The position numbers and the translations under genes are program-made. A stretch of DNA of 64,000 nucleotides, taken from the IMG/VR virus record IMGVR_UViG_3300002026_000001, positions 68,837-132,836 of that record; one strand, written 5' to 3'. The notes under the pieces are model-generated. The model was not told the origin of the DNA. It searched no databases and saw only the letters and a program-made list of their open reading frames with translations. The stretch is from a virus. How positions within the stretch are numbered: the first letter of the stretch is position 1; the number at the start of each line of letters is the position of its first letter. Positions 1-64,000 of the stretch are shown here, one piece after another.

Positions 1-1535
1 TTGTCCTTGTAATAAATCGGAATCGGTGTCGCGTCAAAGATGCGTTGGTGAAACCGCTCTGCTGTCTTCAGGTTTGTAACGTCGGTCAGTAGGCAGAGCA
101 CGCCGTCAAATTCGCCAGAGACGTTTCGCAACGCTGACCTGTAGGCCACAGCATCACGAATCTCACCAGTGATAGCATTTGGAATGCGCAACTCGTACGT
201 CTGTGAATCAACCAAACCAGTTGTCAATTCAGTGTCGCGCAAGTTGTGTTCAGCCAACCCACTTGCAAACTGGCTTTGATATTCGGTAAGCTTGCACGCT
301 GCGTTGTCTGCAATCATGTTCAACACATCAACTCTGGTCCGGCCAATGATCTGGTCGCGTGAAAGACCGATCAGTGTTTCGTACGCTAGGTTGCAACCGC
401 AATACCGCAGGTCACGGTAAAGATAGTACACAGGGTTCTTGACGGACTCCATGAGCGTTGTCTGAAACCTCTGCACAGACAGTAGCTCTGTTAGGTCGAC
501 CATCGTCCCAACGGTTCCAGAAAATGCACCGGCCTTGTCACGCACTGCTGCCGAGTAAAGCGCGATGTTGTGCGGAGTCTTGGTCCGTGATCCAAACACG
601 ATCAGGTTTTGCGTATTCACATCAGCCCGTTCAGCGTCATGCAGAAGCTCGTCAACACTGTCAAGGACTGACGCCGTGCTTGGTGGGAATATGTCAGAAG
701 ACGTTTTCCCCAAGATCATGTCAGGCCGCATTTCCATCAACTTGCAAAATGCTGCGTTGGCACCCAAGAACTTCAGGTCAGCGCCCTTATAGAACACCGG
801 GTTTGGCATTGCCGACAACAAACCGAGTTGCAACTGCGTAAGGTTGTCGATCACTGCGTTCGCTGCAACCTGCTCCGACATATCCTTCAAGACCGCGATG
901 AACACCAGATTGTCAAAGTTGTCCACGTCGATGTTTAGCACGTTGACGTAGGTGTTTATGTCAAGCACCTTGCCGGTCTTGTGGCAGCAGGTGAGTGAAT
1001 GCACCTTGTTCAGTTCAGTGTTCTTCGACTGCACGTACAAGCGGTAGAAGTTTTTGCGCGTGATAAATGGGGTTTGCTCAGTGCAAGTCTCGCGCATGTA
1101 GCGAACAAAGTTCTTTCCCTCGTCAAACAGAGACGCGGCGTTGATCTTGCGCCCAAGTAGAAAGCTAGACGAAGGCTTGCCGACCAACTCGTCATTCGTA
1201 AACCCCAAAAGACGTTCTGCGCTACTGTTGATTTCCAACACGTTGCCGTGGCAATCCAGACTGATAAGAGCGTCCATCATGCTGTCCAAGATGGTAGCGT
1301 TTGTGCGTCTGGCCTTTTCCAACTCCGACGACAACGTCGCTGCCAACTTCACAGCCTCGTTCCGTGTTTCATGCACTTCGCGCTCAAGCGAAGAGTGTGT
1401 CTGTTCGAGACGCAAGAGGTCTTCCTTGCGTAAAATTGGCCGGGAAAAAGACATAACGTCAGCAAGCGTGCGAATCGTCTGCAAGTTTGTTGTATGCGCT
1501 CGACCGGGGATCAGGTTTTTCATAAACTTGAACAT
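1..1535 (-). CDS. Multi-PAS/PAC sensor protein (3'-truncated by the window edge; absent from the ORF track)
   Basis: Manual translation from ATG 1535 stays open to the window edge. It gives PAS-like blocks TILDSMMDALISLDCHGNVLEINSSAERLLGFTNDELVGKP, LLSAMPNPVFYKGADLKFLGANAAFCKLM and LMESVKNPVYYLYRDLRYCGCNLAYETLIG. PAC motifs are SAAVRDKAGAFSGTVGTMVDLTE and SALRNVSGEFDGVLCLLTDVTNLK. A fourth PAS begins IFDATPIPIYYKD. Confidence 0.85.
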   Translation of the reverse strand, partial: MFKFMKNLIPGRAHTTNLQTIRTLADVMSFSRPILRKEDLLRLEQTHSSLEREVHETRNEAVKLAATLSSELEKARRTNATILDSMMDALISLDCHGNVLEINSSAERLLGFTNDELVGKPSSSFLLGRKINAASLFDEGKNFVRYMRETCTEQTPFITRKNFYRLYVQSKNTELNKVHSLTCCHKTGKVLDINTYVNVLNIDVDNFDNLVFIAVLKDMSEQVAANAVIDNLTQLQLGLLSAMPNPVFYKGADLKFLGANAAFCKLMEMRPDMILGKTSSDIFPPSTASVLDSVDELLHDAERADVNTQNLIVFGSRTKTPHNIALYSAAVRDKAGAFSGTVGTMVDLTELLSVQRFQTTLMESVKNPVYYLYRDLRYCGCNLAYETLIGLSRDQIIGRTRVDVLNMIADNAACKLTEYQSQFASGLAEHNLRDTELTTGLVDSQTYELRIPNAITGEIRDAVAYRSALRNVSGEFDGVLCLLTDVTNLKTAERFHQRIFDATPIPIYYKD

Positions 1536-1536
1536 G

Positions 1537-1872
1537 TCAACCACCACGTCTAGTCATTACTGAGATAGTGGTAAGCACCGCTTTGACTTCACTGATTGCT
1601 TCACGAATGCTTATCTGGCTTTGGTGATACTTCTCAATGATCGAGAGAAGCATTTCACGTTCTTCACCATTCTTGTCGCTGATTAGCGTTTGCAGCTTGT
1701 CAACGACTTCTCTATACTGCTTAACGTCCTCGCGGTGTTCTTTGTTCGTGTTGTACTTGTTCCAAGCTAAATAGCCGATGATTAGCATCAGTATTGCGAC
1801 AAGACCATTTCCGGTCCCGCCCAACACCGCGTCTACGAGTTTTCCTAGCGTTTCTGTCATGTCGCTCTCCAA
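1537..1872 (-). CDS. Small membrane protein (one TM segment plus coiled coil; probable start ATG 1860), translationally coupled to the PAS gene
   Basis: Hydrophobic GLVAILMLIIGYLAW followed by a helical charged region; its TGA abuts the PAS ATG (TGAcATG). Confidence 0.6.
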   Translation of the reverse strand: MESDMTETLGKLVDAVLGGTGNGLVAILMLIIGYLAWNKYNTNKEHREDVKQYREVVDKLQTLISDKNGEEREMLLSIIEKYHQSQISIREAISEVKAVLTTISVMTRRGG

Positions 1873-1960
1873 TTGCCTACCAATTCAAATTAGAAAGCTT
1901 GAAAAAATCACAACATATAAACGACAAAAAGCCCACCGAAGTGAGCGTTTGTCAGAGTCA

Positions 1961-2185
1961 TTATTTTCCAGCGTTGGGCATCTTCTTCGCGACATTGTCG
2001 ACAATGATTGCCATTTCTTCTTTGAACTTGTCGACGTCCTTACCGACAAACGCTTCTGCAACTGCGTTGCCAGTGTCGCCGCCGAGACCTTTCATCATTG
2101 CTGACAGGAAGATGCTGCGGTGGCCTTTCGGCTTTTTGCCTTTTGATTCTGAGACCGTGTTGCCAAATGCGATAAGAGTTTTCAT
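1961..2185 (-). CDS. Hypothetical protein
   Basis: ORF in the co-directional gene array with an ATG start; no recognised motif. Confidence 0.5.
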   Translation of the reverse strand: MKTLIAFGNTVSESKGKKPKGHRSIFLSAMMKGLGGDTGNAVAEAFVGKDVDKFKEEMAIIVDNVAKKMPNAGK

Positions 2186-2578
2186 TTCAGTTCCTTTGAA
2201 GTGGTTGGTTTTTGACTCTGGTCTTTAATCACAAGTGCTTTCATAAGCTCAACTCCGTCATCGCGTAGCCTGACCAACAGAGTTTCTCCAATGTAATCCT
2301 TTGGCAATTGAATGGTGACGACACCATCGACCGGTACTTGTATCTTCATTATCTCATGTCCGAAGTAATCCAGATACTGCAAGTGAAATTATCGTTCGCT
2401 GCAACCGTGGTGCTGGTAGTTGCCCCATTAGCACCTGCATCAAACGTTTTGCTTCACCACGTTTACGCTCGGCGCTGATCTGATCGGAAAGTGCCTTCCC
2501 AAGAAGCTTCTTTCCAAGATCGGTCATCCTTTTCAAATCTTCAGCATCCCTATCCATGCGCGATTCCTTATGTCGTGT

Positions 2579-3136
2579 TTAACCGAAAAGAAACTCTTTG
2601 AACGCGTCTTCATACGTCTTTGTGTTGTTCTCGTTGCGAATCCCGTGGTTCATCCACTTAGTGAACTCGGCAACGTCACTCTTCGCATGGCGTGCACGGT
2701 ACCCGACGAACAGTAGTTGGGTTGGAACCTCATGGATTCCAGACTTCTTGAGGAATTCCATGCGTGCGCGACCTTCATGACCTTCAACAACTGCAAGACC
2801 ACCTGTCCCATCAACAAATTCGTCGATGTTTAGATACAGGCACGGACAACCAAACCCGTACCCATTGTCAACTTTGTCTTGCAAGTATGGAACGCGCTCT
2901 CCGACGTCTGCGTCAGGCTTTGCCAAATTCAGGTACGTGGCGGGTGACATCATAGTCATGCACCCTTTGTAAAGCACGTTTTGGTTGTCGGGCGTTGCAC
3001 CAAGACCACCAACGTTGTCGATGTAGATCGTGCCTGTCAAACGGTACGCTGACTCGGCAACAGCTAATGAAAAGGTCGGGAGCTTTGCAACCTGATCCGG
3101 GGTACGCTTCTTGTTACTAGATACTGAAATCAACAT
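2579..3136 (-). CDS. Putative ParB/Srx-fold protein
   Basis: VVEGHEGRARM resembles the ParB/Srx GxHR motif, preceded by a PCLYL beta strand. Confidence 0.4.
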   Translation of the reverse strand: MLISVSSNKKRTPDQVAKLPTFSLAVAESAYRLTGTIYIDNVGGLGATPDNQNVLYKGCMTMMSPATYLNLAKPDADVGERVPYLQDKVDNGYGFGCPCLYLNIDEFVDGTGGLAVVEGHEGRARMEFLKKSGIHEVPTQLLFVGYRARHAKSDVAEFTKWMNHGIRNENNTKTYEDAFKEFLFG

Positions 3137-3148
3137 AGTACAGTTCCT

Positions 3149-3787
3149 TTACAGCTTGTAGAATTTACCAGAGCAGACGATCCCGTCTGCTCCTTCCTTT
3201 GTTGCAACGGCTTCAGTGCGACCGTCGACAACTTTCACAAAGTTCCACAAAACGTCACGACCATCAATGTTGCTGTTCTTCTGAATACCGCCGTGGTAAG
3301 TTCCGGTCAGCTTTGAGATAAGAAGCTTTGCGGTGATCTTGGACGCTGACGTGCTGACTGTCCTTTTCCCATTAGACATTTTAACGCCTGTCTTTTGTAT
3401 GAATGCAATAGCTTCCTTTACCTCTTTTGCACCACCATACAAAGGTTTGGAGTCAGAATTCCCCATGAACTTTTTTACAAATTCAACTTCGTCAAACGGC
3501 CCCTTAACGGAGCAAGAGTTTTCCATCGAAAAGTCGACCTCAATCTCTTCTTTACTTCTCTGACCTAAATAGTCTACTGGAAGTCCGTCAACGACCAACA
3601 CCACGTGGGTTACTTCATATGGAATTGACCGGCTGAATTTCTCACCGTTAGTGTTGCTGAGAATGAAAAGTCGACCTGAAGGGAAAATAGTTTTCAAGGC
3701 AACTGCGTAGATTCCACACCCCTCGCTCATGTAATAGTGACTGGTGTTGTGGGTTGCCGACAAAGCAAGGCTAATAACGGTTTTCAT
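3149..3787 (-). CDS. Hypothetical protein
   Basis: 212-aa ORF; its start overlaps the ligase stop (ATGA). Confidence 0.6.
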   Translation of the reverse strand: MKTVISLALSATHNTSHYYMSEGCGIYAVALKTIFPSGRLFILSNTNGEKFSRSIPYEVTHVVLVVDGLPVDYLGQRSKEEIEVDFSMENSCSVKGPFDEVEFVKKFMGNSDSKPLYGGAKEVKEAIAFIQKTGVKMSNGKRTVSTSASKITAKLLISKLTGTYHGGIQKNSNIDGRDVLWNFVKVVDGRTEAVATKEGADGIVCSGKFYKL

Positions 3788-5793
3788 ATACCAAGTTCTT
3801 TGTTCAGTTGTTGGAGGCTGAGAATCTTGACCCCCTTTGCACGTGCAGCGTCCAATTTGCCGCTGCTGGCGTTGGGGTCTTTTGCGACCAACAATGTCGT
3901 TGTACCACTAACGCTGCCACCAACCTTACCGCCTTGTTCAGCAATTGCGGCCTCTGCTGCTGCGGAACGAACACCGGTAAACACAACGACCTGACCTGAC
4001 ATCTTGTTGCCGACAACTTTCGGTTTCACATCGGCCTTAAACGTGATAGGCAACGTCTGTAGGAACAGGAAACACTTAGTCAGGTTTGCGATAATCGGTG
4101 CTGCTGACTTCTCTTTGAAACCTGCGACGTCTTGCAACTGCGCTTCGATGCTAAGTGCAGTGTGCTTGATCGACATATCGAACAGCTTCGGACGTGCTTC
4201 TTTCAGTGAACGAAGTTTACGTTCACCAAGCAAAGGCCCGAGAATACCGGACCCCGCCATAACCTTGACCAAGTCTGCGTTGGTGCATGCCTTCTCGATG
4301 TTGCCTTGAATCTTTTCTGCTTTGCGCAACTGCCAACCCGGAAGGTTGATGTAGTCTTTCACGCGCAACTTGATGATCTTGCCAACCGTGTCGTATCCAG
4401 CGGCAAACAACTGCTGCACAACACCGAGGCCCATGTCATCAACCATCAGACCTTTCTGGAAGAAGTGCGTGATAGCTTTCACCTTCGTCGTGTCATTGCC
4501 GTGAACACCGCCGCCAGTCGAGGACTTGAGAACAAACTGCGTACCATTCTCATCCCACTCATAATCCCCAACCAGCTTCTTGTCAGGCAAAGACGCGTTT
4601 GCACTTGGCTTCACGACGCTTTGAATGTATGGGATAACTTCACCGCTACGAATGATTGCGACTGTCGAACCAACGTTGAGCTTGTTGTCGACGATGAACT
4701 TGGCGTTGTGTGCTGTTGCATGTGTGACTGTTACGCCAGCCAGCTTGACAGGTGCAACGGTGATGCGCGGAACAATGCGACCATGACGTGAGGGACGCCA
4801 TTCGATCAGCGTGACCTTGGTCTCAGCGTAGTTTCCTTCGCTCGGAGCTTTGAATGCAATCATCGACAACGGGTTGCGCTCTGTCAACTTGTACGGAACG
4901 TCTTGTGCAATGACGATCCCGTCAATCATGTGGTCGGCCTTCTCGCGTGCGCGAAGATATTTCAGAACCTGTTCCTCGTTGAGTGTCTTGGCGACGATGT
5001 GGTGAACGGTTTTGAAACCTTGGGCCTCTGCCCACTTGAGTGCGTCAGAGGGCTTCATGCGCTTGTGCAAAACGTCAAACACCAGCGGCTCTACTGAGCC
5101 TATTGCTTCGTGCATGCCGCGAGTCTTGTTGACGATCCCGCTAGTCAGATTTCGTGCATTCTTGTACTTGCCAGCCCACTTCTTTTCAAACTCGGACTTC
5201 GACATGATGATTTCAGCACGCACACCAGTCTCAGCACCAGTAGGTGCACGCTTTGGCAACTTCAAATGCTGGATCGCATGTGACCAATCCATCCCGTGAG
5301 TTGCGGTACCTCCCTTGTACAACTTGTCGAAAACTCCGTTGTGTGACAGAAGCTCCATCGACACACCGTCCAGCTTGTCACTGAGAATGTACGGGCCGGG
5401 GTGCTTTGCCGCCCACTTCGCTAGACTTCCGTCACCATAGTACTTCTTGTCCAACGACGGCATCAGGTACGGTAGCTCAACTTCAATCTGCTTGACACCG
5501 ACAGGCGAACGCGTTTGCGCAACCAACTTGCTTTCAGGTTGCGCTTCCTTCAACGCGGCCTCAAGAACATCGTACCGCGCATCGGTGATTTCCAGAAACT
5601 TCGTTGTTACTTTTTTCGGTGTATCAGGCAACTCAATGTCGCCACGGACAAGTTTACCAAACGCAACAATCTCAGCGACCAACGGAGTCAGCTTTTCAAC
5701 AGGGACTTTGAAAAACCTGTCCTTGTTGTAATACGTGTCCTTGGATACTTCGATCAATTTTGTAATCTGTGAAATGTCACGTTTGGTAAACAT
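3784..5793 (-). CDS. ligA: NAD-dependent DNA ligase
   Basis: Adenylation motif SDKLDG, DGIVI, AFK, OB-fold WRPSRHGRIVP/THATAHN/IIRSGEVIPYI, HhH region, and C-terminal BRCT (GQVVVFTG...SVSGTTTLLV...GKLDAARAKGVKI). Confidence 0.95.
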   Translation of the reverse strand: MFTKRDISQITKLIEVSKDTYYNKDRFFKVPVEKLTPLVAEIVAFGKLVRGDIELPDTPKKVTTKFLEITDARYDVLEAALKEAQPESKLVAQTRSPVGVKQIEVELPYLMPSLDKKYYGDGSLAKWAAKHPGPYILSDKLDGVSMELLSHNGVFDKLYKGGTATHGMDWSHAIQHLKLPKRAPTGAETGVRAEIIMSKSEFEKKWAGKYKNARNLTSGIVNKTRGMHEAIGSVEPLVFDVLHKRMKPSDALKWAEAQGFKTVHHIVAKTLNEEQVLKYLRAREKADHMIDGIVIAQDVPYKLTERNPLSMIAFKAPSEGNYAETKVTLIEWRPSRHGRIVPRITVAPVKLAGVTVTHATAHNAKFIVDNKLNVGSTVAIIRSGEVIPYIQSVVKPSANASLPDKKLVGDYEWDENGTQFVLKSSTGGGVHGNDTTKVKAITHFFQKGLMVDDMGLGVVQQLFAAGYDTVGKIIKLRVKDYINLPGWQLRKAEKIQGNIEKACTNADLVKVMAGSGILGPLLGERKLRSLKEARPKLFDMSIKHTALSIEAQLQDVAGFKEKSAAPIIANLTKCFLFLQTLPITFKADVKPKVVGNKMSGQVVVFTGVRSAAAEAAIAEQGGKVGGSVSGTTTLLVAKDPNASSGKLDAARAKGVKILSLQQLNKELGI

Positions 5794-5806
5794 TTGTCTG
5801 TCTCGG

Positions 5807-6394
5807 TTATCGGGTTAAAACAATCTTGGCAAGAGCGGTTACAACCATAGGGTCGTACGTGGTTCCGCTTTTGATAATGTCAAGGGTTTCGGCTCTTGAA
5901 AATGCACGCTTGTAGGTTCTCGCTTGTGTCATTGCGTCAAAACCGTCTGCAACCGCAATAATACGTGCCAGAAGATTTATGTCGCTCCCACTGACATTGT
6001 CTGGATAGCCTGACCCGTCGAAGTGTTCGTGAGTTTGAACGATTACGTCAGCAACTTCCTCAGAACCGTCAATGCCGGACGCTTTAATGATCCTAGAGCC
6101 AGCATTTGAGTGTGTCTTCATCACTTCAAACTCAAGACTCGTCAACTCAAAATGACTGAGAAGAATATTGTCAGGAATTCCAATCTTTCCAATATCGTGC
6201 ATCAGGGATGCCACTTCAAGAACTTGCAGGGCTTCGTCTGGAAGGAAGCCCAAGCAGTCAGCAAGCAGCATAGAAAGTTTGTGGACTCGAATACAGTGCT
6301 CGGCGGTACGAGCGTCCTTTTCGAGAATGGCTTGCAACAGTGATGATTTTAAAGGGTTCATTCTTGGTATACTCTTCAAACCTGATTGTCCCAC
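5807..6394 (-). CDS. HD-GYP domain phosphodiesterase (RpfG-like, stand-alone)
   Basis: HDIGKIGIPDNIL, HEHFDGSGYP, ARIIAVADGFDAMT..R.YK signature motifs. Confidence 0.92.
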   Translation of the reverse strand: MGQSGLKSIPRMNPLKSSLLQAILEKDARTAEHCIRVHKLSMLLADCLGFLPDEALQVLEVASLMHDIGKIGIPDNILLSHFELTSLEFEVMKTHSNAGSRIIKASGIDGSEEVADVIVQTHEHFDGSGYPDNVSGSDINLLARIIAVADGFDAMTQARTYKRAFSRAETLDIIKSGTTYDPMVVTALAKIVLTR

Positions 6395-6421
6395 ATCAGG
6401 TGTTGTGCAACAGAGACTAGT

Positions 6422-6745
6422 CTACCCTTTGGGATTTTTTTCTTGAAACTCTTTGTATAGTTTTTTGACCTTGTCCTTATTGCGTGGAACGTCGGAGTCA
6501 AGCTTCAACATTAGACGCACGGCTTCGAGCTTCGACTCAACTTCATCGAGCCACTCGTTATGTTCTGCCACACCTTCTGAATCTTGGTGGTTGGAGTCAA
6601 TCCATTGCTTGAAACGCTTTGCTTCTGCAACGTACTGCGGTATGAAATCCATCAGCACTATTATTGGGAATGGCTGAGTGTAATCTGGAAGTGGGTGCTT
6701 ACCAACTTCGTATTTAAAACCAGAGATAGAGATTTTCATGGTCAT
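6422..6745 (-). CDS. Hypothetical protein (N-terminal MKISIS motif)
   Basis: 107-aa ORF in the array. Confidence 0.55.
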   Translation of the reverse strand: MTMKISISGFKYEVGKHPLPDYTQPFPIIVLMDFIPQYVAEAKRFKQWIDSNHQDSEGVAEHNEWLDEVESKLEAVRLMLKLDSDVPRNKDKVKKLYKEFQEKNPKG

Positions 6746-7848
6746 GACCGCTTATCCGAGATTTCCAGTTTAGCGTAGTAGGACAGTATCGTTCCAGAGA
6801 AGACACCGCCCCAAGGCATTCCAACATTTGCAACGACAGCCCTACCAGTTTGAAACTTGCCAACTGGTAAGTTCTTTTGATCTACAATCATCTTGGCGAG
6901 TTTTTGAGCAGCACGTTGAAACTTTGGAAAGAAGTCCCAGCCCTTCAGGTCAAGAGTTGCTGGCTTATAGATTGCGGCCGTTACAGAAGTTGTTGTGACC
7001 TGCAAGACACAAACGACTTCACCTGTTTGACTACGCGCAGTGAATTTCGCGTAAGCAACACCGTTGTCAAACCCGTGTGAAATGTCAGTTTCTTTAGCGA
7101 GAGTCTTCGCGCATGCTAGTGCATACGGCTCGAAGTCATGACCTAGCACATCAAACAAACCGGTCAGCTTTACCTGACCTTTTTCAGGCTTCAGCAACGA
7201 AGAGCGTTTCTTCAACTCTCTGACAGAGTCTTCTTTGATTATGTAGACTACACCGTCGCGGATCACGCACGGGTACCCTTTGAATGTCGTCAGCTTGAAC
7301 AGCTTCCCCTTGCTCAACGTCAACACGCGTTCTCCAGAACGCATCTTAACCGGACGGTCAAAATTGTACATGAAGTGCTGAACCTTCAGGTCAGCAGATG
7401 ACGACATGAACTGGTCACTAGAAACCGATTCAGCAAAGTCCATTGCCATCTGACGTACGTCTTCGTCGGTCTCCGCTGTCCATTCACCGCGCTCTGGCGT
7501 GTATGCGCAATCACCTTCCTTTACAGTGTCCCCAATCTGGAACCCGTAGATTGCGCGGTGTGACCAACCGTACCACTTTCCATCTTTCTCAGAAAACCCA
7601 ATACTGCAAACGGTGTGGTCAGGTTTCGCCACCACCGGTGCAATGCCGTACTTGTCGCAATAGATTTTCGCAGCCCTCACATCACCAATGTACTGACCTT
7701 GAGGGTTGTAAGCCGCTTCGATGGTGACAGGGTTTTCAGGATCAAACTTCATGCTCCAGACTTCGGTGTTGACAACGTACAAGCCTTTGTCCACGCTATC
7801 CAGAACAACCTTTTCAATATCGCTACAAAGACTTATAAACATGGTCAA
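6742..7848 (-). CDS. Hypothetical protein
   Basis: 368-aa ORF with overlapping start/stop on both sides. Confidence 0.65.
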   Translation of the reverse strand: MTMFISLCSDIEKVVLDSVDKGLYVVNTEVWSMKFDPENPVTIEAAYNPQGQYIGDVRAAKIYCDKYGIAPVVAKPDHTVCSIGFSEKDGKWYGWSHRAIYGFQIGDTVKEGDCAYTPERGEWTAETDEDVRQMAMDFAESVSSDQFMSSSADLKVQHFMYNFDRPVKMRSGERVLTLSKGKLFKLTTFKGYPCVIRDGVVYIIKEDSVRELKKRSSLLKPEKGQVKLTGLFDVLGHDFEPYALACAKTLAKETDISHGFDNGVAYAKFTARSQTGEVVCVLQVTTTSVTAAIYKPATLDLKGWDFFPKFQRAAQKLAKMIVDQKNLPVGKFQTGRAVVANVGMPWGGVFSGTILSYYAKLEISDKRS

Positions 7849-8219
7849 CTCCGTTTGAGGACTTTCAACTTCGCAACGTCTAGTGCAATGTACATGTCGC
7901 CGACCGCACCGTAATCACGAAAGCCTTTGATCTTTATCAGGTCACAGCGTCGGCGACGTGCGTCGGCAATAACCTTTTCAATGTCTTCCAGTTCGTGTTC
8001 TTCTGGAATCTTTTTCCCATCGACTTCGTACATGTTGTCGTAGTCGACCCGAACAGTGTAGAGAATCTTGCCAAAGCGTTGCGCACGAACTTTGGAAGGC
8101 GTCAGAAAAACTCCACCTTCGGCAGACGAGTCCAATGAAAACGTGTTGAACTCTTTTCCGCTGCCGTGATACAAGATGATGAATTTCGGTTTAGCTGACA
8201 GCGAGACGAGTACTAACAT
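7845..8219 (-). CDS. Putative ADP-ribosyltransferase-fold protein
   Basis: LYHGSGKEFNTF...GVFLTPSKVRAQRFG matches the HG..F / G.F.T...A..Y pattern of small phage ART-like domains. Confidence 0.5.
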   Translation of the reverse strand: MLVLVSLSAKPKFIILYHGSGKEFNTFSLDSSAEGGVFLTPSKVRAQRFGKILYTVRVDYDNMYEVDGKKIPEEHELEDIEKVIADARRRRCDLIKIKGFRDYGAVGDMYIALDVAKLKVLKRS

Positions 8220-8222
8220 GGC

Positions 8223-8975
8223 TCACCTGATTTTGATTTTGATCTTGCCAGCAGACTCACTACGAGTGTAGCGGCGGAACTCTTCCGGCAACTCGGTGTC
8301 TGTGAAGTCGTCTTCGTCAGGAAGTTCTAGACGGGACATCTTGACTTTGACTGGACCTTCATCAACGTCGTCGTCAGCAACTAGCTGAGTGACTGTCGCC
8401 TTGCGCTTGATAGGCTTGACGATGATCGGATGCGTAGACACACCACCGATAACAACACGACGAATATCGCGGATCAACGCTGTTCCATTGGCGGTCGCTG
8501 CTTTCTGGACTTGCTTGATACACCAGTTCTTGAAGTCAACGCGCTCGGCATCGTCTTTCAAACTCGGCAACGCTTTTTCAAACTTTGACAGTGTCAGAGT
8601 CGCAGCAGAACCAACGAGCTTCGCGTAAATTTGTTCACGCGAGACTGCAACCTTTACTGGTTGACGTGCAACAACTTTCGGTGCAACAGGTTTCGCAGCC
8701 TTCACAGGCTTTTGGATAACCGGGGTCTTCCCCTTAAACTCTTTCGCCTTATCCATCAAGCGTTCACTCTTGGGAATTGCCAGACGGAAGGTGACACCAG
8801 TAGTCAGAAGAATCTCATCTTCCGGCTTTCCTTTGAGTTCTCGCACACCAAACAAATCGTTTTTGCTGATCTTAACCTTCTCATCTTTCACGGTCACGAT
8901 GGTAGCGCGTTCACTACTATAGCGCATCCAGTAAAACTTTGCCGCATCAGCAGCAGATAGTGAGAGCATGTTCAT
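8223..8975 (-). CDS. Hypothetical protein (basic, K/A/P-rich linker)
   Basis: 250-aa ORF. Confidence 0.6.
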   Translation of the reverse strand: MNMLSLSAADAAKFYWMRYSSERATIVTVKDEKVKISKNDLFGVRELKGKPEDEILLTTGVTFRLAIPKSERLMDKAKEFKGKTPVIQKPVKAAKPVAPKVVARQPVKVAVSREQIYAKLVGSAATLTLSKFEKALPSLKDDAERVDFKNWCIKQVQKAATANGTALIRDIRRVVIGGVSTHPIIVKPIKRKATVTQLVADDDVDEGPVKVKMSRLELPDEDDFTDTELPEEFRRYTRSESAGKIKIKIR

Positions 8976-9469
8976 TCCTTAATGTCCTCGAAATTCTCGC
9001 CACCAAAAGCTAGACGCAGGTTTGCGTCTTGAACAGCCTTGTTAATGGTTTTGAGAGTTGCAGCGGGAAGACTTCCGTAACCGCTTGCAAGTGTTACGTG
9101 TGGTTCATAGGTTGGGAAACTGTGTACGGCACCAGTCGCCAACCAGTGGCGGTGACGAGCCTGAAGATCGTCAGAGTAAAGAGCAGCAACCAGATAACCC
9201 TTTTGGTCATGGCCCGGCCACTGTTTGATTGAATCGACCATAGCATCGAACTGCCGATCACCCTTCTCAGCAACATCAACAGCTATCAATTGGTGAGGTT
9301 GGTGGTAACGACTGTACATTAGCGTGCAGTGCGCTTCGTCTAGATCGAGCATAAAGTCAGGTGGCAGCAGCGGAGTGATAACGTTGAGAAGCCGACGCAT
9401 TCCGTAAACGGGAGTCACACAAACATAGATGCCGGACTTTCCAGAATAACGTGTAGTTGTTTTCATCAC
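8972..9469 (-). CDS. acb1: Acb1-like (T4 57B-like) 2H phosphodiesterase, candidate anti-CBASS nuclease
   Basis: Two HxT motifs (AHCTLMYSR, EPHVTLA), N-terminal GIYV, and LYSDDLQARHRHWLATGAVHSF, colinear with my recollection of T4 Acb1 (GLYV, HSTICYSR, LDSEYLRCRH..ARALGATHDF, PHITL). Confidence 0.85.
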   Translation of the reverse strand: MMKTTTRYSGKSGIYVCVTPVYGMRRLLNVITPLLPPDFMLDLDEAHCTLMYSRYHQPHQLIAVDVAEKGDRQFDAMVDSIKQWPGHDQKGYLVAALYSDDLQARHRHWLATGAVHSFPTYEPHVTLASGYGSLPAATLKTINKAVQDANLRLAFGGENFEDIKE

Positions 9470-9960
9470 ACCACCGCCCTGTTAGCTACCTTTTGACCAT
9501 GAAGTAGGACACGAACGGTGTCACTGGTCATTGTGACAATGTGTGTTATGTCTTTCACTGTCATCCACATCGTCTTCAGCAACGACTCCGGGTAGCTGAG
9601 TGGCAGTGTATAGTTTGCACCGAAACGCAACCTACACGGGTCGATCACCATCTGACCGACCATAACGATCCCGTGTGTTGCTTTCGATAACGAGAGTTCA
9701 ATGAGTTCGTCGGCAGCATCATCACCGAGATTGAACTTTGCTCCCGTGCATTCAAAGACTTTGCAGTCAACGTCCTTGGCCCTCAGATGCTTGAACAGCT
9801 TTTTAACCAGATTCGGGTACGAATCATTGGCGTCCTTGGCCGACAACGTAGCGTGTCGTGCAACATTGTCGGCCATTAGAAAGCTGTTTACTTCTTTTGC
9901 AATGCTTGAGCTTTCGGACGTTAGCATCATCGCCCCAAAGTCTGTAATCAAAATTCTCAT
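9466..9960 (-). CDS. Hypothetical protein
   Basis: 164-aa ORF coupled to the portal stop codon. Confidence 0.55.
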   Translation of the reverse strand: MRILITDFGAMMLTSESSSIAKEVNSFLMADNVARHATLSAKDANDSYPNLVKKLFKHLRAKDVDCKVFECTGAKFNLGDDAADELIELSLSKATHGIVMVGQMVIDPCRLRFGANYTLPLSYPESLLKTMWMTVKDITHIVTMTSDTVRVLLHGQKVANRAVV

Positions 9961-12900
9961 CTATCTCTCCGGTCACGGTTGCGCAATGTCCGAACTATTG
10001 CCTCGTTTGCCTTGCGTTCATACGCTGCACGATTGTGAATAACTTTCTTCTTACCAGTCTTTGTTGTTGCATAGGGTTCAATTCTGGAGAAGTCTCGACT
10101 TAGGATAGGAACGCGACCACCACGTTCTGCAAGTACTGATGAACGTATCTTTCCAGTTGGATCGGCAGCAGCCAACGCAACAAGTTGATTCGCGGCCATC
10201 ACGTCTTGTGCAGACGACTCACTCTCTTCACCGGCAGCAGGTTTCGGAGCCAATGCGGTAATCTTCTTCAGGTACTCTGCGACACGCTTGCGCATGTCAA
10301 TATCTTCGTCTTGCTGGCGAACAAGTGTGTCAATGTCCATGCCACCGGCAGCAGCCAACATACGAAGTGGAACCGGGATTCCCTTCTCAGTCATCCCGTT
10401 AAGCATTTCCATATAAGCAGTGTCGCCTTCGGGTTTCAGTTGCTTGTTCCAATGGACGCTTGGCACAAACAACTTGCTGCTATCGTTGAGTTGCTGCAAT
10501 GCTTCTTCGCTCGTAACCTGCGATACGAGGTTTTCTTGAATTGACAGACGGCCGTTCTTAGTCGTGAACCCATTGATGAGTGAAATCAGCGGGAACAGCT
10601 TGTTGTAGAACAGCTTTCGCGTCATCATGTCGCGGAACGTGCGGATCGTGTCCAAGAATACAGACAGGGCTGCATCGCCGGTTGAGTAGTTTGCGTCGCC
10701 GGAATTATGGACAACGTACCCATTGGCGACGAATGCTGGAACCTTACCGGGTTCGATGCTTAGGTCGTACACGTGCTCGACACCGTCGTCCTCAACAGAC
10801 ACAACAGGGTCAAACACGTACCTAAGTTTGAACAAGTCTCGGATGTTTTCAAACATGTCGTCACTAATATCCTGAACGACATATAAGAAGTCGTCAACCA
10901 GACCCTTCTCTATGGAGTGGTATGGAAGAATCCCATTCCGAGGGTTTGATATTGATCCAACGACGCTTGTCACCCGACCTGCAAACTTCTCAACTAGCAC
11001 GTCTTCACCGGCGTCATTCTTAAACCACGCACCAACGTTTGGCTCAAACTTGATAAACCGTTGTTGGAACATTTCAGAGATCGCACGAGTCGGTATACCA
11101 GAGCAACGACCGTGTGCAGAAACCACGTCGAAGAACACGTCACTCTTGTATCCAACCATGTACGGTTGAAGGCCAAAGTACAGGTCAGACGCAACGCTCG
11201 GGCGAACATAGAGCCGCTTGTCTCGGACAATAGACTGGTATCCAAGATCAGCAAGAATGATCTTAGCCTGACTCAGCAGGTTTTTACTCCTGCTGCACAG
11301 GATGATTTCTATTGACGTTCCGTTGCCCAACACTTTCTGTTTGATGCTGCCGTCGCCTTCAATGAATCCTGCAAGGAACGCCAAACGTTGTTCAACGCCA
11401 CTAGACAAGATTGAATGCGGGACTTGCTTGTTGTAAGACGGGTATTTACCGTTCTCACCCCAAAGGTCCACGGAAAAGTCAACCCCAAGTTGTTGCAGAG
11501 TGTCGCACAAAACAACGCTACTAACGGACATGTCCGTCGTCGCAACATTTGAATTGCAAACTCGTCCATTTATACATAGGGCGTCTTCACCAGCCGCTTC
11601 GTACTTTGTTTCTGAGACGTGGACTCCCAAACCTTCAAGAATAGACTTGGCCTTTCCAAGCAACGCGGCCTCACTGTTGCTTATGCGGACACGGTTTTTG
11701 TCAACACACCCTTCCGCTAGGATCAGTCCAAGCAACCAAGCAAGGTCGGTCGTCATCTTGTCCGGAACCGTTATGATTGCCGAACTGTTGTCCATCCTAC
11801 TTTTAACGTACTGAGGTAAATCTAGCGGCTGGTTTACAACGTCAGTCCTTGTCAGATCACCGCATAGAAAGTCGGTGGTTGAAAGCTTGCCAACCTTTTT
11901 CCACACCAGATTTAAGGTGCGCCCCAACGTTAGGACTTTGTGCTTTTTGGTCCCACGAACATAGCCGCCGCTCGCGGTTGTGACTTTTGAGACTTTTGAC
12001 TTTCCACGGTAGTACCACTTCTTGGCTCGAACAAGTTCGTTGTCAAACCCACGGACTGGAATGTCAATGTCAAAGCCTTCGTCTTTCTTCAGTCCATTTC
12101 GACTGCATATCTCGTCAAGACGTTGTAAGCCGGTTTCAGTTGGGACCAGCATGTCACCAGTCAAACACAAGAACGCTTCGCTGATACCCAATGCGCGTAG
12201 TTTGTGGTTCAGGACTGAATCATTAAAGTCTGTCGACTTCCAAAACTCACCGCCTTGTCGAATCTCTTCAACTGACACACCCATGCGCGTTGCAATGATC
12301 GCACCAAGCGGATCGCTGTCTGCACCTTGAAAAAGTTCAGTGATAAATTCCATGTCTTGCACAGAAGGAATCCACTGATCACCATCACCAAGTGTGACGT
12401 GCATGATGCCACGCTGACGTCTTGCGCTTTCAACCAGCGTACCACGGAACAGATTCTTCTCAATCAAATAGATCGGAAGAATCCGACGCAAGTAACTGGT
12501 GCCAGTGTCGTTTGCAGAAAACGTGCGACGTGGAATGAAGATTGTCGACAGTGGATCAAGCTCCATCGACCCTTTCATTATCGCATTGACGACAGACGGG
12601 CCAAGGTGTTCACGAATACGCTTGATGCGTGGACTGTCCGTCCGGCCCATAATGTCAATGACCGACTTCTGAAACGTGACGTTGATGATAGGGTCTTGAC
12701 TGTAGAATGGCAGTGGTTCAATTGTCAGCGAGTCAATCGGGTGCGGGAGCACGTCCGTGAATGTGCGCTTCTCTTTGTTGTACAGCAAACTAGAACAATG
12801 CTTGCCCATCACCAAATAGTCGACGGACATTTCTGGAAGAAGTGTTCGCAGATTAAGTCGCTCTAGCACTTCCTCGTAAGCGTGGTGGACTTTACGCAAG

Positions 12901-13277
12901 TCACCACGCTGTGTTGCAAGGCCACCCAAACTGAATTCGCTAAACGGCAGCGACGAAATCAAATCGACTGCACAACCCGCAACAGATTCGTTGAAGTAAA
13001 TGTCTTTATAGACAATGTGCAAAGCCCGTTCCGTCTGCGGAGTCAAACCCATCAACATCGGATCGACGTCAATAGTGATTGCGTTTCCCGCTACCGTTCC
13101 ATTGGGCGTACCGGACATCTGCATAGCGACGTTTGACTGTGATGACCAACGGTCAGACGTTTCTGTTGCGTTGTCGAGTTTTCTTGAGTTCGTGCCTAGC
13201 GATGAATTTTGTAATGGCTTGCTTGATTGTCTCACTGCGCTTATAGCGGAGTAGCCGCTTTTTGACACTTTAAACAT
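9957..13277 (-). CDS. Probable portal protein precursor containing an intein (spliced product ~618 aa)
   Basis: Lies just downstream of the large terminase. The spliced junction ALGISEAFL|SGDANYST resembles the portal 'algvp..l....n.s' segment. Intein motifs are unambiguous. Confidence 0.7.
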   Translation of the reverse strand: MFKVSKSGYSAISAVRQSSKPLQNSSLGTNSRKLDNATETSDRWSSQSNVAMQMSGTPNGTVAGNAITIDVDPMLMGLTPQTERALHIVYKDIYFNESVAGCAVDLISSLPFSEFSLGGLATQRGDLRKVHHAYEEVLERLNLRTLLPEMSVDYLVMGKHCSSLLYNKEKRTFTDVLPHPIDSLTIEPLPFYSQDPIINVTFQKSVIDIMGRTDSPRIKRIREHLGPSVVNAIMKGSMELDPLSTIFIPRRTFSANDTGTSYLRRILPIYLIEKNLFRGTLVESARRQRGIMHVTLGDGDQWIPSVQDMEFITELFQGADSDPLGAIIATRMGVSVEEIRQGGEFWKSTDFNDSVLNHKLRALGISEAFLCLTGDMLVPTETGLQRLDEICSRNGLKKDEGFDIDIPVRGFDNELVRAKKWYYRGKSKVSKVTTASGGYVRGTKKHKVLTLGRTLNLVWKKVGKLSTTDFLCGDLTRTDVVNQPLDLPQYVKSRMDNSSAIITVPDKMTTDLAWLLGLILAEGCVDKNRVRISNSEAALLGKAKSILEGLGVHVSETKYEAAGEDALCINGRVCNSNVATTDMSVSSVVLCDTLQQLGVDFSVDLWGENGKYPSYNKQVPHSILSSGVEQRLAFLAGFIEGDGSIKQKVLGNGTSIEIILCSRSKNLLSQAKIILADLGYQSIVRDKRLYVRPSVASDLYFGLQPYMVGYKSDVFFDVVSAHGRCSGIPTRAISEMFQQRFIKFEPNVGAWFKNDAGEDVLVEKFAGRVTSVVGSISNPRNGILPYHSIEKGLVDDFLYVVQDISDDMFENIRDLFKLRYVFDPVVSVEDDGVEHVYDLSIEPGKVPAFVANGYVVHNSGDANYSTGDAALSVFLDTIRTFRDMMTRKLFYNKLFPLISLINGFTTKNGRLSIQENLVSQVTSEEALQQLNDSSKLFVPSVHWNKQLKPEGDTAYMEMLNGMTEKGIPVPLRMLAAAGGMDIDTLVRQQDEDIDMRKRVAEYLKKITALAPKPAAGEESESSAQDVMAANQLVALAAADPTGKIRSSVLAERGGRVPILSRDFSRIEPYATTKTGKKKVIHNRAAYERKANEAIVRTLRNRDRRDR
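10704..12167 (-). mobile_element. Intein (488 aa) with a LAGLIDADG homing endonuclease
   Basis: Starts CLTGDMLV (Cys at 12167); block B GTKKHKVL; LAGLIDADG helices LAWLLGLILAEG and LAFLAGFIEGDG; ends VYDLSI..FVANGYVVHN, followed by Ser+1. Confidence 0.95.
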
Positions 13278-13286
13278 GATGCGTCC

Positions 13287-13490
13287 TCAAGCTGGAATGG
13301 GCTGGCTAACTCGGCAATTGACACAGTAGTAAACTTGCGCACCTTCAACGGTGGCGGTGCCAAACGGATTCTTACATTTTGGACAGACACCTTGAACGTC
13401 ATTCATTAAAGATGATTCTGACGTCAACGGATGCTCTGCTTGGTCCTGTTCAAAAGACTTTGCATTTGTCAATGGGTTGAAAATTGTCAT
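13287..13490 (-). CDS. Small zinc-ribbon protein
   Basis: CPKC...CVNC; good SD (AGGAG). Confidence 0.65.
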   Translation of the reverse strand: MTIFNPLTNAKSFEQDQAEHPLTSESSLMNDVQGVCPKCKNPFGTATVEGAQVYYCVNCRVSQPIPA

Positions 13491-13528
13491 GGTCGGTACA
13501 CTCCTAGATGTTCGATTTTAAATTAGCG

Positions 13529-15709
13529 TCAACCGCCACGTTGACGCAGTATCCCGATTGACGATGCTTGTCCACCGCCACCGCTGTTCTTGCTACTTCC
13601 GCCACCACTGTAATTCCGTGACACGATCATTGTTGAAACGTCGTATTGCTGAGTGACAGCTTCTTCTGGACCTGAGAACAATTCAGCATTTGCTTCGTCA
13701 ATCAACATGCGGAAGCATAGCATGACCGCACGCGCAATATCGTCTGTCAACTCATCGCCTTTGATGACTGCTGATCCAGTATCTTGGACAGTCAACAATT
13801 GCAAGACCAAGTGATCTGCCGGTGTTTTCTTGAAGCATTCAGGATAGTCGCTGTGAATGTACTCAAGGATTTCTTTGACCGGCTTGGTGGGAAGCGGCAA
13901 TTGGACTTGCTTGTCTTCAATGTATGACTTGAAGAGTTGCATGTCCGCGTACTTCAAACTGTATTGCTGCTTTACGATTCCAAACTCTTGCTCCATGTCG
14001 GCAAGCACTTTGAGACTGTTCCATCGGTCGGCACAAGCAAACACAATGTTGCGGTGTGTGATAATGTCGGTCAGCAACTCACTGTACATCTTACTGTGGT
14101 TGATGCGTATACCGGGTTGCGGCATGACTTCACCAACGACAGATATTGTCGGGTAACCGTTTGGACTCAGGTGACCAACTGCAAATGCAAAGCTGTTGCC
14201 GGAGTAACCAGCATCAAGTGCAAGACACGAACGTTTTCCAGACCGTGTGATGTCTGCCAACTCTGCATACAATTCAGAGTTGGATTTATCACGAGCCTTT
14301 AGATATTTGTACGTCAGCTTCAGACTGTTCTTACGCTTTGAGAACACTGCTTCAATCTTTTCAGGTGATGCAATGAACGGACTGTTCGTCAACGGAGGCT
14401 GCGCACCATAATCTCGCATCGCCGCAATCGGGTCTTTCTTAAACTCTTCTGCAAGTGCTGACTTTGGAACCTTTGGATTCATGCGCCACGTCGGTTCGTT
14501 CAAACCAAGAATGCGTTTTGATCCTTGTGCCTTGCTGACAAGTTCCATGATCTTGTCACGCATTGACGACGGCGACGAAATGTTGATGAAGTAGGCAAAT
14601 GGAACATTGTAGAACCCACGCTTGATGACGTCTCTAGCGGCAGCACGAATGGTGAGCAACGAGCGTTCGAGAGCGATGTACACTTCGTTCGCGTTCATCT
14701 TGATGTTCTTTGCTGCCTCGGCGCTGTTCGGAAACCAACCTAGTTCGTCGATGCCAGCCATATATCTGGTACGCCCACGTAGTACTCTTTTGTCTGGACC
14801 AGCGGGGTATATGGCAATGTTGCGGTGGCGATATTGCACAAACGTGTCTTTCAGCTTGTACACTTCCTCACCATGCTTGTTGCCAACCATATCCAGCATG
14901 TCGTGATACGCGGAGAACCACGGGCTGTCCAGCAAGTTGCCATAGAACGGATCGTACAACGTGTCCTTGGCCTGTGCATAGGTCAATGCAACAAACGTCC
15001 CTTGTAGCACCGACGCTTTAAGAACACCGTACACTTCGTTCGGTCGTTCAAGCTTGATAAGTCGGTGCGTCAAGTACGAACCCATCATACCAACAAGAGC
15101 GGATTTACCAGAACGCTGTCCGGCGCTCAGTGCAATTTCGTAGTACGGATTCAGTTGACCAGTTTTGAAGAAGTGACGTTTGGTCTTCTGGCAATGGGGA
15201 CACTTACCGTGTTCCAGCAGTGCGACCTTATTGACAAACTTTGCCAGCGAGTCGTTCACCTTCCACCCATGTTCCACCCATTCGACGTCTGAACAGTCTG
15301 GACAGTACTCTGAGAATAGCCGTGTTCCGATCAGTGCTTGAGCAACGAACGGCTTTTGATTGAGAAACTCGTCAGAAACACACCACGTGTAAAAGTTTGG
15401 TGCTTCCTTGAAGTCGCCTTCTGGAATCTTGATGTCTGGACTGACAATGCGCTTATCGTTCAGCACCGCTTTGATTGTTTCAAACACGTCGAACCCGCCA
15501 AGAAGCTCATACGGGTCGGAAAGTTTGGGTAGATTTTTCTTGGGCGTAAACGACGCAAAAGGCAGATCGAGAGCTTGGCTCAAGATGTCTGCCTCTTGCA
15601 TGGATGATTGCTTTGTTCGTTTGTATCTGCTGCACACAAATATCACTGACTTGTGTGGGTCTTTACAAGCAGTGAAGTTGTGACAGCTTAAACAATTGTG
15701 GTTGGACAT
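13529..15709 (-). CDS. terL: Terminase large subunit
   Basis: Walker A GQRSGKS, Walker B AGIDE, coupling-motif region ISSP, RNase H-like nuclease LALDAG...FA and C-terminal DDIAR. Confidence 0.9.
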   Translation of the reverse strand: MSNHNCLSCHNFTACKDPHKSVIFVCSRYKRTKQSSMQEADILSQALDLPFASFTPKKNLPKLSDPYELLGGFDVFETIKAVLNDKRIVSPDIKIPEGDFKEAPNFYTWCVSDEFLNQKPFVAQALIGTRLFSEYCPDCSDVEWVEHGWKVNDSLAKFVNKVALLEHGKCPHCQKTKRHFFKTGQLNPYYEIALSAGQRSGKSALVGMMGSYLTHRLIKLERPNEVYGVLKASVLQGTFVALTYAQAKDTLYDPFYGNLLDSPWFSAYHDMLDMVGNKHGEEVYKLKDTFVQYRHRNIAIYPAGPDKRVLRGRTRYMAGIDELGWFPNSAEAAKNIKMNANEVYIALERSLLTIRAAARDVIKRGFYNVPFAYFINISSPSSMRDKIMELVSKAQGSKRILGLNEPTWRMNPKVPKSALAEEFKKDPIAAMRDYGAQPPLTNSPFIASPEKIEAVFSKRKNSLKLTYKYLKARDKSNSELYAELADITRSGKRSCLALDAGYSGNSFAFAVGHLSPNGYPTISVVGEVMPQPGIRINHSKMYSELLTDIITHRNIVFACADRWNSLKVLADMEQEFGIVKQQYSLKYADMQLFKSYIEDKQVQLPLPTKPVKEILEYIHSDYPECFKKTPADHLVLQLLTVQDTGSAVIKGDELTDDIARAVMLCFRMLIDEANAELFSGPEEAVTQQYDVSTMIVSRNYSGGGSSKNSGGGGQASSIGILRQRGG

Positions 15710-15819
15710 GACGTCCTCCGGTTCTTACATCTTGAGGTACTTCAAAACCATTGCCAGAAGTACCCCGACCACTGTTGACTTCAACAGAATTTTTGACGCG
15801 TCCTTGATTCGAGCCTTGT

Positions 15820-16476
15820 TCATCTTGGTTTCCGTTTGCGTTTAATTGCGGCGGTTGGACCCGCGCTTTGTTCGGGCTTCTCGTTCGTGTGCGTGGTCAT
15901 CTTGTTGGCTTTTCTTTCGTACACGACGGCTTGTAGTTCTCGCATCTGCTGTTGGTGCGTCTGGACCTTGTTCGTTTCAATCAACTTCAAAACAGCTTGT
16001 TCAGCAAGCTTGTCAGAGAAGTGGTTGACAAACCTTTTCTTGACTGACACAGGCAACCTGCTGTGCTTGACGAAGTGCATCACGACATTGAGATACCCGA
16101 CGAAGTCGACGCAATCACGAAGACCGCCGTCAAAGTCGATTTCAATGTCTAGACCTTCCTTCAGTGCGGCACGGGCGTACCCGGTGCTTGTTTCATAGGA
16201 CAGGAGAAGTGGAAGTAAGTGGCGAAGGAAAAGCTGATTCAACCGACTAGTATCCTTCTCCATAGTCGCTGCGACCATGCTCAACACATTCTTTGGAACG
16301 TTGACCACGTTTGCGTACTCAACTCCATCTGGTGCAGCGTCCCGACTTGTAGAAACACGCATGGGTGGAATTGAACGTGGTCGTGCACGCTTTAACGATG
16401 GCGCTGCACGGGGGTTGCGCACTTCCATGTTGTCCAGTGCATCGTCAACCATACCAAAGATTTCATCTGTTCTCAT
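15820..16476 (-). CDS. Hypothetical protein upstream of terL
   Basis: 218-aa ORF; no motif recognised. Confidence 0.55.
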   Translation of the reverse strand: MRTDEIFGMVDDALDNMEVRNPRAAPSLKRARPRSIPPMRVSTSRDAAPDGVEYANVVNVPKNVLSMVAATMEKDTSRLNQLFLRHLLPLLLSYETSTGYARAALKEGLDIEIDFDGGLRDCVDFVGYLNVVMHFVKHSRLPVSVKKRFVNHFSDKLAEQAVLKLIETNKVQTHQQQMRELQAVVYERKANKMTTHTNEKPEQSAGPTAAIKRKRKPR

Positions 16477-16489
16477 TTTGTTTATCCGT

Positions 16490-16987
16490 TCAGTCTAGGT
16501 AAATGCGTTGACGCCTATTTGTGCGTTTTGAAATATCTGCTGCACGCCAAGCCATGCGCGTTGCGATCATCTTCTGCACTGGGCCTGACAGTGGTTTCCA
16601 CTTGGCAGGAAGACGACTACGAAGGTAGCCAGTCTTTTTATCCAAGATCAAGACTCCACAACCAAGCTCTTTGAAACGAACGAAATGCCGCTCTAAGGCG
16701 GCACTCGTTTCTTCAGTGAAGACGAAGTAGAACCTATTGCACACTTGTAAGTACTCCAGCCACTTACCTTTCTTGTCGTCAGTGCTGAAGTCTGAAACGC
16801 ATGACTTTATCTCACAAACGATTATCTCAGTCTTCAGGTTGATTGCAATAATGTCGGCTCTGTACTTACCCCACTTCACAATACCTAGTTCGTGGTGACA
16901 CGCAAAGCCTTTCTTCAACCAATAACTGTCGGCTGCTTTACGCAACCCAAGTGCTACTTCTTTGCGCGTCGCCATGACTACCACCAA
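16490..16987 (-). CDS. MmcB-family PD-(D/E)XK nuclease
   Basis: RADIIA...IVCEIKSCVSDFSTD.KW.EY...C.RFYF pattern. Confidence 0.75.
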   Translation of the reverse strand: MVVVMATRKEVALGLRKAADSYWLKKGFACHHELGIVKWGKYRADIIAINLKTEIIVCEIKSCVSDFSTDDKKGKWLEYLQVCNRFYFVFTEETSAALERHFVRFKELGCGVLILDKKTGYLRSRLPAKWKPLSGPVQKMIATRMAWRAADISKRTNRRQRIYLD

Positions 16988-17125
16988 GATATTGAAAGCT
17001 GTTCGGCCAACTCAACGAGTTTGAACACACCGGCCCAACATAAAACAATAGCCACGACTAAACCAACAAAATCAACCGCTGTCATTGGTGGGTCTTCACC
17101 CTCCGAAACTCCCTTATACATTTCA

Positions 17126-17528
17126 TCACCTGTGTAAATTGTTTTGAATAGCCTGTCCAAGCATGTACATTTCAGAACTAAAACGTGCATTCAGCGTGTC
17201 TAAAACTACCTTTCCTATCCCGGCCTTGACAACATCTTGAACCATATTGTTTATGGTCTCTGCGTTATCCTTGAAGTGCTGCTTGACGGCTTCATCGACA
17301 GCATCCTTCAGAAGATTACGAACCAAGACAGTTATGAAAGGCTCGGCAGCAGTTGCGGGTGCTCCATAACGATCAAGCTCTTTACGTCCCCTCAAAGAAA
17401 GCCTTTTGAATACCTTGTTCAACGAGACGCTTCAGTGCATCGTGGTCAATCAGATCACCAATCTGTTCCTTGATGCGGTCGGTCATCTTTTCTTCAAAGG
17501 TCTTTGCTGCTACCACGTCTGTAGTCAT
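17126..17528 (-). pseudogene. Single hypothetical gene split by a +1 frameshift
   Basis: MTTDVV...QKAFFEG ends at TAA. Deleting one G from GAGGGGACG (17388-17391) gives continuous FEGRKELDRYG into ORF 17126..17422. Confidence 0.55.
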
Positions 17529-17577
17529 TATGTCATTTCCTATTATGGTTGATCCTGTACCAAATTGGTATAAGAGG

Positions 17578-17946
17578 TTAGCACGGCGCTCCGCAGTTTG
17601 GGCAATTTGTATGAGAACTGCCAACGTGAGTTCCGCAATACTTACAGGGCGGAGTTGTCACGACAATTGTTTTTGGCTCTGGTCCATCGTCAGAGAGTGG
17701 AACCCAATTGCTATCAACGTAAACATACATCTGAGAGTTGGAGTTGTTGAAGACCAAGTCCCCGACGCACGGGTTCGTTGGGAAAACATCTATTGCTGAA
17801 AACACCAGCCGTTGATTTGTCTCGATTGAGCTTGGAACGTGCTCAACGGTTGCCGCGACTGCCGGTGAAGGAAACCCACGTGCAATCGCTGGTGCCGCAA
17901 GCAGAGACGCAAACGATTTCAACATAGAACGTCTAGAGAACTGCAT
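17578..17946 (-). CDS. Twin-arginine (Tat-like) signal protein with a C-terminal zinc ribbon
   Basis: MQFSRRSMLKSFASLLAAPAIA; CKYC...CPNC at the C-terminus. Confidence 0.55.
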   Translation of the reverse strand: MQFSRRSMLKSFASLLAAPAIARGFPSPAVAATVEHVPSSIETNQRLVFSAIDVFPTNPCVGDLVFNNSNSQMYVYVDSNWVPLSDDGPEPKTIVVTTPPCKYCGTHVGSSHTNCPNCGAPC

Positions 17947-17960
17947 TGCCCTCCTCCCAA

Positions 17961-18488
17961 TTAGCAAAATGTTGTAGAGTAATCCGCGTAGTCAAGCAAG
18001 CATCTACACGTTGTGTACGCCTTTGAATTCCCTAGGCGCGACGCATCCAGATCAATAACGAAACTGCTATGCAAGACCGCAAGCCTTTGAAACGTTCCCT
18101 CACCATAAATCCAGACATCAATGTCCCGTGGAACAGGGTTGGCCGGAGTTACTTTAACAAGCCGTCCAAGTTCGTACGTCTCTTGGATCGACATTGAAGC
18201 GGTGACTATAGAGAATTCGGACGAAGGTGCGGAAAACTGCACCATACCAATTTCAGAATTTGCGTACTCTGGTTGTGGACACAACAACGAAAATGTGTCC
18301 ACTGCTACGACGAATTCACCGAAATCGAAAACCATGCCCGGCATTACATAGTGCTCTTTGGGGAAATACGTCTTCCCCAAAAGCCCAAAAAGCTGTTCAG
18401 GATGTTGCAACTGACCAAGACTTTCAACGGGGGCCGCAGCAGGAAACCTGTTGAACATCTTTAGAAAGTCCCTTCTGTTGAATCCCAC
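17961..18488 (-). CDS. Hypothetical protein with an N-terminal RRDFLK motif
   Basis: MGFNRRDFLK; weak hydrophobic region after it. Confidence 0.5.
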   Translation of the reverse strand: MGFNRRDFLKMFNRFPAAAPVESLGQLQHPEQLFGLLGKTYFPKEHYVMPGMVFDFGEFVVAVDTFSLLCPQPEYANSEIGMVQFSAPSSEFSIVTASMSIQETYELGRLVKVTPANPVPRDIDVWIYGEGTFQRLAVLHSSFVIDLDASRLGNSKAYTTCRCLLDYADYSTTFC

Positions 18489-18496
18489 GTGACCTC

Positions 18497-19864
18497 CTAT
18501 TGTTGTCCAGTGTCATAACCTACTTCAACCTCTCCGGCTAGATCGACGTCATCCTTCTTAGAAGCTTCCTTGGCACCGCCGTCATCGGTTGCCGCCTCGG
18601 TCGCACCTTCCATGTTGTCAATAGTCATTGTTTCAAACGACTCACGCAACTCAAACGGATAAAGTTCTTGGTCACGCGCCTTCAACTGACGTATTGGCAG
18701 AGTCTTCGTCTCACGGACTTCTGGCTTGTAGTAGTTCCACGTCCATGCCGCGTCAACGTGTTCCAGAATACCCTTAGCGTACCGAATACGATCATCATCG
18801 CTATCCAACTGAGCAAGAAGAATAACAAGACAATGGTTTTCAGCACTGAAGATTTTGGCCTCTCGCGTAATAGCGGATAGCACCCTCCACTGGTCCTGCG
18901 CATCAACACCCTCCAACAAGGAAATATAGTCAATGCCGATCACCTTGTGTCCGTAAGGCTTCAGCAACGTCAACAAAGACGTGATGCTGACAGAGTGTGT
19001 CGGGCAAATGATTGAGAATTGGCAATCGTTACGTTCGCCAAACCGATGGAACCTACGCCAAGCCTTCTTGGCCTGAACTCGTTCTTCCTCCGATAGACGT
19101 TGTTTTGTAAATTTCCAGTATGGTATCTGCGTCATGCGAGAGACCATCCGTCTAGTCAACTTGCGCTCGTTCATTTCCAAAGAAACGTTTGAGCAGCTAA
19201 CCTTGTTGAGTCGATAGATGTTCATCAACAAGTTCATCAGCATCGTCGATTTACCGCCGGACGTTGTTGAAGCTAGAAGCATGACGCCTTCCGACGGGAT
19301 GCCTCCATTCTTGTTGTCGATTTCTGCATACCCGGTCTTGAGCAATACTTCATCTTCCACGCTCAAGGCGAGGTCAATAAGCTCAAGTCCGTTACCGTTC
19401 TTTCCCAACGAGTAAACTAGTTGGGAAACATCTTCTTTTGTACGTGCAGACGTTAGTGCATTGGTGACGAAGTTTAACAGTTCCTCAACTTCAACTTCCG
19501 GTGCTTTCAACTTCTCAATGATGTGCTTTGCTATGGAGTACATCGACCGAGTCTTACGGTACTCACCAAGTTTCGCAAGAACCCTCTTAGCACCTTTTAT
19601 GCTTCGGAGGGTCTTGGCGTCGCTGTCCTTCAGCAAGTCACGGTACTCTTCATTGAGACCGGGGTCTTCCAACAACTCTGTATAGTCGAGAATTACAGAC
19701 CGCTTCTTCGCAACGTTGTAGATGCGTTGAAAAGCGGCCTTGCATGGCTCGTAGTGAAAAAACGATTCATCCAGTGAACCTAACAGAAGTGCTGAAAGCT
19801 TTTCATTGGAATTGCATATGCTCCGAATAGCAATGGACTCTAACGCGGTTGAAAAGAGTTTCAT
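18497..19864 (-). CDS. dnaB: Replicative DNA helicase (DnaB-like)
   Basis: Walker A ASTTSGGKST, SLEMNE, Walker B GIDYISLL, LAQL, KARD. Confidence 0.9.
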   Translation of the reverse strand: MKLFSTALESIAIRSICNSNEKLSALLLGSLDESFFHYEPCKAAFQRIYNVAKKRSVILDYTELLEDPGLNEEYRDLLKDSDAKTLRSIKGAKRVLAKLGEYRKTRSMYSIAKHIIEKLKAPEVEVEELLNFVTNALTSARTKEDVSQLVYSLGKNGNGLELIDLALSVEDEVLLKTGYAEIDNKNGGIPSEGVMLLASTTSGGKSTMLMNLLMNIYRLNKVSCSNVSLEMNERKLTRRMVSRMTQIPYWKFTKQRLSEEERVQAKKAWRRFHRFGERNDCQFSIICPTHSVSITSLLTLLKPYGHKVIGIDYISLLEGVDAQDQWRVLSAITREAKIFSAENHCLVILLAQLDSDDDRIRYAKGILEHVDAAWTWNYYKPEVRETKTLPIRQLKARDQELYPFELRESFETMTIDNMEGATEAATDDGGAKEASKKDDVDLAGEVEVGYDTGQQ

Positions 19865-19877
19865 GCCGCCCCTCTAG

Positions 19878-20372
19878 TTATTTTTTCTGATACAACGGTG
19901 GAGTGAATACGGAGAATTCTGGATACTTCTCTTCAGAGCGACGGAGCCACTCGCTAAATTCCGGCGGTGGCGGTTCTGTTACCGACAAGTTCATGTCACC
20001 AATAGACTTGTCTGGATCACGCCAACGCTTAACGCAAGCGAACATGGAGCGTGACACGAGGCCGGAAAGAACCCCGTCGATCACATCTTCCTTAATCAAG
20101 TACTCAACACACAACAACGCCTTCAGTTGATTAACCTTCAGGCGCTTATTGGCTTCGATAGTTTTGTACGCCATGTACATAACGGTGATGGTCAGGTCTT
20201 CCGGTTCCTGACCACATAAATTGAAACTGAGCTTCTGCTTCAGTGCAATGATGTCCATCTTAACTCCTGTCACACTGCAAGTTGCGTGCGGAGAGAGCCG
20301 AATAAAGAGTTTACCCGGCCACTCGAAACCTTGAGGAAGTCTGCAACGTACCGCGTATAAGTTTCCGAACAA
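19878..20372 (-). CDS. Hypothetical protein (true start probably later, MDIIALKQ)
   Basis: ORF in the array; its 5' part overlaps the upstream gene. Confidence 0.5.
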   Translation of the reverse strand: MFGNLYAVRCRLPQGFEWPGKLFIRLSPHATCSVTGVKMDIIALKQKLSFNLCGQEPEDLTITVMYMAYKTIEANKRLKVNQLKALLCVEYLIKEDVIDGVLSGLVSRSMFACVKRWRDPDKSIGDMNLSVTEPPPPEFSEWLRRSEEKYPEFSVFTPPLYQKK

Positions 20373-21349
20373 ACTCTCGCTTGCACGTCAACATTGTCCT
20401 CGTTCTCTTTACACAAGGATTTACTTCTCAACCATTTCGAGAAGGCGCTGCACTCCGCTCCCAACAACAGCGTTATGAATTTGTATTTCTTTGTCTGAGC
20501 TTTCACCTTATCCAAGACTTGCGATATGGAGAATTGCAACTCAAACTTCGGAGAGGGGTCTTCCTCGCCATCAACATCAGGCTGGCCTCCATCTTCAACC
20601 GGGGCCATTTGGTTTTGGGAGACGCACAGCATTTCAAACTGCGTGTTCCCAACGTTTGTTGAAACCATCCGTGCACGTTTTTGTGTCTGATGGCTCTTAA
20701 TCATGTTGACAACGTGGTTATGCGCTGCCCTCTTCAAGTAGTTGACGATGTGATCGTCAGAGTGGTCGATAGGTATCAGGTTGTAGAATGCTTGAACAAC
20801 CTTTGCCGAAACTTCACTGTTGAAATCGTCGAACAATTCGTTCTTTGACTTCACCAAGAAGCGCATTTTCTTGTACGTGTAAAACTTGATGTAGCTGAAC
20901 ACCCGTGGGAACAACCTATTGAACGTCTTCAGCGCCCGTTCTACAGTCAGGTGATCAGCATTTCTACCAAGGGATTTCACTTTGGTGGAAGCGGCTTTGA
21001 AGAACCAATCGTTTGACGAGTACAGCAACCACATCAACGTCGAATCCTTCTGCGTAATCTCAAACTTCTCGGCCAGCTTTTTTGCCTGTTGCTTGCTGGC
21101 ACAACCGTTGCGGAACATCGCAACCATGTAAAGCTTGATATTGAGACTTGCATACCGCTGCTCACAAAGAGAGAGCCTGAATACCTTTGCACTGACATCT
21201 TTACAGTACGGTCTGATTAACTCCTGATAATCAAAAGCGTGGGTAGCACCCAAAACGTACAGGGCGCTCTCTGCAAAGACGTAGACAGCTTCTTCACTGT
21301 CTACGCCAACGTCTAAGCCATTGAGGCACACGTTGTACAGGCTATCCAT
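20270..21349 (-). CDS. Putative ECF-like sigma factor
   Basis: FDDFNSEVSAKVVQAF...IVNYLKRAAHNHVVNMIK resembles ECF sigma region 2; helical C-terminus ending in an HTH-like VADFLKVSSGRVNSL. Confidence 0.55.
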   Translation of the reverse strand: MDSLYNVCLNGLDVGVDSEEAVYVFAESALYVLGATHAFDYQELIRPYCKDVSAKVFRLSLCEQRYASLNIKLYMVAMFRNGCASKQQAKKLAEKFEITQKDSTLMWLLYSSNDWFFKAASTKVKSLGRNADHLTVERALKTFNRLFPRVFSYIKFYTYKKMRFLVKSKNELFDDFNSEVSAKVVQAFYNLIPIDHSDDHIVNYLKRAAHNHVVNMIKSHQTQKRARMVSTNVGNTQFEMLCVSQNQMAPVEDGGQPDVDGEEDPSPKFELQFSISQVLDKVKAQTKKYKFITLLLGAECSAFSKWLRSKSLCKENEDNVDVQARVCSETYTRYVADFLKVSSGRVNSLFGSLRTQLAV

Positions 21350-21350
21350 A

Positions 21351-22082
21351 TCAGGTATAGCTCATAACAATTTCACCAGCCGGGCCACGGCGCTCTGCTG
21401 CTCCACGACGTTCGCCACGACCGATCATCCCACGGGACATTCTGGAAATGATCGAAACAAGATCATCCTCACGGGCCTTGCTGACTTTCACCTTCTTCGA
21501 CAACGTCTCTACGCTTTCCAGCGCGTCATCGAGTTGGGCAACATGACCACGTTCAGACGATGGTGCGATTGCATTGGCCTTCGGGTCAACAAACTTCCCC
21601 TTCTTAATCATTGCAGAACGCATCACTGCAAACCGCTCGACAGTGTACACCGTCTCACTATTAGGGTCATTGATTGCCGAAATAAACATCTTCCCGCTCC
21701 TACCGACAACACGTACGGTTTCCTTGTCTGCGTACAGCACGAAGCCGACCGCAAAGTTGCTCAAGAAATTCCTATCCGCACTTCCAGTGTATCTGACGTA
21801 GACCTTTTGATAAAACCGCCAACCTGCTTTGCGAGTGTTCCGTTCAGCATGGAGAACCGAACCCAATGCTTGAAGCTCCGTCGGCGACATGCCGCGAATT
21901 GCTTGTGATACTTTTGAGACCCTGCTGATCTTTTCTTCGCTACCTACCAATGAGAACATATCCGGCTTGTAGGACATGCAACCCTTTGACGTCGGAAGCT
22001 TCCCATCTTCACTGCACTTGTTTTCAAAAACCCGTTCACGGTTTAGGAAGAGACATGAACCACAGTTTAGGCTTTGTTTCAT
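21351..22082 (-). CDS. Hypothetical protein (N-terminal Cys cluster)
   Basis: CGSC...C...C motif; 243 aa. Confidence 0.6.
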   Translation of the reverse strand: MKQSLNCGSCLFLNRERVFENKCSEDGKLPTSKGCMSYKPDMFSLVGSEEKISRVSKVSQAIRGMSPTELQALGSVLHAERNTRKAGWRFYQKVYVRYTGSADRNFLSNFAVGFVLYADKETVRVVGRSGKMFISAINDPNSETVYTVERFAVMRSAMIKKGKFVDPKANAIAPSSERGHVAQLDDALESVETLSKKVKVSKAREDDLVSIISRMSRGMIGRGERRGAAERRGPAGEIVMSYT

Positions 22083-22518
22083 TTTTTATACCCTTGGCTT
22101 GCATTGTGTATTTGATACAGAATTCAACAGCCTTTTCCTGTGAACATCCCAAGTTTGAAGCTAAGATTTTGAACAACTGAAAATCCGCGCCCTTCAGCTT
22201 CGTACCTACTGGATGTTCGACAGCATCAGCGTTGTCGACTGGCGTAAGTAAAGCAGTAACCAGAATGCGCAACCATTTTTCTGCACGGGAAGCCTCACGC
22301 TCAGTGGACCAGAAAGTCTTTGCAGGACGTTTCGGGTTCCGCATGCGTGAGATAATGAACAGAGCGTTCGCGTGCAAGATGTTGTGACAACTACTGCACA
22401 GGATAATCTGCTGACTATTTTCCCCACCGCGTGCTTGAGGCACAGTATGGTGTGAGTGCATTATGGATTCGTGTTCTTCACAAATCACACAGCACTCGTC
22501 AGAAATAATGGTTGGCAT
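22036..22518 (-). CDS. HNH-motif protein
   Basis: CVIC...HSHHTVPQARGG...LCSSCHNILH (McrA-type HNH zinc finger). Confidence 0.8.
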   Translation of the reverse strand: MPTIISDECCVICEEHESIMHSHHTVPQARGGENSQQIILCSSCHNILHANALFIISRMRNPKRPAKTFWSTEREASRAEKWLRILVTALLTPVDNADAVEHPVGTKLKGADFQLFKILASNLGCSQEKAVEFCIKYTMQAKGIKNETKPKLWFMSLPKP

Positions 22519-22524
22519 AGTAGG

Positions 22525-23475
22525 TTAGAAGGGCAAGCCCCACTTCATAGTGGTCGGAGTTCGACTACTTGTTACAACCTTCATAAACGCATTCATGCGT
22601 GTAAGAGGCATAACCCAAAACATGTGCAAATCGGTATTACGGGGGTTTGAGGTCGGACTGTCGCTGACCAACGCATAGTCAACAGAACCACGTTCATTGA
22701 GCATTGAGACAACGCTCTGTGCAAACTCCAACGGCTGAATGCCTTTTTTCTTTGAGGCAGACGACGAGACAAGCAACAACATCTGGTCCAGAAGAATACC
22801 ATAGCCTTCAATAGGGTAAAACTTCAGGCCGATCTTCTTGAACGTTGCTTCGGAGTTTAGAACTTGGTTTGAAAAGATTGGAATGACAGGCATGCGAACA
22901 AGCTGGAACTCACCGATAAGTTTAATCGGGAGGCTGTCACGCATCTTGGACATTGCATCCAAGGTGATAGTGTCTTTGAGACTTGAAATCTCACCGGCAC
23001 CTTTATGAACTGACTCACGCTCTTTGAGCGCGGTGTTGATAACCTGAACGGCCTTCTTGGCTTCAGGAGAGTTTGATAGAGAGATTTTGATCTTCTCTTG
23101 TTTCGCGGTCAAGACGACCGGTGGAACGAGTGATTCTGCTGCTTCAATTTCGTGAGCGATTGCCGCATCAACCTTCACGATAAACTTGTCATTCAAAACC
23201 TTGATGCTTGCGCGAAAGTCAGGTAAGCCAATTTCGTTGCTCGACAATCCGGCATGCAAACCCGTGGCGACGTTGGCGACCGAAATCAGCGCCTTCCTCA
23301 CAGGTATATATTTTCCCTTCTGATCCGCCTTCAGCCAAGCAACTGTCTCTTCCACACCAGAAGAGATAGATTCTAAGGCCGCATTCAGTTCACGCTTTTT
23401 CTTCGAGGACAAACACGTTTTGAGTGCGTCCTTAATTTGGTTGTTCAAGTTCTCAATGCGAGTTACTGTATTCAT
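22525..23475 (-). CDS. Hypothetical protein
   Basis: Long ORF; ATG 23475 is preferred over the track start at 23511. Confidence 0.6.
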   Translation of the reverse strand: MNTVTRIENLNNQIKDALKTCLSSKKKRELNAALESISSGVEETVAWLKADQKGKYIPVRKALISVANVATGLHAGLSSNEIGLPDFRASIKVLNDKFIVKVDAAIAHEIEAAESLVPPVVLTAKQEKIKISLSNSPEAKKAVQVINTALKERESVHKGAGEISSLKDTITLDAMSKMRDSLPIKLIGEFQLVRMPVIPIFSNQVLNSEATFKKIGLKFYPIEGYGILLDQMLLLVSSSASKKKGIQPLEFAQSVVSMLNERGSVDYALVSDSPTSNPRNTDLHMFWVMPLTRMNAFMKVVTSSRTPTTMKWGLPF

Positions 23476-23533
23476 GGTTAAGTCTACCCTAGTTTGTAGT
23501 GCAATACGCACCGGTGTAAATTAGTATGTCCTC

Positions 23534-24961
23534 TCAGACCTTGATCGTCTGTAAATCTTTGAGGATTCTGATTTGTGGTTTTTTCAAATCTCTGGTTAGT
23601 GATGTGATTGAAGCCTCTGTAGACTTGATGGTCGCTTTCAATTTAGCGGCCTCAAGAGACTTCAACTGTCGAACTTTAAGGTCTAGAATAGTGTTTGCAT
23701 CCTCCAAAGTTATCTTCAAGGTTTTGACAAGGTAGGCCGCGCTGTCCTCTTTGGTCAACGAGTCCATAATGATCTTCAGGTGGTTGACAGCCAGCAACAT
23801 CAACTCCAACCTTTTCAACTTCTGCCGATCTAGGCCAATCAAATATTTGATGACCTTGATTTCAATCTCGACGCGCCACGCACACCAGTCTTTCAATATG
23901 CTTGGTACAGTCGTCCTGCCGAACTCGACTCCTTTCAATTCGCGCTCGGTCACCCCAATGTCGTAGGACTGCTTTCTCACAAGCATCGACGTTATCTTAT
24001 CAACAAACTCGTCGAAGTCGACACCGCGTTGCGCTGTGATTTCAAACTTGAACCCTGCTCTGCCGGTCGAATCAGAAACCGATTTGACGATTTGCATGGC
24101 TGATAGGTTCAAGGCCAACGTCTGCCAACTTGTCTGTGAGGTCAGTCCGGGACAAGCTGAGGTGACGGTGATCATTTTCTTTTTGGTGTCGACAACCATC
24201 GTCGGTAAAAACTTCAGAGAGCCGCAACCATTCTTGAAAAACTCAAGCACTTCCTTCTTGTCGGAAATGCAATCCCCGCCATAAACGGGTTCAAAGACCA
24301 CAACCTTTGCGCAATCAAGAGGACTTAGATTCTCACCCTCAAGGCAACGTCTAACCAACTGAACGACGCCTTCCATCGCAAAGCTTGGACACTCGGCAGA
24401 GACACCGAACGCAATACTGACGGAGCCATTCAACAGCAAGACGGGCAACTTCGCCGGTAAGACGATTGGCACCTTTTCGTCTTCGCTGAAGTTTGGAACG
24501 TAGTCAACAACAGCCAAGTAGGTAGGGTCCAGCATGTACAACGTACTGAACTCAGAAAGACGCGCCTCGGTGTATCGCATCGCCGCTGCGTTGTCGATGT
24601 TGTCACCCCAGTTGCCGTAACCTTCAATCAGAGGCACGCACTGGTTTTTCGTGATCCAGACTTTCCCATCGTCGCTTTTGGTTCCGGTCAACCCAACCAT
24701 CGCGTCGTAAGTTGTCTGGTCACCATGCGGTGAGTACTTGCCGATAACTTCACCGACCGTTCTTGCGGCTTTGCGAAATGGAGTGCCATGCTTCAGACCC
24801 AACCCGTAGCAAGCCCACAAAATAAATCGGTGGACAGGTTTCAGACCGTCACGAAAATCTGGAACAGCGCGTTGCTCAACAACTTCCTCACCATACGCTT
24901 TCAAATTGCGTTGTGTAATCGTCAAAAGTGATTCGACAGAATTTGGCATGTTTTTTCTCAT
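23534..24961 (-). CDS. gyrA: Type IIA topoisomerase subunit A (GyrA/ParC-like, no CTD)
   Basis: RAVPDFRDGLKPVHR, YSPHGD, catalytic AAMRYTE, LLNGSVSIAFG; only 475 aa. Confidence 0.93.
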   Translation of the reverse strand: MRKNMPNSVESLLTITQRNLKAYGEEVVEQRAVPDFRDGLKPVHRFILWACYGLGLKHGTPFRKAARTVGEVIGKYSPHGDQTTYDAMVGLTGTKSDDGKVWITKNQCVPLIEGYGNWGDNIDNAAAMRYTEARLSEFSTLYMLDPTYLAVVDYVPNFSEDEKVPIVLPAKLPVLLLNGSVSIAFGVSAECPSFAMEGVVQLVRRCLEGENLSPLDCAKVVVFEPVYGGDCISDKKEVLEFFKNGCGSLKFLPTMVVDTKKKMITVTSACPGLTSQTSWQTLALNLSAMQIVKSVSDSTGRAGFKFEITAQRGVDFDEFVDKITSMLVRKQSYDIGVTERELKGVEFGRTTVPSILKDWCAWRVEIEIKVIKYLIGLDRQKLKRLELMLLAVNHLKIIMDSLTKEDSAAYLVKTLKITLEDANTILDLKVRQLKSLEAAKLKATIKSTEASITSLTRDLKKPQIRILKDLQTIKV

Positions 24962-25062
24962 TTGTAGGTTGCGTGATTTTCAAAGCTTTTCGAGGTCGAG
25001 CGGAAGCCCGGTGTCTGTCGACATGAGTATTATAGCACACTCTGAGGCCCGTGTCAACCCCC

Positions 25063-25584
25063 CTACTTTTGGCGTTGTCTATGTGTTGTTGTAATCGCGA
25101 CCAAATCCCGGACAATTGATTTCACGTTGTCGTCTTTTCCTTCAACGACATGATCAATAAATCTCTCACCATATTTCACAACGTCGTCGCGCATCTTGGA
25201 ATTGAGCAAAAGGCTTTCAAGAGCATCTGTCTTTTCAAGGTGTGAGAATCTTGGATCGACATGTGCGCTGCGAACAGCCGTGTAAAAAACACGCGACGAC
25301 TCTTCAAACATTTTAATTAGCAGTTTCTTCGTCTCAACCTCACCGCGATTTGCAGTGACGCTTTGTGCATAGTCAATAAATGGTGGGATGAATTTGTCAA
25401 ACTCTTTCACCCACAAATCATCGTTTGACGTTTTCTTGTGCGAGTACAGACGTGCGATTAACACAAAGATTTGAAACAGCATCGCACTTGCTTCAGCAGG
25501 GTGGCCGTGATGGACAACTGGCTGGCCTGACGGAGTCCCGCCGCCACCGCTGGTTGATTGCTCACCGCTTATGGAAATTTTCAT
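25063..25584 (-). CDS. Hypothetical protein between the topoisomerase subunits (N-terminal MKISIS motif)
   Basis: 173-aa ORF. Confidence 0.6.
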   Translation of the reverse strand: MKISISGEQSTSGGGGTPSGQPVVHHGHPAEASAMLFQIFVLIARLYSHKKTSNDDLWVKEFDKFIPPFIDYAQSVTANRGEVETKKLLIKMFEESSRVFYTAVRSAHVDPRFSHLEKTDALESLLLNSKMRDDVVKYGERFIDHVVEGKDDNVKSIVRDLVAITTTHRQRQK

Positions 25585-25587
25585 AGC

Positions 25588-27513
25588 TCAGAGTCCTAAC
25601 AGTTCCTTACGAGCGGCAGAATCGCTGCCGACCAACAGCTTGAAGTGCTGTAGTTCTTTACCCTTGGCAGGGCTAACGCAAATAGTCGTTCGCGTCTTTG
25701 GATCGAATGCGACGTACTCCAACGTATCAGAACCGATTTCACCCCAACCCTTTGCACGCATGACCGTCACCTTCGCGCCTTTTGGAAGTTGCTTAACGAC
25801 CGCTGCGTGACTTGCACCGAAATAACGTTTGCCTTTGAAGAACACTGAGAAGAGTGGTGCGTCAACAACGAAGACGCGGCCTTCATCAATCAGTCGTGGC
25901 ATCAGCTTGTTAATCAATGTCAGGATCAGGACCGCGATATGTGACCCGTCAACGTCAGCATCGGGGAGCAGAAAAATCTTATTGACGCGAAGCTTGCTGT
26001 ATACGTCGGCACCACCTTCTTTGTGTGTGTCGAAATTGTACCCGATACACGATAGCAGGTCTTGAACGGCTTTTGACGCGAGTAGTTTATGCGGGGCCAT
26101 GCGTTCGGCGTTTGCAATTTTACCTGACAGCTTCGCAACCTCTTGATACAGGTCGTTCCGTGCTTTCTTCGCAGTGCCGCCAGCAGAATCACCTTCGACG
26201 ATGTAGAGTTCTCGCGTCGCTGGACTGGCCTTCGGTGACGAAATCAATGACGTCGGAAGCATGTTCTTGGTTCGCTTCTTGGCGCTTGCGACCGCGTCCA
26301 TCGACTTCTTGAATTCATCCTTCGACTTCTTGACGTCCATTGCGCGACGAATAGCTGCACGAGCCACTGTCTTGTTCTTGATAAAGAATGCGGTCAACAC
26401 CGGGAGCAATTCTTTTTCAACCGCGTCAGCAACGTTTGACGTCAGCTTGTCTTTGGTCTGGCCGTTGAAAGAGGCACCTGACATTTTCCAGTCAAGGACT
26501 CCTACGAGTCCGAAATACAAATCCTTTGGTGCAAACTTGTCCGTCTTTTTACGGAAGGCCGTGAGGGATTTCATCAACGCGTTGCGGAAGCCAACTTCAT
26601 GTTCACCGTCGTTGATCGTGCGACCAGAGTTTGCATAGGTGTGCAGTGCGTCATCATCGTTGTAGGTCGTCCACTGAAGTGCAACCGAACAACAATCAGA
26701 TACGTGTTGGAACACTTTTCCTTGCAACTCGACTTCCAGCTTAGTGCAACGTTGCCGAACCAAAGCAACCAACCCCTCAGTATTGAGGAAGCTTTTCATC
26801 TTACCACCGGCACTCAAGACGAGTTCGACGCCGGGGTTGAGCATTGCTTTGTCACGCATCCATTGGGCAAGATATGGAACATTCATCTTGGCCTTTGTCT
26901 TGCCGCCGTCTTTCGACACGACTGGTTGGTCTGGAACGAACTGGATGATGGAGCCACGATTCGGTGCGTATGGAAGAATCTTTTTCAGTGAGGCTGGCAG
27001 CGACACAGTCTTCACGTCACCGACCGGTTTGCCGCATATGAATTTCTGATAGTGCCATTTGCGTTCGCGGTTTGTCCAAACCTCAAACGACGAAGAGACG
27101 GCGTTCACCGCAGCAGCACCGACGCCGTGAGTTCCCTCAGATGTCTTGTACGCCTTTGCGCTAAACTTACCGCCTGTGTGTAATTCAGTCATAATCAAGG
27201 TGAGCGTACTCACCATCTTACTGCGTGGATTCTTCGGATCGTCTTTGACTTTGCCGACTGGAATACCCTCTGCCTTGTCTGCAACTGTGTAGACACCGCG
27301 CTCATTGTCCACGTGAACAAACACGTAGTTGTTTCGACCGGCTGCCGCTTCGTCTGTTCCGTTGGCAATCAATTCCTTGCCGCACTGGAAGACCATCATA
27401 TCACCAGTCTCACCAAGGTACATTTGAGGACGTTTACGAACGCCGTCCAACCCCTTCAATCTGGTTATGCTTGATTCGTCGTAGTCTTGTCTTTTTGTTT
27501 GGGTGCGAGTCAT
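25588..27513 (-). CDS. gyrB: Type IIA topoisomerase subunit B (GyrB/ParE-like)
   Basis: LDGVRKRPQMYLG, GHKL motifs (ELIANGTDE, DKAEGIP, HTGGKF, GTHGVG), TOPRIM IVEGDSAGG, DADVDGSHI, KGWGE. Confidence 0.95.
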   Translation of the reverse strand: MTRTQTKRQDYDESSITRLKGLDGVRKRPQMYLGETGDMMVFQCGKELIANGTDEAAAGRNNYVFVHVDNERGVYTVADKAEGIPVGKVKDDPKNPRSKMVSTLTLIMTELHTGGKFSAKAYKTSEGTHGVGAAAVNAVSSSFEVWTNRERKWHYQKFICGKPVGDVKTVSLPASLKKILPYAPNRGSIIQFVPDQPVVSKDGGKTKAKMNVPYLAQWMRDKAMLNPGVELVLSAGGKMKSFLNTEGLVALVRQRCTKLEVELQGKVFQHVSDCCSVALQWTTYNDDDALHTYANSGRTINDGEHEVGFRNALMKSLTAFRKKTDKFAPKDLYFGLVGVLDWKMSGASFNGQTKDKLTSNVADAVEKELLPVLTAFFIKNKTVARAAIRRAMDVKKSKDEFKKSMDAVASAKKRTKNMLPTSLISSPKASPATRELYIVEGDSAGGTAKKARNDLYQEVAKLSGKIANAERMAPHKLLASKAVQDLLSCIGYNFDTHKEGGADVYSKLRVNKIFLLPDADVDGSHIAVLILTLINKLMPRLIDEGRVFVVDAPLFSVFFKGKRYFGASHAAVVKQLPKGAKVTVMRAKGWGEIGSDTLEYVAFDPKTRTTICVSPAKGKELQHFKLLVGSDSAARKELLGL

Positions 27514-28379
27514 TGGAAAACCTTACCGTGTTGATGTTCAAATTCTCGAATTTTCCTGCGCAACGCTGGAAGTGAAAGGTGACACGTATTGCCTTTGGCC
27601 GAATTGACTTTACTGTGTAGTAGCTTCAGGTTTGCAGGATGACATATAACGGACAGTGGGACTGGAGTCTGACGTTTAACAAACCTCTCTCTGTCTTCAC
27701 AGTATTCGTACCAGCCGTAAAATTTACTGAACTGGTGGTCTATGTTGTAGTCAACCGACTGTTTTCCTTTTGGGTCAACAAGGTGACGGTACTTGTTGAC
27801 CACAAGAAACGTCAACTTTGTTATACAGTAAGTGTAGTGTTTGTGTGACCGAAACTCAGAAGCCACCGCGTTTCGTTGAATTGCACGCTCTCGAACCATT
27901 TGAGAGCCAGCAGCATAGCTTTCTGCAAACTTCTTTCGACTTGCGCAATGCTGTTCACCGTGAGTGCGTCTTATCCCAACTTCTTTCAAAAGAGCCACTA
28001 TTGCAAAGCTATTACTTATACCAAACGCTGCCGCTATGTCTTGCATGCTGTCGCCAGCCTCGTAACGTTTGACGATCTTCGTTTTGTTCTTCTCAAACCT
28101 AATCTTATTATTGCGAATAAGTTCGGCCTTCCCACACGTCCAACCTTCTGCTTTTAAGACGTTGTTTACAAATGAGTGGGTTAGGTCTAGAGACTGGGCA
28201 GTGCCGCGAATCGAATTTCCACGAACTACATACTCGACGTATATAGATTTCTTCAATGAAGAACTTGGAAGCAGTTGCCACTTCCCATTGATTGATTTTT
28301 GGTAGGTAAAGCCACCGTGTTTTCTTTTTTCACCCACGCGGCCAACAACTGTTTTTGGAATTGCATTGACGATGCTCAT
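27510..28379 (-). CDS. Putative free-standing HNH-type homing endonuclease
   Basis: HTH-like region followed by IDHQFS...HPANL (HNH-like); overlaps the gyrB start. Confidence 0.55.
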   Translation of the reverse strand: MSIVNAIPKTVVGRVGEKRKHGGFTYQKSINGKWQLLPSSSLKKSIYVEYVVRGNSIRGTAQSLDLTHSFVNNVLKAEGWTCGKAELIRNNKIRFEKNKTKIVKRYEAGDSMQDIAAAFGISNSFAIVALLKEVGIRRTHGEQHCASRKKFAESYAAGSQMVRERAIQRNAVASEFRSHKHYTYCITKLTFLVVNKYRHLVDPKGKQSVDYNIDHQFSKFYGWYEYCEDRERFVKRQTPVPLSVICHPANLKLLHSKVNSAKGNTCHLSLPALRRKIREFEHQHGKVFQ

Positions 28380-28438
28380 TATTTCCTCCTAAAAACATAG
28401 AGTCAAATTAGCATTGTCTGAAACTCACCACTATGTAT

Positions 28439-28816
28439 CTAGGTGGTTGGGAAAGTGAATTGGTCCAGAGGAAGTTCAAACTCTTCCTTCGTTATCTGGA
28501 CTCCTGAGAGGCTTCCAAATATGATGCCGATGTTCCGAACCGGATCACCCATGTGCTGTGCTTGACGTGCACCGGACCACGGCATAGACACCACAAACTT
28601 AACATGCCCGGCAAAGTACGTTGTACTTGACGGGCTTTCAATCGAACAGCGCGTGTCATACTCGCGCCTTGCCCACATGGTCTCATCACCATACCTGATT
28701 GGGTACTGAAACTCGATATTTACAACGTTGTCACCGGAAGGCTCCCCAACCACTTGAACGTAGTCGGGAAATTTCATAACTGAAAACACGTCCCGAAGGA
28801 CGACTTTGTCGATCAT
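28439..28816 (-). CDS. Hypothetical protein
   Basis: 125-aa ORF. Confidence 0.5.
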   Translation of the reverse strand: MIDKVVLRDVFSVMKFPDYVQVVGEPSGDNVVNIEFQYPIRYGDETMWARREYDTRCSIESPSSTTYFAGHVKFVVSMPWSGARQAQHMGDPVRNIGIIFGSLSGVQITKEEFELPLDQFTFPTT

Positions 28817-28839
28817 GCTATTCTCACTATGGAGACTCT

Positions 28840-29796
28840 TTACAGTTTCACGCTTTCACGAAGTGCCTTGAGAATCGTCAGGCTTGACTCATGTGTCGCG
28901 ATTGCTGCATCGAGTAGTTTTAGATATGCAGGTTCGGAGAAACGGCTGCCACTGCTGACGCCAATCAAGCCCGAATCACCCGGCGTACAGATGCGCGATG
29001 TGTCGGGCAACGTCTTCTCGACAGTTTCAACTACCGCCACGGTATTGTTTTGAACACCATCTGCAACACCCAACGACTTTAGGCCGAGAATGGTTCCTTC
29101 TGGACGCTGACCCTTTGGAAGCACCAAAACAAGCGACTCGTCACTGTCAAGAATCTGCTCAAACGGGTATGCAAACTTACCGGACCATTTGTATGTCACG
29201 CCATGACCGTTGCCGCTCTTGATAGCGTACTCTTCTCGGATCAAGTTTGACAATGCAACGTAGATTCCGTTACTTGCTTTCGCACGTGTGCCAACAGCGT
29301 CTTTGATGCGCTCAATCGGTAGGTAGTTCCCTTCGTCACGATAGCGCCACAAAACCATTGCCGCGATCCCACCAAGCGTCACGCGGCGCAGCTTTCCAGT
29401 TGGTTTCTTTGAAGGCAGCTTGAACTCTTTCAATTTCGCAGGTGTCATTGTGCTTACCTTTGGGGTTTCTTTGAGTGGTTTCACCTTGTGTGCGGTGTCG
29501 ATCTGTGGCTTCGGCGTTGCTGGTTTCGGGTTGGGTGGTGGAACCTTTACAACTGGAGCAGGTTTCGACTCGACCGTCGGACTTGTCTTCACCTTAGGTG
29601 CAAGCTCAGTCAAGTAATACATGTTGTCGCGCTTGAAGATAGTGTGGTGCTGGACCAGCAGGTGCAACGTCCGTGACAGGTCAGAACGCTCACAGAACAA
29701 TGTCCCGCGATTGTAGAGACCGTCAAACGTCAGCCCTTCAGTGTGCCTCGTTAGAAGATTGGTAACTTCGTCTTCATGTTCTTGTGTGAGTTCCAT
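28840..29796 (-). CDS. Hypothetical protein, possible winged-helix DNA-binding domains
   Basis: Two helical domains joined by a P/K-rich linker. Confidence 0.5.
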   Translation of the reverse strand: MELTQEHEDEVTNLLTRHTEGLTFDGLYNRGTLFCERSDLSRTLHLLVQHHTIFKRDNMYYLTELAPKVKTSPTVESKPAPVVKVPPPNPKPATPKPQIDTAHKVKPLKETPKVSTMTPAKLKEFKLPSKKPTGKLRRVTLGGIAAMVLWRYRDEGNYLPIERIKDAVGTRAKASNGIYVALSNLIREEYAIKSGNGHGVTYKWSGKFAYPFEQILDSDESLVLVLPKGQRPEGTILGLKSLGVADGVQNNTVAVVETVEKTLPDTSRICTPGDSGLIGVSSGSRFSEPAYLKLLDAAIATHESSLTILKALRESVKL

Positions 29797-29826
29797 TTTG
29801 TTTATTCCCTGAAGGGCAATCGTTTG

Positions 29827-30222
29827 TCAGTGAAGATGTTCTAGCTTGTAGATCGTCTGATTGCAAAGTTCGAGAACTTCAGTGATGATGTTCTCAAGGT
29901 CTTTGTGAAGCGCAATTTCTGGTCGCTTCATTTCTTCCGTCAGAGTGTCGCGGACTGCGAAGAAGAAGGCGACGTAGTTTTCTGGAATATCCAGAGTGAC
30001 CGTCTGAGGAAAGTCTTCGATAGGTCCAAATGCACCGATAGCGGCCTCGGCAAATCGGTCAGCAAAACCAACGATTGCGTCGTAAAACTCGTTGAGAGCT
30101 TTATGCTCTGCAAACTTCGCAGTTTTCAAATGAAATACGTGTGCGACCGTTCGCGTGTTGAACAGAAACATGACCAACACGCCAAGGCTAGTGTATCCAG
30201 AAGTTGAAACGTTGATTTTCAT
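29827..30222 (-). CDS. Ferritin/Dps-like four-helix protein (phage DUF5856-like)
   Basis: AHVFHLKT..FAEHKALNEFYD...DRFAE...LENIITE...YKL pattern. Confidence 0.75.
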   Translation of the reverse strand: MKINVSTSGYTSLGVLVMFLFNTRTVAHVFHLKTAKFAEHKALNEFYDAIVGFADRFAEAAIGAFGPIEDFPQTVTLDIPENYVAFFFAVRDTLTEEMKRPEIALHKDLENIITEVLELCNQTIYKLEHLH

Positions 30223-30224
30223 AT

Positions 30225-31088
30225 CTATGCTCCGATGATTGCTTTACGATCACGCGTTGCATCCCATTTCCGACCCATGACTTTTGAGTGCAGCCATTGA
30301 CGGCCCAACTTGAAATACGATTCTTCTCGTTCGATGCAGATACACATGCGACCAAGTTCGTAGGCAGCGGCACCCAAGGATGCGGAGCCACACGTTATGT
30401 CTAGCAGAACGTCGTTTTCGTTTGAGTAGCTCTTAATCAACCACTTCAGAATCGACGTCGGCTTTTGTGTAGGGTGTACCTGCTGGCTTGAAGAGAAGTT
30501 GCGTGGAAACTTCAAGATGCTTTTCGGGTGGCGCGTACCAGTGTTGAAAATGTCTTGCGGCTTCATGCGATAGCCGTGTGTGTTCAAAGCCTCTTTCTGA
30601 ATCTCTTTCGTCGACTTGAACATTGAGTACGGCTTTCCCGCCTCCATCTGCGGGTAGTACTTGTGAGACTTGCGCGAGAACACGAGCACGTCCTCATGTA
30701 CTTTCATCGGGCGGTAATTCGCTAGGCCGGGCGAACCGCACTTGTTCTTATCCCAAACCAAGTGGTGACGGAACCACTTGGGGTTGCTCATAACAACCGC
30801 CGACGTGAACGGCTGGCTACCAAAGATGATAACCGGTGCCGTTGGAACCGTCGCGGCCTTAACCATGTCCCAATAATCATCGAACGGAATAACTGCGTCC
30901 CATGAAATATCGGTAGTCCCGTAAGGTGGGTCGTTGATCCAGCAGCTTGCAAACTGACCAAACTTATCAGCGATGTCGTAGACAGCATCGTACACGTCAG
31001 CGTTGATGAGAATCGTGTTTCCAGCAACGTAACACTTCTTACCGAAATGCACGGTGCAAAACTTCTTTATAGCGTCAAACTTTTTCAT
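30225..31088 (-). CDS. Amino-DNA methyltransferase (N6A/N4C, beta-class)
   Basis: DPPY precedes HPTQKP and the SAM motif VLLDITCGSAS. Confidence 0.9.
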   Translation of the reverse strand: MKKFDAIKKFCTVHFGKKCYVAGNTILINADVYDAVYDIADKFGQFASCWINDPPYGTTDISWDAVIPFDDYWDMVKAATVPTAPVIIFGSQPFTSAVVMSNPKWFRHHLVWDKNKCGSPGLANYRPMKVHEDVLVFSRKSHKYYPQMEAGKPYSMFKSTKEIQKEALNTHGYRMKPQDIFNTGTRHPKSILKFPRNFSSSQQVHPTQKPTSILKWLIKSYSNENDVLLDITCGSASLGAAAYELGRMCICIEREESYFKLGRQWLHSKVMGRKWDATRDRKAIIGA

Positions 31089-31127
31089 CGTCGGTTCCCA
31101 CTTGAGTAGATGTATCCTATTTACAGT

Positions 31128-31646
31128 TTATTCCCACTCTGCGTTTGGAACCACTAGGCTGCCAAAATGCTTGCCGACCTTGGCAGCCTGACGCTTGTTT
31201 AGCTTGAGGCCGATTGTCGCGCACAAGGTATCAAATTCGCGCCGGGCTTCATACCTGTTAGATTCCGCAATGCGGCGTTTGACTTCTTCCGAGTGAAATG
31301 CCAAAGTATCAGTACCAAAACAACCGAGGTTGCATAGAGCCTCTGCAAACTCGACAGAGGTTTCATCAGACGCCATATACGAACGTTGCCCGGCCTGAAC
31401 GCGTCCACTGTACAGAGTGTCGGAAACCGTCTCCGTTTTATCGTTCACTTCGACAACGCGTAAGAACGTTGCGCCATGCGCTGACCTCCAAACATTCACA
31501 CGGCGCGACGTATCTGATTTGAAACTGAGGTTGGCCGGCATGTATAAAAAGGTGAAGGTCTTCGCGCTGGTAGGAGTATCTTCACCCTCTTTGACAAGGA
31601 TGTTGACGAGGATGCGAGATTTCGGAAGTGCTTTTGTGGTTTTCAT
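31128..31646 (-). CDS. Hypothetical protein
   Basis: 172-aa ORF. Confidence 0.55.
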   Translation of the reverse strand: MKTTKALPKSRILVNILVKEGEDTPTSAKTFTFLYMPANLSFKSDTSRRVNVWRSAHGATFLRVVEVNDKTETVSDTLYSGRVQAGQRSYMASDETSVEFAEALCNLGCFGTDTLAFHSEEVKRRIAESNRYEARREFDTLCATIGLKLNKRQAAKVGKHFGSLVVPNAEWE

Positions 31647-31668
31647 TATGTCATGTCCTGTTTAGTTT

Positions 31669-31938
31669 TTACATGCCGTGGCAGTAGAGGAAGCTGTTTA
31701 TCAATTGCTTGTCTATCTCGCCACGACTTTCCAAGCCCAAAGTCGTGGATCGGCCACTACAACCGTAGGTTGCCATTTCCAGCGAACCGGCACTTATCGG
31801 CTTGGCCCCTTTCAGACCTTCAACGTTGGCAGTGACGGAAGCCGCAACATCTGCGTGAACGAGGAAGTCCGGGTAGATGATAGGCACTTCCCGTGGGATG
31901 CTGCCACCTACTTCAAACACTATGTAATTGAAACCCAT
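31669..31938 (-). CDS. Hypothetical protein
   Basis: 89-aa ORF with an SD. Confidence 0.55.
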   Translation of the reverse strand: MGFNYIVFEVGGSIPREVPIIYPDFLVHADVAASVTANVEGLKGAKPISAGSLEMATYGCSGRSTTLGLESRGEIDKQLINSFLYCHGM

Positions 31939-32367
31939 TTTGATACTCCGGTTTAGTCAAGCCCCATGTATTTTGCCATGATGCGAAACGGCCAAACATA
32001 GTGTCAAAGGAAATGCTCGAACGGGAACCCCATAGTCATTCCCAACCAAAAACTAATACTGAGCAGAGTGTTTTTGCTACTATGGTAACACTTAACTAGA
32101 AGTCCACTCTCTGTCGAATGCAGGTGAAATGCTGGCTGTCGAAGTTTTACTGACCCGATCTTAGACAGCCTTTCCAGAGCTTGATCCCTATTTGGAATTT
32201 TCATGTTGTTTCCTGTTTAGATGTTCTTCCAGTTGCCTGTTTAAAGCTATGTACGCGCGGGGCCACCAAATATCAAAACACTTTTTGCAAATAATGTTTT
32301 CTGCTGCAATGTCTTGACTCGACAGTGGTGCACTGCAAGTCGCACAGTTTCTTTGGAGCATTTCTGA

Positions 32368-33111
32368 TCACCTGAGAAGCTTTGGCTGGAGATACGGATT
32401 GCATTTCACAAGTCGATTTTTCAACTCAACATCCCGCGTTACACCATAGAAGTTTGCCTTGCGCAGAATCATTTCCTCGTCGCCGGTCTTGATGAACATT
32501 GCAAGGGCCAGCATTTGATCCAGCACCGGAGTGTCTTGCAGGTAGACGCATAGGCTGGCAACAAGCACGTCAGACTTCGTGTACAACTCCGTCTTGAACG
32601 GACTTGAGCGCCCCGGATACTGAGTCCTGTTTATCAACGAGCCACTCTTGGTCAGCACAAACTTGAAGTCCGATTCAGCATGCGACACTTCAATAGAGTC
32701 ACCCTTCAAGAATATCCGCGCGTCTTCTTCAAACCCGAAGTTTGAAATTAGCTTTAAGGCGCGTTTTATACTGTTGCGCACTGTCTTTGCCGGTGGCCGC
32801 GCTTTGTACATCACTGACGGGACGTGATTTGACCCTCCAACGTTTGTGTGAAATGCGGTCCACGTCCCAGTCCTATTGAAATACGTTGTGGCGGTTGTGC
32901 TGGTCCCAACTTGGTAAGGCAGAACGAGATTGGTCGTTGCCGTGGTCTGCACTCGATACCAATGGAAAGGTCTCGCGGCGTTTGTCGTTGTCGACGTGAT
33001 TATAGTTGTTGCTGTTGAGGCGGTCTGCGAGAAAGGCAGATACATCCCCAAATCCGTCACCACGTAAGAGCTTTCCAACGAGTTCTGCACAGTTGCAAGT
33101 ACAGTTGGCAT
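32368..33111 (-). CDS. Hypothetical protein
   Basis: 247-aa ORF with a Thr-rich N-terminus. Confidence 0.6.
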   Translation of the reverse strand: MPTVLATVQNSLESSYVVTDLGMYLPFSQTASTATTIITSTTTNAARPFHWYRVQTTATTNLVLPYQVGTSTTATTYFNRTGTWTAFHTNVGGSNHVPSVMYKARPPAKTVRNSIKRALKLISNFGFEEDARIFLKGDSIEVSHAESDFKFVLTKSGSLINRTQYPGRSSPFKTELYTKSDVLVASLCVYLQDTPVLDQMLALAMFIKTGDEEMILRKANFYGVTRDVELKNRLVKCNPYLQPKLLR

Positions 33112-33112
33112 T

Positions 33113-33514
33113 TCATCCTCCGGCGATTGGCCGGACTGCTAGGCTTTGCTTTCCAACCGCATCTTCAGGTTTACGAATTCGCTCCATAGCACCCATGTCA
33201 GACTGGCCCCGGCGCTTGCCTATTGACGCTTGTTTGGCACGAACCAAACTTGCAACGTCACGGTCATTCATTTCTTCAACCATCTTCTCAAACTGTTCAT
33301 CCGAGATAATCAGTTCTTCAATCGTCTCAACCGTCTTCTCAGTGACTTTGACCCGGCGCTTAAACCGGTCGATCAGCACACGTTTGGTAGTGAAAAACGT
33401 GTACCCCTCTTTCATCTTCTGACGAACTAGCTCAATGAGCTTTTCTTTGTTTTGATCGTCCCACACGATTGTTATGTCCCCGGAGAGATTCAAAAACGTA
33501 ATTGCGGTTTCCAT
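33113..33514 (-). CDS. Hypothetical protein
   Basis: 133-aa ORF coupled to the next gene. Confidence 0.6.
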   Translation of the reverse strand: METAITFLNLSGDITIVWDDQNKEKLIELVRQKMKEGYTFFTTKRVLIDRFKRRVKVTEKTVETIEELIISDEQFEKMVEEMNDRDVASLVRAKQASIGKRRGQSDMGAMERIRKPEDAVGKQSLAVRPIAGG

Positions 33515-33529
33515 AGTGGTAGTCCTTGG

Positions 33530-33832
33530 TTATGATTTCGCGTCAAGCAAAATGAAATGCGGTTGATCGTCGATCCAAATATCAGGTCTGATCCCGTAGG
33601 ATTCAAGGAACGGAAGCTTTGCTTTTCGTTCAGTCGGGACAATGCGATGCACCAAGTCGGTCAGCCTATCGTCCATTTCTTGTACCTCTTCAAACGTACG
33701 CATTGTGGCGACCAAGACTTCATGACCTCTTTCCTGTGCCATCTTGACAACGGCCAACCAGAAGTCAGGGTCTTTTGTGTAGCAATTATCATAATCTAAG
33801 GCTATGAGCATCGAAGGCACCTTTGAAATCAC
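33530..33832 (-). CDS. Small HAD-superfamily phosphatase
   Basis: LIALDYDNCYT (DxD), VATMR, K, IWIDDQP. Confidence 0.75.
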   Translation of the reverse strand: MISKVPSMLIALDYDNCYTKDPDFWLAVVKMAQERGHEVLVATMRTFEEVQEMDDRLTDLVHRIVPTERKAKLPFLESYGIRPDIWIDDQPHFILLDAKS

Positions 33833-34790
33833 GTTTACGTACTGGGTTGGTTACATACTGCATCGCACACCCAATCTTAACAACGGCCACTACAAAGTCA
33901 TAGCCGTGAGAAGTGCAAAACTTTGTAGCGGCTTTGAATTTTTCTAGACCGCCGTCAGAAAGAGCGAGCCGGATCGTGTAGTCACTCTTGACCTCAACCA
34001 ATTGCCTTGTCCTGTCAATAAAGCGAACACCCAAGTCTGGATAGTACATGTGTTCAAGACCGTCACGACCTATATAAGGTATGGTGGGAATCTGGTCCCC
34101 AAAAAACAATTTGGAAACTTTAGGGTCCGAATCAAAAGCAGAGATAACGATTGGCTCATACCCCTGACATTCAATGACGTTTCCGTTCTTCAGTCTAACT
34201 TCTTTCTTCAAGTACACGTCCCACGTGGCGTATAAGTCCGGGTTTTGAATTGGCCACCGGGTCCCGTATTTAGACATTGACGTCTCCACGCACTTGGCAA
34301 GCCATTCAGATTTACTAAGCTTGTGGTGTTTTTTGAACTCGTCCGATTTGAAAAAGTTGTCTGCCCCAAATTCGCGCAAACAGGTTTTTCTTTTTCTCTC
34401 CTTAACTTCAACGCTCTGAGAAATGTTTGCGACGCCGTACTTCTTAATGCTCGCTTCAGACCTTCTAGCGTTTGTCAATTCGGCCTTGTTGGAGCATTGA
34501 CGAGAGCAAAACCTTTGATAGCCAAACTTCAAGCTACCGGTTGGGGTTATTTTTGTTGGCGTCTTGCATTCTTCACACCGTGGGTCGTAGTCTGGAAATA
34601 AGAATTGGACGGCGCGCTCTTTTGAGATTTGTCCAGACAACGCCTCAGACAACGCCGCGAAATCGTCCGGGTAGTTCGCGCGCAACCAAGGTCTGAAAAG
34701 TTGAACGTTGTTGACCTTCTCAAACTCACGCACAACCTTTCTACTATTATTGCTTCTTTCACGCCACTTGCGACCGAGTTTCTTAATCAT
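33789..34790 (-). CDS. Putative homing endonuclease (PD-(D/E)XK C-terminus, KYG-N repeats)
   Basis: CEEC/CSRQC zinc motif, KKYGVANISQS-type repeats, QGYEP, YYPD...VEVKS. Confidence 0.7.
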   Translation of the reverse strand: MIKKLGRKWRERSNNSRKVVREFEKVNNVQLFRPWLRANYPDDFAALSEALSGQISKERAVQFLFPDYDPRCEECKTPTKITPTGSLKFGYQRFCSRQCSNKAELTNARRSEASIKKYGVANISQSVEVKERKRKTCLREFGADNFFKSDEFKKHHKLSKSEWLAKCVETSMSKYGTRWPIQNPDLYATWDVYLKKEVRLKNGNVIECQGYEPIVISAFDSDPKVSKLFFGDQIPTIPYIGRDGLEHMYYPDLGVRFIDRTRQLVEVKSDYTIRLALSDGGLEKFKAATKFCTSHGYDFVVAVVKIGCAMQYVTNPVRKRDFKGAFDAHSLRL

Positions 34791-34850
34791 GGGTTGCTCT
34801 CGATTATGACCAAGCCCTTAAATTAGTGTTATCGTAATCCAAAGCCAGAA

Positions 34851-35309
34851 TCATGGCAGCTTCCCTTTGCTCTTCTTTGGAACATCAAACGTGTACAACA
34901 CTGACACGGGACGGCGACCTTGCTTTTCCATGATGGACATCATGGTGTGGTTGTTTGGGGAAGTGCCACCGTCAACGTAAAGCCGACCCAACTTACGTGC
35001 TCTTTTTACAGTCTTCTTCCAGAGACGGGTGTAGATACACTTCTGGCGGTACGCTTGATCGACATACCCGTGGACGATACACAGGGCGTTTTTCCAAGGT
35101 TCGTCTTCAAGTAAGACCATCCCGATAATCTTGTCGTCCTCGTTGACTGCTACGAAAGCAGACTGGTTGCAATTAAACGATACGCAGTTGTGGTTTGGAT
35201 ACCCAACGCTGTGAAACTTGTTCATAGCCTTGAAGTAGTATGGAACAACCGGCGTGTTGTTGCAGGTCTCGTAGAATTTAATCTGTATCCCGTGTTTGAT
35301 CTTGCTCAT
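34851..35309 (-). CDS. GNAT-family acetyltransferase
   Basis: GYVDQAYRQKCIYTRL (motif A) and NHTMMSIMEKQG (motif B). Confidence 0.7.
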   Translation of the reverse strand: MSKIKHGIQIKFYETCNNTPVVPYYFKAMNKFHSVGYPNHNCVSFNCNQSAFVAVNEDDKIIGMVLLEDEPWKNALCIVHGYVDQAYRQKCIYTRLWKKTVKRARKLGRLYVDGGTSPNNHTMMSIMEKQGRRPVSVLYTFDVPKKSKGKLP

Positions 35310-35542
35310 GTTCTGTTCCTCCGTTTTGAGACCTTTGCAGCTTTTCGTTTTGCACGCGATACGTGCTTCTTCGCGTGCTTCCTGTTATTTCCAAAGCGTT
35401 CGCGCCTTGCGTCTGAATCATAACTGTTATCTTGTGTGTCCTCGACCTGCGCGGCGGTGAGAAGTTCTTCTTCAAATGCACGTGGAAGCACTTCACCAAC
35501 GCTTCCAGAGCCGACAACCAACGTGTGTTTGCTAGGTTCCAT
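35306..35542 (-). CDS. Small basic hypothetical protein
   Basis: 78 aa with a K/R-rich C-terminus. Confidence 0.5.
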   Translation of the reverse strand: MEPSKHTLVVGSGSVGEVLPRAFEEELLTAAQVEDTQDNSYDSDARRERFGNNRKHAKKHVSRAKRKAAKVSKRRNRT

Positions 35543-35850
35543 TAACGAACTCTCCTGACTTCGTATTCTTCAACAATCGGTGTACCACGCGCTAGTGACG
35601 ATGGTCTGCTATCCGAGAGGCGATCTGGAGAAAAATGAAACCATGTTTCAGAGAAAACTACGTCCATATACCACTGCTCCCACCGACCGCCATACCATTT
35701 ACGATACCACCGGAAGTTGTGAAACGTTGTTTCCCAAAAATGTGATGCAAGCCACGAAGGAATAGGGTGACCTGCTTTGAACAGGTACACGTAATACCCC
35801 AACTGGTAAAAGAGGCAGAAGAGAATAAGTATGGCAATGGTCAATTCCAT
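35542..35850 (-). CDS. Small membrane-anchored Trp-rich protein
   Basis: MELTIAILILFCLFYQLGYY TM segment; WYGGRWEQW. Confidence 0.5.
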   Translation of the reverse strand: MELTIAILILFCLFYQLGYYVYLFKAGHPIPSWLASHFWETTFHNFRWYRKWYGGRWEQWYMDVVFSETWFHFSPDRLSDSRPSSLARGTPIVEEYEVRRVR

Positions 35851-35900
35851 AATGATCACCCATGTGAAAATGGGTGGGTACCGAAATACCCACCTGTTGA

Positions 35901-36932
35901 TTACGCGATACGAACAAACGTTGTCAGAAACGCAACTCCAAGCAGCAGAGCACCCCAACTACCTAGTGCTGACAGATATGTCTTGACTGACGTCCCGAAG
36001 TACCGGTTGCCAATCGTCACGCACTTGTGAGTCGGACTAACAAGGTATGCCGCAAAGTCAATGGCAAAGAACCAGACAAAGTATTCGACTCCAAATACTT
36101 GACTGAGCATGACGGCGATTGCTGCAAACTTGCCGCTGCTACCCATTGCAAACGAGGCCAAAAAACTAACGATGCTTGCGTAGGCAATCACTTGAAAGGT
36201 TGATCCACCAAGTGAAGCGGCTTTGACGAAGGCTTCGATTTCCGTGCCGTGGGCCTTTACGAAGTTGCCAAACATAATCACGACGGCCACCATGATGATG
36301 ACGTTGAGGTTTACGTATGACCAAAGCTTCTTCGGTGACCACTGCTGCGTGATGAAGATGTAGTACAGTGCAAGACTGCCAAAGCACCACACGTGATCGA
36401 CACCGTAAATGTAAGCTCCAATTGCTGTAGCCATTGGGACCACACTACGTGTCACGCTCGACAGATTAAACTTGCTAGGCTTGATTTCAACATCGCCGTC
36501 GTCAACCTTGGTCCAAATGTAGACAAAGATAAATGCAATGCTGACGATCAGCAACGGGTAGATCATGCCAAGCCACTGCCAGTACGACAACCCGAAAGCA
36601 GCAATCGGTAGGATCACCGTCTTCTCTAATGGAGACCACAAGTAGTAATGGTGTGTCGCCAAATAATCGACGATGCCAAACTTCTCACGGCTCTTTCCGG
36701 TTGGTGGGGCAACGGTGTCCAGCAGACCGGCTGAAACAGTTACGCGCCCTTCAATCGGCAAGACTCCACCGATAGCACTGAGCAGAACAACTACAAATTT
36801 GTTACTGCGGAACGTATTCTTCACATAGGCGTATGCGGGGGCGAAGAGTGAATACTCTTTTGCTAGTCCAGCAACGATCATAATGAAAAGGATCATCCAC
36901 ACGTAAGACAGGTCTTTGATTAAGTACATCAT
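35901..36932 (-). CDS. Polytopic membrane protein, putative permease (ion-transporter-superfamily-like)
   Basis: About 9-10 hydrophobic segments; GGVLPIEGRVTVSAG and HHYYLWSPLEK loops. The family assignment is from recall only. Confidence 0.6.
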   Translation of the reverse strand: MMYLIKDLSYVWMILFIMIVAGLAKEYSLFAPAYAYVKNTFRSNKFVVVLLSAIGGVLPIEGRVTVSAGLLDTVAPPTGKSREKFGIVDYLATHHYYLWSPLEKTVILPIAAFGLSYWQWLGMIYPLLIVSIAFIFVYIWTKVDDGDVEIKPSKFNLSSVTRSVVPMATAIGAYIYGVDHVWCFGSLALYYIFITQQWSPKKLWSYVNLNVIIMVAVVIMFGNFVKAHGTEIEAFVKAASLGGSTFQVIAYASIVSFLASFAMGSSGKFAAIAVMLSQVFGVEYFVWFFAIDFAAYLVSPTHKCVTIGNRYFGTSVKTYLSALGSWGALLLGVAFLTTFVRIA

Positions 36933-37970
36933 GTTTCCTTGAAATGAAAAATGGGTTTATGTAGTCATGGTGTTTTCCCTTTATGGTTCCTTTGTAGAGT
37001 TGAAGAAACTTGTGCTTCGAGTTCCGCGATCCGGGCTTTCAGGAATGCAACGTACTCTGCGGAGTATACTTTTTCGTAAGACAAGCAATCTGCTTTTGGC
37101 TTTCGGAGTTGAAACTCCGTCTCGGACATTGCCCGGCTGACCAGATAGCCAACAACTTTGTGTTTCGGCTTTTTAAGGTCTGCCACAGCTATCTCCGGTT
37201 TCGACGCTGCGAGGTCTTCCGCATACTGCGTCTGTTTTTATTGACGCGAACCTTCTCGGCCTTCTGCCTTTTGAAGATGAGTCAAGAGCGGTTTTATACT
37301 CAGCCAACAGTATGTTGATAGGGTTGTCGGTGTTGAACGGAGGGTTGCGCAAAGCCCGAATCTCGTTGAGATAGTGCGCGGGACCGGTGATTGCCACCAA
37401 CACTTCGTGCAAAGGTTTCGCAGAAACCGTTATCTTATCCACGTAAACTCCTTCCATTATGTTATTTACCGAAGAGTCGATCATGCAACCGTATCGACAC
37501 AAACATCCCAAGAGCAGCGCCGGTCCCGCAGTACGGAATCAGCGACCACCCGTCTTTCACTATCAGTCCAACCAACAACACGTCAGTCGCGGCCATCATG
37601 TATGAAGTCACAACAATCAACTTCATCTTGTTGGCAATAACGTTTTTGTGTTGGAAACCTTTTAGGAAGACTGACACAAACGAGGCAAAGGCCGCTAGTA
37701 GGTATGCTTGCATGGTCAGACGACCACACGGCAACTTCGATCTGCAACGTGCCTTACCGTAGTTTCCATGACTTCGCAAACATCACCGGCCTCAAGAGCA
37801 TCCTTAAACAGCACTCTCTTTGCGGTAGACCCGGCCCCGTATTTTCCTTGAGCAAAGGCGTTTGCAACGTCTTTGTTCTTTGCGACGATGACTCCAACAA
37901 CACTTGATTCACCACTGACGTAAATTCTAAACAAACCCATGTGGACCTCCGTAGTTGTCTGTCTTTCCTT

Positions 37971-38345
37971 TTACAGTATGGAAGATGCGGCGATTTCCAT
38001 AATCGCGCTCAGGCCAATGCGCTGCTGAATGCTGCGAGTCCGGTCTAGGCTGGTGGTGCCGCGAGTACGTTCATGGTTGGTGGTGCGGTCGACGCTGCGG
38101 AGAAAATCACGTTTGCGACGTTCCGACATGTTCTCAACCTCTTCCATACTTATAGGTTCGTTGCCGTCTTTCTTCGCAACCTCAACGGCCTTTGCGTGGA
38201 CCAACTCATTCAACCTCTTGTCGAGACGTTCCCGTTCGAGGCGTGCCAGTTCCGCTTGCCGCGCCATTTCTTCACCGCGTTTCAGCAGCGCCATTGAAAC
38301 TCGTTCTTCTCTTGTGCCACGTGCTCTTGCCTGACCCATATTCAT
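37971..38345 (-). CDS. Hypothetical protein
   Basis: 124 aa, MGQARARG start. Confidence 0.5.
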   Translation of the reverse strand: MNMGQARARGTREERVSMALLKRGEEMARQAELARLERERLDKRLNELVHAKAVEVAKKDGNEPISMEEVENMSERRKRDFLRSVDRTTNHERTRGTTSLDRTRSIQQRIGLSAIMEIAASSIL

Positions 38346-38389
38346 TCTCCAAACGAAGAAAGGGAAACCCTAGAGTCTCCCTTTCCGCG

Positions 38390-38686
38390 TTAGTCCCAGT
38401 AGGGATACGGTTGCTTTGCGAGGATCATCACTTCATGCTCACCGTTCTTAACGAAGCGTTGAAGTTCTGCCCTGCACTGTTGACGATAAATAACTTGCTG
38501 GCTTTTGCGGAAGGACTTCGCCGGAACTGCACCCCAACACTTACTCTTGTCCTCATGCCACCAACGAAGCTTTGCTGCACGTTGATCACCTTCGAGTTGC
38601 ACATAACCTGCTGGTCCGTCAATCCAGATGGTTTCCCGTGTAACCCAAACCGGCGTGTAATGCTTTCTGCGAATTGTCTTTGCCAC
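38390..38686 (-). CDS. Hypothetical protein
   Basis: 98 aa. Confidence 0.5.
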   Translation of the reverse strand: MAKTIRRKHYTPVWVTRETIWIDGPAGYVQLEGDQRAAKLRWWHEDKSKCWGAVPAKSFRKSQQVIYRQQCRAELQRFVKNGEHEVMILAKQPYPYWD

Positions 38687-39248
38687 TTGCGTCTCCGTTA
38701 CGAGTTGATCGTAATCGGGAACAAGTAACGTGTGGCATTTTCATTGTGTGTCCTTTCATTTCAAACCGTCTTTGGAGGCAAGCTGGTGTCGAAGCCAGCA
38801 ACATCAAACGTTTTGGTATCCGGCGAACACGCGGCAGATAGGAACTGACGTGAGTAAGCCGACGAGAGAGCGTAGCTAGATGTTGGAGGCGGCAACATCG
38901 TTCTACGGGTTCATCGCGTTCGTTGTGTAGTCTGTGCCAGTTACTCTACCATCGGTGAATCATCAACGCGACGCCCATGAAACGTCCAATGTTTTTCGCT
39001 CCACATTGCCTTCAAAGAAGGTTTGCCGACGCAGATTTATTACGTCGGGTACTACGGTCTAGGGTTGCACTGATAATCCAGCTTGGCTCTAACGTTTGCC
39101 GCACGCCGTGGAAGTATAGAGTTTCCGCCATTAGTGAGTCATGGCAACTCCCGGTTCCAACGCGTCAGAAAAACCCGTCACACAAATCGAACGCGCCTCA
39201 ACTTGTGTCTATCCAAACTGCTTCTATGGAACGGGAAATCGTTGAGAA

Positions 39249-39575
39249 CTACTCTGCAAGCATATTCTCGTAATCCATAATAATCTTGTCAATCAGCGTG
39301 ATGCCGAACTTTGCAAGGTGATCACGGTGAGTACGTAGTTGCGCCAGCTTCAAAGACACGTCTTGTACTCCAGTGGCAAAGCTTGTAAGTCTATAAGTCC
39401 CGTAAGAACATCCCGCGACCTTTGAATACGCGACCTCGCCAGTGCGGTGGACCATTGCAGAAAGAGAAGTTGAAACCGTTTTTGAATCAAGCTTGGTCCG
39501 GGCCACGACTTGAGCAATGGTCATTCCAACTTCCAGATTTAAAACGTCTCGTATCTGCTGTCGCGCTGTTTTCAT
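39249..39575 (-). CDS. Small HTH-like protein
   Basis: MTIAQVVARTKLDSKTVSTSLSAM resembles a wHTH. Confidence 0.5.
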   Translation of the reverse strand: MKTARQQIRDVLNLEVGMTIAQVVARTKLDSKTVSTSLSAMVHRTGEVAYSKVAGCSYGTYRLTSFATGVQDVSLKLAQLRTHRDHLAKFGITLIDKIIMDYENMLAE

Positions 39576-39767
39576 TTTTTCGTCTTCGGAGGCTTAGGTT
39601 CATAAACATCTGTCTTGTGAAATGACGTAAACCCAAAAGTTCTGTGCTTTGATCCGACTGGACAGTGGTAGGTCTTGGCAAGGTGGTCGTATTTGAAGCG
39701 CCCACAGTTTACGCATTTGATCGGCTTCGGCGGATTTAGGTTTACGCCAAGGTCCGCCGTTTTCCGT

Positions 39768-40022
39768 TTAGGCATTTTGTTTTTCCGCGTCAATTTTCTG
39801 TTGTGTAAATGCGACAAGCTGATCGACAGTCATGCCCAACATCCTATCGTATTCGTCGTCTTGAATAGCAATTCCAAACGCGTTCTCAAGCGTGATTAGA
39901 ATGTCTGCGGCGTTGGCACCGTCAAGGCCCATCTTTTCCAACCGAATATCGGATTCGATTGTGAAGACCTCGACCTCAGCGGTTGCTGCAATTGCTTTAA
40001 GCACTCGGTACCTGACGTCCAT
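39768..40022 (-). CDS. Acyl carrier protein-like protein lacking the phosphopantetheinylated serine
   Basis: ACP pattern RVLKAIA...EV..I..D..L..MGLDGANAADI..LENAFGIAI.DDE...TV.QLV, but GxDSL reads GLDGA (GAC GGT GCC). Confidence 0.7.
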   Translation of the reverse strand: MDVRYRVLKAIAATAEVEVFTIESDIRLEKMGLDGANAADILITLENAFGIAIQDDEYDRMLGMTVDQLVAFTQQKIDAEKQNA

Positions 40023-40256
40023 AGGAAGCTCTCTGAGTTGAGCCGAGCATCGCAGAGTAGTCACGTCTTTTGTTTGGTTGAGTTAGCACGCGTAGTGCGA
40101 CGCCTATTGGTATGTTGTGCCACCGGCAAAGCTGCGCGGCGTTGAAATGAAATCCAATGTTTTGAATGCGGATCGCGCGTTCCACTACGCTTGCGGTGTG
40201 GTGGTATGTGCGTTGACTCTGCTTTGGTTTATTCACGTTGTTTCACATAAAGGTTG

Positions 40257-40303
40257 GTTGTGGAGGTTGGCTGGATCGAACCGCCCAACTGAGCTAAACC
40301 CCC
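40257..40303 (-). pseudogene. tRNA-Ala remnant lacking the anticodon arm
   Basis: GGGGGTT TAGCTCAGTTG GGCGG TTCGATC CAGCC AACCTCC A: acceptor stem with G3-U70 and a T-arm, ~29 nt central deletion, no CCA. Confidence 0.7.
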
Positions 40304-40312
40304 CGAAAGGTG

Positions 40313-41572
40313 TTACGTGGAACTGTCGTTCCGTGGTTTTACTTTTTCATACCAGATGTTTGCAACAACATCACTGCCATCCACAAGGTTCATCGTCTTC
40401 ATCAAGGCACGAAGCTTGTTGACTTCAGGTGAATCAGTTGTCAGAACCGAGTCGACAACTCGAACCGCTTCATCGTACAAATAACTCCAGCGGTCCTTGA
40501 TTTCGAGAAACATCTTACGTGCAGAGTAGTAGACGTTGTCACCAGACTCTTGCCACTCGTCAATCGGAAGTGACAAAGCTTCAATGACGTGCGGTACGAT
40601 CTTGGCATTGCGTTCGTCAGTGTCTCTCTTCTGCTGTGCCTTGTAGTGCACGTTGGCCTTTTCAGCCAAGAACTTCCCGGCCTCTTCTTTCGTGTTGAAT
40701 CCACGACGCTTCAAGACACGTGCAATCTTCAATGCAAGTTGCCGCATCGTCGCATTTGCATCCGGCTTGCGGAAGTTTTCGTAGTCGTTGAACACGCTTG
40801 CAATATCATTTGGATACCGCGAGACCTGAGAACAAATGTCTTTGGCCTTCTTGCCCAACTGCTCATACGGAATGTCTGATAGTGCTTCGATCAAACTCTT
40901 CATCGCAACGTACGAACTCTTCATCGCGTAGCCGGAATTCAGTTCAGTGCGAACCCCAAGCTTGCCAGTGTAAGAAAACTCACCGCGCTTCTTCGCCCAA
41001 TCGTCCATGTTGTCATAGAACGAAAACGGAATTCCGTTTTTCTTCAGGCGAAGGATTATGCTCCCCAACGAACCTTCATGACGTTCGTTGAGGTTGACCT
41101 TGAACTTACCGCGATCCATACCGTAGGTTTCAATATCACCCAACACACCGCGTTGGATCAGGTCAACCTTCTTTATATACTTCAGAAAAGGAATCTCTTC
41201 GCGGTCTGAAACCAAACGTTCTTCGGCTTCCTTGTTGCGTTCAACGCCGGGTGTCAGGTCGCCGCGCTTCTCCCAATAATCACGAGGTACAAACTTCTCA
41301 CGTGCTGAAAGTGCATCACCGTCGATGGTGATCATAACCTTTGTGTCTTCGTAAACAGAAACACGGCCACCCTCATTGTAATGGTAGCCGCCGAAACGAG
41401 AACGAGTAAAGCTGGCAAAGAAATTCTTACCGGCCTGATGCTTGTGTTCAACTGACATGCCACGTCCAGTTGATAAGGCAAGCTTTCCACTTGTGAGTAT
41501 CTTGAGCAACGCTTGTTTTGTCGTGTAATGGTAAAGCTTGCCTAATTGTTTTGCGCTGATACTGATTTTCAT
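40313..41572 (-). CDS. Protein with a putative N-terminal ADP-ribosyltransferase-like domain
   Basis: LYHYT..ALLKILTSGKL, FASFTRS, EAEERL (H / SxT / ExE arrangement); start MKISISAK at 41572. Confidence 0.5.
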   Translation of the reverse strand: MKISISAKQLGKLYHYTTKQALLKILTSGKLALSTGRGMSVEHKHQAGKNFFASFTRSRFGGYHYNEGGRVSVYEDTKVMITIDGDALSAREKFVPRDYWEKRGDLTPGVERNKEAEERLVSDREEIPFLKYIKKVDLIQRGVLGDIETYGMDRGKFKVNLNERHEGSLGSIILRLKKNGIPFSFYDNMDDWAKKRGEFSYTGKLGVRTELNSGYAMKSSYVAMKSLIEALSDIPYEQLGKKAKDICSQVSRYPNDIASVFNDYENFRKPDANATMRQLALKIARVLKRRGFNTKEEAGKFLAEKANVHYKAQQKRDTDERNAKIVPHVIEALSLPIDEWQESGDNVYYSARKMFLEIKDRWSYLYDEAVRVVDSVLTTDSPEVNKLRALMKTMNLVDGSDVVANIWYEKVKPRNDSST

Positions 41573-41857
41573 AGCAGTGCCTTCAATTAGGTTTATGGGT
41601 GCAACCAAACGTTGGTGACTCTCGCATTGAGCAGGACGTCTGTGTGTCAAATGGCCGTTCACCACTCAGCCAACGCCGGTCTTACTCCGGCCTCACCTTT
41701 TCCTGAGTCACAGGAAAGAACGTTGCTGAACCGGCGAAACTTGTCGCCTACTGGAGCAACGTGCTTATGGTCGCGCAGAACGTCAAGTGCCTGAAATCAC
41801 TCGGCGGTGGTACCGCGACTTGATTGTGTAACCTACTTCAACGTTTGGTTGCTTAAA

Positions 41858-42149
41858 ATTTATTAGTTCGGCGTACTGGGCTTGATTCCAGTTCAGCAAC
41901 ACACTGGCAGTTGCCTCCGGCAGGTTGCGCGTCCGCAGAGCCTACTCCATTTTCCTATCAGCACCTTCGCAGTTCAGGCTAGATAATTCCCGCGTGCGGT
42001 CCAGACCTGTATCGGCGCAAGCCAATCTTGTTCTGAAGCAGCACTACCCTATAGACCTGTGAAAGCGTGAACGGGACTAACGGACCTGAATTTCATTTTT
42101 CTGCACCGTGCCTAGCGTGTCCATCCACGCCGACGCCGAACTAATAAAT
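41858..42149 (-). ncRNA. 292-nt structured RNA with a tRNA-like outer scaffold
   Basis: Perfect 17-bp terminal inverted repeat (41858-41874 / 42133-42149); D-arm-like GCGT-GGATGGAC-ACGC; T-arm-like ACTGG-AATCAAGC-CCAGT; ~200 nt in place of the anticodon loop; no long ORF. Confidence 0.65.
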
Positions 42150-42707
42150 CTAAAACTACACCGTCCACGCCGTTGATGCGACACAGTGCGCTAGGACGTG
42201 GACGGTTACTACGCGGTTAACTTCGGCTTTGCCCTCGTCCTTCGCACACGTTCAAACTTCACACGGCCTAGAACCGGGACAGTCAACATACATGCTTCAC
42301 GACAACGTTGGCTAGAATATAAACCAGACCACCACTAGATGACCTTCGGATCAGATTGGTTGGGATCGTTTACAGCGTCATGTAGAACTAGTTCTCGACA
42401 GGTTTTTCAAGACACGACGCCGGTCGCCATACACGGTCCATGTCCGTGCGGTTTGCGGCGCGGCGCGTCAAGTGGCCGGTTTGAGTTAGCAGCAGAAAGT
42501 GGGAACGGCCAACCACCCTGCACTGTCGAGAAGTCGAAATACGACGCGAGTATCAAATCCCACGGTGGCCAAACAAACCACAGCAGGTAATTCATCGCGC
42601 GCCCAAACTATTTAGCTGGAACCTTTTCCTTCTTCGGCTTCTTCTGTTCTTTCTTCGGCTTGTCACGGTTGCCCATAAAGCGTTCTCCTAAGAAGTACTA
42701 CGTTGTG

Positions 42708-43145
42708 TTACTCTTCAAACAGCGGGTAAGTTTCGGCGGTGAATTCACTACCGAGAGGGCCATAAATCCAAGTCTCTTCAGCATCAGTCAGGTAAAGACC
42801 TTCTTCCCTGATGGTGACTGTCATGACAATGTAGCCACCATCTTCGTCATCACCGTCGTCATCTTCATCATCGCCGTCCTCGTCGTAATCTTCGTTCATA
42901 CCGTCGTCGACGCCGTCCAACCTGTCAGTGTCTACAAGTATAGAGTCACCGATGGAAAGCGTTCTGAGGAGGTAGTTGTCCAAGCAGACGCCTTCACTAA
43001 TAATGCTTTTCATATCAACGTCGTCATCAAGGTCAGCGCCAAGGTTGTCAGCAGCTTGCTCAAACAGGAAAGCCGTAATATCAAGGCTTTGCTTAAACGT
43101 CAGCGAGGCTTCTTCTATGGGGGTTGCCACGGTTTGTTGTGTCAT
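42708..43145 (-). CDS. Acidic hypothetical protein
   Basis: 145 aa with a D/E tract. Confidence 0.55.
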   Translation of the reverse strand: MTQQTVATPIEEASLTFKQSLDITAFLFEQAADNLGADLDDDVDMKSIISEGVCLDNYLLRTLSIGDSILVDTDRLDGVDDGMNEDYDEDGDDEDDDGDDEDGGYIVMTVTIREEGLYLTDAEETWIYGPLGSEFTAETYPLFEE

Positions 43146-43392
43146 GTCATGGTTTCCTAAGAAGTACTACGTTCAACTACGAATCTTATTGAGGCTTCCC
43201 AATCTCGTACGGAATGTCTGAGGGAAACCACTTGATGTTTTCTAGGATCGCCTCAAGGTGAATGTCACTCTTGAAGACGGTCCAAATGAAAAGAAGGTAC
43301 GTTGCGTACTCAACACTGTACGATGCAACGTGCGGGTTTGCAAAACCATGTACGAGAATTCGCATAATCAAGTCCATATTGTGTTCAACCAG

Positions 43393-43511
43393 CGACGGGT
43401 GCAGGATACGAACCTGCGGTCGGCGTAGTGTTGTCTTCACGACAACCGGGCTTGCAGCGCCCCCTACTCCGATCTAGCTGCGTCAACGATAAGCCACTCT
43501 GTCAACCCATC
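43393..43511 (-). ncRNA. 119-nt tRNA-Ser-like RNA with an expanded branched central arm
   Basis: Acceptor GATGGGT/ACCCGTC plus G73, Ser-like D loop ACAGAGTGGCTTAT, T-arm GCAGG-TTCGTAT-CCTGC; centre is a branched hairpin without a canonical anticodon stem. Confidence 0.65.
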
Positions 43512-43644
43512 ACCTTAAACCGACGTTTCACAACGTCTTGTGTCAGGCTTCAACCCTACTTCAACCGAATTTCGCAGGACAAAGTCCTGTTGCACGGTCC
43601 GATGTGGCACTTGCGCAAAGAGGGACACACGGCTTCAGCATGCT

Positions 43645-44421
43645 TTAGGCAGCTTTGGCGTAAACAGAGTCTGGATAAATCCAAAACCAACTTCCATCTT
43701 TACGGTATTTTCGTTTTCTACCTGTGACGGTCTGAGACTGCTTCTTTGCGCCATTGCATCCATTGTTAGCGCCGTTTGGATCGTGTAAGCCACGATTCCA
43801 CGCAGGTCCGTAAAGCCTGTTCGACGGTTTATACGCATAACGACGACCTTTCGATGATGCGCCTTTGCATTGGTTGCTGCACAACTTTCTAGGCCGTGTT
43901 TCGTGTTGATGCTCAGACACAAGAACACTGAACTTCTTTTTACAGTGTTCACACCTGTATGTTTTATACTTCTTCGGAACTGTTTTCAACTCAGCATTGA
44001 GCAATGCTAGGTCTGGGCGTTTCCTTCCAAGCATCGTATATTCACGAGTCGTTTGGCAGTGAACATTAAGGCACTTTGGGTTCTGAAGATGCGCCTTTAT
44101 TGCACGTTGCTCAAACCTGTAGGCGGCATCTTTAGATCGAAAGACTTTCAACACCGCTGCTTAGAAGGAAGAAGGGTTGTCTCGAACCGCAGAGGACGAG
44201 GAGAAATAGACATTCCACAAATCATCTACAGGACTTTTACTGTTTGCGCAGCGAAACCCTATGTAAAAATCCATCTTGCGTTTATGCACCACAAGATAAA
44301 CATACGGACTGCCGTCGGCACATTTGGAAAAGTCTTCAACACAACAGGTACGGTAAAACTCACGTACCTTTGTCGCTGTAGATAAATCAGCGGTCTCAAG
44401 CGTTTGAATATCCATAAACAC
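43645..44421 (-). pseudogene. GIY-YIG (Seg-like) homing endonuclease interrupted by an in-frame TAA
   Basis: PYVYLV...FYIGFR...YFSSS in ORF 44161..44421 continues in the same frame (SSF*AAVLKVF..AYRFEQ..CLN) into ORF 43645..44154. Confidence 0.75.
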
Positions 44422-44429
44422 TTTCTTGA

Positions 44430-44835
44430 AATTTGGTGTGTCCGTCGATTCTTTGTAACAAGGTCATCTTCATTATCAGATGCACGGACACTACAGGAGT
44501 TTTATGTCCTGTCGACCTCGCCGAACATTAGGCTGTTAAGCCGCTGCGCGGAATTGCGAGTCGTTTGCATTTACAGAGTAGGCCCATATTAACGTGCGCG
44601 CCCATGCACGAGTTGTCAGTCGCCGCTTCATCACCCTGTCGAAACCATGACTACCCCATCAGAAACACACTCGATCCCAAGCTCATTCGAGTCGGTACCA
44701 AACTCAACGTGTAGTCTGCGGGACTTGAGCAGCAGACTTTCAATGAGTGTGTTTCTGGTGGAGTAGGCGGGAGTCGAACCCGCGTCCAGAATGCCTCTAC
44801 TTAAACGTCTGTTTGGTTTCCCAAACCACAACTAT
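44430..44835 (-). ncRNA. ssrA: Circularly permuted (two-piece) tmRNA; tag (A)ANDSQFRAAA
   Basis: 3' tRNA-like end GGACGCGGGTTCGACTCCCGCCTACTCCACCA (ends 44756) lies upstream of the 5' end GGGGTAGTCATGGTTTCGACAGGG (starts 44657). Acceptor GGGGTAG/CTACTCC has G3-U70; P2 is CAGGGTG/CATTCTG; tag ORF 44568-44536. Outer boundaries approximate. Confidence 0.92.
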
Positions 44836-44858
44836 TTTCTTCGATGCAACGAAGACTT

Positions 44859-45290
44859 TTACTGCACGGTGTGTCCACCGGAACCACCGTCCTTCAGCAG
44901 AGGCGTCGCGTCACCTTTGAGAGGTTGGGCCAGCTTACGCATTGAAGAAACCAACACGTCAACTTCAGCGTCTGACTCAACGTCCATGAGAAACACTTCC
45001 TTTGAACGCGAGAGCCTCAAAGACAACCTGATACCGCGATACGCCAAGTCGCGAGTGTAACCGCGAAGTGTGAAGCGGCGTCCGTCGACCGTACGAAATT
45101 CGTGAACGTTGTGTCCAGTAATCCACTCGGCAAATCCGAGTGTTGATGCAATTGGTGCGATCATGTCGACAAAACGTTTCAGAACTTTTGCATGGTGGTC
45201 CATGTTTGCGTACGTCCCTTTCAAACCGGAACTGTCAGAACGCAGCAGACGGGTCGGAGTGATTGACGGGGTTTCGAGCATTTTAAACAT
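44859..45290 (-). CDS. Hypothetical protein
   Basis: 143 aa with an SD. Confidence 0.55.
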   Translation of the reverse strand: MFKMLETPSITPTRLLRSDSSGLKGTYANMDHHAKVLKRFVDMIAPIASTLGFAEWITGHNVHEFRTVDGRRFTLRGYTRDLAYRGIRLSLRLSRSKEVFLMDVESDAEVDVLVSSMRKLAQPLKGDATPLLKDGGSGGHTVQ

Positions 45291-45671
45291 TTTGCTTCTC
45301 TTGTATCAGAGTCCATCAGACTCTACGATTTCCCAGTTGAGAAATTCAACTGGGTTACCCTGACTCAAGTCATGGGCAATCTCTAGCAACGCTAAAAGAA
45401 TAGGGGGCCGGATGCGCTGACAAAGTGAATTGACCGCATCCGGCTGATCGTTGTGCCGCAAGCGCCTTTATGTGCGTGGGGCGGTGCGTTAAGTATATTG
45501 GCAGTGCACAACTACGTTCTGCCTTTGATAAGGACTCCGTTCAGCTACCAGTCGTAGCGGCCAAACGGAAACTACAGTGCTGATTACCCGGTAGATATAC
45601 TGGCGTTCCGAGGTTAAAGTAGTACTTTGTGACGCAAGTCACACGCGATGAATAAACTCCCGACTGAAAAC

Positions 45672-45745
45672 TGGTGCCCCGTGGCGGAATCGAACCACCA
45701 CCTGAGGATTACAAATCATCTGCACGACCTTCATGCTAACAGGGC
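45672..45745 (-). tRNA. tRNA-Thr(UGU)
   Basis: GCCCTGT/ACGGGGC acceptor, anticodon loop TT-TGT-AA, T-arm GGTGG-TTCGATT-CCGCC, encoded CCA; one mismatch in the anticodon stem. Confidence 0.85.
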
Positions 45746-45811
45746 TTGGTGTTATGAGGTACTTGATTTCAACGACTTGCTGTAGCTGCTAAGTGCGTTT
45801 AGCACGTCGTG

Positions 45812-46063
45812 CTAAACACTTGAGCCACCTGAACATGCAAGGCCAACGACGACCGGCATGACAATAGGACTCAGCTTCAAAAATGAAACCGTCGGTGGGC
45901 TGAAGTATGCAACGCCAGCAGCAAACACACCGGAAACAAGTTGGTAGACAGCACCATTGACTTCGCGCTTCGCAAGCAAAGTTCTTTTGACGATGTCTGT
46001 GAGACGTTCCGCAGCAATGGACGTCACGGCCAAGTATGAAACGAATTGGATAATGTCTTCCAT
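45812..46063 (-). CDS. Small membrane protein (holin-like topology)
   Basis: 83 aa with 2-3 hydrophobic segments. Confidence 0.45.
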   Translation of the reverse strand: MEDIIQFVSYLAVTSIAAERLTDIVKRTLLAKREVNGAVYQLVSGVFAAGVAYFSPPTVSFLKLSPIVMPVVVGLACSGGSSV

Positions 46064-46080
46064 GAAACTCTTTCAATGTG

Positions 46081-46132
46081 TGGCGGAGGCGGTGAGAGTC
46101 GAACTCACGGTCGGTTTCCCGACGCCGGTTCA
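46081..46132 (-). pseudogene. 3' half of a type II (Ser-like) tRNA
   Basis: Variable arm GTCGG-GAAA-CCGAC, T-arm GTGAG-TTCGACT-CTCAC, CGCCTCC G CCA; no 5' half between it and the upstream tRNA-Ser. Confidence 0.7.
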
Positions 46133-46141
46133 ACATGAGAG

Positions 46142-46231
46142 TGGCGGAGAGTGAGAGGGTCGAACTCTCAAGGGTATCTCTACCTCGACGGTTTTCAAGA
46201 CCGCTGCCATCACCAATTGGCTTGACTCTCC
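46142..46231 (-). tRNA. tRNA-Ser(UGA)
   Basis: GGAGAGT/ACTCTCC acceptor, GCGGT-CTTGAAA-ACCGT anticodon arm, long variable arm, G73 and CCA. Confidence 0.93.
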
Positions 46232-46232
46232 G

Positions 46233-46937
46233 TTATTCATACAAGCGTATGAAATCTTTCCCGTAAGCTTTTATAACTTGTGGCAAAATCTGCTTTGAGA
46301 TAACGCGCTTTCCTATGAACAGAAGCTCGTGTGGAAAAGCGGCCTTCTTCGCTTTCCACTGTTCGCTTTTAAATCCTTTTACTTCAAGATATTTCCAAGT
46401 ACCTGACGAGCCTTTGTATCGAAAATCTGGAAGATACAGGTGTTCCTTTCCCTCAAACACGTACTTGAACCGCTTTCGTGCACGTTTTACTTCGCGTCCA
46501 TGAAGTTCACAAAACAGAACAAAGGCAAGTTCCCAACTTGAATCGCACCAGATACCGTTGTATCTACCTTTGCGCCCACGTCCAGAACCTTCCCGGTACC
46601 CACCTGCACCGACTTCTTTCATGCGTTTGCTGATTCGACGTTTGGCCTCTTCAGTGTGCTTATGTCCGGCGCGACCAGTCAAGGTTTTAGAGGTTGCCTT
46701 TGCTATGTCTTTAACACGCTTGTCGGTCTTTTTTGTAAGTCCAGCGTTCCACGAAGGAACGCCTGTTCTACAGCGGTGATGTTCACGACCAGCCCAAGGA
46801 TTCACGCCAACCTTGCCTAGTGCGTTTTTCGCTTTTTGGGCAGAACACGAAGACGTTGATTTAGAGCAGCACCACTTACCGGACGAAGCGAATTGCACAA
46901 TAGCTGTTTTTCCACAGCCAAACGAACACTTGGGCAT
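46233..46937 (-). CDS. Putative homing endonuclease (NUMOD3-like region plus PD-(D/E)XK)
   Basis: Start MPKCSFGCG (ATG 46937, SD GAGGAG); PSWNAGLTK/HTEEAKRRIS DNA-binding repeats; DSSWE...YLPDF...LEVKG; ends 2 nt before tRNA-Ser. Confidence 0.75.
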   Translation of the reverse strand: MPKCSFGCGKTAIVQFASSGKWCCSKSTSSCSAQKAKNALGKVGVNPWAGREHHRCRTGVPSWNAGLTKKTDKRVKDIAKATSKTLTGRAGHKHTEEAKRRISKRMKEVGAGGYREGSGRGRKGRYNGIWCDSSWELAFVLFCELHGREVKRARKRFKYVFEGKEHLYLPDFRYKGSSGTWKYLEVKGFKSEQWKAKKAAFPHELLFIGKRVISKQILPQVIKAYGKDFIRLYE

Positions 46938-47013
46938 GACCACACTCCTCAGAGATTGAAATCTCAAATTAGTATAATCAAGACCGGTGCAATAGACCAC
47001 TCTGCCACGCCTC

Positions 47014-47406
47014 CTAGTTCCGCTTCTCCCAACACGTCTTGACAACGTCAAGCAACTCTATCGGGCTATACGGTTTCTTTACGATACCGCAAGCGCCAGC
47101 GTCGATAATCTCAGCGTCGATACACGTTGTTGACGTAATCATCACGACAATGATTTCTGGATTCGTTTGCTTGAGCCGTCTCAAAGCCTGAATGCCGCTC
47201 ATTTCAGGCATCAGTACGTCCATCAAAACAATGTCGGGCTTGAGTTGGTGGACACGATCCAAAGCCTCAAGCCCTGTGTACGCGTCTCCAACAATTTCGT
47301 ACTCTTGAGCACGAAGAACGATGCGAAGAAGAGTTCTGGAAAACTTGTCGTCATCAACTATCAAGACCTTCGGATAGTGTGGACTCTCTTTCTCAATAAA
47401 CTTCAT
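47014..47406 (-). CDS. Single-domain response regulator (CheY-like receiver)
   Basis: VLIVDD, DIVLMDVLMP.MSG (phosphoacceptor Asp), VMITS, GA.G.VKKP. Confidence 0.92.
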   Translation of the reverse strand: MKFIEKESPHYPKVLIVDDDKFSRTLLRIVLRAQEYEIVGDAYTGLEALDRVHQLKPDIVLMDVLMPEMSGIQALRRLKQTNPEIIVVMITSTTCIDAEIIDAGACGIVKKPYSPIELLDVVKTCWEKRN

Positions 47407-47439
47407 CGCAGTCTCCGAACAATTTAAGGAAATGTACCA

Positions 47440-47880
47440 CTACGTCTTTCGACGCCACTCGCTTACGTTATAACTACGACCAGAGTCGTCTAGGTCTCGC
47501 GTGTGTTTGTGGTCTGGACCATGTCTTCACCATACTTAGATAGTGGGTTTAATTAAGCCACCGACGTCTGCATCGCGGTACAACCTACCGTGTTAATTGG
47601 TCGACCGTATTCTATTTTAGGTGCTTCCCGTTTGGTCTCTACACCTTACAAAGCGTGGCGGGAATCGAACCCGCAAGATTGCCCTGACCGTCGCGTGTTT
47701 TCACACGCCCGTGGAGTTGAACCACGAACACGATTTGTCTTGGCTCGGCGTTGGCGTACTGGAACACATGAGTAGGGATTTCACCTATTCGTCCAACGTA
47801 GCGTTCGCCGACTTTGAGAAGATTCATCGCAACTGCATTCCTACAGTTCGGTGCATAATACAAGCCACCTACATGCGCAA
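47440..47880 (-). ncRNA. Group I intron/ribozyme core (IC3-like); host gene not identified
   Basis: P3 CTTCTC (47821-16)/GGGAAG (47629-24); P4 TCGGCG/CGCCGA within AAAGTCGGCGAA and CGCCGAGCCAAG; R AAGGTGTAGAGACCA (47647-33); S GAAGACATGGTCC (47528-16), with P7 GACCA/TGGTC covarying from the usual GACUA/UAGUC. Boundaries approximate. Confidence 0.85.
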
Positions 47881-48056
47881 GTTGTTTTACCGTCTTTCGA
47901 TTGCAAGCTTCATCGTACAGGTGGTCCGCTTTTCACGTACTCTTAAGGCCGTGGGCCACGAAGCGCGTTTCTCATTACGCCAACCTATCCAACTACACCG
48001 CTTGCATTTTTCGGTGATGCCCCAATCAAGCGTTTAAATTACTATCTTTGCAAACC

Positions 48057-48094
48057 AAAGCGGCGAGTCGCGTTTATGCAAACTCGCCGCTTTT
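48057..48094 (-). terminator. Intrinsic terminator hairpin
   Basis: AAAGCGGCGAGT...ACTCGCCGCTTT inverted repeat downstream of ORF 48116. Confidence 0.7.
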
Positions 48095-48115
48095 CGTTAC
48101 AACCAGACCGGAAGA

Positions 48116-48556
48116 TTAGTGCGACTTGCCCGGAAACGGTTTTGCTTTTTGCAGGTTGGAAGGTTGACCCTTCTTGACAGGCTTCGCTTCGACCTTCTTG
48201 GCAGACTTGTCGGCCTTCTTGACCGGCTTGTCTTCAACCTTCTTGGCGACCTTGGCGTTGGTCTTTGCGTTGGTCTTTGCGGAGTTCTTGACTTCGGGTT
48301 TGGCCTTGCCAACGACCGGCTTCGCTGCAACCTTGCCGACAACTTTCTTTTGCTCGGGCTTGGCGACCGGCTTTGCGGCGGGTTTCGCGACCGGCTTGGC
48401 GCTGGTCTTTGCATTGCCACTGCCGACGGCTGAAGCCTGAGTTGCGAGGTTGTCGAGTTCGAGTTTCACAGCGTCGACTGCTTTGTTCGCGGAGGCCAGT
48501 TGTTTCTTCGCAACTTCAAGTTGACGAACCAGACGGCTAACGTTACGTGGATTCAT
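48116..48556 (-). CDS. Histone H1-like Lys/Ala/Pro-rich protein
   Basis: N-terminal coiled coil followed by AKPVAKP/KKVE repeats. Confidence 0.7.
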   Translation of the reverse strand: MNPRNVSRLVRQLEVAKKQLASANKAVDAVKLELDNLATQASAVGSGNAKTSAKPVAKPAAKPVAKPEQKKVVGKVAAKPVVGKAKPEVKNSAKTNAKTNAKVAKKVEDKPVKKADKSAKKVEAKPVKKGQPSNLQKAKPFPGKSH

Positions 48557-48652
48557 TTTGTTTCCTTGTCAGTTTGTAAAGTGGTTGTTGATGGTGGTAC
48601 ATGGTTAGTGTACCACCATTTGCTGCCTTTGAGTTAGTGACTAGACTGAAGA

Positions 48653-49888
48653 TCAGTTGTCGTCGTCATCACCCCACTCGTCGCCGTCGTCATCACCGGC
48701 GTCGTCATCATCGTCATCACCATCTTCGTCGTCGGCATCATCGTCGCCGTCTTCGTCGCTGTCTTCGTCGGCATCATCGTCGCCGTCTTCATCGTCAGCA
48801 TCGCCGTCTTCGTCCCAATCATCAGAGTCGTCGGCATCACCGTCTTCGTCGTCAGAATCACCGTCTTCGTCGTCAGAATCACCGTCTTCGTCGTCAGCAT
48901 CAGCGTCGTCAGCCCACTCTTCATCGTCGCCTACGCCGTCGTCTTCGTCGTCAAGGTCGCCGCCGTCGTCGCCAAGGTCGTCGTCATCGAGACCTTCATC
49001 ATCGTCGTCACCGTCCTCGAAATCGTCGTCGGCTTCAACCTTCTTGGAACGCTTGGCCTTCGGTGCAACACCGGCTTCTTCGACCAGTTCGATCTGGACG
49101 TCAATGTCGGCGCGATTGTTGGTGTTGACGATAACACGTTCGCCTTCGGTCGTCGCGATCTGCACGATGCCGCCTTCGAGGTATTCGACTTCACCTTGGT
49201 ACTGGTTGAGAGTCAGAGTGCGATAGACTTGGATGGATGCTTCTTCGCCTTCGTTGCCCTTGATTTCAACAACGTCACGCATCGAGAAGTTGGAGATAAG
49301 CTGCTCACCAGTCGACTCGGAAACGTGGCGGAATGCAACGCTTTCGGTATTGATTGAAACCAGTTCGCCGGTCAGTTGAACAACTGTGCGACCGACGATT
49401 GAAACAGTGTAAGCACCGTCGACGCCGCTGCTCTTGGTCTTGCGAGTACGTTTTGCCGGAGCTTCTTCGACAACCTTGCGAGTGCGACGTGCAGGTGCTT
49501 CCTCGGCAGCCTTGCGGCGACGTGCAGGTGCTTCCTCGGCAGCCTTGCGGCGACGCGTCGGTGCAACTTCTTCAGCAGCCTTGCGACGACGCGTCGGGGC
49601 TTCTTCAACAACCTTGCGAGTGCGACGTGCAGGTGCTTCCTCGGCAGCCTTGCGGCGACGCGTCGGGGCTTCTTCAACAACCTTGCGAGTACGTTTTGCC
49701 GGGGCTTCTTCAACCTTCGCTGCGCGACGGCGAGTCGGTGCAGCTTCTTCAGCGGCCTTGCGACCACGCTTCGGTGAAACTTCCTCGGCAGCACCGCGAC
49801 GTGTACGTTTGGCAGGAGCCTCGGCAACAGAAGCGCGGCGGCGGGAAGTGGTTGCGGGTGCAGTAGTACGAGCCATTTGAATCTCCAT
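48653..49888 (-). CDS. Bipolar low-complexity protein: basic repeat N-terminus, folded core, Asp-rich C-terminus
   Basis: About 9 (K)AAEEAP(A/T)RRR-type repeats, a ~120-aa beta-rich core, and a ~130-aa D/E/G tract. Confidence 0.75.
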   Translation of the reverse strand: MEIQMARTTAPATTSRRRASVAEAPAKRTRRGAAEEVSPKRGRKAAEEAAPTRRRAAKVEEAPAKRTRKVVEEAPTRRRKAAEEAPARRTRKVVEEAPTRRRKAAEEVAPTRRRKAAEEAPARRRKAAEEAPARRTRKVVEEAPAKRTRKTKSSGVDGAYTVSIVGRTVVQLTGELVSINTESVAFRHVSESTGEQLISNFSMRDVVEIKGNEGEEASIQVYRTLTLNQYQGEVEYLEGGIVQIATTEGERVIVNTNNRADIDVQIELVEEAGVAPKAKRSKKVEADDDFEDGDDDDEGLDDDDLGDDGGDLDDEDDGVGDDEEWADDADADDEDGDSDDEDGDSDDEDGDADDSDDWDEDGDADDEDGDDDADEDSDEDGDDDADDEDGDDDDDDAGDDDGDEWGDDDDN

Positions 49889-49954
49889 TCTATGAATAAA
49901 GGGTTTTGTTACATCTTACAACGATTAGTGGTTTACAGTTTTACTTGTCGCAGC

Positions 49955-51001
49955 TTATTCCGCTTCCGCATCAGCCTCGTCGGAAGGTTCCGGTGAAATA
50001 AGTGCAACGTCACAACCGTATCCAAACAGCTTGTCAACATCACCGCTGTGGACCCAGTTCTGAACTCCGCTTTCTACGCTTGCCTTCGACATAACGTAGT
50101 ACCCTTGATCGGCAACCAACACGTCGATCAAATTTCTGGTACGCTCTTCGGTAAAGTTGTTGCTGTCGATGCCGACGATAACGTGATAGCCGATCTTGTC
50201 AGCAATGCCAAGCCGCTGCAACGTGCGCTCAAGATACTTGTACGCGTTGTTGACGAAGTTGTGCGGCTCTTTGCTGTCGTAAAAGGCAGCAGCATTGACG
50301 ATAATATTTACATTTACCATGTAGTTGGTAACGCAAGCATCGTCGTCAGTCTGTGTAACGTGCCAAGCTTTGACGCTGAATAGGTCGCCAAACGTAATCG
50401 TGCGTGGAACTTCAACGCCGTCGACAACGATTGGCACTGCCAGCAAGTTTTCCGTCGGAAGCAGTGGGAACAACTGCTGCTCGATGTTGCTGCGAACCGT
50501 TTCAACGAAACCGGAAATAACAGCTTCGGCATTTTCAGGACCGCCAAGAAAGACGACGTTCTGTCCAAGAACCGAAAATGCGTTTTTGGCAAGAGTCGCC
50601 AAACACTTGCGAAGCAGACCTTCGCCAGTATTCTTGTCGGCATCGGAGCGCACAAATGGGTTGTAGAAATTCCATTCAGTGCTGCCACCTTCAGAGCCAA
50701 GGTCAATTTCAACACTCTTCAAACCGCGTTGACCTTTGACGAGTTCAAACCCGTCGTTAATGGTGAGGTTGAGAGACATACTCATCGTATGACCCATAAC
50801 CCGTTCTTCAACAACCGGCGCGGGTACAACCGGCGCGGGGATTTCGCCAAGCTCACGAATGCCGCCGATTGTAACTACCGGCGTAACAGGTGAAGCGTTG
50901 ACCGCGTGCATTTCAAGTTGCGCGTCTTCAGTGACGAGGTTGGAATCGAAATTAACAGCACCAGAAGAACCGGGCGTGCCATTTGTGGTTTGGTCGTTCA
51001 T
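49955..51001 (-). CDS. Hypothetical protein
   Basis: 348 aa, SD AAGGAG. Confidence 0.65.
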   Translation of the reverse strand: MNDQTTNGTPGSSGAVNFDSNLVTEDAQLEMHAVNASPVTPVVTIGGIRELGEIPAPVVPAPVVEERVMGHTMSMSLNLTINDGFELVKGQRGLKSVEIDLGSEGGSTEWNFYNPFVRSDADKNTGEGLLRKCLATLAKNAFSVLGQNVVFLGGPENAEAVISGFVETVRSNIEQQLFPLLPTENLLAVPIVVDGVEVPRTITFGDLFSVKAWHVTQTDDDACVTNYMVNVNIIVNAAAFYDSKEPHNFVNNAYKYLERTLQRLGIADKIGYHVIVGIDSNNFTEERTRNLIDVLVADQGYYVMSKASVESGVQNWVHSGDVDKLFGYGCDVALISPEPSDEADAEAE

Positions 51002-51064
51002 TTGAATCTCCTTATGTGACAGTTGTGTATTTACAGTTTTCAGGAACAGGGTTTGCAGACCTTG

Positions 51065-51379
51065 TCAGTGGACAGTGTCTTCGGTTTCGGAATCCAACAC
51101 CAGATAGATGTCATCATCCGACTGTGCAGCAATGGAAACGATTTCAGCAGAAGCACCTTCAAAACCAAGTTGCGCGACGATTGCGTCGATGTGCTTCCCA
51201 ACATACGCGGTGAACTCAACCACCGTCGGGATCGTCGACATCATGTAGATCGACTGGTCAACGGCCTCGTCTTCACCAGTGTCTTCGTCGTCCAACATAT
51301 CCTCGGCATCAGGAACGGTTCCTGCTGAGTGGAGAATAAGAGCAACAAGGTATGTGTGGTTTGCTATTTGCAATTGCAT
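51065..51379 (-). CDS. Acidic hypothetical protein
   Basis: 104 aa. Confidence 0.5.
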   Translation of the reverse strand: MQLQIANHTYLVALILHSAGTVPDAEDMLDDEDTGEDEAVDQSIYMMSTIPTVVEFTAYVGKHIDAIVAQLGFEGASAEIVSIAAQSDDDIYLVLDSETEDTVH

Positions 51380-51417
51380 AACGTTTGTCCTAACATGGAA
51401 AAGGTGTTGCGGGGTGA

Positions 51418-52185
51418 TTAAACGGGGCGGCGAACTTTACGTGCGACGTTTCCAACCTTGCGCGTGTCGGTGAAGTCTTCGTCATCGTCGTCGATGCGAC
51501 GGACAACCTTCTTTTTCAACAGGCTGGTCTTTACAGCTTTTGCGACCGGGGCGACTGGACGCATTGGACGTTGGACCTTGCGCGGTGCTTCAGGTTCAAA
51601 ATCACCATCGTCATCGCCGTCGTCCAAATCTTCTTCGACGACCTTGCGGCGTTTCGGTGCGGAACGTTCGACTTCAGCTTCAGCAGCGCGTGGCCGCGAC
51701 GTCCGTGTAATAGCTGCACGTTTCTGTTCAACTTCCGGTGACATACCGGCGATCTTCGCAAACTGCGGTGGGCAATCCTTACGTGCACACAACTTCTTCA
51801 GCAACGCTTTTGTCAATTCGCCGCGCTTCGCTTGACCGGCCAGCTTCTTCCACACGCCTTCAGTGATGTGCAAGAACAGTGGTGCTTTCTTCAGCATGAA
51901 TGGAATGTCGTCAGCGAAGTCGCTCGACGAAAGGATCAGGTCTTGCGCAGCCGGGCAGAGAAGTTCTGCAATCAACTTGACCGCACGTGCATCAGCTTCA
52001 ATGAACGCTGTCTGAATGGCCGGTGCAATTTTCGGCATGTCCTTGATGCAACGAACAACGCTTGCTTGCAACTTCTTCGGCGCGTCACCCCAGTACTTGA
52101 AAATGTACTTCAGTTCGATAGGCGTAAACTCGTCACCGTTTTGAATCAGGTCGTCAAGCTTCTCAAGGGTTCTTGCTGTTGCCAT
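51418..52185 (-). CDS. Hypothetical protein with a charged disordered C-terminus
   Basis: 255 aa, SD AGGAG. Confidence 0.6.
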   Translation of the reverse strand: MATARTLEKLDDLIQNGDEFTPIELKYIFKYWGDAPKKLQASVVRCIKDMPKIAPAIQTAFIEADARAVKLIAELLCPAAQDLILSSSDFADDIPFMLKKAPLFLHITEGVWKKLAGQAKRGELTKALLKKLCARKDCPPQFAKIAGMSPEVEQKRAAITRTSRPRAAEAEVERSAPKRRKVVEEDLDDGDDDGDFEPEAPRKVQRPMRPVAPVAKAVKTSLLKKKVVRRIDDDDEDFTDTRKVGNVARKVRRPV

Positions 52186-52245
52186 GATAAATCTCCTAAC
52201 AGGTTTTGTTTAATAAAGTTACGTGGCTTACAATTACGGGTTGCG

Positions 52246-52824
52246 TTACTTAACCACGCGAATCGACGTTGGCCGAATCGACATCTTCGGCGCTGCTGCT
52301 TTATGTGTTGCTGTAGGTGCTTCCGTCGGTTGCGGTGCAGCACCTTCGACCTTGACGCGTTTCCATTTAGAATCACGCTTCGACCAACGTGCTACGGGGA
52401 CTGGCTTGTTGAAAACGTACATGCTGCCCGTCAACGAGTAAGCCAAACTCTTGAAAATGTATCCGCCAAGTGCGTCAAACTCAGAAGGCGAGCATTTGAC
52501 AGCCCCACTCAACTTCTCGAACACGCGACGTTCAGAAACCTTGTGATGTTCGTCACCGTCTTCCAACTGGCGACGTTCAAAATAGTACAGAGAGACCGGT
52601 TTCTCCAAAGCCTGAAACTTCGATCCGGCCAAACGCATCGCCTCAATAACGTCGAGCAAGTTTTCGGCTTGCACCATGACGCCTTTTGCTGTCGGCTTCA
52701 ACGTGCCGTCGCCGTCAGTGTAATAATTGCGAACGTCGACATAGTCGCGCCCTTTGAATTGTTTCGCTTCGACGCAGATACGCATCCGGCCATTGTCGAT
52801 AATCGTGGAGTCGTCTTGTGACAT
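52246..52824 (-). CDS. PC4/p15-like ssDNA-binding domain protein
   Basis: VEAKQFKGRDYVDVRNYYTD.DG.LKPTAKGV is the PC4 signature; start MSQDD at 52824. Confidence 0.8.
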   Translation of the reverse strand: MSQDDSTIIDNGRMRICVEAKQFKGRDYVDVRNYYTDGDGTLKPTAKGVMVQAENLLDVIEAMRLAGSKFQALEKPVSLYYFERRQLEDGDEHHKVSERRVFEKLSGAVKCSPSEFDALGGYIFKSLAYSLTGSMYVFNKPVPVARWSKRDSKWKRVKVEGAAPQPTEAPTATHKAAAPKMSIRPTSIRVVK

Positions 52825-53091
52825 AGTATCCTCATTTACAGTTTGTAAAATTTCAAAATTGATTGCGATTCGCGACCGCATTCATGGCTGCAACTGATTT
52901 TTCATATTCTGTTTTTGCAACTTCCAACTCTTGCGCTTGCTTTGCAACTTGTTCCAACAGCCGGTCTAGCTTAAACCTCTCAGCGGCCATTTTCGCATAC
53001 GCCCGTTGGCGCGTATGGTCCAGCACCATTAACAGTACACCATTTTCCGATATATGAACCGTTGATACCTCAACGTGTGCCATGTCGAAAC

Positions 53092-53490
53092 CTAGTGGAT
53101 AGATCCATCACGATGAAACAACTTCTTCGCGTAGGTCAGACTATGCTGCGAGTCAGAGTACAAAAACAATGAATCGTTTAAAACCTCGTGACCGCTTACC
53201 AATGTCGACGAACACAACTCGTGAAGATGCAAACCGTCAAAGTATTCTTGCGCTGCAAACTCAAGATCGTCGCCAAGACTGACGACGTTGCCATTGTGCA
53301 GCATGTCGCAATCCTGCGTATCGTTCACCCATTTTGCAATTTCGGGCGTTGTGACCATGTCATGCACCATGAGCACGCGACTGCCGTCGATAAACATCAG
53401 CAACATAACGTTTGGTACAAACTTCGCATAGTTGAAGTTGATTGAAACAGGGAGCGGTGAAGAAACAGTTTCAAAACTAATAGATGACAT
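53092..53490 (-). CDS. Hypothetical protein
   Basis: 132 aa. Confidence 0.5.
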   Translation of the reverse strand: MSSISFETVSSPLPVSINFNYAKFVPNVMLLMFIDGSRVLMVHDMVTTPEIAKWVNDTQDCDMLHNGNVVSLGDDLEFAAQEYFDGLHLHELCSSTLVSGHEVLNDSLFLYSDSQHSLTYAKKLFHRDGSIH

Positions 53491-53775
53491 TTGAAAAGCC
53501 TCCGGTTGAAAAAGCCAAGTAGAGAAAAAATCACAACGTCCAAAGTTGGCGCGTTGGGCTTTTACCCTTTAGGAAGGTGGAATATTAGCGGGTAGCGATT
53601 ATCCTCGTACCTCCCCGTACCTCCATTTTACAGGAAATCGACCCGGCTGTCAACCCCTTTTTTCAAAGCCCGGTCACAGGCCAAAATAGGCCGATTTTAG
53701 ACGTTGTGTAATTTTGAGGATTTCAGCACAACGGAAAACAGGCGTCAAAAATCGACGCCTGTCTAGGGTTACACG

Positions 53776-55140
53776 TTACTCATTATCGTCATCGCCAATT
53801 TCAGGTGCGTCTGCTTCATCTTCTTTCGCCTTATCAGCTTTGCGGTTGCGGCTGTCCAACTCTTCCTGATTGTACATGTCGAGTCCGACACCTGATGCCA
53901 TTTGGGCAAAACACTTATCACGTACTTGAACAGGTTTCATCCCGGCCTTCGCACAAATCAACTTGATGGTCGCACGGTCGCCAAGAATCAAGCGTTTGAA
54001 GTCCAGCCAACTTATGACGTGTGATGCCTCGTTGCCTTTCAGCTTCAAGAGCATCTTGTTGCGCTTGCCAGTCATCTGACATGTCGACTTGAGATACATA
54101 AACGTGTCGAAGACCGGGTCAAAGCCCTGAGCGTCATTCTTCGCATCAGTGATCCAAAGACGCAACCACGATTCGAGATACGGACGACTGAGTTTGTTCT
54201 TGTGGCCGCGAACGTGAATGTAACGATAGTTGTCGACACCGCCCTTGTGCGTAATTGACGGTTCTTCTTCGATCTGGCCCTTGATGCCTTTCACGACTTC
54301 GCCAATGTCCTCTCTGACCGATGACAGTGCGCGACTTGACCACTTCATGCGAACGTCAGAATACAGCTTGAGGGCTTCACCGCAAGGTTCGTACTCGGGT
54401 GAACCAAACTGCACCATAGGCTTCAACCGCAGTTGGTTGATACCAAGAATGGCAATACGCTTGCCACGCATTTTTCCCTTAACCCGTTTGAGTTGGTCAG
54501 AGAACATACGTGCTTGTGTGGCAATGGCATTGTTTGGATCGTCTACGTCTTGCTTCTCAGGCAGCATGGCCGGGTAGCTGTCAACCAAGACGAGTGCTTG
54601 CATTGTTCCATCAGGAGCCGGAACCCTGTAGAGGCCGGTCTTGCGGAAATAATTGACGTCGTAATTCTTACCGACCAAGGCTTGATTTGCCTTATGCACT
54701 TTGCCGTCAGCGGTCTTTGACTCGTACAGGTAATACCAGTTCTCACCGATCTTTTTCTTGTCCGGCAGCATGCGCTGTAGACGGGCCAGATAGTCAAAGA
54801 ACTTCTCGGCAACTGCTTCAGACTTGTAACGAACACGCGGCGGAACCAACCACTTGCCGGACTTTTCATCACGTATGCCGAAGATGTTTTTGGCGCTACC
54901 CTTTGCGCCCATGTTCCGCATGATGTTGTCCAGATAGTCGGCAGACGCTGAATTGTGCGTCACGACACCGTTTGCAATAAAGCTTTCGGGAAGGTCGGAA
55001 CCAACGCCCGGCACTGTTATGTCGTAGACGTCCTGTACAGCAGCCGCTTCAACTTTCACCACAGTGGAGGTAGTCAGCCCCCACTTCAGAAGGAACGCCC
55101 GTGTTTCTTCGGGACTTTGTGTAACTTGCATGTGTCGCAT
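53776..55140 (-). CDS. recA: RecA/UvsX-like recombinase C-terminal part, fused to split-intein IntC (~60-63 aa)
   Basis: VQDVYDITV...SFIANGVVTHN|S (Asn at 54954-52), then SASADY, Walker B LVLVDSYPAM, QARMFS, INQLR, GEALKLYSDVR, KNKL. Confidence 0.88.
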   Translation of the reverse strand: MRHMQVTQSPEETRAFLLKWGLTTSTVVKVEAAAVQDVYDITVPGVGSDLPESFIANGVVTHNSASADYLDNIMRNMGAKGSAKNIFGIRDEKSGKWLVPPRVRYKSEAVAEKFFDYLARLQRMLPDKKKIGENWYYLYESKTADGKVHKANQALVGKNYDVNYFRKTGLYRVPAPDGTMQALVLVDSYPAMLPEKQDVDDPNNAIATQARMFSDQLKRVKGKMRGKRIAILGINQLRLKPMVQFGSPEYEPCGEALKLYSDVRMKWSSRALSSVREDIGEVVKGIKGQIEEEPSITHKGGVDNYRYIHVRGHKNKLSRPYLESWLRLWITDAKNDAQGFDPVFDTFMYLKSTCQMTGKRNKMLLKLKGNEASHVISWLDFKRLILGDRATIKLICAKAGMKPVQVRDKCFAQMASGVGLDMYNQEELDSRNRKADKAKEDEADAPEIGDDDNE

Positions 55141-55187
55141 CCTTTACTAATTTGACAGCATATTTTGATTACAAAGAGGTGTTTGAA

Positions 55188-56141
55188 ATGTTAGACCTAA
55201 CCGTGCAGGAAAAGAGAAAGCTAAAAGCTGTTGTTGCAAACACCAAGCACGCGCCTGACAAATTGCGTGGTGCCTTGATAGCAAAGATGCCGGACCTGTA
55301 CTACACAAGCAAAGAGGTCGGCGAGCAGAATGGCGTGAAATACTCAAAGCTGCTGTATGACGCTTTGTATGGACGCGGGTCTTGTGCCACCTGCGGAAAA
55401 GAGCCAGTGTTCATAAGTATGTTTCAAGGGTACAAGAGGTTTTGCTCAAACTACTGTCTAGGTACAAGCCCCGAAATACAGGAGCAGAAAAAAGCGAAGT
55501 GCAGAGCTACCACAGGTTTCGATTACCCTATGCAAAGCAAGCGCGTCAGAACCAAGTCTAGAAAAACTGTGCAAAAGCACTACGGTGTCGACAACGTAAG
55601 TCAGGCGAAAGAAGTCCAAGACGCAAAAATCGCAACGTTTTACCAACGGTACGGGTATAGCAATTCGTCCAAGCACCCAGACATGAAACGCCTTATAGGT
55701 CGCCGCATTGGCAGCAGCCTAGCCAAGAAGAAAATCGTTAACGGGCAGGGAAAACAGTACGTGCTGCAAGGGTATGAACCCCAAGCCTTGAAATACATGA
55801 AACGCTTTTTTAAGTACCGAGACATCCACGGGCAATGCAGTGGAAAGGTGCCGAATTTTGACTACTACTTTGACGGCCGTCAACGCGTATACTTTCCAGA
55901 CTTTTTCATTGACGGTGAAAACTGCATTGTAGAAGTGAAATCTATATACACATTCACCAGAACATCGTCAGTGTTCAGAATGAACAAGGCTAAGGCAAAA
56001 GCCGTTGCCGCTGCCGGGTATGAGTTCAAACTACTGGTCATGCACGAGAACGGCAGCAGAATCAAACCACCACCCTCGTGGACACTAATGAGATACTCAG
56101 AGATTAAAGACTGGGTCGAACAACAAGGCGGTCCCCGATAA
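55188..56141 (+). CDS. Free-standing endonuclease nested antisense within the fractured recA
   Basis: CATC/CSNYC zinc motif, HYGVDNVSQ/RYGYSNSSK repeats, QGYEP, YFPDF...VEVKS; SD AGAGG before ATG 55188 (track start 55152). Confidence 0.8.
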   Translation: MLDLTVQEKRKLKAVVANTKHAPDKLRGALIAKMPDLYYTSKEVGEQNGVKYSKLLYDALYGRGSCATCGKEPVFISMFQGYKRFCSNYCLGTSPEIQEQKKAKCRATTGFDYPMQSKRVRTKSRKTVQKHYGVDNVSQAKEVQDAKIATFYQRYGYSNSSKHPDMKRLIGRRIGSSLAKKKIVNGQGKQYVLQGYEPQALKYMKRFFKYRDIHGQCSGKVPNFDYYFDGRQRVYFPDFFIDGENCIVEVKSIYTFTRTSSVFRMNKAKAKAVAAAGYEFKLLVMHENGSRIKPPPSWTLMRYSEIKDWVEQQGGPR

Positions 56142-57120
56142 CCAAGTCCTCAATGTACTTCCAAACGAGCAGTTCGTCAGAAGTACAAACAAGCTCCTTG
56201 TGCTTATACCCTTCAAGAGTCGAACCGTTTTCAAGATCAATGTGCACGCAGGGCTTTGGGCCTTTGTACATAATTGCCGTGACTTGCTGCGCGCCACATG
56301 GCGTTTCGACCGTTACCTGCATCTTGCTGGTGTCAACTGCTTCGTAGGGTTTCAGGTTCAGGCCAACGAACAAGTCACCAAGATGTTGTTTGACACCGTT
56401 GACGGTAACTTGTGCGTCATACGTCAAACAACCTTCAAAATCGAAGTACGTCAGGATCGGGACATTGCTGTTCAACGCAGCAGACATGATCGTCACTGCG
56501 CCGGTCGTTTTACACGTTTGCTCTTGACCGAAGTTTGTATACCAACCAGCAGTAATACCACCGCCCAAAAGGATGTCCAGCATCAGCATGCCAGTTGATA
56601 GGCGTGCCTCGCTTGGGTCCATTGAGGATTCGGACAGCCCAACCTCACGTTCGATAACGTCAAGAACGTCGTCAAGGTGAGAATATGGATTGAACGCACT
56701 GGACGTTGCTTTCGCATCGTCAATGGCTTCTTTCTTCGTGCGCTTCTTGGGCGGAGCTTCTTCAACCTCGACTTCAGTTTTTGCACGACGCTTCTTTGGT
56801 GCTTCCTCGACGACCTTGGCGCGACGTTTCGGAGCGGGTGCTTCTTCGACGACTTTTGCACGACGTCTTGGTGCCGGAGCTTCTTCAACAGCCTTTGCCC
56901 GACGTTTCGGAGCGGGTGCTTCCTCAACCTTTTTCGTACGGCGTGAAGGTACTTCTTCGACAGCTTTTGTACGACGTTTTGGTGCTGGTTCCGGTTCTGC
57001 CCTAGCGCGATGTTTTGGTGCTGGTTCCGGTTCGGCCTTACGGGTTCGACGAGCCGGAGCTTCTTCAACCGGACGTCGTGATGAACGTTGTTGTTGCCTA
57101 GCCATTGCATCTATCCTCAA
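56104..57120 (-). CDS. recA: RecA/UvsX-like recombinase N-terminal part (with a ~130-aa basic repeat extension), fused to split-intein IntN (108 aa)
   Basis: LSTGMLMLDILLGGG, Walker A GQEQTCKTT, YFDFEG|CLTYDAQV (Cys231 at 56430), block B GSTLEGYKHK, and the IntN-type end WKYIEDLVIGDRLVV. Confidence 0.88.
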   Translation of the reverse strand: MRIDAMARQQQRSSRRPVEEAPARRTRKAEPEPAPKHRARAEPEPAPKRRTKAVEEVPSRRTKKVEEAPAPKRRAKAVEEAPAPRRRAKVVEEAPAPKRRAKVVEEAPKKRRAKTEVEVEEAPPKKRTKKEAIDDAKATSSAFNPYSHLDDVLDVIEREVGLSESSMDPSEARLSTGMLMLDILLGGGITAGWYTNFGQEQTCKTTGAVTIMSAALNSNVPILTYFDFEGCLTYDAQVTVNGVKQHLGDLFVGLNLKPYEAVDTSKMQVTVETPCGAQQVTAIMYKGPKPCVHIDLENGSTLEGYKHKELVCTSDELLVWKYIEDLVIGDRLVVRPSL

Positions 57121-57171
57121 AATGATTTGAGGGTTTGACGTGTTGGGTCAAACCCTCTGAGATACTACGAA

Positions 57172-58620
57172 TTAGAACGGGATGTCATCGTCGTCATCGT
57201 CATCATCGTTGCTGCGACGTGCTTTCTTGGCAGGTGCTTTCTTGGCAGGTGCTTTTGCCGGTGGCTTCTTTGCACCACGCTTCGGCGGAGGCGGGGTGTC
57301 ATCGTCGTCATCGTCGTCGTCACCATCTTCGTCGTCACCATCTTCGTCGTCATCGTCGTCATCGTCGTCAGACGAGCGACCACGTTTTGCCGGTGCTTTC
57401 TTCGCAGGTGCTTTCTTTGCACCACGCTTCGGCGGTGGGGTGTCGTCATCTTCATCATCATCGTCACCGTCACCATCATCATCGTCACCGTCATCGTCGT
57501 CATCGTCATCATCATCAGACGCGCGACCACGTTTTGCCGGTGCTTTCTTCGAGCCACGCTTCGGCGGTGGGGTGTCGTCGTCGTCACCGTCGTCGTCACC
57601 GTCGTCATCATCGCCTAGACCATCATCGTCATCATCGTCATCATCGTCATCATCGTCATCATCGTCATCCGACGGGCGACCACGCTTGGCAGGTGCTTTC
57701 TTGGCGGCTGGCTTTTTCTTCCCACGCGGAGTGTCATCATCATCGTCACCGTCATCGTCGTCGTCACCATCATCGTCATCGTCATCGTCAACGAAGCTGG
57801 TCTTTTTCTTGGCGGCTGGCTTTTTCTTACCACCCTTGCCGAGCGCGTCATCATCGCCGTCGCCGTCGTCACCACCAAACTCTTCGCTGCCGACAATTTG
57901 CATGCGGCCAAGTTCTTTCTTGGCTTCAGCATAACTTTCAAGGCCCATCTGAGTCAGCAGAGCCTCGGTGAATTCATACGTCAGGTACGACAATTCTTCT
58001 TCGGTCAGCGGGGTCTTCTCAGCCATGTTGACCTGATACTTTTCCGGCCCCTTGGCGTTTTCATCGTACTTGATGTTGAGGTCAACACCAAAGCGTACGT
58101 GATTGACGTCGTACTTCGCGCCCTTCTTGAGAACACCCTTGATCTTGACGTTGTGCTTGTTCAGGTCTTTGAGTTCCTGAACCTTGCGCATCAGCGTAGG
58201 TGTCATACGCATTGCGCGAACCGGCGTCCACGACTCGCTCGTGGGGTCTTTGAAGCCGCTGGCTTTTTCTTCCTTGGTGATACGAATCTTGCTTGGTGCA
58301 TCGTCCTGCAAAGAGCGAACGATAACGTTTGCCAAGTAGCTGACGCTGTCTTGGGCCTCGATGTCATCGTATGGGCATTTCGCGCCTTTGCGAACGCCTT
58401 CGGTCACCGGGTCAAACGACAAGCAGAGCTTCGGGATGCGAATCTCACGCTTCGTCTTCGTCGTTATGATGTTGATCCAGTGAGTCTTGTAACTGAAAAT
58501 GTCGTTGGGAAGAATGCGAATCTGCACCCACTTGTTGTTCGGAAGCTTAACGCAATCCAACAAGTCTTCCAGACGTGCGTGTTCTCCACGCGTTGATGGT
58601 TTGGCATCACCTAACTTCAT
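57172..58620 (-). CDS. ssb: Single-stranded DNA-binding protein with a very long acidic/basic tail
   Basis: gp32-like WVQIRILP..HW..C..CP..Y(L)ANV core; tail of poly-Asp and PAKKAP repeats ending DDDIPF (the bacterial SSB C-tip). Neighbours recA. Confidence 0.7.
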   Translation of the reverse strand: MKLGDAKPSTRGEHARLEDLLDCVKLPNNKWVQIRILPNDIFSYKTHWINIITTKTKREIRIPKLCLSFDPVTEGVRKGAKCPYDDIEAQDSVSYLANVIVRSLQDDAPSKIRITKEEKASGFKDPTSESWTPVRAMRMTPTLMRKVQELKDLNKHNVKIKGVLKKGAKYDVNHVRFGVDLNIKYDENAKGPEKYQVNMAEKTPLTEEELSYLTYEFTEALLTQMGLESYAEAKKELGRMQIVGSEEFGGDDGDGDDDALGKGGKKKPAAKKKTSFVDDDDDDDGDDDDDGDDDDDTPRGKKKPAAKKAPAKRGRPSDDDDDDDDDDDDDDDDGLGDDDDGDDDGDDDDTPPPKRGSKKAPAKRGRASDDDDDDDDDGDDDDGDGDDDDEDDDTPPPKRGAKKAPAKKAPAKRGRSSDDDDDDDDEDGDDEDGDDDDDDDDTPPPPKRGAKKPPAKAPAKKAPAKKARRSNDDDDDDDDIPF

Positions 58621-58665
58621 GTGCTACTCCTTGTGTTTGTTGAACTTGGACACTACCTTGTGTTT

Positions 58666-59790
58666 TTACAGTTTACTCTTTTGAGACCTTGTCGACCTGT
58701 TCGGCCCGAACTGCTTTGGATAAAAGCCACGCTGACGTTTCATTGTCTGTGCCATCCGTATTTTTTCCTTCCGCGATATGTACTCTTCAAGGTCCAAGTA
58801 CAAACGCGCCAAACCAAACTTGTCCGCGCACTTAATGAGATACGCGGTGTCTTCAGAACTACGCCGTGCAACTACGTCATCTTCAATACTCCCGTTCCCA
58901 ATCAAAAGGTCGCCAAAGGACGTTTCAGAATCCGAGTCCAGCATTTCGTTCAACGAGACACTGAAGTTGACGTGGGTCGCCTTCGTCCCTTGAACTGCTT
59001 TCTTCTGCGTCTGCGGGATCAGGTAGGCAACTCCATACTCATGACCATAATCCGCATTCTGATACGTCAGAGAATTAAGCACCCAATAGTTTATGTAGCT
59101 CGTGAGTGCGCCCTTGCTGCTATCATACTTGTCGATTGCCTTCGTTATTGCAGCCATCAGACTTTGTGAGACGTCATCAAAGTCGATTGTTTCTCCCTTG
59201 TCTTTACAGTATGCGTGGGCTTGCTTATAGGCATGCTTGATATACTGCTCGACAATTCCATTTCTGAATTCGTAAGCCAACTCAACGTACTTGGAACACC
59301 TGTTGATGGATTGGAAAAGCGACCCTCTGGAAAAGCATAAGGTCCGCTCGATTGCAAGAAGCCGTTTATCCAACGTCGTTTTTTCGATGTGCTTTGTCGA
59401 CGTCAGGTATCTGGTATACAGGTCAACGTATCCAGAGGCCATGCGTAGGAAATTTACGAGGAAGTTGTAGATGAACCCGCGCTCAATCTTTGCGCTAGAG
59501 ATACACTCAACCTTCAGATCGACGTCAGACGTCGTGAGTGCCGTGCAAAGCTTGTTGATAAACTCCTCACGCGGAAGAGAGGAAATTTTCCTCTTTTTAT
59601 TTGTTGACGCTACGCATAGTAGGTGCGTCAACTGGACGTCAAAGACTGTGCTGTGCCGAACGATTGGTTCTAGACCTGCGTAGATCAGGAAGTCCAAGAC
59701 CTCCTGAATCTGGCCACCAGTCAGTGAATGACCTAGCTTGTTTAAATCGTGTCTGGTTTCTACGCCAGTTGTGACTGGTGCCGACGACAT
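58666..59790 (-). CDS. Sigma-70-family RNA polymerase sigma factor
   Basis: Region 2 DFDDVSQSLMAAITKAIDKYDSSKGALTSYINYWV; region 3 VSLNEMLD...SFGDLL. Confidence 0.85.
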   Translation of the reverse strand: MSSAPVTTGVETRHDLNKLGHSLTGGQIQEVLDFLIYAGLEPIVRHSTVFDVQLTHLLCVASTNKKRKISSLPREEFINKLCTALTTSDVDLKVECISSAKIERGFIYNFLVNFLRMASGYVDLYTRYLTSTKHIEKTTLDKRLLAIERTLCFSRGSLFQSINRCSKYVELAYEFRNGIVEQYIKHAYKQAHAYCKDKGETIDFDDVSQSLMAAITKAIDKYDSSKGALTSYINYWVLNSLTYQNADYGHEYGVAYLIPQTQKKAVQGTKATHVNFSVSLNEMLDSDSETSFGDLLIGNGSIEDDVVARRSSEDTAYLIKCADKFGLARLYLDLEEYISRKEKIRMAQTMKRQRGFYPKQFGPNRSTRSQKSKL

Positions 59791-59804
59791 AAACGTTCTC
59801 CACG

Positions 59805-60374
59805 TTACATTTTGTGTTCAACCAACGTATCGGTCACTGCGACAAGGTGTTTGCACAGGCCGGGGTGGTTGCTTGGGTTTGTTTGAACAGCCGGTTCGCC
59901 GTTGCTGTACTTGATGACCGAACTTCCCCAATGAGAGTTTGCATACTCCCACATATACAGGAAGTTGTCACAAGAGCATGAAACGAGAACGTGCTTCTGC
60001 TTCAGCACCGGGATGTCAGCCTCTTTGCCAACGATTGTCGTGTCGTAAAGAACGCGACGCTTGTTTGAGACTGAAAGCACCTTTGCACGGAAGGCCGGTA
60101 GACCACCTTTGGTCGTCGCTGGCTTCAATGCTTTGACAATAACGTCACGCGCATTGTTCTTGATGTAAGGCGGAGTTGAACGATACAACTGCTTCAGACT
60201 CAAACCGCTCAACGTGTCTTTGACGCGAGGCATCGGAGCCTTGTGGGCCTTTTCATTCTCACGTGCAGCACGTGCTTTCTCTCGCGTGACTTGCAACGCT
60301 GTCTTTTTTGGTGCTGGTGGTTTGGGTTTGGTGGTTGTCTGGAAACGTCCACCGACCAGTTTAATCTTTGCCAT
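59805..60374 (-). CDS. SWIM zinc-finger protein
   Basis: VSCSCDNF...LCKHLVAV. Confidence 0.75.
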   Translation of the reverse strand: MAKIKLVGGRFQTTTKPKPPAPKKTALQVTREKARAARENEKAHKAPMPRVKDTLSGLSLKQLYRSTPPYIKNNARDVIVKALKPATTKGGLPAFRAKVLSVSNKRRVLYDTTIVGKEADIPVLKQKHVLVSCSCDNFLYMWEYANSHWGSSVIKYSNGEPAVQTNPSNHPGLCKHLVAVTDTLVEHKM

Positions 60375-60412
60375 GACTTTGCTCCTAATGTGATTGCAAG
60401 CGTTGTCTTATG

Positions 60413-61333
60413 TCACTTATGTTTTGCATTGTTAGATATTGCTTTTACAGTATTTGGCCCATGCCCTTCGAGATAGGTTTCGAGAACCTCGTTGATTAGT
60501 GGGACAAGCTTATTGGTGAAACAAACCGCTTCTATCGGACAGCCGTCAAACCCCTGAAGATGTTCAACGTAAAATTCACGCGTCTTGCACGCACGTGTCT
60601 TTATCAAATAATCCATTTGGTCGAAATCGCTCAGATTAAGGACTGTCTCGTACTGCGTGTCGTACTTCTTAATCTTCTTCAGAATGCGTTGCTTTTGTTC
60701 CGCGCCCAACTCTTCACCATAGACTGCAACACGATCAGGATCGTCACGTGGAGCATAGAGCAGCATCCATCCAGCGATCTCAATGTCGTACATGAGTTCT
60801 ATCAACGCACAGTAACTCATGATCTGCGCTTCATTCTTTGCATAGGGAAGAGTTGGTTCTCGACGTTGACTGCCAACAACTCTCATTGATGACGTCTTAT
60901 AGTCGATAACCCAATAACGGCCGTCGAGTGATTTGTAAACTCCATCAAGGTGGCCGGTGACGTGCTTGAACGCCTTGACCGTGAATTCCTCGTAGAGCAT
61001 TTCGTGTTTGCACTTTGGACAGCGGTGCTTGTTGCTGAAGTGGACGACGTGTTTGCATTTAGGGTTTCTGCACTTCCAGTCACCGTAGATTCGCCCACCG
61101 ACGCCAAGCCACCTTTGAAACACGGCGTGTGCAGCGGTCCCGACGTCACAGTAGTAGCTCTTGAGCGCGTGGTCAGAATCGTGATTTACAAACGTGATTT
61201 TCTCATAGGCGTGTTTCAACCCGCAATATGGAAATCCCGAAACCCGCAACTTCCGCTCGAACGGAACTAGGTCTTTCAAAGGCTTTTTCAAAGACGTCCT
61301 GAAATATTTTGTGAGTTCTTGTGTGGGGACCAT
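60413..61333 (-). CDS. Cas4/RecB-like PD-(D/E)XK exonuclease
   Basis: PYCG, GTAAH, GHLDG, VIDYKT, QIMSY, C-terminal C...C Fe-S/Zn ligands. Confidence 0.8.
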   Translation of the reverse strand: MVPTQELTKYFRTSLKKPLKDLVPFERKLRVSGFPYCGLKHAYEKITFVNHDSDHALKSYYCDVGTAAHAVFQRWLGVGGRIYGDWKCRNPKCKHVVHFSNKHRCPKCKHEMLYEEFTVKAFKHVTGHLDGVYKSLDGRYWVIDYKTSSMRVVGSQRREPTLPYAKNEAQIMSYCALIELMYDIEIAGWMLLYAPRDDPDRVAVYGEELGAEQKQRILKKIKKYDTQYETVLNLSDFDQMDYLIKTRACKTREFYVEHLQGFDGCPIEAVCFTNKLVPLINEVLETYLEGHGPNTVKAISNNAKHK

Positions 61334-61359
61334 GACAGCCTTTACTGTAAATACGGTTG

Positions 61360-61809
61360 ATGAATCAAATTACAATCGGAGGCCGTATGGCAATCGTTGA
61401 GAAAGACGTTGTAGGCACGTTGAGCATTTCTAAATCAAGTGATGGTCTTGTCAACATAACGATCAAGGACAATAAGTCAAACATCAACTTTGTAAGGGTT
61501 TCGATAAAGCCGACTGACTTTGCTGATGCACTGTTTGGTCTCCACGGGCGTCCGGCCAAAATCAAGGTTCAAGGTCTTCGACACGTTGGGAAGAGGAAAG
61601 AGACAGAGCCAGCTTGTGTCACGGTTGGCGAACGTGTTTTGAAAAAGGCCGGGATAAATATCTACGACCGCGACTCTCTCGAAATGTTCTTGTTGGAAAA
61701 CCACCAACGCGAAGGTTGGTTCCTCGCATCACATCTAGGAAGTAAGGATAGCGTCCAGACTGAGGGGAAAACACTACACCTTTATTTTCACTATTTCAGG
61801 TACGTGTAA
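61360..61809 (+). CDS. Hypothetical protein
   Basis: 150 aa; first gene of the divergent plus-strand unit. Confidence 0.55.
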   Translation: MNQITIGGRMAIVEKDVVGTLSISKSSDGLVNITIKDNKSNINFVRVSIKPTDFADALFGLHGRPAKIKVQGLRHVGKRKETEPACVTVGERVLKKAGINIYDRDSLEMFLLENHQREGWFLASHLGSKDSVQTEGKTLHLYFHYFRYV

Positions 61810-62816
61810 TGGCAAACAGTGAACTCGACAATTTTGGAATCATCAAAGAGCAGTTGAGTATTTTCGGTGGACGACAGAAACCAGCCGGTGAATGGAGAAT
61901 GGTTGTCTGCCCATTCCACAACGACCGTGGACCATCGTGCGGTGTCTACATGCGCCGCGATGACACGAAAAAGAAGTTGGGGTTTTTCAACTGCTTGGGT
62001 TGTGGGACACACGGTCCTTGGAACGTGTTTGCCGAAAAGACTGGACTACAGCAGATCAAAGAGTGGAACAGCGCGGAAAGGAAAGTTGAGTACGACGTCA
62101 GCAACGACGACACTGCGCTTCTCAGTGACTCAGGCTTGACAATGCGTGCTGTGTATAAGGCTATGAACTGTCCTGAAGCACAGCCTTGGCCGGTTGAACT
62201 AGATTGGCGCGGAATCAAGGGCGCACTGATTTCGGCAGTCGGCGGTCGAGTCGTCAACGACGAATACAACGACAGTCTCGCTGTCCTGTTCCCTATCAAA
62301 ATGGGGCGAAAGATTCGCGGTGCAGTCAAGGCCGTCTACCAGAAGAAGACCAAAGAACAACTCGGCTACATAACAATGAATGGCGAGTGGGTCTCTCAGT
62401 ATGGACTGTTCCCCTACGACTACACTTCGCAGTTGATACGGCGCATGGGCTACAACTTCATAATCCTTGTTGAAGGTCCGCGAGACGCTTTGAGATTGCT
62501 GAAGATGGGACTACCGGCATTGGCCGTGCTAGGTGCGAACACAATCGGCAAGACCAAAATGTTGTATGTCAAGAACTTGGGCGTTGAGAACATCTACGTC
62601 ATGCCGGACAACGACAATGGTGGTACGAAGCTGTGGCAGAATATCAAACAGAAGTTGAATGGCGATGTGAAGTCACGTAGGTTGAAGTTGCCAGTTGAGC
62701 GTGACGAAAACAACAAGATCATTAAAATGGACCCTTTTTCTGCGCCCTATTCTGTAATGAAAGAGGTGAAAATTTTGATGACTGAACGTCACGGTTGGGT
62801 TAAGGAAGGCCAATGA
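61809..62816 (+). CDS. DNA primase (DnaG-like)
   Basis: Zinc finger CPFHND...FNCLGC; TOPRIM ILVEGPRDAL and MPDNDNGG. Confidence 0.9.
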   Translation: MANSELDNFGIIKEQLSIFGGRQKPAGEWRMVVCPFHNDRGPSCGVYMRRDDTKKKLGFFNCLGCGTHGPWNVFAEKTGLQQIKEWNSAERKVEYDVSNDDTALLSDSGLTMRAVYKAMNCPEAQPWPVELDWRGIKGALISAVGGRVVNDEYNDSLAVLFPIKMGRKIRGAVKAVYQKKTKEQLGYITMNGEWVSQYGLFPYDYTSQLIRRMGYNFIILVEGPRDALRLLKMGLPALAVLGANTIGKTKMLYVKNLGVENIYVMPDNDNGGTKLWQNIKQKLNGDVKSRRLKLPVERDENNKIIKMDPFSAPYSVMKEVKILMTERHGWVKEGQ

Positions 62817-63319
62817 AAACGTTAAAAGGACTAACTCAAAGTCAACTTAAAAGTCAACTGCATTATAATCCAAGAACCGGAGTATTTAAGCGTCTTGTCG
62901 ACAGGCCAGCAAACGGAATAGTTGCTGGTGATATTGCTGGTCATTTAAAATCTGACGGCTATGTTGTGATAAGCGTATTTGGAAAGAAATATCGTGCACA
63001 CAGGTTGGCATTTCTGTATATGTTGGGCAGGTGGCCAAAACATCTAGTTGACCACAGAGACCGTAACAAGTCTAACAACCGGTGGAATAATATAAGGGAT
63101 GCGACTTCTGCGGAAAACGGTAAAAACCAACTAGCCCACAGTTCAAACACTTCTGGATACAAGGGTGTTTCTAAAAGGACTGGGCGGGAAAATTGGATTG
63201 CACGTGCTGCACACAACAAAGAGCGCATTCACTTAGGAAGTTTTCCAACTCCAGAACTTGCAAACGAAGCGTACATAAACTTCACGAAGAAGCTGCATGG
63301 TGATTTTTATGCAAAATGA
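62813..63319 (+). CDS. HNH homing endonuclease with an AP2-like C-terminus
   Basis: HRLAFLY, VDHRDRNKSNNRWNNIR, NTSGYKGVS, HLGSF...A..AY; AT-richer than its neighbours by eye. Confidence 0.88.
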   Translation: MKTLKGLTQSQLKSQLHYNPRTGVFKRLVDRPANGIVAGDIAGHLKSDGYVVISVFGKKYRAHRLAFLYMLGRWPKHLVDHRDRNKSNNRWNNIRDATSAENGKNQLAHSSNTSGYKGVSKRTGRENWIARAAHNKERIHLGSFPTPELANEAYINFTKKLHGDFYAK

Positions 63320-63367
63320 CTCCTCGGTGCTGCGCGAAGTTCGGGAATTGATGCGTAGCAGACATGG

Positions 63368-63769
63368 TTGGGAAAGAGAAAGGGCTTTGACATGAACGAG
63401 AATGCTGATAAAGAACAAAGTGGTGAAGATCAAGGTGACGAAATCCTTGAAGAGTTTGTCAATCCAATGAGTCAGGTTTACTTCCGTGCTGGTCTGCTGG
63501 TTATGCGAGAACTTATTGCCAGAGAAATGGGTCGCGGCACGATGGTCGACTCAAGCGTACGGAAGTTTTGGATTCACGAACTTTGTCCGGACCCCGGACA
63601 ACCTAGAAGGATGGATTGGGCAGAACTCACAGTTGAAAAAGGTGATGGTTGGGACGTCAACCCGAACCTGACAGCCGAAACAGAAGCACTGCCCGTCGCG
63701 TTCAACTACGTTGAAAGCCTTGAGCAACTACGTGGAGCAGGGAATGAAATCAAAAACCCCGAAGGTTAA
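63368..63769 (+). CDS. Hypothetical protein
   Basis: 133-aa ORF. Confidence 0.5.
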   Translation: MGKRKGFDMNENADKEQSGEDQGDEILEEFVNPMSQVYFRAGLLVMRELIAREMGRGTMVDSSVRKFWIHELCPDPGQPRRMDWAELTVEKGDGWDVNPNLTAETEALPVAFNYVESLEQLRGAGNEIKNPEG

Positions 63770-64000
63770 AATCAAAACGCACGTCGACAACACTGAGCCT
63801 AGAAACAGGCGTGAGATTCTGGTGTTTGGGTCAAACATGGGTGGCATTCATGGGGGCGGAGCGGCGCGACTTGCGTACGATAAATACGGAGCCGTGTGGG
63901 GTGATCCTGAAGGTCTGAGAGGACGGTCCTATGCCATCCCAACAAAAAACCGTTCTATAACCAGAACGTTGTCGCTCGACAAGATTTACCGTGGCATCAG
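63744..64000 (+). CDS. Macro-like phage protein (partial, runs off the right edge)
   Basis: ILVFGSNMGGIHGGGAARLAY...G.G..GRSYAIPTK motif. Confidence 0.65.
   Translation, partial: MKSKTPKVKIKTHVDNTEPRNRREILVFGSNMGGIHGGGAARLAYDKYGAVWGDPEGLRGRSYAIPTKNRSITRTLSLDKIYRGI

Follow-up and report, generated by a model that had tools for sequence, protein, structure and literature searches.

A discrete 604-nt unit with a complete IC3-type group I intron core and no tRNA exons in a phage genome

A complete group I intron core was found on the minus strand of the window (the whole 64,000-nt stretch of phage DNA analysed), where it forms part of a discrete 604-nt unit. The unit occupies a short spacer, with a terminator-like hairpin on one side and, on the other, the ribosome-binding site of a gene for a response regulator. 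Judged by sequence, the core is a member of the phage tRNA-intron (IC3) family. The unit is best explained as an orphaned, structurally intact descendant of the IC3 introns found in the anticodon loops of phage tRNAs, persisting as a self-contained 604-nt unit, an explanation that is given an even chance of being correct. The coordinates of all features are listed in Table 1.

Table 1. Features of the 604-nt unit and its flanks (positions in the window)
Feature	Position	Strand	Remarks
Whole unit	47427..48030	(-)	604 nt; bounded by the wrap-around of the X2 Logan contig
Upstream flank	48051..48090	(-)	9-bp G+C-rich hairpin, then U-rich run; read from sequence
Downstream flank	47014..47426	(-)	Single-domain response regulator; GGAG 47413-47416, ATG 47404-47406
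3' tail	47427..47432	(-)	UUUCCU; unit ends at U47427 (X2 boundary)
Omega-G position	47433	(-)	Reads A
IC3-type group I core, complete	47434-47872	(-)	Profile HMM and Rfam
P9.0 and P9	47436..47513	(-)	P9.0 is 47509-47513/47436-47440; 43-nt insert
P8	47528..47623	(-)	88-nt insert; 4/4 closing pairs; 81-nt insertion by HMM
P7, 5' strand	47633..47637	(-)	Partner 47517-47521; 5/5 pairs
P6 including insert	47643..47744	(-)	6/6 family pairs form
T-arm-like hairpin 2	47658..47674	(-)	GCGGG-UUCGAUU-CCCGC; present in fold
GAAA hairpin of P6 insert	47693..47708	(-)	GCGUGU-GAAA-ACACGC; MFE and centroid folds
T-arm-like hairpin 1	47710..47726	(-)	CGUGG-UUCAACU-CCACG; MFE and centroid folds
P4 and P5	47745..47811	(-)	P4 is 47806-47811/47745-47750; P5 with 37-nt extension
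P3, 5' strand	47816..47821	(-)	Partner 47624-47629; 6/6 pairs, 3 with both sides changed
P2	47831..47848	(-)	GGAA tetraloop; 7/7 family pairs, 3 with both sides changed
Guide (IGS position)	47849..47854	(-)	GCACCG, directly 5' of P2
Local hairpin	47850..47869	(-)	GGUG(G)C/GCACC; holds vestigial exon-intron junction GGCUU-G
5' domain	47873..48030	(-)	Without family counterpart; long L1 insert or leader
Candidate 5' splice-site strand	47995..48000	(-)	CGGUGU; putative cleavage after U47995
Empty site if unit absent			AAUUUAAACG joined to UAAAUUG
Predicted ligated junction of tRNA 47014-46081			CCGGUCUU joined to UUGAACCGG

A profile HMM was derived from an alignment (A1) of 23 phage tRNA-gene introns. 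Its sole match in the window was the core of the unit, which it covers in two collinear segments on either side of the P6 insert (47866-47738, E 4.2e-9; 47657-47434, E 5.7e-15). All 45 consensus pairs of P2, P3, P4, P5, P6, P7, P8, P9.0 and P9 form; in 12, both bases differ from those of the commonest family pair. P4 (6/6), P5 (2/2), P9.0 (5/5) and P9 (4/4) are each complete, and one P7 pair has changed from U-A to C-G. The G-binding pair of P7 (G47637-C47517), the same in 23/23 relatives, is kept. These counts uphold the pairing of P3, P4, P5 and P7 reported in a preliminary description of this DNA, and the GAAA-capped hairpin described there as P9-like proved to be the P9 of the family (47443-47454). 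Identity to the family extends to 67 of 70 invariant columns; the three exceptions comprise one compensated P6 pair, which is C-G in 23/23 relatives and A47738-U47648 here, and omega-G. The 15-mer CAACGCCGAGCCAAG (47739-47753), the first 10 bases of which lie in the P4 and P5 region, is common to the unit and to more than 117 viral contigs, and ARAGORN identified 49 of the loci bearing it as intron-containing tRNA genes. A search with covariance models, proposed in the preliminary description, yielded a match that remained below the gathering score of 50: positions 1-253 of the Rfam model RF00028 align to 47872..47496 with 27 bits (E 1e-4 in a 900-nt search; 3.5e-4 over the whole 132.8-kb record). 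The intron at locus L141, which interrupts a genuine tRNA gene and has a large insert in P6, likewise falls below this score with 38.9 bits.

No tRNA halves were found around the core by ARAGORN at default thresholds with introns allowed. Calls of tRNA-Trp (47967-47701), tRNA-Leu (47588-47499) and tRNA-Gln (47432-46906), seen only at -ps70/80, were discarded as noise. The ORFs neighbouring the unit are complete and no host gene is interrupted: downstream, the response regulator has a complete receiver domain (Pfam PF00072, 3.6e-26), and upstream, the hairpin (loop of 13 nt) lies 3' of the stop codon of a 146-aa gene. This hairpin was not called in a terminator scan. The earlier view that the flanks are neither tRNA halves nor a split ORF was therefore correct, as was that of a free-standing ribozyme without a host gene, given a core of the IC3 family that lacks exons, omega-G and the ancestral U-G pair. 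An antisense ORF (47621-48037) and two smaller ORFs were rejected as genes on account of odd composition and the lack of a Pfam match. A response regulator identical to that downstream of the unit is encoded on a second contig.

The extent of the unit was determined from a single Logan contig of run X2 (n=1), a second sample, of 634 nt at a depth of 13.5, which equals 48030 to 47427 with 0 mismatches and begins with an extra 30-nt repeat of 47456 to 47427. Such a repeat corresponds to a k-1 wrap-around, indicating that the 604-nt unit was present as a circle or a head-to-tail array, and since the contig wraps exactly where 47427 meets 48030 the unit is discrete, with exact boundaries. The phage flanks had zero depth in this run. 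This closed form could consist of DNA or RNA, or be a tandem array. The ends of the unit read CUUGAU and UUUCCU and the left flank ends in AAACG; the insertion is clean, without target duplication and without bases shared at the joint. With the unit excised in silico, the hairpin and the ribosome-binding site are approximately 45 nt apart. The base preceding the unit is G48031 and its last base U47427, which is the splice-site rule of group I introns with the order swapped. The 3' tail is complementary to GGGAAG, read from the sequence as the 3' strand of P3. Back-splicing by the ribozyme of the unit found no support as the origin of the closed form: the only guide for cleavage after UUUCCU would be this strand of P3, and no P10 is present.

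The position of omega-G, occupied by G in 23/23 aligned relatives and in every family locus with a readable P9.0 tail, reads A in the unit. This base was confirmed with 0 mismatches by two independent contigs, that of X2 and a read-contig of the DNA run X5, and the next G falls outside the unit. At the ancestral 5' junction, where the HMM aligns GGCUU-G to the family sequence GACUU, no U-G pair is formed. With A at omega, exon joining as performed by the relatives is impossible at the ancestral site, and the unit cannot splice as they do. The family HMM aligns the guide GCACCG to the family guide GGAGC/UGAGC. It pairs in all six positions with CGGUGU, 140 nt upstream, forming a candidate P1 that ends in U47995-G47854, the G of which is homologous to the guide G of the family. 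The candidate P1 could be fortuitous, the probability of an exact 6-mer match within ~170 nt being about 0.04. When enforced, it lies 3.9 kcal/mol above the free MFE, and it competes with two local hairpins. A long insert between the 5' splice site and the guide has precedents within the family (L057, L049). The suggested intron in an unknown non-coding RNA or leader is conceivable: a canonical 6-bp candidate P1 with a terminal U-G is available, but the omega-G needed to complete splicing is not.

If the unit is indeed an orphaned descendant of tRNA introns, it would probably be transcribed as the leader of the response-regulator message and its core would fold with the G-binding pocket of P7 intact. 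The guide would leave its local decoy hairpin to pair with the distant CGGUGU, and by virtue of this pairing an external guanosine could cut after U47995. With A at omega and no exon joining at the ancestral site, the RNA would be expected to cut or process rather than to splice. In this form the unit may persist as an independent module, and it probably spreads as one.

The position of the unit directly ahead of a ribosome-binding site is also consistent with a ligand-controlled leader ribozyme, in which the 5' domain would sense a ligand, favour either the decoy hairpins or the long-range P1, and by this choice set expression of the response regulator. The long-range P1 excludes both local hairpins and is excluded by them, and the energies of the alternatives fall within about 4 kcal/mol. 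However, the 5' domain has no Rfam match and no BLAST similarity to 117 family loci, and no riboswitch family matched within 47300-48200 even at E<=10. Its MFE z-score of +0.72 means that it folds no better than shuffled sequence, leaving the "structured" upstream ~160 nt of the preliminary description without thermodynamic backing; with neither an aptamer match nor unusual stability, the regulatory reading of the c-di-GMP type made there finds no support either. Moreover, a second contig of run X4 diverges from the window sequence upstream of 47905, and the unit is an insertion with occurrences away from the response-regulator gene as well. Control by a ligand is accordingly considered very improbable. 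A c-di-GMP-II riboswitch-controlled group I ribozyme of Clostridioides difficile, reportedly described by Lee et al. in 2010, resembles the unit in its location in a leader, just before a ribosome-binding site, and in having alternative pairings at the 5' splice site. It differs from the unit in that the latter has no aptamer match and no omega-G, and is an insertion found elsewhere as well.

The P6 insert comprises 85 nt and contains two canonical T-arm hairpins and a GAAA hairpin. Both T-arm hairpins, which lie where they had first been noticed, have a 5-bp stem and a UUCRANY loop; Rfam gave a local match to the T-arm of tmRNA within hairpin 1 (47713-47723) and matched hairpin 2 to positions 347-363 of the tmRNA model with 17 bits. 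The strings GGGCGUG (47704-47710) and CACGCUU (47651-47657), proposed to pair in the manner of a tRNA, are present, but in the MFE and centroid folds the local GCGUGU/ACACGC hairpin forms in place of that pairing. The insert, which according to the preliminary description might let RNase P cut the RNA into a trans-acting two-piece intron, gave no match to the tRNA model RF00005 at E<=10 and no ARAGORN call at default thresholds. A member of the same IC3 family, L141 from an activated-sludge contig, has an insert at the same P6 tip with a canonical T-arm and a closing stem continuous with P6. Unlike the unit, L141 retains both tRNA exons and omega-G, and its insert is a near-complete cloverleaf, called by ARAGORN as a tRNA with an 8-nt anticodon loop and scoring 22.6 bits with the Rfam tRNA model, whereas that of the unit has two T-arms and neither a D arm nor an anticodon arm. 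Alongside L141, the unit provides a second case in nature of a tRNA-like domain attached to P6. The two T-arm hairpins and the GAAA hairpin, placed around a junction, would be a peripheral insertion at a site tolerant of inserts.

Pieces of the unit that are 94-99.5% identical were recovered from freshwater RNA libraries of two different studies (X4 and X7), spanning 47536-47686 (2 mismatches), 47630-47833 (1 mismatch) and 47696-47928 (14 mismatches). Recovery from an RNA library does not prove that they are transcribed. In run X5 the integrated 3' junction (47323-47457) is unchanged. Parts of the stretch left uncovered in X4, X5 and X7 were given no weight, and neither were the small-share runs X3, X6 and X8. 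The 94% identical contig of X4 has five changes in the loop of the 47850..47869 hairpin and 0 in its stem, and 3/7 P2 pairs are broken, which could reflect relaxed constraint or a chimeric low-depth contig. A joint in X4 that skips 47829-47884 was set aside, being found in one contig only with a side of 21 nt.

Further copies were sought by several routes. The pattern GTAGAGACCAAACGG had 16 matches in viral contigs, none of which extended past the seed or reached RF00028; the two longest were read as coding sequence and rejected as copies of the unit. A T-arm followed by AAGGTGTAGAGAC had 0 matches in viral contigs and, among metagenome contigs, matched only L141 and two chance sequences, and a relaxed form of this pattern gave 19 viral matches with the family core in 0. 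A 22-mer of the 5' domain had 0 matches, as did the empty-site pattern, used to look for the intron-less alleles that the preliminary description had asked after. The 3 matches of a 20-mer of the P6 insert in genome contigs were chance matches in high-GC coding DNA. No match to phage GenBank records was obtained by blastn. Loci with relatives of the response regulator, only 29-40% identical, contained an intron in no case, and the neighbouring 411-aa protein led to none. Within the phage's own 132.8-kb record no second copy was found, and the promoter-like and flank motifs are not repeated elsewhere in the window.

This absence of homologues from the viral, metagenome and genome collections is consistent with a stranded relic: a mobile tRNA intron, now dead but young enough to look intact, that was either copied between genes or deprived of its exons when the region was rearranged. 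The loss of omega-G, the unpaired ancestral 5' junction, the lack of excess stability in the 5' domain and the broken or rearranged tRNA-related pieces of the region agree with such a history, and the preserved core could reflect a recent origin instead of selection. On the other hand, omega-G is the sole uncompensated change among 70 invariant positions and every core pair is kept; the guide region has not eroded but has been rebuilt into a new perfect helix; and the unit occurs self-closed and without flanks at a depth of 13.5, with 99% identity in samples from other habitats and years. A dead relic is thus thought unlikely, albeit a serious contender.

The clean insertion, without target duplication or bases shared at the joint, invites comparison with mobile DNA, and the closed form might be a DNA excision circle or a rolling-circle product of a non-autonomous element, with the ribozyme as cargo that renders insertions harmless. 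IStrons, ORF-less copies included, follow a similar logic: they carry a group I ribozyme as part of a discrete insertion, and their end-joined RNA circles have been documented, as has splicing after G (PMC4227781). Like the unit they leave no target duplication and are able to lie anywhere. Their signatures are a 3' end of TCAG or CGG and a target of TTGAT or GG (PMC4227781), and published accounts of IStrons place them in Firmicutes and Fusobacteria. Other runs of the study to which X2 belongs, the likely source among them, are DNA according to an automated guess. Against a mobile DNA element, however, stand the lack of a transposase and of IStron end signatures, the presence of only one copy in the 132.8-kb record, the dissimilar sequences of its two end-proximal hairpins, which argue against IS200/IS605, and the 13.5x depth, which would be odd for a DNA circle whose donor is missing. 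In contrast to the unit, IStrons have IS genes and ends, keep omega-G and splice; the comparison is one of descriptions. Taken together, mobility as DNA is likewise thought unlikely, albeit a serious contender. Three more specific origins of the closed form were rejected: a tyrosine or serine recombinase, as no core is shared at the joint; IS200/IS605, as the end hairpins are unlike each other; and IS91/HUH elements, to which CTTG followed by AT beside the joint offers no more than a post-hoc resemblance.

It is doubtful, though conceivable, that the closed form is a covalently closed circular RNA derived from the phage transcript and kept for a job other than splicing. If so, it would constitute a natural RNA ring in which an intact group I ribozyme is combined with a tRNA-like domain, and a candidate job would be to serve a core-less tRNA intron 0.4 kb downstream on the same strand.

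This tRNA (47014-46081) was called cleanly by ARAGORN at the default threshold, as an 88-nt tRNA with an intervening sequence of 846 nt. The latter follows U, starts with GAUUAUACUAAUUUGAG and ends in CAUG, retains a family-type P1/guide and omega-G, and shares CUAAUUUGAG near its start with L051, L053 and L093. No group I core was found inside it with either Rfam RF00028 or the family HMM. The core of the unit might serve this intervening sequence in trans, or from an upstream position within a shared transcript, since the two loci lie 0.4 kb apart on one strand and the intervening sequence has family-type ends without a core of its own. Complementarity between the unit and the ends of the intervening sequence was nevertheless not above chance in shuffled controls, the position of the substrate is taken by the unit's own hairpin, and the unit occurs without these flanks in X2. 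Service to the downstream intron is consequently judged quite improbable. The occurrence within 2 kb of a core without splice sites and of splice sites without a core makes natural trans-acting group I ribozymes directly testable.

Group I introns are selfish elements, the ribozyme of which exists for excision from a host gene. With the IC3 introns of Azoarcus tRNA-Ile, cyanobacterial tRNA-Leu(UAA) and phage relatives, the unit has in common the core from P2 to P9.0, GNRA loops capping P2 and P9, the G-binding pair of P7, junction sequences and the 15-mer. It departs from them in having no exons, A at omega, no U-G at the ancestral junction, about 130 extra nt before the guide, inserts in P6 (85 nt), P8 (88 nt) and P9 (43 nt), and a discrete, self-closing extent of 604 nt. 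The GIR1 lariat-capping ribozyme is derived from a group I intron, performs a reaction other than splicing and has a core rebuilt without P1 and P2, whereas the full ancestral core is retained in the unit. All core pairs are retained in a unit that has no exons and is nearly unchanged in other habitats, the only uncompensated loss being that of the omega-G that defines the 3' splice site. This suggests that tRNA-intron ribozymes may be retained by phages for purposes other than splicing, of which no description was found in the searchable literature.

The self-closing 604-nt unit, the loss of omega-G and the core-less tRNA intron downstream are additions to the preliminary description. The region surrounding the unit is rich in tRNAs and contains other tRNA-related pieces that are broken or rearranged.

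The 604-nt element at 48030->47427 on the minus strand (hereafter the unit) holds a core of IC3 type between 47434 and 47872. The general group I model of Rfam was covered over its full length at 47872..47496, within the group I core put forward in the preliminary description, but the score of 27 bits falls short of the gathering score, 50. Because a match of this strength alone would be weak, closer relatives were sought. A 15-mer running from the 3' strand of P4 into P6, CAACGCCGAGCCAAG, is common to more than 117 viral contigs; in about half of those listed it is followed by a short P6 hairpin and then GAAGGTGTAGAGAC, and 49 of the listed loci are tRNA genes split in the anticodon loop (ARAGORN, introns allowed). 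Alignment of 23 compact, non-identical introns of this family gave an RNAalifold consensus comprising the anticodon stem, P2, P3, P4, P5, P6, P8, P9.0 and P9, with covariation at 26 of 43 pairs. The sole match of the derived profile HMM in the 64-kb window was the unit, in two collinear pieces (E 4.2e-9 and 5.7e-15) kept apart by an insert in P6. All 45 intron pairs, a count that takes in a P7 added by hand, form when the window sequence is laid on the family columns, in 12 of which both bases depart from the pair most frequent in the family, and 67 of the 70 columns invariant in the relatives are identical in the unit. The compensatory changes reported earlier are thus borne out, and by sequence and fold the core is a member of the IC3-type phage tRNA-gene intron family. 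That family is very large, with at least 117 loci on viral contigs (L021-L137) marked by the 15-mer; among the loci listed, hosts include tRNA-Leu(UAA), tRNA-Lys(UUU), tRNA-Met(CAU) and others according to approximate ARAGORN calls. Several loci have P6 inserts of 58-116 nt or endonuclease genes ahead of the guide (the 3' strand of P1), L049 being an example.

Public sequencing runs were compared with 47000-48600. Run X2, from another sample of the study that probably yielded this contig and with no library type on record, contained a single 634-nt contig at a depth of 13.5, which equals 48030->47427 with 0 mismatches, preceded by a copy of its own last 30 nt. As the Logan contig assemblies use 31-mers, this 30-nt repeat is typical of a cyclic assembly graph, with the 604 nt joined head-to-tail (...CAUUUCCU|CUUGAUUGGGG...) as a circle or a long tandem array. 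The joint is unambiguous since the bases that adjoin it are not those of the phage flanks, which had no depth in this run. Contigs 94-99.5% identical to 47536-47928 were present in X4 and X7, freshwater RNA libraries made in separate studies, with only short, poor matches to the flanking genes. In the freshwater DNA run X5 the integrated 3' junction is unchanged and the neighbouring coding stretch is approximately 7% different. By these matches the unit is widespread and hardly varies, presence in RNA libraries being no proof of transcription. The X5 read-contigs, at a depth of only 2, are identical to the window at 47323-47457 and differ at 10 of 151 bases at 47000-47150. If both represent one genome, DNA conservation is much higher beside the unit than 300 nt further off, a pattern that co-conversion would be expected to leave. 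One X4 contig joins 47885 to 47828 on the minus strand, skipping a local hairpin and P2 (47829-47884); the shorter side of this joint is only 21 nt, and it may derive from a relative or be an artefact.

The source record is a 132.8-kb IMG/VR virus estimated to be about half complete, indicating a large phage, and read-level matches point to a microbial-mat source with freshwater relatives. The unit lies in a minus-strand stretch rich in RNA genes, among them a permuted tmRNA, tRNA-Thr and tRNA-Ser. The upstream ORF stops ahead of a G+C-rich hairpin of 9 bp with a U-rich run after it. Without the 604 nt, some 45 nt would be left between this hairpin and the ribosome-binding site downstream, and the rejoined flanks form an inverted repeat (AAUUUA-AACG|UAAAUU), so that the unit is a clean insertion into a compact spacer. 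The unit ends exhibit neither a target duplication nor a shared core at the joint. By eye, removal of the unit (48031-48052 joined to 47421-47426, minus strand) would give TTGCAA-17 nt-TAAATT, resembling a weak sigma-70 promoter split by the insertion; with the unit present, its first six bases, CTTGAT, take the -10 position.

The three deviations at invariant columns are both sides of one P6 pair (C-G to A47738-U47648) and the omega-G, the 3'-terminal G of the intron. All relatives end ...AGUGGUAnG|, followed by the 3' half of the tRNA; at the omega position the window reads AGUGGUAC-A (A47433). The same A is present in the 13.5x contig of X2 and in an X5 read-contig, and is therefore no assembly error. 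On the 5' side, the HMM places GGCUU|G on the family junction GACUU|, the family guide GAG is replaced by GCA, and GGUG(G)C, which would be the exon strand, forms with GCACC a closed hairpin that has no U-G pair. ARAGORN, with introns allowed and at default thresholds, found tRNA halves on neither flank, and the ORF downstream, which has a GGAG and an ATG of its own, encodes a complete single-domain response regulator, in keeping with the earlier remark that no host gene is recognisable. The unit lacks three features that define an intron: the omega-G, a host gene and, at the homologous junction, the U-G pair.

G48031 immediately precedes the unit, whose last base is U47427; these are the bases of the group I rule (omega-G, -1 U) with their order swapped, as a ring formed by back-splicing would require. 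This route is unsupported: UUUCCU| could be guided only by the 3' strand of P3 (GGGAAG), and no P10 was seen. The features of recombinase, IS200/IS605 or IStron origins do not fit the unit, which is not an IStron.

Guanosine-dependent chemistry is plausible since the G-binding pair of P7 is intact. The guide GCACCG stands exactly at the family guide position and can pair at 6 of 6 positions with CGGUGU (47995-48000), ending in U47995-G47854, where G47854 is homologous to the family wobble G; the chance of an exact six-base match within 170 nt is approximately 0.04. In the relatives L057 and L049, too, a long insert separates the 5' splice site from the guide; in L049 there is an endonuclease gene. 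Both candidate P1 strands are held in local hairpins (CACCG/CGGUG upstream, GGUGGC/GCACC beside P2), and enforcing P1 costs 3.9 kcal/mol. The most likely activity would be a guanosine-dependent cut after U47995, from which the normal second step would be absent because omega is an A. In its predicted working, the unit is most like a leader or stand-alone ribozyme. Control of the c-di-GMP type, raised previously, found no support: Rfam detected no aptamer, which places the unit outside that class of group I ribozymes. Literature searches returned tmRNA and tRNA introns, IStrons and engineered permuted introns, and no exon-less IC3 ribozymes in phages. Distinctive here are the surgical loss of omega-G from an otherwise perfect core, the closed 604-nt unit at read level and the double T-arm insert in P6.

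This insert, at the tip of P6, comprises 85 nt. Its two hairpins, each a 5-bp stem with a UUCRANY loop, are canonical T-arms matched by Rfam as tmRNA T-arm fragments, and between them lies a 6-bp GAAA-capped hairpin. All three hairpins appear in both the MFE and centroid folds (z -1.9), confirming the two T-loop hairpins of the preliminary description. Its alternative pairing, GGGCGUG/CACGCUU, competes with the GAAA hairpin. P6 could be extended by pairing of the closing strands ACAAAUCGUG and CACGCUUUGU, on which T-arm 2 would stack as a T-arm does on an acceptor stem. Neither Rfam nor ARAGORN models recognised the insert as a tRNA. The T-arm of the permuted tmRNA is nearly identical to T-arm 2 (GCGGGUUCGACUCCCGCC vs GCGGGUUCGAUUCCCGCC).

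When 241 million metagenome records were scanned by pattern for a T-arm immediately preceding J6/7, one true parallel emerged, the activated-sludge contig L141. On this contig a genuine tRNA gene is interrupted by a family intron whose P6 contains a near-complete cloverleaf (called as a tRNA by ARAGORN, the anticodon loop having 8 nt; 22.6 bits with the Rfam tRNA model). Unrelated inserts of 58-116 nt occupy this position in further family members, marking P6 as a permissive site that has acquired tRNA-like cargo on at least two occasions. In L141 a tRNA-like gene is nested in an intron that is itself nested in a tRNA gene, with two more tRNA genes downstream.

Coordinates of RNA genes and associated features
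Feature	Position	Strand	Evidence or remark
Permuted (two-piece) tmRNA gene	44445-44848	-	Rfam tmRNA_permuted, 93 bits; tag ANDSQFRAAA
Split 88-nt tRNA, long variable arm	47014-46081	-	ARAGORN, default threshold
234-aa ORF inside intervening sequence	46233-46937	-	PHROG endonuclease families, 3.4e-8
Intact tRNA-Ser(UGA)	46142-46231	-	Directly after 234-aa ORF, inside intervening sequence
L141 split tRNA gene with IC3 intron	L141:6170-6620	+	Cloverleaf in P6 at 6316-6388

The split tRNA downstream of the unit has a perfect acceptor stem, G73 and CCA, with 846 nt inserted after ..CCGGUCUU. The intervening sequence begins GAUUAUACUAAUUUGAG; CUAAUUUGAG, representing the P1 loop and guide, is common to the family introns L051, L053 and L093. 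Its end reads ..CAUG, so that it obeys the -1 U/omega-G rule, and ligation would give the anticodon loop CUUUUGA, placing the anticodon UUU on a Ser-like body. No group I core was found within the 846 nt by the Rfam group I model or the family HMM. The ORF inside it probably encodes a homing endonuclease, with NUMOD3-like and PD..EVK motifs discerned by eye. A core that lacks splice sites and splice sites that lack a core are therefore 0.4 kb apart. Base complementarity between the two is not above chance, which leaves a trans-acting arrangement as a low-probability idea only; their closeness may be no more than a trace of rearrangements among mobile tRNA introns.

Follow-up and report, generated by a model that had tools for sequence, protein, structure and literature searches.

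Probable fracture of recA by a split intein and a reversed nuclease gene in an uncultured jumbo phage

We analysed a 64,000-nucleotide stretch of the viral metagenome record IMGVR_UViG_3300002026_000001 (hereafter the window) and found its recA gene broken into two pieces, with intein halves at the break and a nuclease gene of the opposite orientation between them. We regard it as very probable that this locus is a fractured recA of an uncultured jumbo phage, interrupted by a cassette of a split intein and a reversed homing nuclease, and that the two pieces would be joined by protein trans-splicing. RecA, the central recombinase and itself the enzyme on which homing relies, would then be one more known host of split-intein fractures.

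Layout of the locus and its junction in RecA

The two halves of the host gene kept their parental order and orientation at one locus, and the intein halves lie in two separate reading frames, both on the minus strand. The first frame (56104..57120; 338 aa counted from a TTG) likely starts at Met6 (57105), as in the 333-aa gene-caller version P0001. It comprises the N-extein (56431..57105, Met6 to Gly230), which ends in DFEG, and reads in frame into the 108-aa N-terminal intein half, IntN (56107..56430, CLTYDAQV to GDRLVVRPSL, stop codon 56104-56106); Cys1 of IntN (Cys231, codon 56428-56430) directly follows DFEG230. The second frame (53776..55140) likely starts at Met4 (55131), as in the 451-aa gene-caller version P0044. 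Its C-terminal intein half, IntC (54952..55131), is 60 aa long from Met4, or 63 aa if the first ATG (55140) is used, and reads in frame into the C-extein (53776..54951 with the stop codon, codons to 53779), which begins with Ser+1 (codon 54949-54951; SASADYLDNIM). Between the halves, on the plus strand, lies a free-standing gene for a 317-aa nuclease (55188..56141), most likely starting at the ATG at 55188, with AAGAGG upstream, rather than at the TTG at 55152. Its 3' end converges on that of the IntN frame with an overlap of 38 nt (56104..56141), and a promoter-like CTAATTT (55147..55153, plus strand) precedes its ATG by 35 nt. The whole cassette of IntN, reversed nuclease and IntC spans 1479 bp (54952-56430). 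A terminator-like hairpin (57129..57157, minus strand), preceded by CTAATTC at 57169, separates recA-N from an upstream SSB-like gene. These coordinates and the list of reading frames bore out a preliminary description of the DNA, which had proposed the positions of all three frames, an N piece ending in YFDFEG before a 108-aa IntN from its Cys, a roughly 60-aa IntC ending in GVVTHN ahead of SASADY, a PD-(D/E)xK nuclease gene of the other strand that converges on the 3' end of IntN, and a CTAATTT ahead of it.

Both pieces were recognised as recombinase by PHROG 97. The N-extein, a tail of roughly 130 aa rich in K, R, P and E followed by a RecA core, was assigned as UvsX-like by this family (2e-14), and its profile matched RecA structures at 2e-6, with E. 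coli RecA chains aligning over residues 166-219; Pfam assigned no family to the N piece. Its Walker A variant, GQEQTCKT, keeps the Lys and the Thr and has Cys for the second Gly, a position where Cys is conserved within the close clade and G, A or S stands in other homologues. The C-extein matched Pfam RecA with 55.8 bits (cut-off 27) and RecA structures at 1e-10, and contains Walker B (LVLVDS, which aligns with the RecA structures) and the L2 region (INQLRLKPMVQFGSPEYEP). Glu229 of the N piece aligned to the Glu of DAEH in E. coli RecA, which we take, in the E. coli numbering, to be the catalytic Glu.

The exact point of interruption could be read from relatives. Locus L002 is an uninterrupted, syntenic homologue (66% identical); in BLASTP the N piece aligned through its G209, and the C piece resumed at S210, again with 66% identity onward. 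In intein-free relatives the two sides meet exactly at FEG|SA, neither missing a residue nor carrying an extra one (L005 reads FEGSASADYLENIM at the junction), and DxEG|S was seen in 40 of 45 IMG/VR loci. The IntN segment is missing from L002, L005 and L007. Judged by these alignments, the FEG|SA junction is not a chance match, and the alignments to RecA and L002 agree with the earlier proposal of an insertion right after the catalytic Glu, placing it one residue beyond the equivalent of that Glu.

Intein halves and predicted trans-splicing

In order to characterise IntN we compared it with 16 homologues. Cys1 was invariant in 16/16. Block B of IntN reads EGYKH, and its G-x-x-H was likewise invariant, in the form G-[YFNS]-x-H, with the usual Thr of TxxH missing from every one of the 16 sequences; the variant block B noted earlier (GYKH rather than TxxH) is borne out. 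The IntN profile matched residues 2-107 of the Mxe GyrA intein (E 9e-4), and phmmer retrieved genuine contiguous inteins (P0028, P0030 and P0038), the matched proteins carrying Pfam Intein_splicing. IntC has a block F (VYDITV) and a block G (FIANGVVTHN), and scored 27 bits against TIGR01443 intein_Cterm (cut-off 15.6). Among the Pfam intein models, none matched IntN, and Intein_splicing stayed below threshold on IntC. The ending HN|S is common to the window and to lineages L004, L013 and L018, and in L018 the same recA site carries a contiguous intein of 167 aa, with which IntN plus IntC align colinearly. A docking model of IntN with IntC scored 0.82, against 0.00 for the best control, with contact agreement of at least 94% between runs and a partner pLDDT of at least 79; this mark is attained by 51 of 78 solved complexes and by 2 of 108 mismatched pairs, and since split-intein complexes have already been solved, the pass may reflect likeness to solved structures. 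Taken together, sequence and model support the assignment of IntN and IntC as a naturally split intein.

The two recA pieces would be translated separately, IntN and IntC would dock at the canonical endonuclease-insertion loop to form a Hint fold, and trans-splicing would ligate ...DFEG to SASADY.... The predicted product is a RecA/UvsX-type recombinase of about 616 aa, in the same register as the one-piece proteins of related phages. Alternatively, the intein halves might hold the RecA pieces together non-covalently, giving a two-chain recombinase without splicing. The docking model describes association only and says nothing of chemistry, block B lacks its usual Thr, and two-piece enzymes without splicing do exist in such phages: an SbcD-like gene is split by a nuclease gene without an intein (Dassa et al., 2009, PMC2677866), and no intein was detected in two NAD-ligase genes that are split by a reversed gene of the same nuclease family, DUF7487. 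Against this, Cys1, the block-B His, the penultimate His, the terminal Asn and Ser+1 are retained in homologues down to about 30% identity; moreover, the break falls inside the ATPase core, a single residue away from the catalytic Glu, and a retained intein of about 170 aa would be difficult to accommodate there. We consider such a non-covalent recombinase improbable, and favour trans-splicing.

The DUF7487 nuclease and its expression

The nuclease belongs to Pfam PF24308 (DUF7487; 107.8 bits, cut-off 27, 1e-30) and matched PHROG 3339, annotated as homing endonuclease (1e-14). A Cys cluster and helical YGV-type repeats occupy its N-terminal part; its C-terminal part is a PD-(D/E)xK domain with E197, P237-D238 and E249-V-K251, of which E197, P237, D238, E249 and K251 were invariant in 13 sequences. 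Folding of the single sequence gave a pLDDT of 38, and we used an alignment-based model instead (overall pLDDT 74, with values of 81-96 for the 10-residue blocks of residues 181-310). Its best structural match was TnsA (1t0f_A; Z 8.8, rmsd 2.8, 109 residues aligned), ahead of the Vsr fold (Z 7.0, rmsd 3.2, 99 aligned) and I-Bth0305I (3r3p; Z 5.7, rmsd 3.9, 84 residues). Foldseek against the PDB gave no match at E <= 0.001, the weaker matches all being PD-(D/E)xK nucleases, and a sequence search of the PDB gave no meaningful match. The family profile, the invariant motif and the fold match thus uphold the nuclease class assigned in the preliminary description. TnsA, the endonuclease subunit of the Tn7 transposase, heads the fold matches among PD-(D/E)xK nucleases (including I-Ssp6803I), and there is a weak match to Pfam TnsA-like_N. 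Unlike TnsA, the nuclease has no transposition context here, its Cys cluster and helical repeats are unrelated, and the sequence similarity is marginal.

We infer that this protein is the homing endonuclease of the cassette, and homing is thereby suggested as a likely role for the uncharacterised family DUF7487. During co-infection the nuclease would cut intein-less recA alleles, and repair would then copy the whole cassette into the cut allele. A second DUF7487 gene in the window, also preceded by CTAATTT, is free-standing between genes, so the nuclease could serve another role.

The locus indicates that an endonuclease gene can face backwards and overlap an intein half, an arrangement that calls for a separate nuclease promoter and for read-through or internal initiation to supply the downstream half of the host gene. 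Seven of the eight CTAATTT copies in the window sit about 25-40 nt upstream of an ATG start, and CTAATT was the most enriched hexamer upstream of window genes (6 observed, 0.34 expected). The raw count of CTAATTT, 8 against 6.2 expected, is by itself no enrichment, so the signal lies in position and strand. Possible upstream counterparts read CTAATCA in L004 and GTAATTT in L013. In the window the nuclease appears to be expressed from its own promoter-like motif. Within the nuclease gene the minus strand showed no CTAATTT-like motif, and the antisense of this gene had one weak sigma-70-like match only; lacking a motif of its own, recA-C is probably transcribed by read-through across the nuclease antisense. 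One could imagine that transcription of the nuclease strand regulates recA in antisense. Broader still is the idea, to which we give rather little credence, that large phages have an undescribed class of antisense fractured genes, defined by DUF7487 nucleases, with the backward orientation selected and not accidental. If so, with transcription convergent and fully overlapping, the nuclease would be throttled during transcription of the host gene or, alternatively, the supply of the downstream half could time recombinase assembly.

Alleles in related phages and known fractured genes

The same three-part cassette with a reversed DUF7487 gene was present in two further IMG/VR phage lineages, L004 and L013, where IntN and nuclease overlap convergently by 47 and 27 nt; orientation in recA cassettes was read in the window, its wastewater relative (X4), L004 and L013. 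Compared with L007 (90-93% identical), L004 has 1829 bp cleanly inserted at precisely the junction, and the contiguous 167-aa mini-intein of L018 represents a fourth lineage. The suggested search for empty and contiguous-intein alleles therefore found both beside fractured ones in related phages, and these three states at one site, empty, contiguous mini-intein and fractured, provide material on the origins of split inteins. IntN matched 23 representative clusters; all eight short ones inspected were RecA-N pieces ending in IntN, as were eight closer homologues. IntN pieces and nucleases occur on equal-sized contigs (7120 and 4406), which suggests that they share contigs. The split-intein family comprises at least 20 clusters at 50% identity. 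Diverse, with a Cys1/Ser+1 junction, the canonical split site and a block B other than TxxH, it offers candidate orthogonal trans-splicing pairs.

Reversed DUF7487 genes were also found in one PolA gene and two ligase genes, so that all six gene-splitting copies inspected run backwards (recA 3, PolA 1, NAD-ligase 2). At the nucleotide level, megablast against 50,697 phage records gave no match, relatives being found at protein level only; a contig scan of 185,579 prokaryote genomes found no relatives, and in a word search with IntC the window's own protein was the sole match.

A second alternative is that recA is decaying, inactivated by a nuclease gene that landed in its intein, and that the pieces are non-functional. 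The record is only about 50% complete, so the genome could encode a further recombinase elsewhere. However, all three reading frames are intact in the window, L004 and L013, and the N pieces of many diverged lineages end at the same point. In addition, among the differences listed against the 95% identical wastewater relative, synonymous ones exceed non-synonymous ones both in IntN (10 and 3) and in the nuclease (14 and 5). We therefore think decay very unlikely and retain the reading of a functional, fractured gene.

Assembly was also considered. Both internal junctions are spanned, at about 95% identity, by contigs of an independent 2024 wastewater metagenome, which answers the concern about misassembly raised in the preliminary description; in the Logan contigs of run X1, the probable source, 56273-57200 is not covered. 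Although recA of Bacillus and of phage 0305phi8-36 does have group I introns with homing-endonuclease genes, an assembly artefact or RNA-level joining by an intron carrying the nuclease gene is largely refuted and has next to no probability, since the junctions are also spanned in independent assemblies and in a separate study, the layout is common to three phage lineages, Rfam detected neither an intron nor any other RNA family within 53500-57400, and the boundaries of the insert are Cys1 and Asn|Ser of the intein, in frame.

The closest described systems are the fractured genes of marine phage metagenomes, at the gp41-1 to -8, NrdJ-1, NrdA-2, IMPDH-1 and DnaE-2 loci (Dassa et al., 2009, PMC2677866). 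There too a gene for a conserved DNA-metabolism enzyme is interrupted in place by an intein in two halves and an endonuclease gene standing free between them, the break falls between intein blocks B/N4 and F, and the order and orientation of the pieces are kept. In those loci, however, the three coding regions are all on one strand, the nucleases are GIY-YIG or Vsr-like, and no recA host is listed; here the host is recA, and the nuclease lies on the opposite strand, overlaps the 3' end of IntN and is a DUF7487 protein with a canonical E...PD...ExK, for which Vsr and I-Bth0305I are structural neighbours only. In the cultured Pseudomonas jumbo phage MIJ3, a fractured replication gene likewise has a free-standing endonuclease gene between split-intein halves, but there PolB is the host gene, the nuclease is of the HNH family and the intein belongs to another lineage (PMC6892783). 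The homing endonuclease I-Bth0305I (Vsr-like/EDxHD) likewise has a restriction fold and targets a phage recA, that of Bacillus phage 0305phi8-36, and in its catalytic domain it is a neighbour in structure to our nuclease; unlike the latter it is borne by a group I intron, not an intein, and has another active-site motif and sequence family (PMC3239194). The literature searched contained no fractured gene with a recA host, a DUF7487 nuclease or a reversed orientation. The preliminary description had held a recA host with an antisense nuclease to be undescribed; this fits that literature, with its single-strand layouts and absence of recA, but the PolA and two ligase genes show that the reversed layout extends beyond this locus.

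Bacterial RecA inteins generally bear LAGLIDADG endonucleases and occupy other sites. They share the host protein with the present locus, but are in one piece whereas the intein here is split. RecA is a favoured intein host, with 56 RecA inteins recorded from mycobacteria and other bacteria (Novikova et al., 2016, PMC4760082). A RecA intein site after DxEG, and a split form, were not found in the literature searched. Elsewhere in this phage RecA, large contiguous inserts were observed in L004, L013, Erwinia phage Yoloswag and several IMG/VR loci.

Layout of the recA locus and independent assemblies

The window makes up the latter half of an IMG/VR virus record of 132.8 kb with an estimated completeness of 50%, and its minus strand carries 60 of the 67 long ORFs. 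The relatives of its RecA belong to jumbo phages (NCTB, phiRSL1, PaBG, Dickeya JA29, Erwinia Yoloswag and Alexandra; 40–45% identity). Two minus-strand ORFs share the recA sequence. The first (56104..57120) encodes, after a K/R/P/E-rich tail, the RecA N-terminal core, which terminates in ...ILTYFDFEG230 and runs in frame into an intein N-half of 108 aa (IntN; CLTYDAQV...EGYKH...GDRLVVRPSL) and a stop codon. The second (53776..55140) starts with the intein C-half (IntC), about 60 aa containing ...VYDITV... and ending in ...FIANGVVTHN, followed by SASADYLDNIM... and the rest of RecA (Pfam RecA match, 55.8 bits). Between these pieces, a plus-strand ORF (55188..56141) encodes a protein of 317 aa that matches Pfam DUF7487 at 1e-30, and it overlaps the IntN ORF tail to tail by 38 nt. 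These ORFs confirm the layout claimed in the preliminary description, with two minus-strand recA pieces and a plus-strand nuclease gene converging on the end of IntN. The true starts of the minus-strand ORFs are probably Met6 (57105) and Met4 (55131), both at Shine-Dalgarno spacing; the gene caller gives products of 333 and 451 aa. The tail of RecA comprises about 130 aa of APAPKRRAK-like repeats (56730-57105, minus strand), and upstream of recA lies the gene for an SSB-like protein with long acidic/basic block repeats and a DDDIPF end (57172-58620, minus strand); in relatives, the tails of both proteins keep their composition and not their sequence.

Misassembly had been named as a possible explanation of this arrangement. 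Logan contigs from the run that probably yielded the record (microbial mat, 2014) cover IntC, the nuclease gene and the overlap. Furthermore, contigs about 95% identical from an independent 2024 wastewater metagenome bridge 54923-55503, which joins the extein via IntC to the nuclease gene, and 55481-56459, which leads from the nuclease gene through IntN to past Cys1. No intron was detected in the recA region with Rfam. Among the 40 listed differences to the wastewater relative (21 further ones lie outside the count), synonymous versus non-synonymous changes numbered 14 versus 5 in the nuclease gene, 10 versus 3 in IntN and 4 versus 4 in IntC, where they fell mostly in the non-conserved N-terminal extension. 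These sequences indicate that the cassette is not an artefact and is under selection.

Junction, intein halves and allelic states

Joining of the two pieces had been claimed to restore RecA right past the catalytic Glu, and two uninterrupted relatives bear this out. In L002, another IMG/VR jumbo phage, a syntenic recA is 66% identical and has SSB-like and sigma-like neighbours in common with the window. In the alignments to its product, G209 is the last position matched by the N piece and S210 the first one matched by the C piece; no residue is therefore gained or lost. The RecA of a second locus, L005, reads ...MDFEGSASADYLENIM..., which is nearly exactly the predicted spliced sequence. DFEG of the window RecA corresponds to DAEH of E. 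coli RecA, as judged from a HMMER alignment; the insert therefore lies one residue past the equivalent of catalytic Glu96.

The flanking halves carry the hallmarks of an intein. Sixteen homologues, only 32-64% identical, all keep Cys1 and the Gly and His of block B, the C-terminal His-Asn/Ser is present (slashes mark junctions here and below), and the TIGR01443 score exceeds its cut-off. A profile of the N pieces matches residues 2-107 of the Mxe GyrA intein (9e-4), and IntN alone matches proteins in which Pfam recognises genuine intein and LAGLIDADG domains. The unusual block B noted earlier (GYKH, not TxxH) holds throughout the homologues: in all 16, the Thr usual in inteins is replaced, giving G-[YFNS]-x-H. 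A docking model supports association of IntN and IntC, with a score of 0.82 against 0.00 for the best of three controls, agreement of at least 94% of contacts between runs and a partner pLDDT of at least 79. Of 78 solved complexes 51 passed the docking mark, as did 2 of 108 mismatched pairs; since split-intein complexes have already been solved, a pass signifies likeness to those complexes, not binding of this particular pair.

Empty and contiguous-intein alleles of the same site, which the preliminary description had proposed to look for, were all found, beside split ones, when 45 IMG/VR loci of the window's RecA family were surveyed. The site, DxEG/S, is empty in 40 loci and occupied in three: L012 (the same locus as L004), L013 and L018. 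Of the other two, L055 reads DPEG/A and lacks an intein there, and L048 has its intein in the P-loop instead. This intein-like insert (about 4501-5025) lies within Walker A, GGEQSCK/CLVGDSLV, and would add a third intein site to those of this RecA family. Both L004 and L013 have the split form, with a reversed DUF7487 gene between the halves that overlaps the 3' end of IntN by 47 nt and 27 nt, respectively. L018 has a contiguous mini-intein of 167 aa and no nuclease; it is colinear with the joined IntN and IntC halves of all three split loci, and aligning them places the break in the loop that separates block B/N4 from block F. Two phages with 90-93% identity, L004 and L007, differ by an 1829-bp insertion from the Cys1 codon to the Asn codon, which is present in L004 and missing from L007. 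The Ser-Ala-Ser codons just past the site differ synonymously, TCGGCAAGT in occupied L004 (7137-7145) versus TCAGCGAGC in empty L007 (895-903), which may reflect a co-conversion tract or a target-site change.

A search of 1.84 billion representative proteins returned IntN-like sequence in 23 clusters. All eight short matches inspected, as well as eight closer homologues, were RecA N pieces stopping just past block B/N4; thus, the fractured form is old and occurs widely among environmental phages. A second large contiguous insert elsewhere is also present in many of this phage family's RecAs (L004, 7667-8762; L013, 2553-5276; Erwinia phage Yoloswag gp239, 836 aa, L008; L015, L026, L037 and L043-L047). 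That of L004 is bounded by MFG/C...HN/SPEYEP in the L2 region and has, by eye, an ILGDG LAGLIDADG-like motif. GenBank annotates the Erwinia phage RecA proteins only as putative RecA or hypothetical protein.

The nuclease and expression of the locus

E197, P237-D238 and E249-V-K251 of the nuclease do not vary across 13 homologues, and an alignment-based model was confident for residues 181-310. Its structural neighbours, computed with VIA-align, were TnsA (Z 8.8, rmsd 2.8, 109 residues aligned), Vsr (Z 7.0, rmsd 3.2, 99 residues), I-Bth0305I (Z 5.7, rmsd 3.9, 84 residues) and I-Ssp6803I (Z 4.5, rmsd 3.9, 96 residues), which have the restriction-endonuclease fold in common. The N-terminal half, presumably a DNA-binding module, contains a Cys cluster and YGV-x-N-x-SQ helical repeats and matches PHROG 3339, 'homing endonuclease'. 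We infer that the DUF7487 protein acts as the cassette's homing enzyme, because of its position, its presence/absence polymorphism and its co-occurrence with intein halves. This co-occurrence is direct in three recA loci; for P0005/P0012 and P0008/P0017 (IntN pieces and nucleases) it is indirect, from contigs of equal size.

The nuclease gene had also been assigned its own CTAATTT promoter. Seven of the eight CTAATTT copies in the window are followed on the same strand, after roughly 25-40 nt, by the ATG of a gene with a Shine-Dalgarno sequence (aCTAATTT at 1887, 13520, 23518, 28405, 34820 and 46966 on the minus strand and 55147 on the plus strand), and CTAATT is the hexamer most enriched upstream of genes (6 observed versus 0.34 expected). 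Copies precede both the cassette nuclease and the window's second DUF7487 gene. Given this positioning and enrichment, an own promoter for the nuclease is reasonable, and CTAATTT probably serves as a promoter element for one temporal class of phage genes. The second DUF7487 gene (33789-34790, minus strand; 333 aa, 78.7 bits) is free-standing between genes on the main coding strand, with its CTAATTT at 34820-34826. On the minus strand, no CTAATTT-like motif occurs between the two recA pieces, and only about 50 nt separate the nuclease start from the IntC start; read-through across the nuclease gene in antisense direction is thus the most likely source of transcripts for the C piece of recA. The sole alternative seen for this piece was a weak sigma-70-like match at 55883-55855.

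Comparison with known fractured genes

The definition of fractured genes goes back to Dassa et al. (2009; PMC2677866), with hosts including gp41, IMPDH, NrdA, NrdJ and DnaE loci and nucleases that are GIY-YIG or Vsr-like; their placement of all three ORFs on one strand was the sole statement on orientation in the literature searched. Jumbo phage MIJ3 has a fractured PolB with an HNH nuclease (PMC6892783), bacterial RecA is a known host of contiguous inteins (PMC4760082), and intron-borne Vsr-like endonucleases are known in phage recA (PMC3239194). Full-text literature searches turned up neither a naturally split intein in RecA or UvsX nor any reference to DUF7487, and no RecA split intein was found in Pinto et al. 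(2020). In agreement with the earlier claim, a RecA host with an antisense-oriented nuclease was not found among the cases described in this literature. The window locus differs from the fractured genes of Dassa et al. in its recA host, its DUF7487 family and its reversed, overlapping nuclease gene; the host gene and the nuclease family are new among the fractured genes in the literature searched, and the fractured recA locus is not a new principle. Collectively, the observation in the preliminary description is confirmed and its first reading supported, with trans-splicing, homing specificity and any regulation by convergent antisense transcription as predictions only.

Reversed DUF7487 genes also split other phage genes. 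In L057 (1582-5191) and L060 (1810-4615), the break in an NAD-dependent DNA ligase gene separates the OB fold from the C-terminal Zn-finger/BRCT part, and Pfam detected no intein halves in the flanking pieces. The fractured gene of L061 (1-5029) encodes a family-A DNA polymerase; it is broken by a split intein (IntN end ...GTQAHKV..., IntC end ...GVFSHN/S) and a reversed DUF7487 gene (2812-4296; 145 bits) that shares about 60 nt with the end of IntN, and a LAGLIDADG intein lies further downstream.
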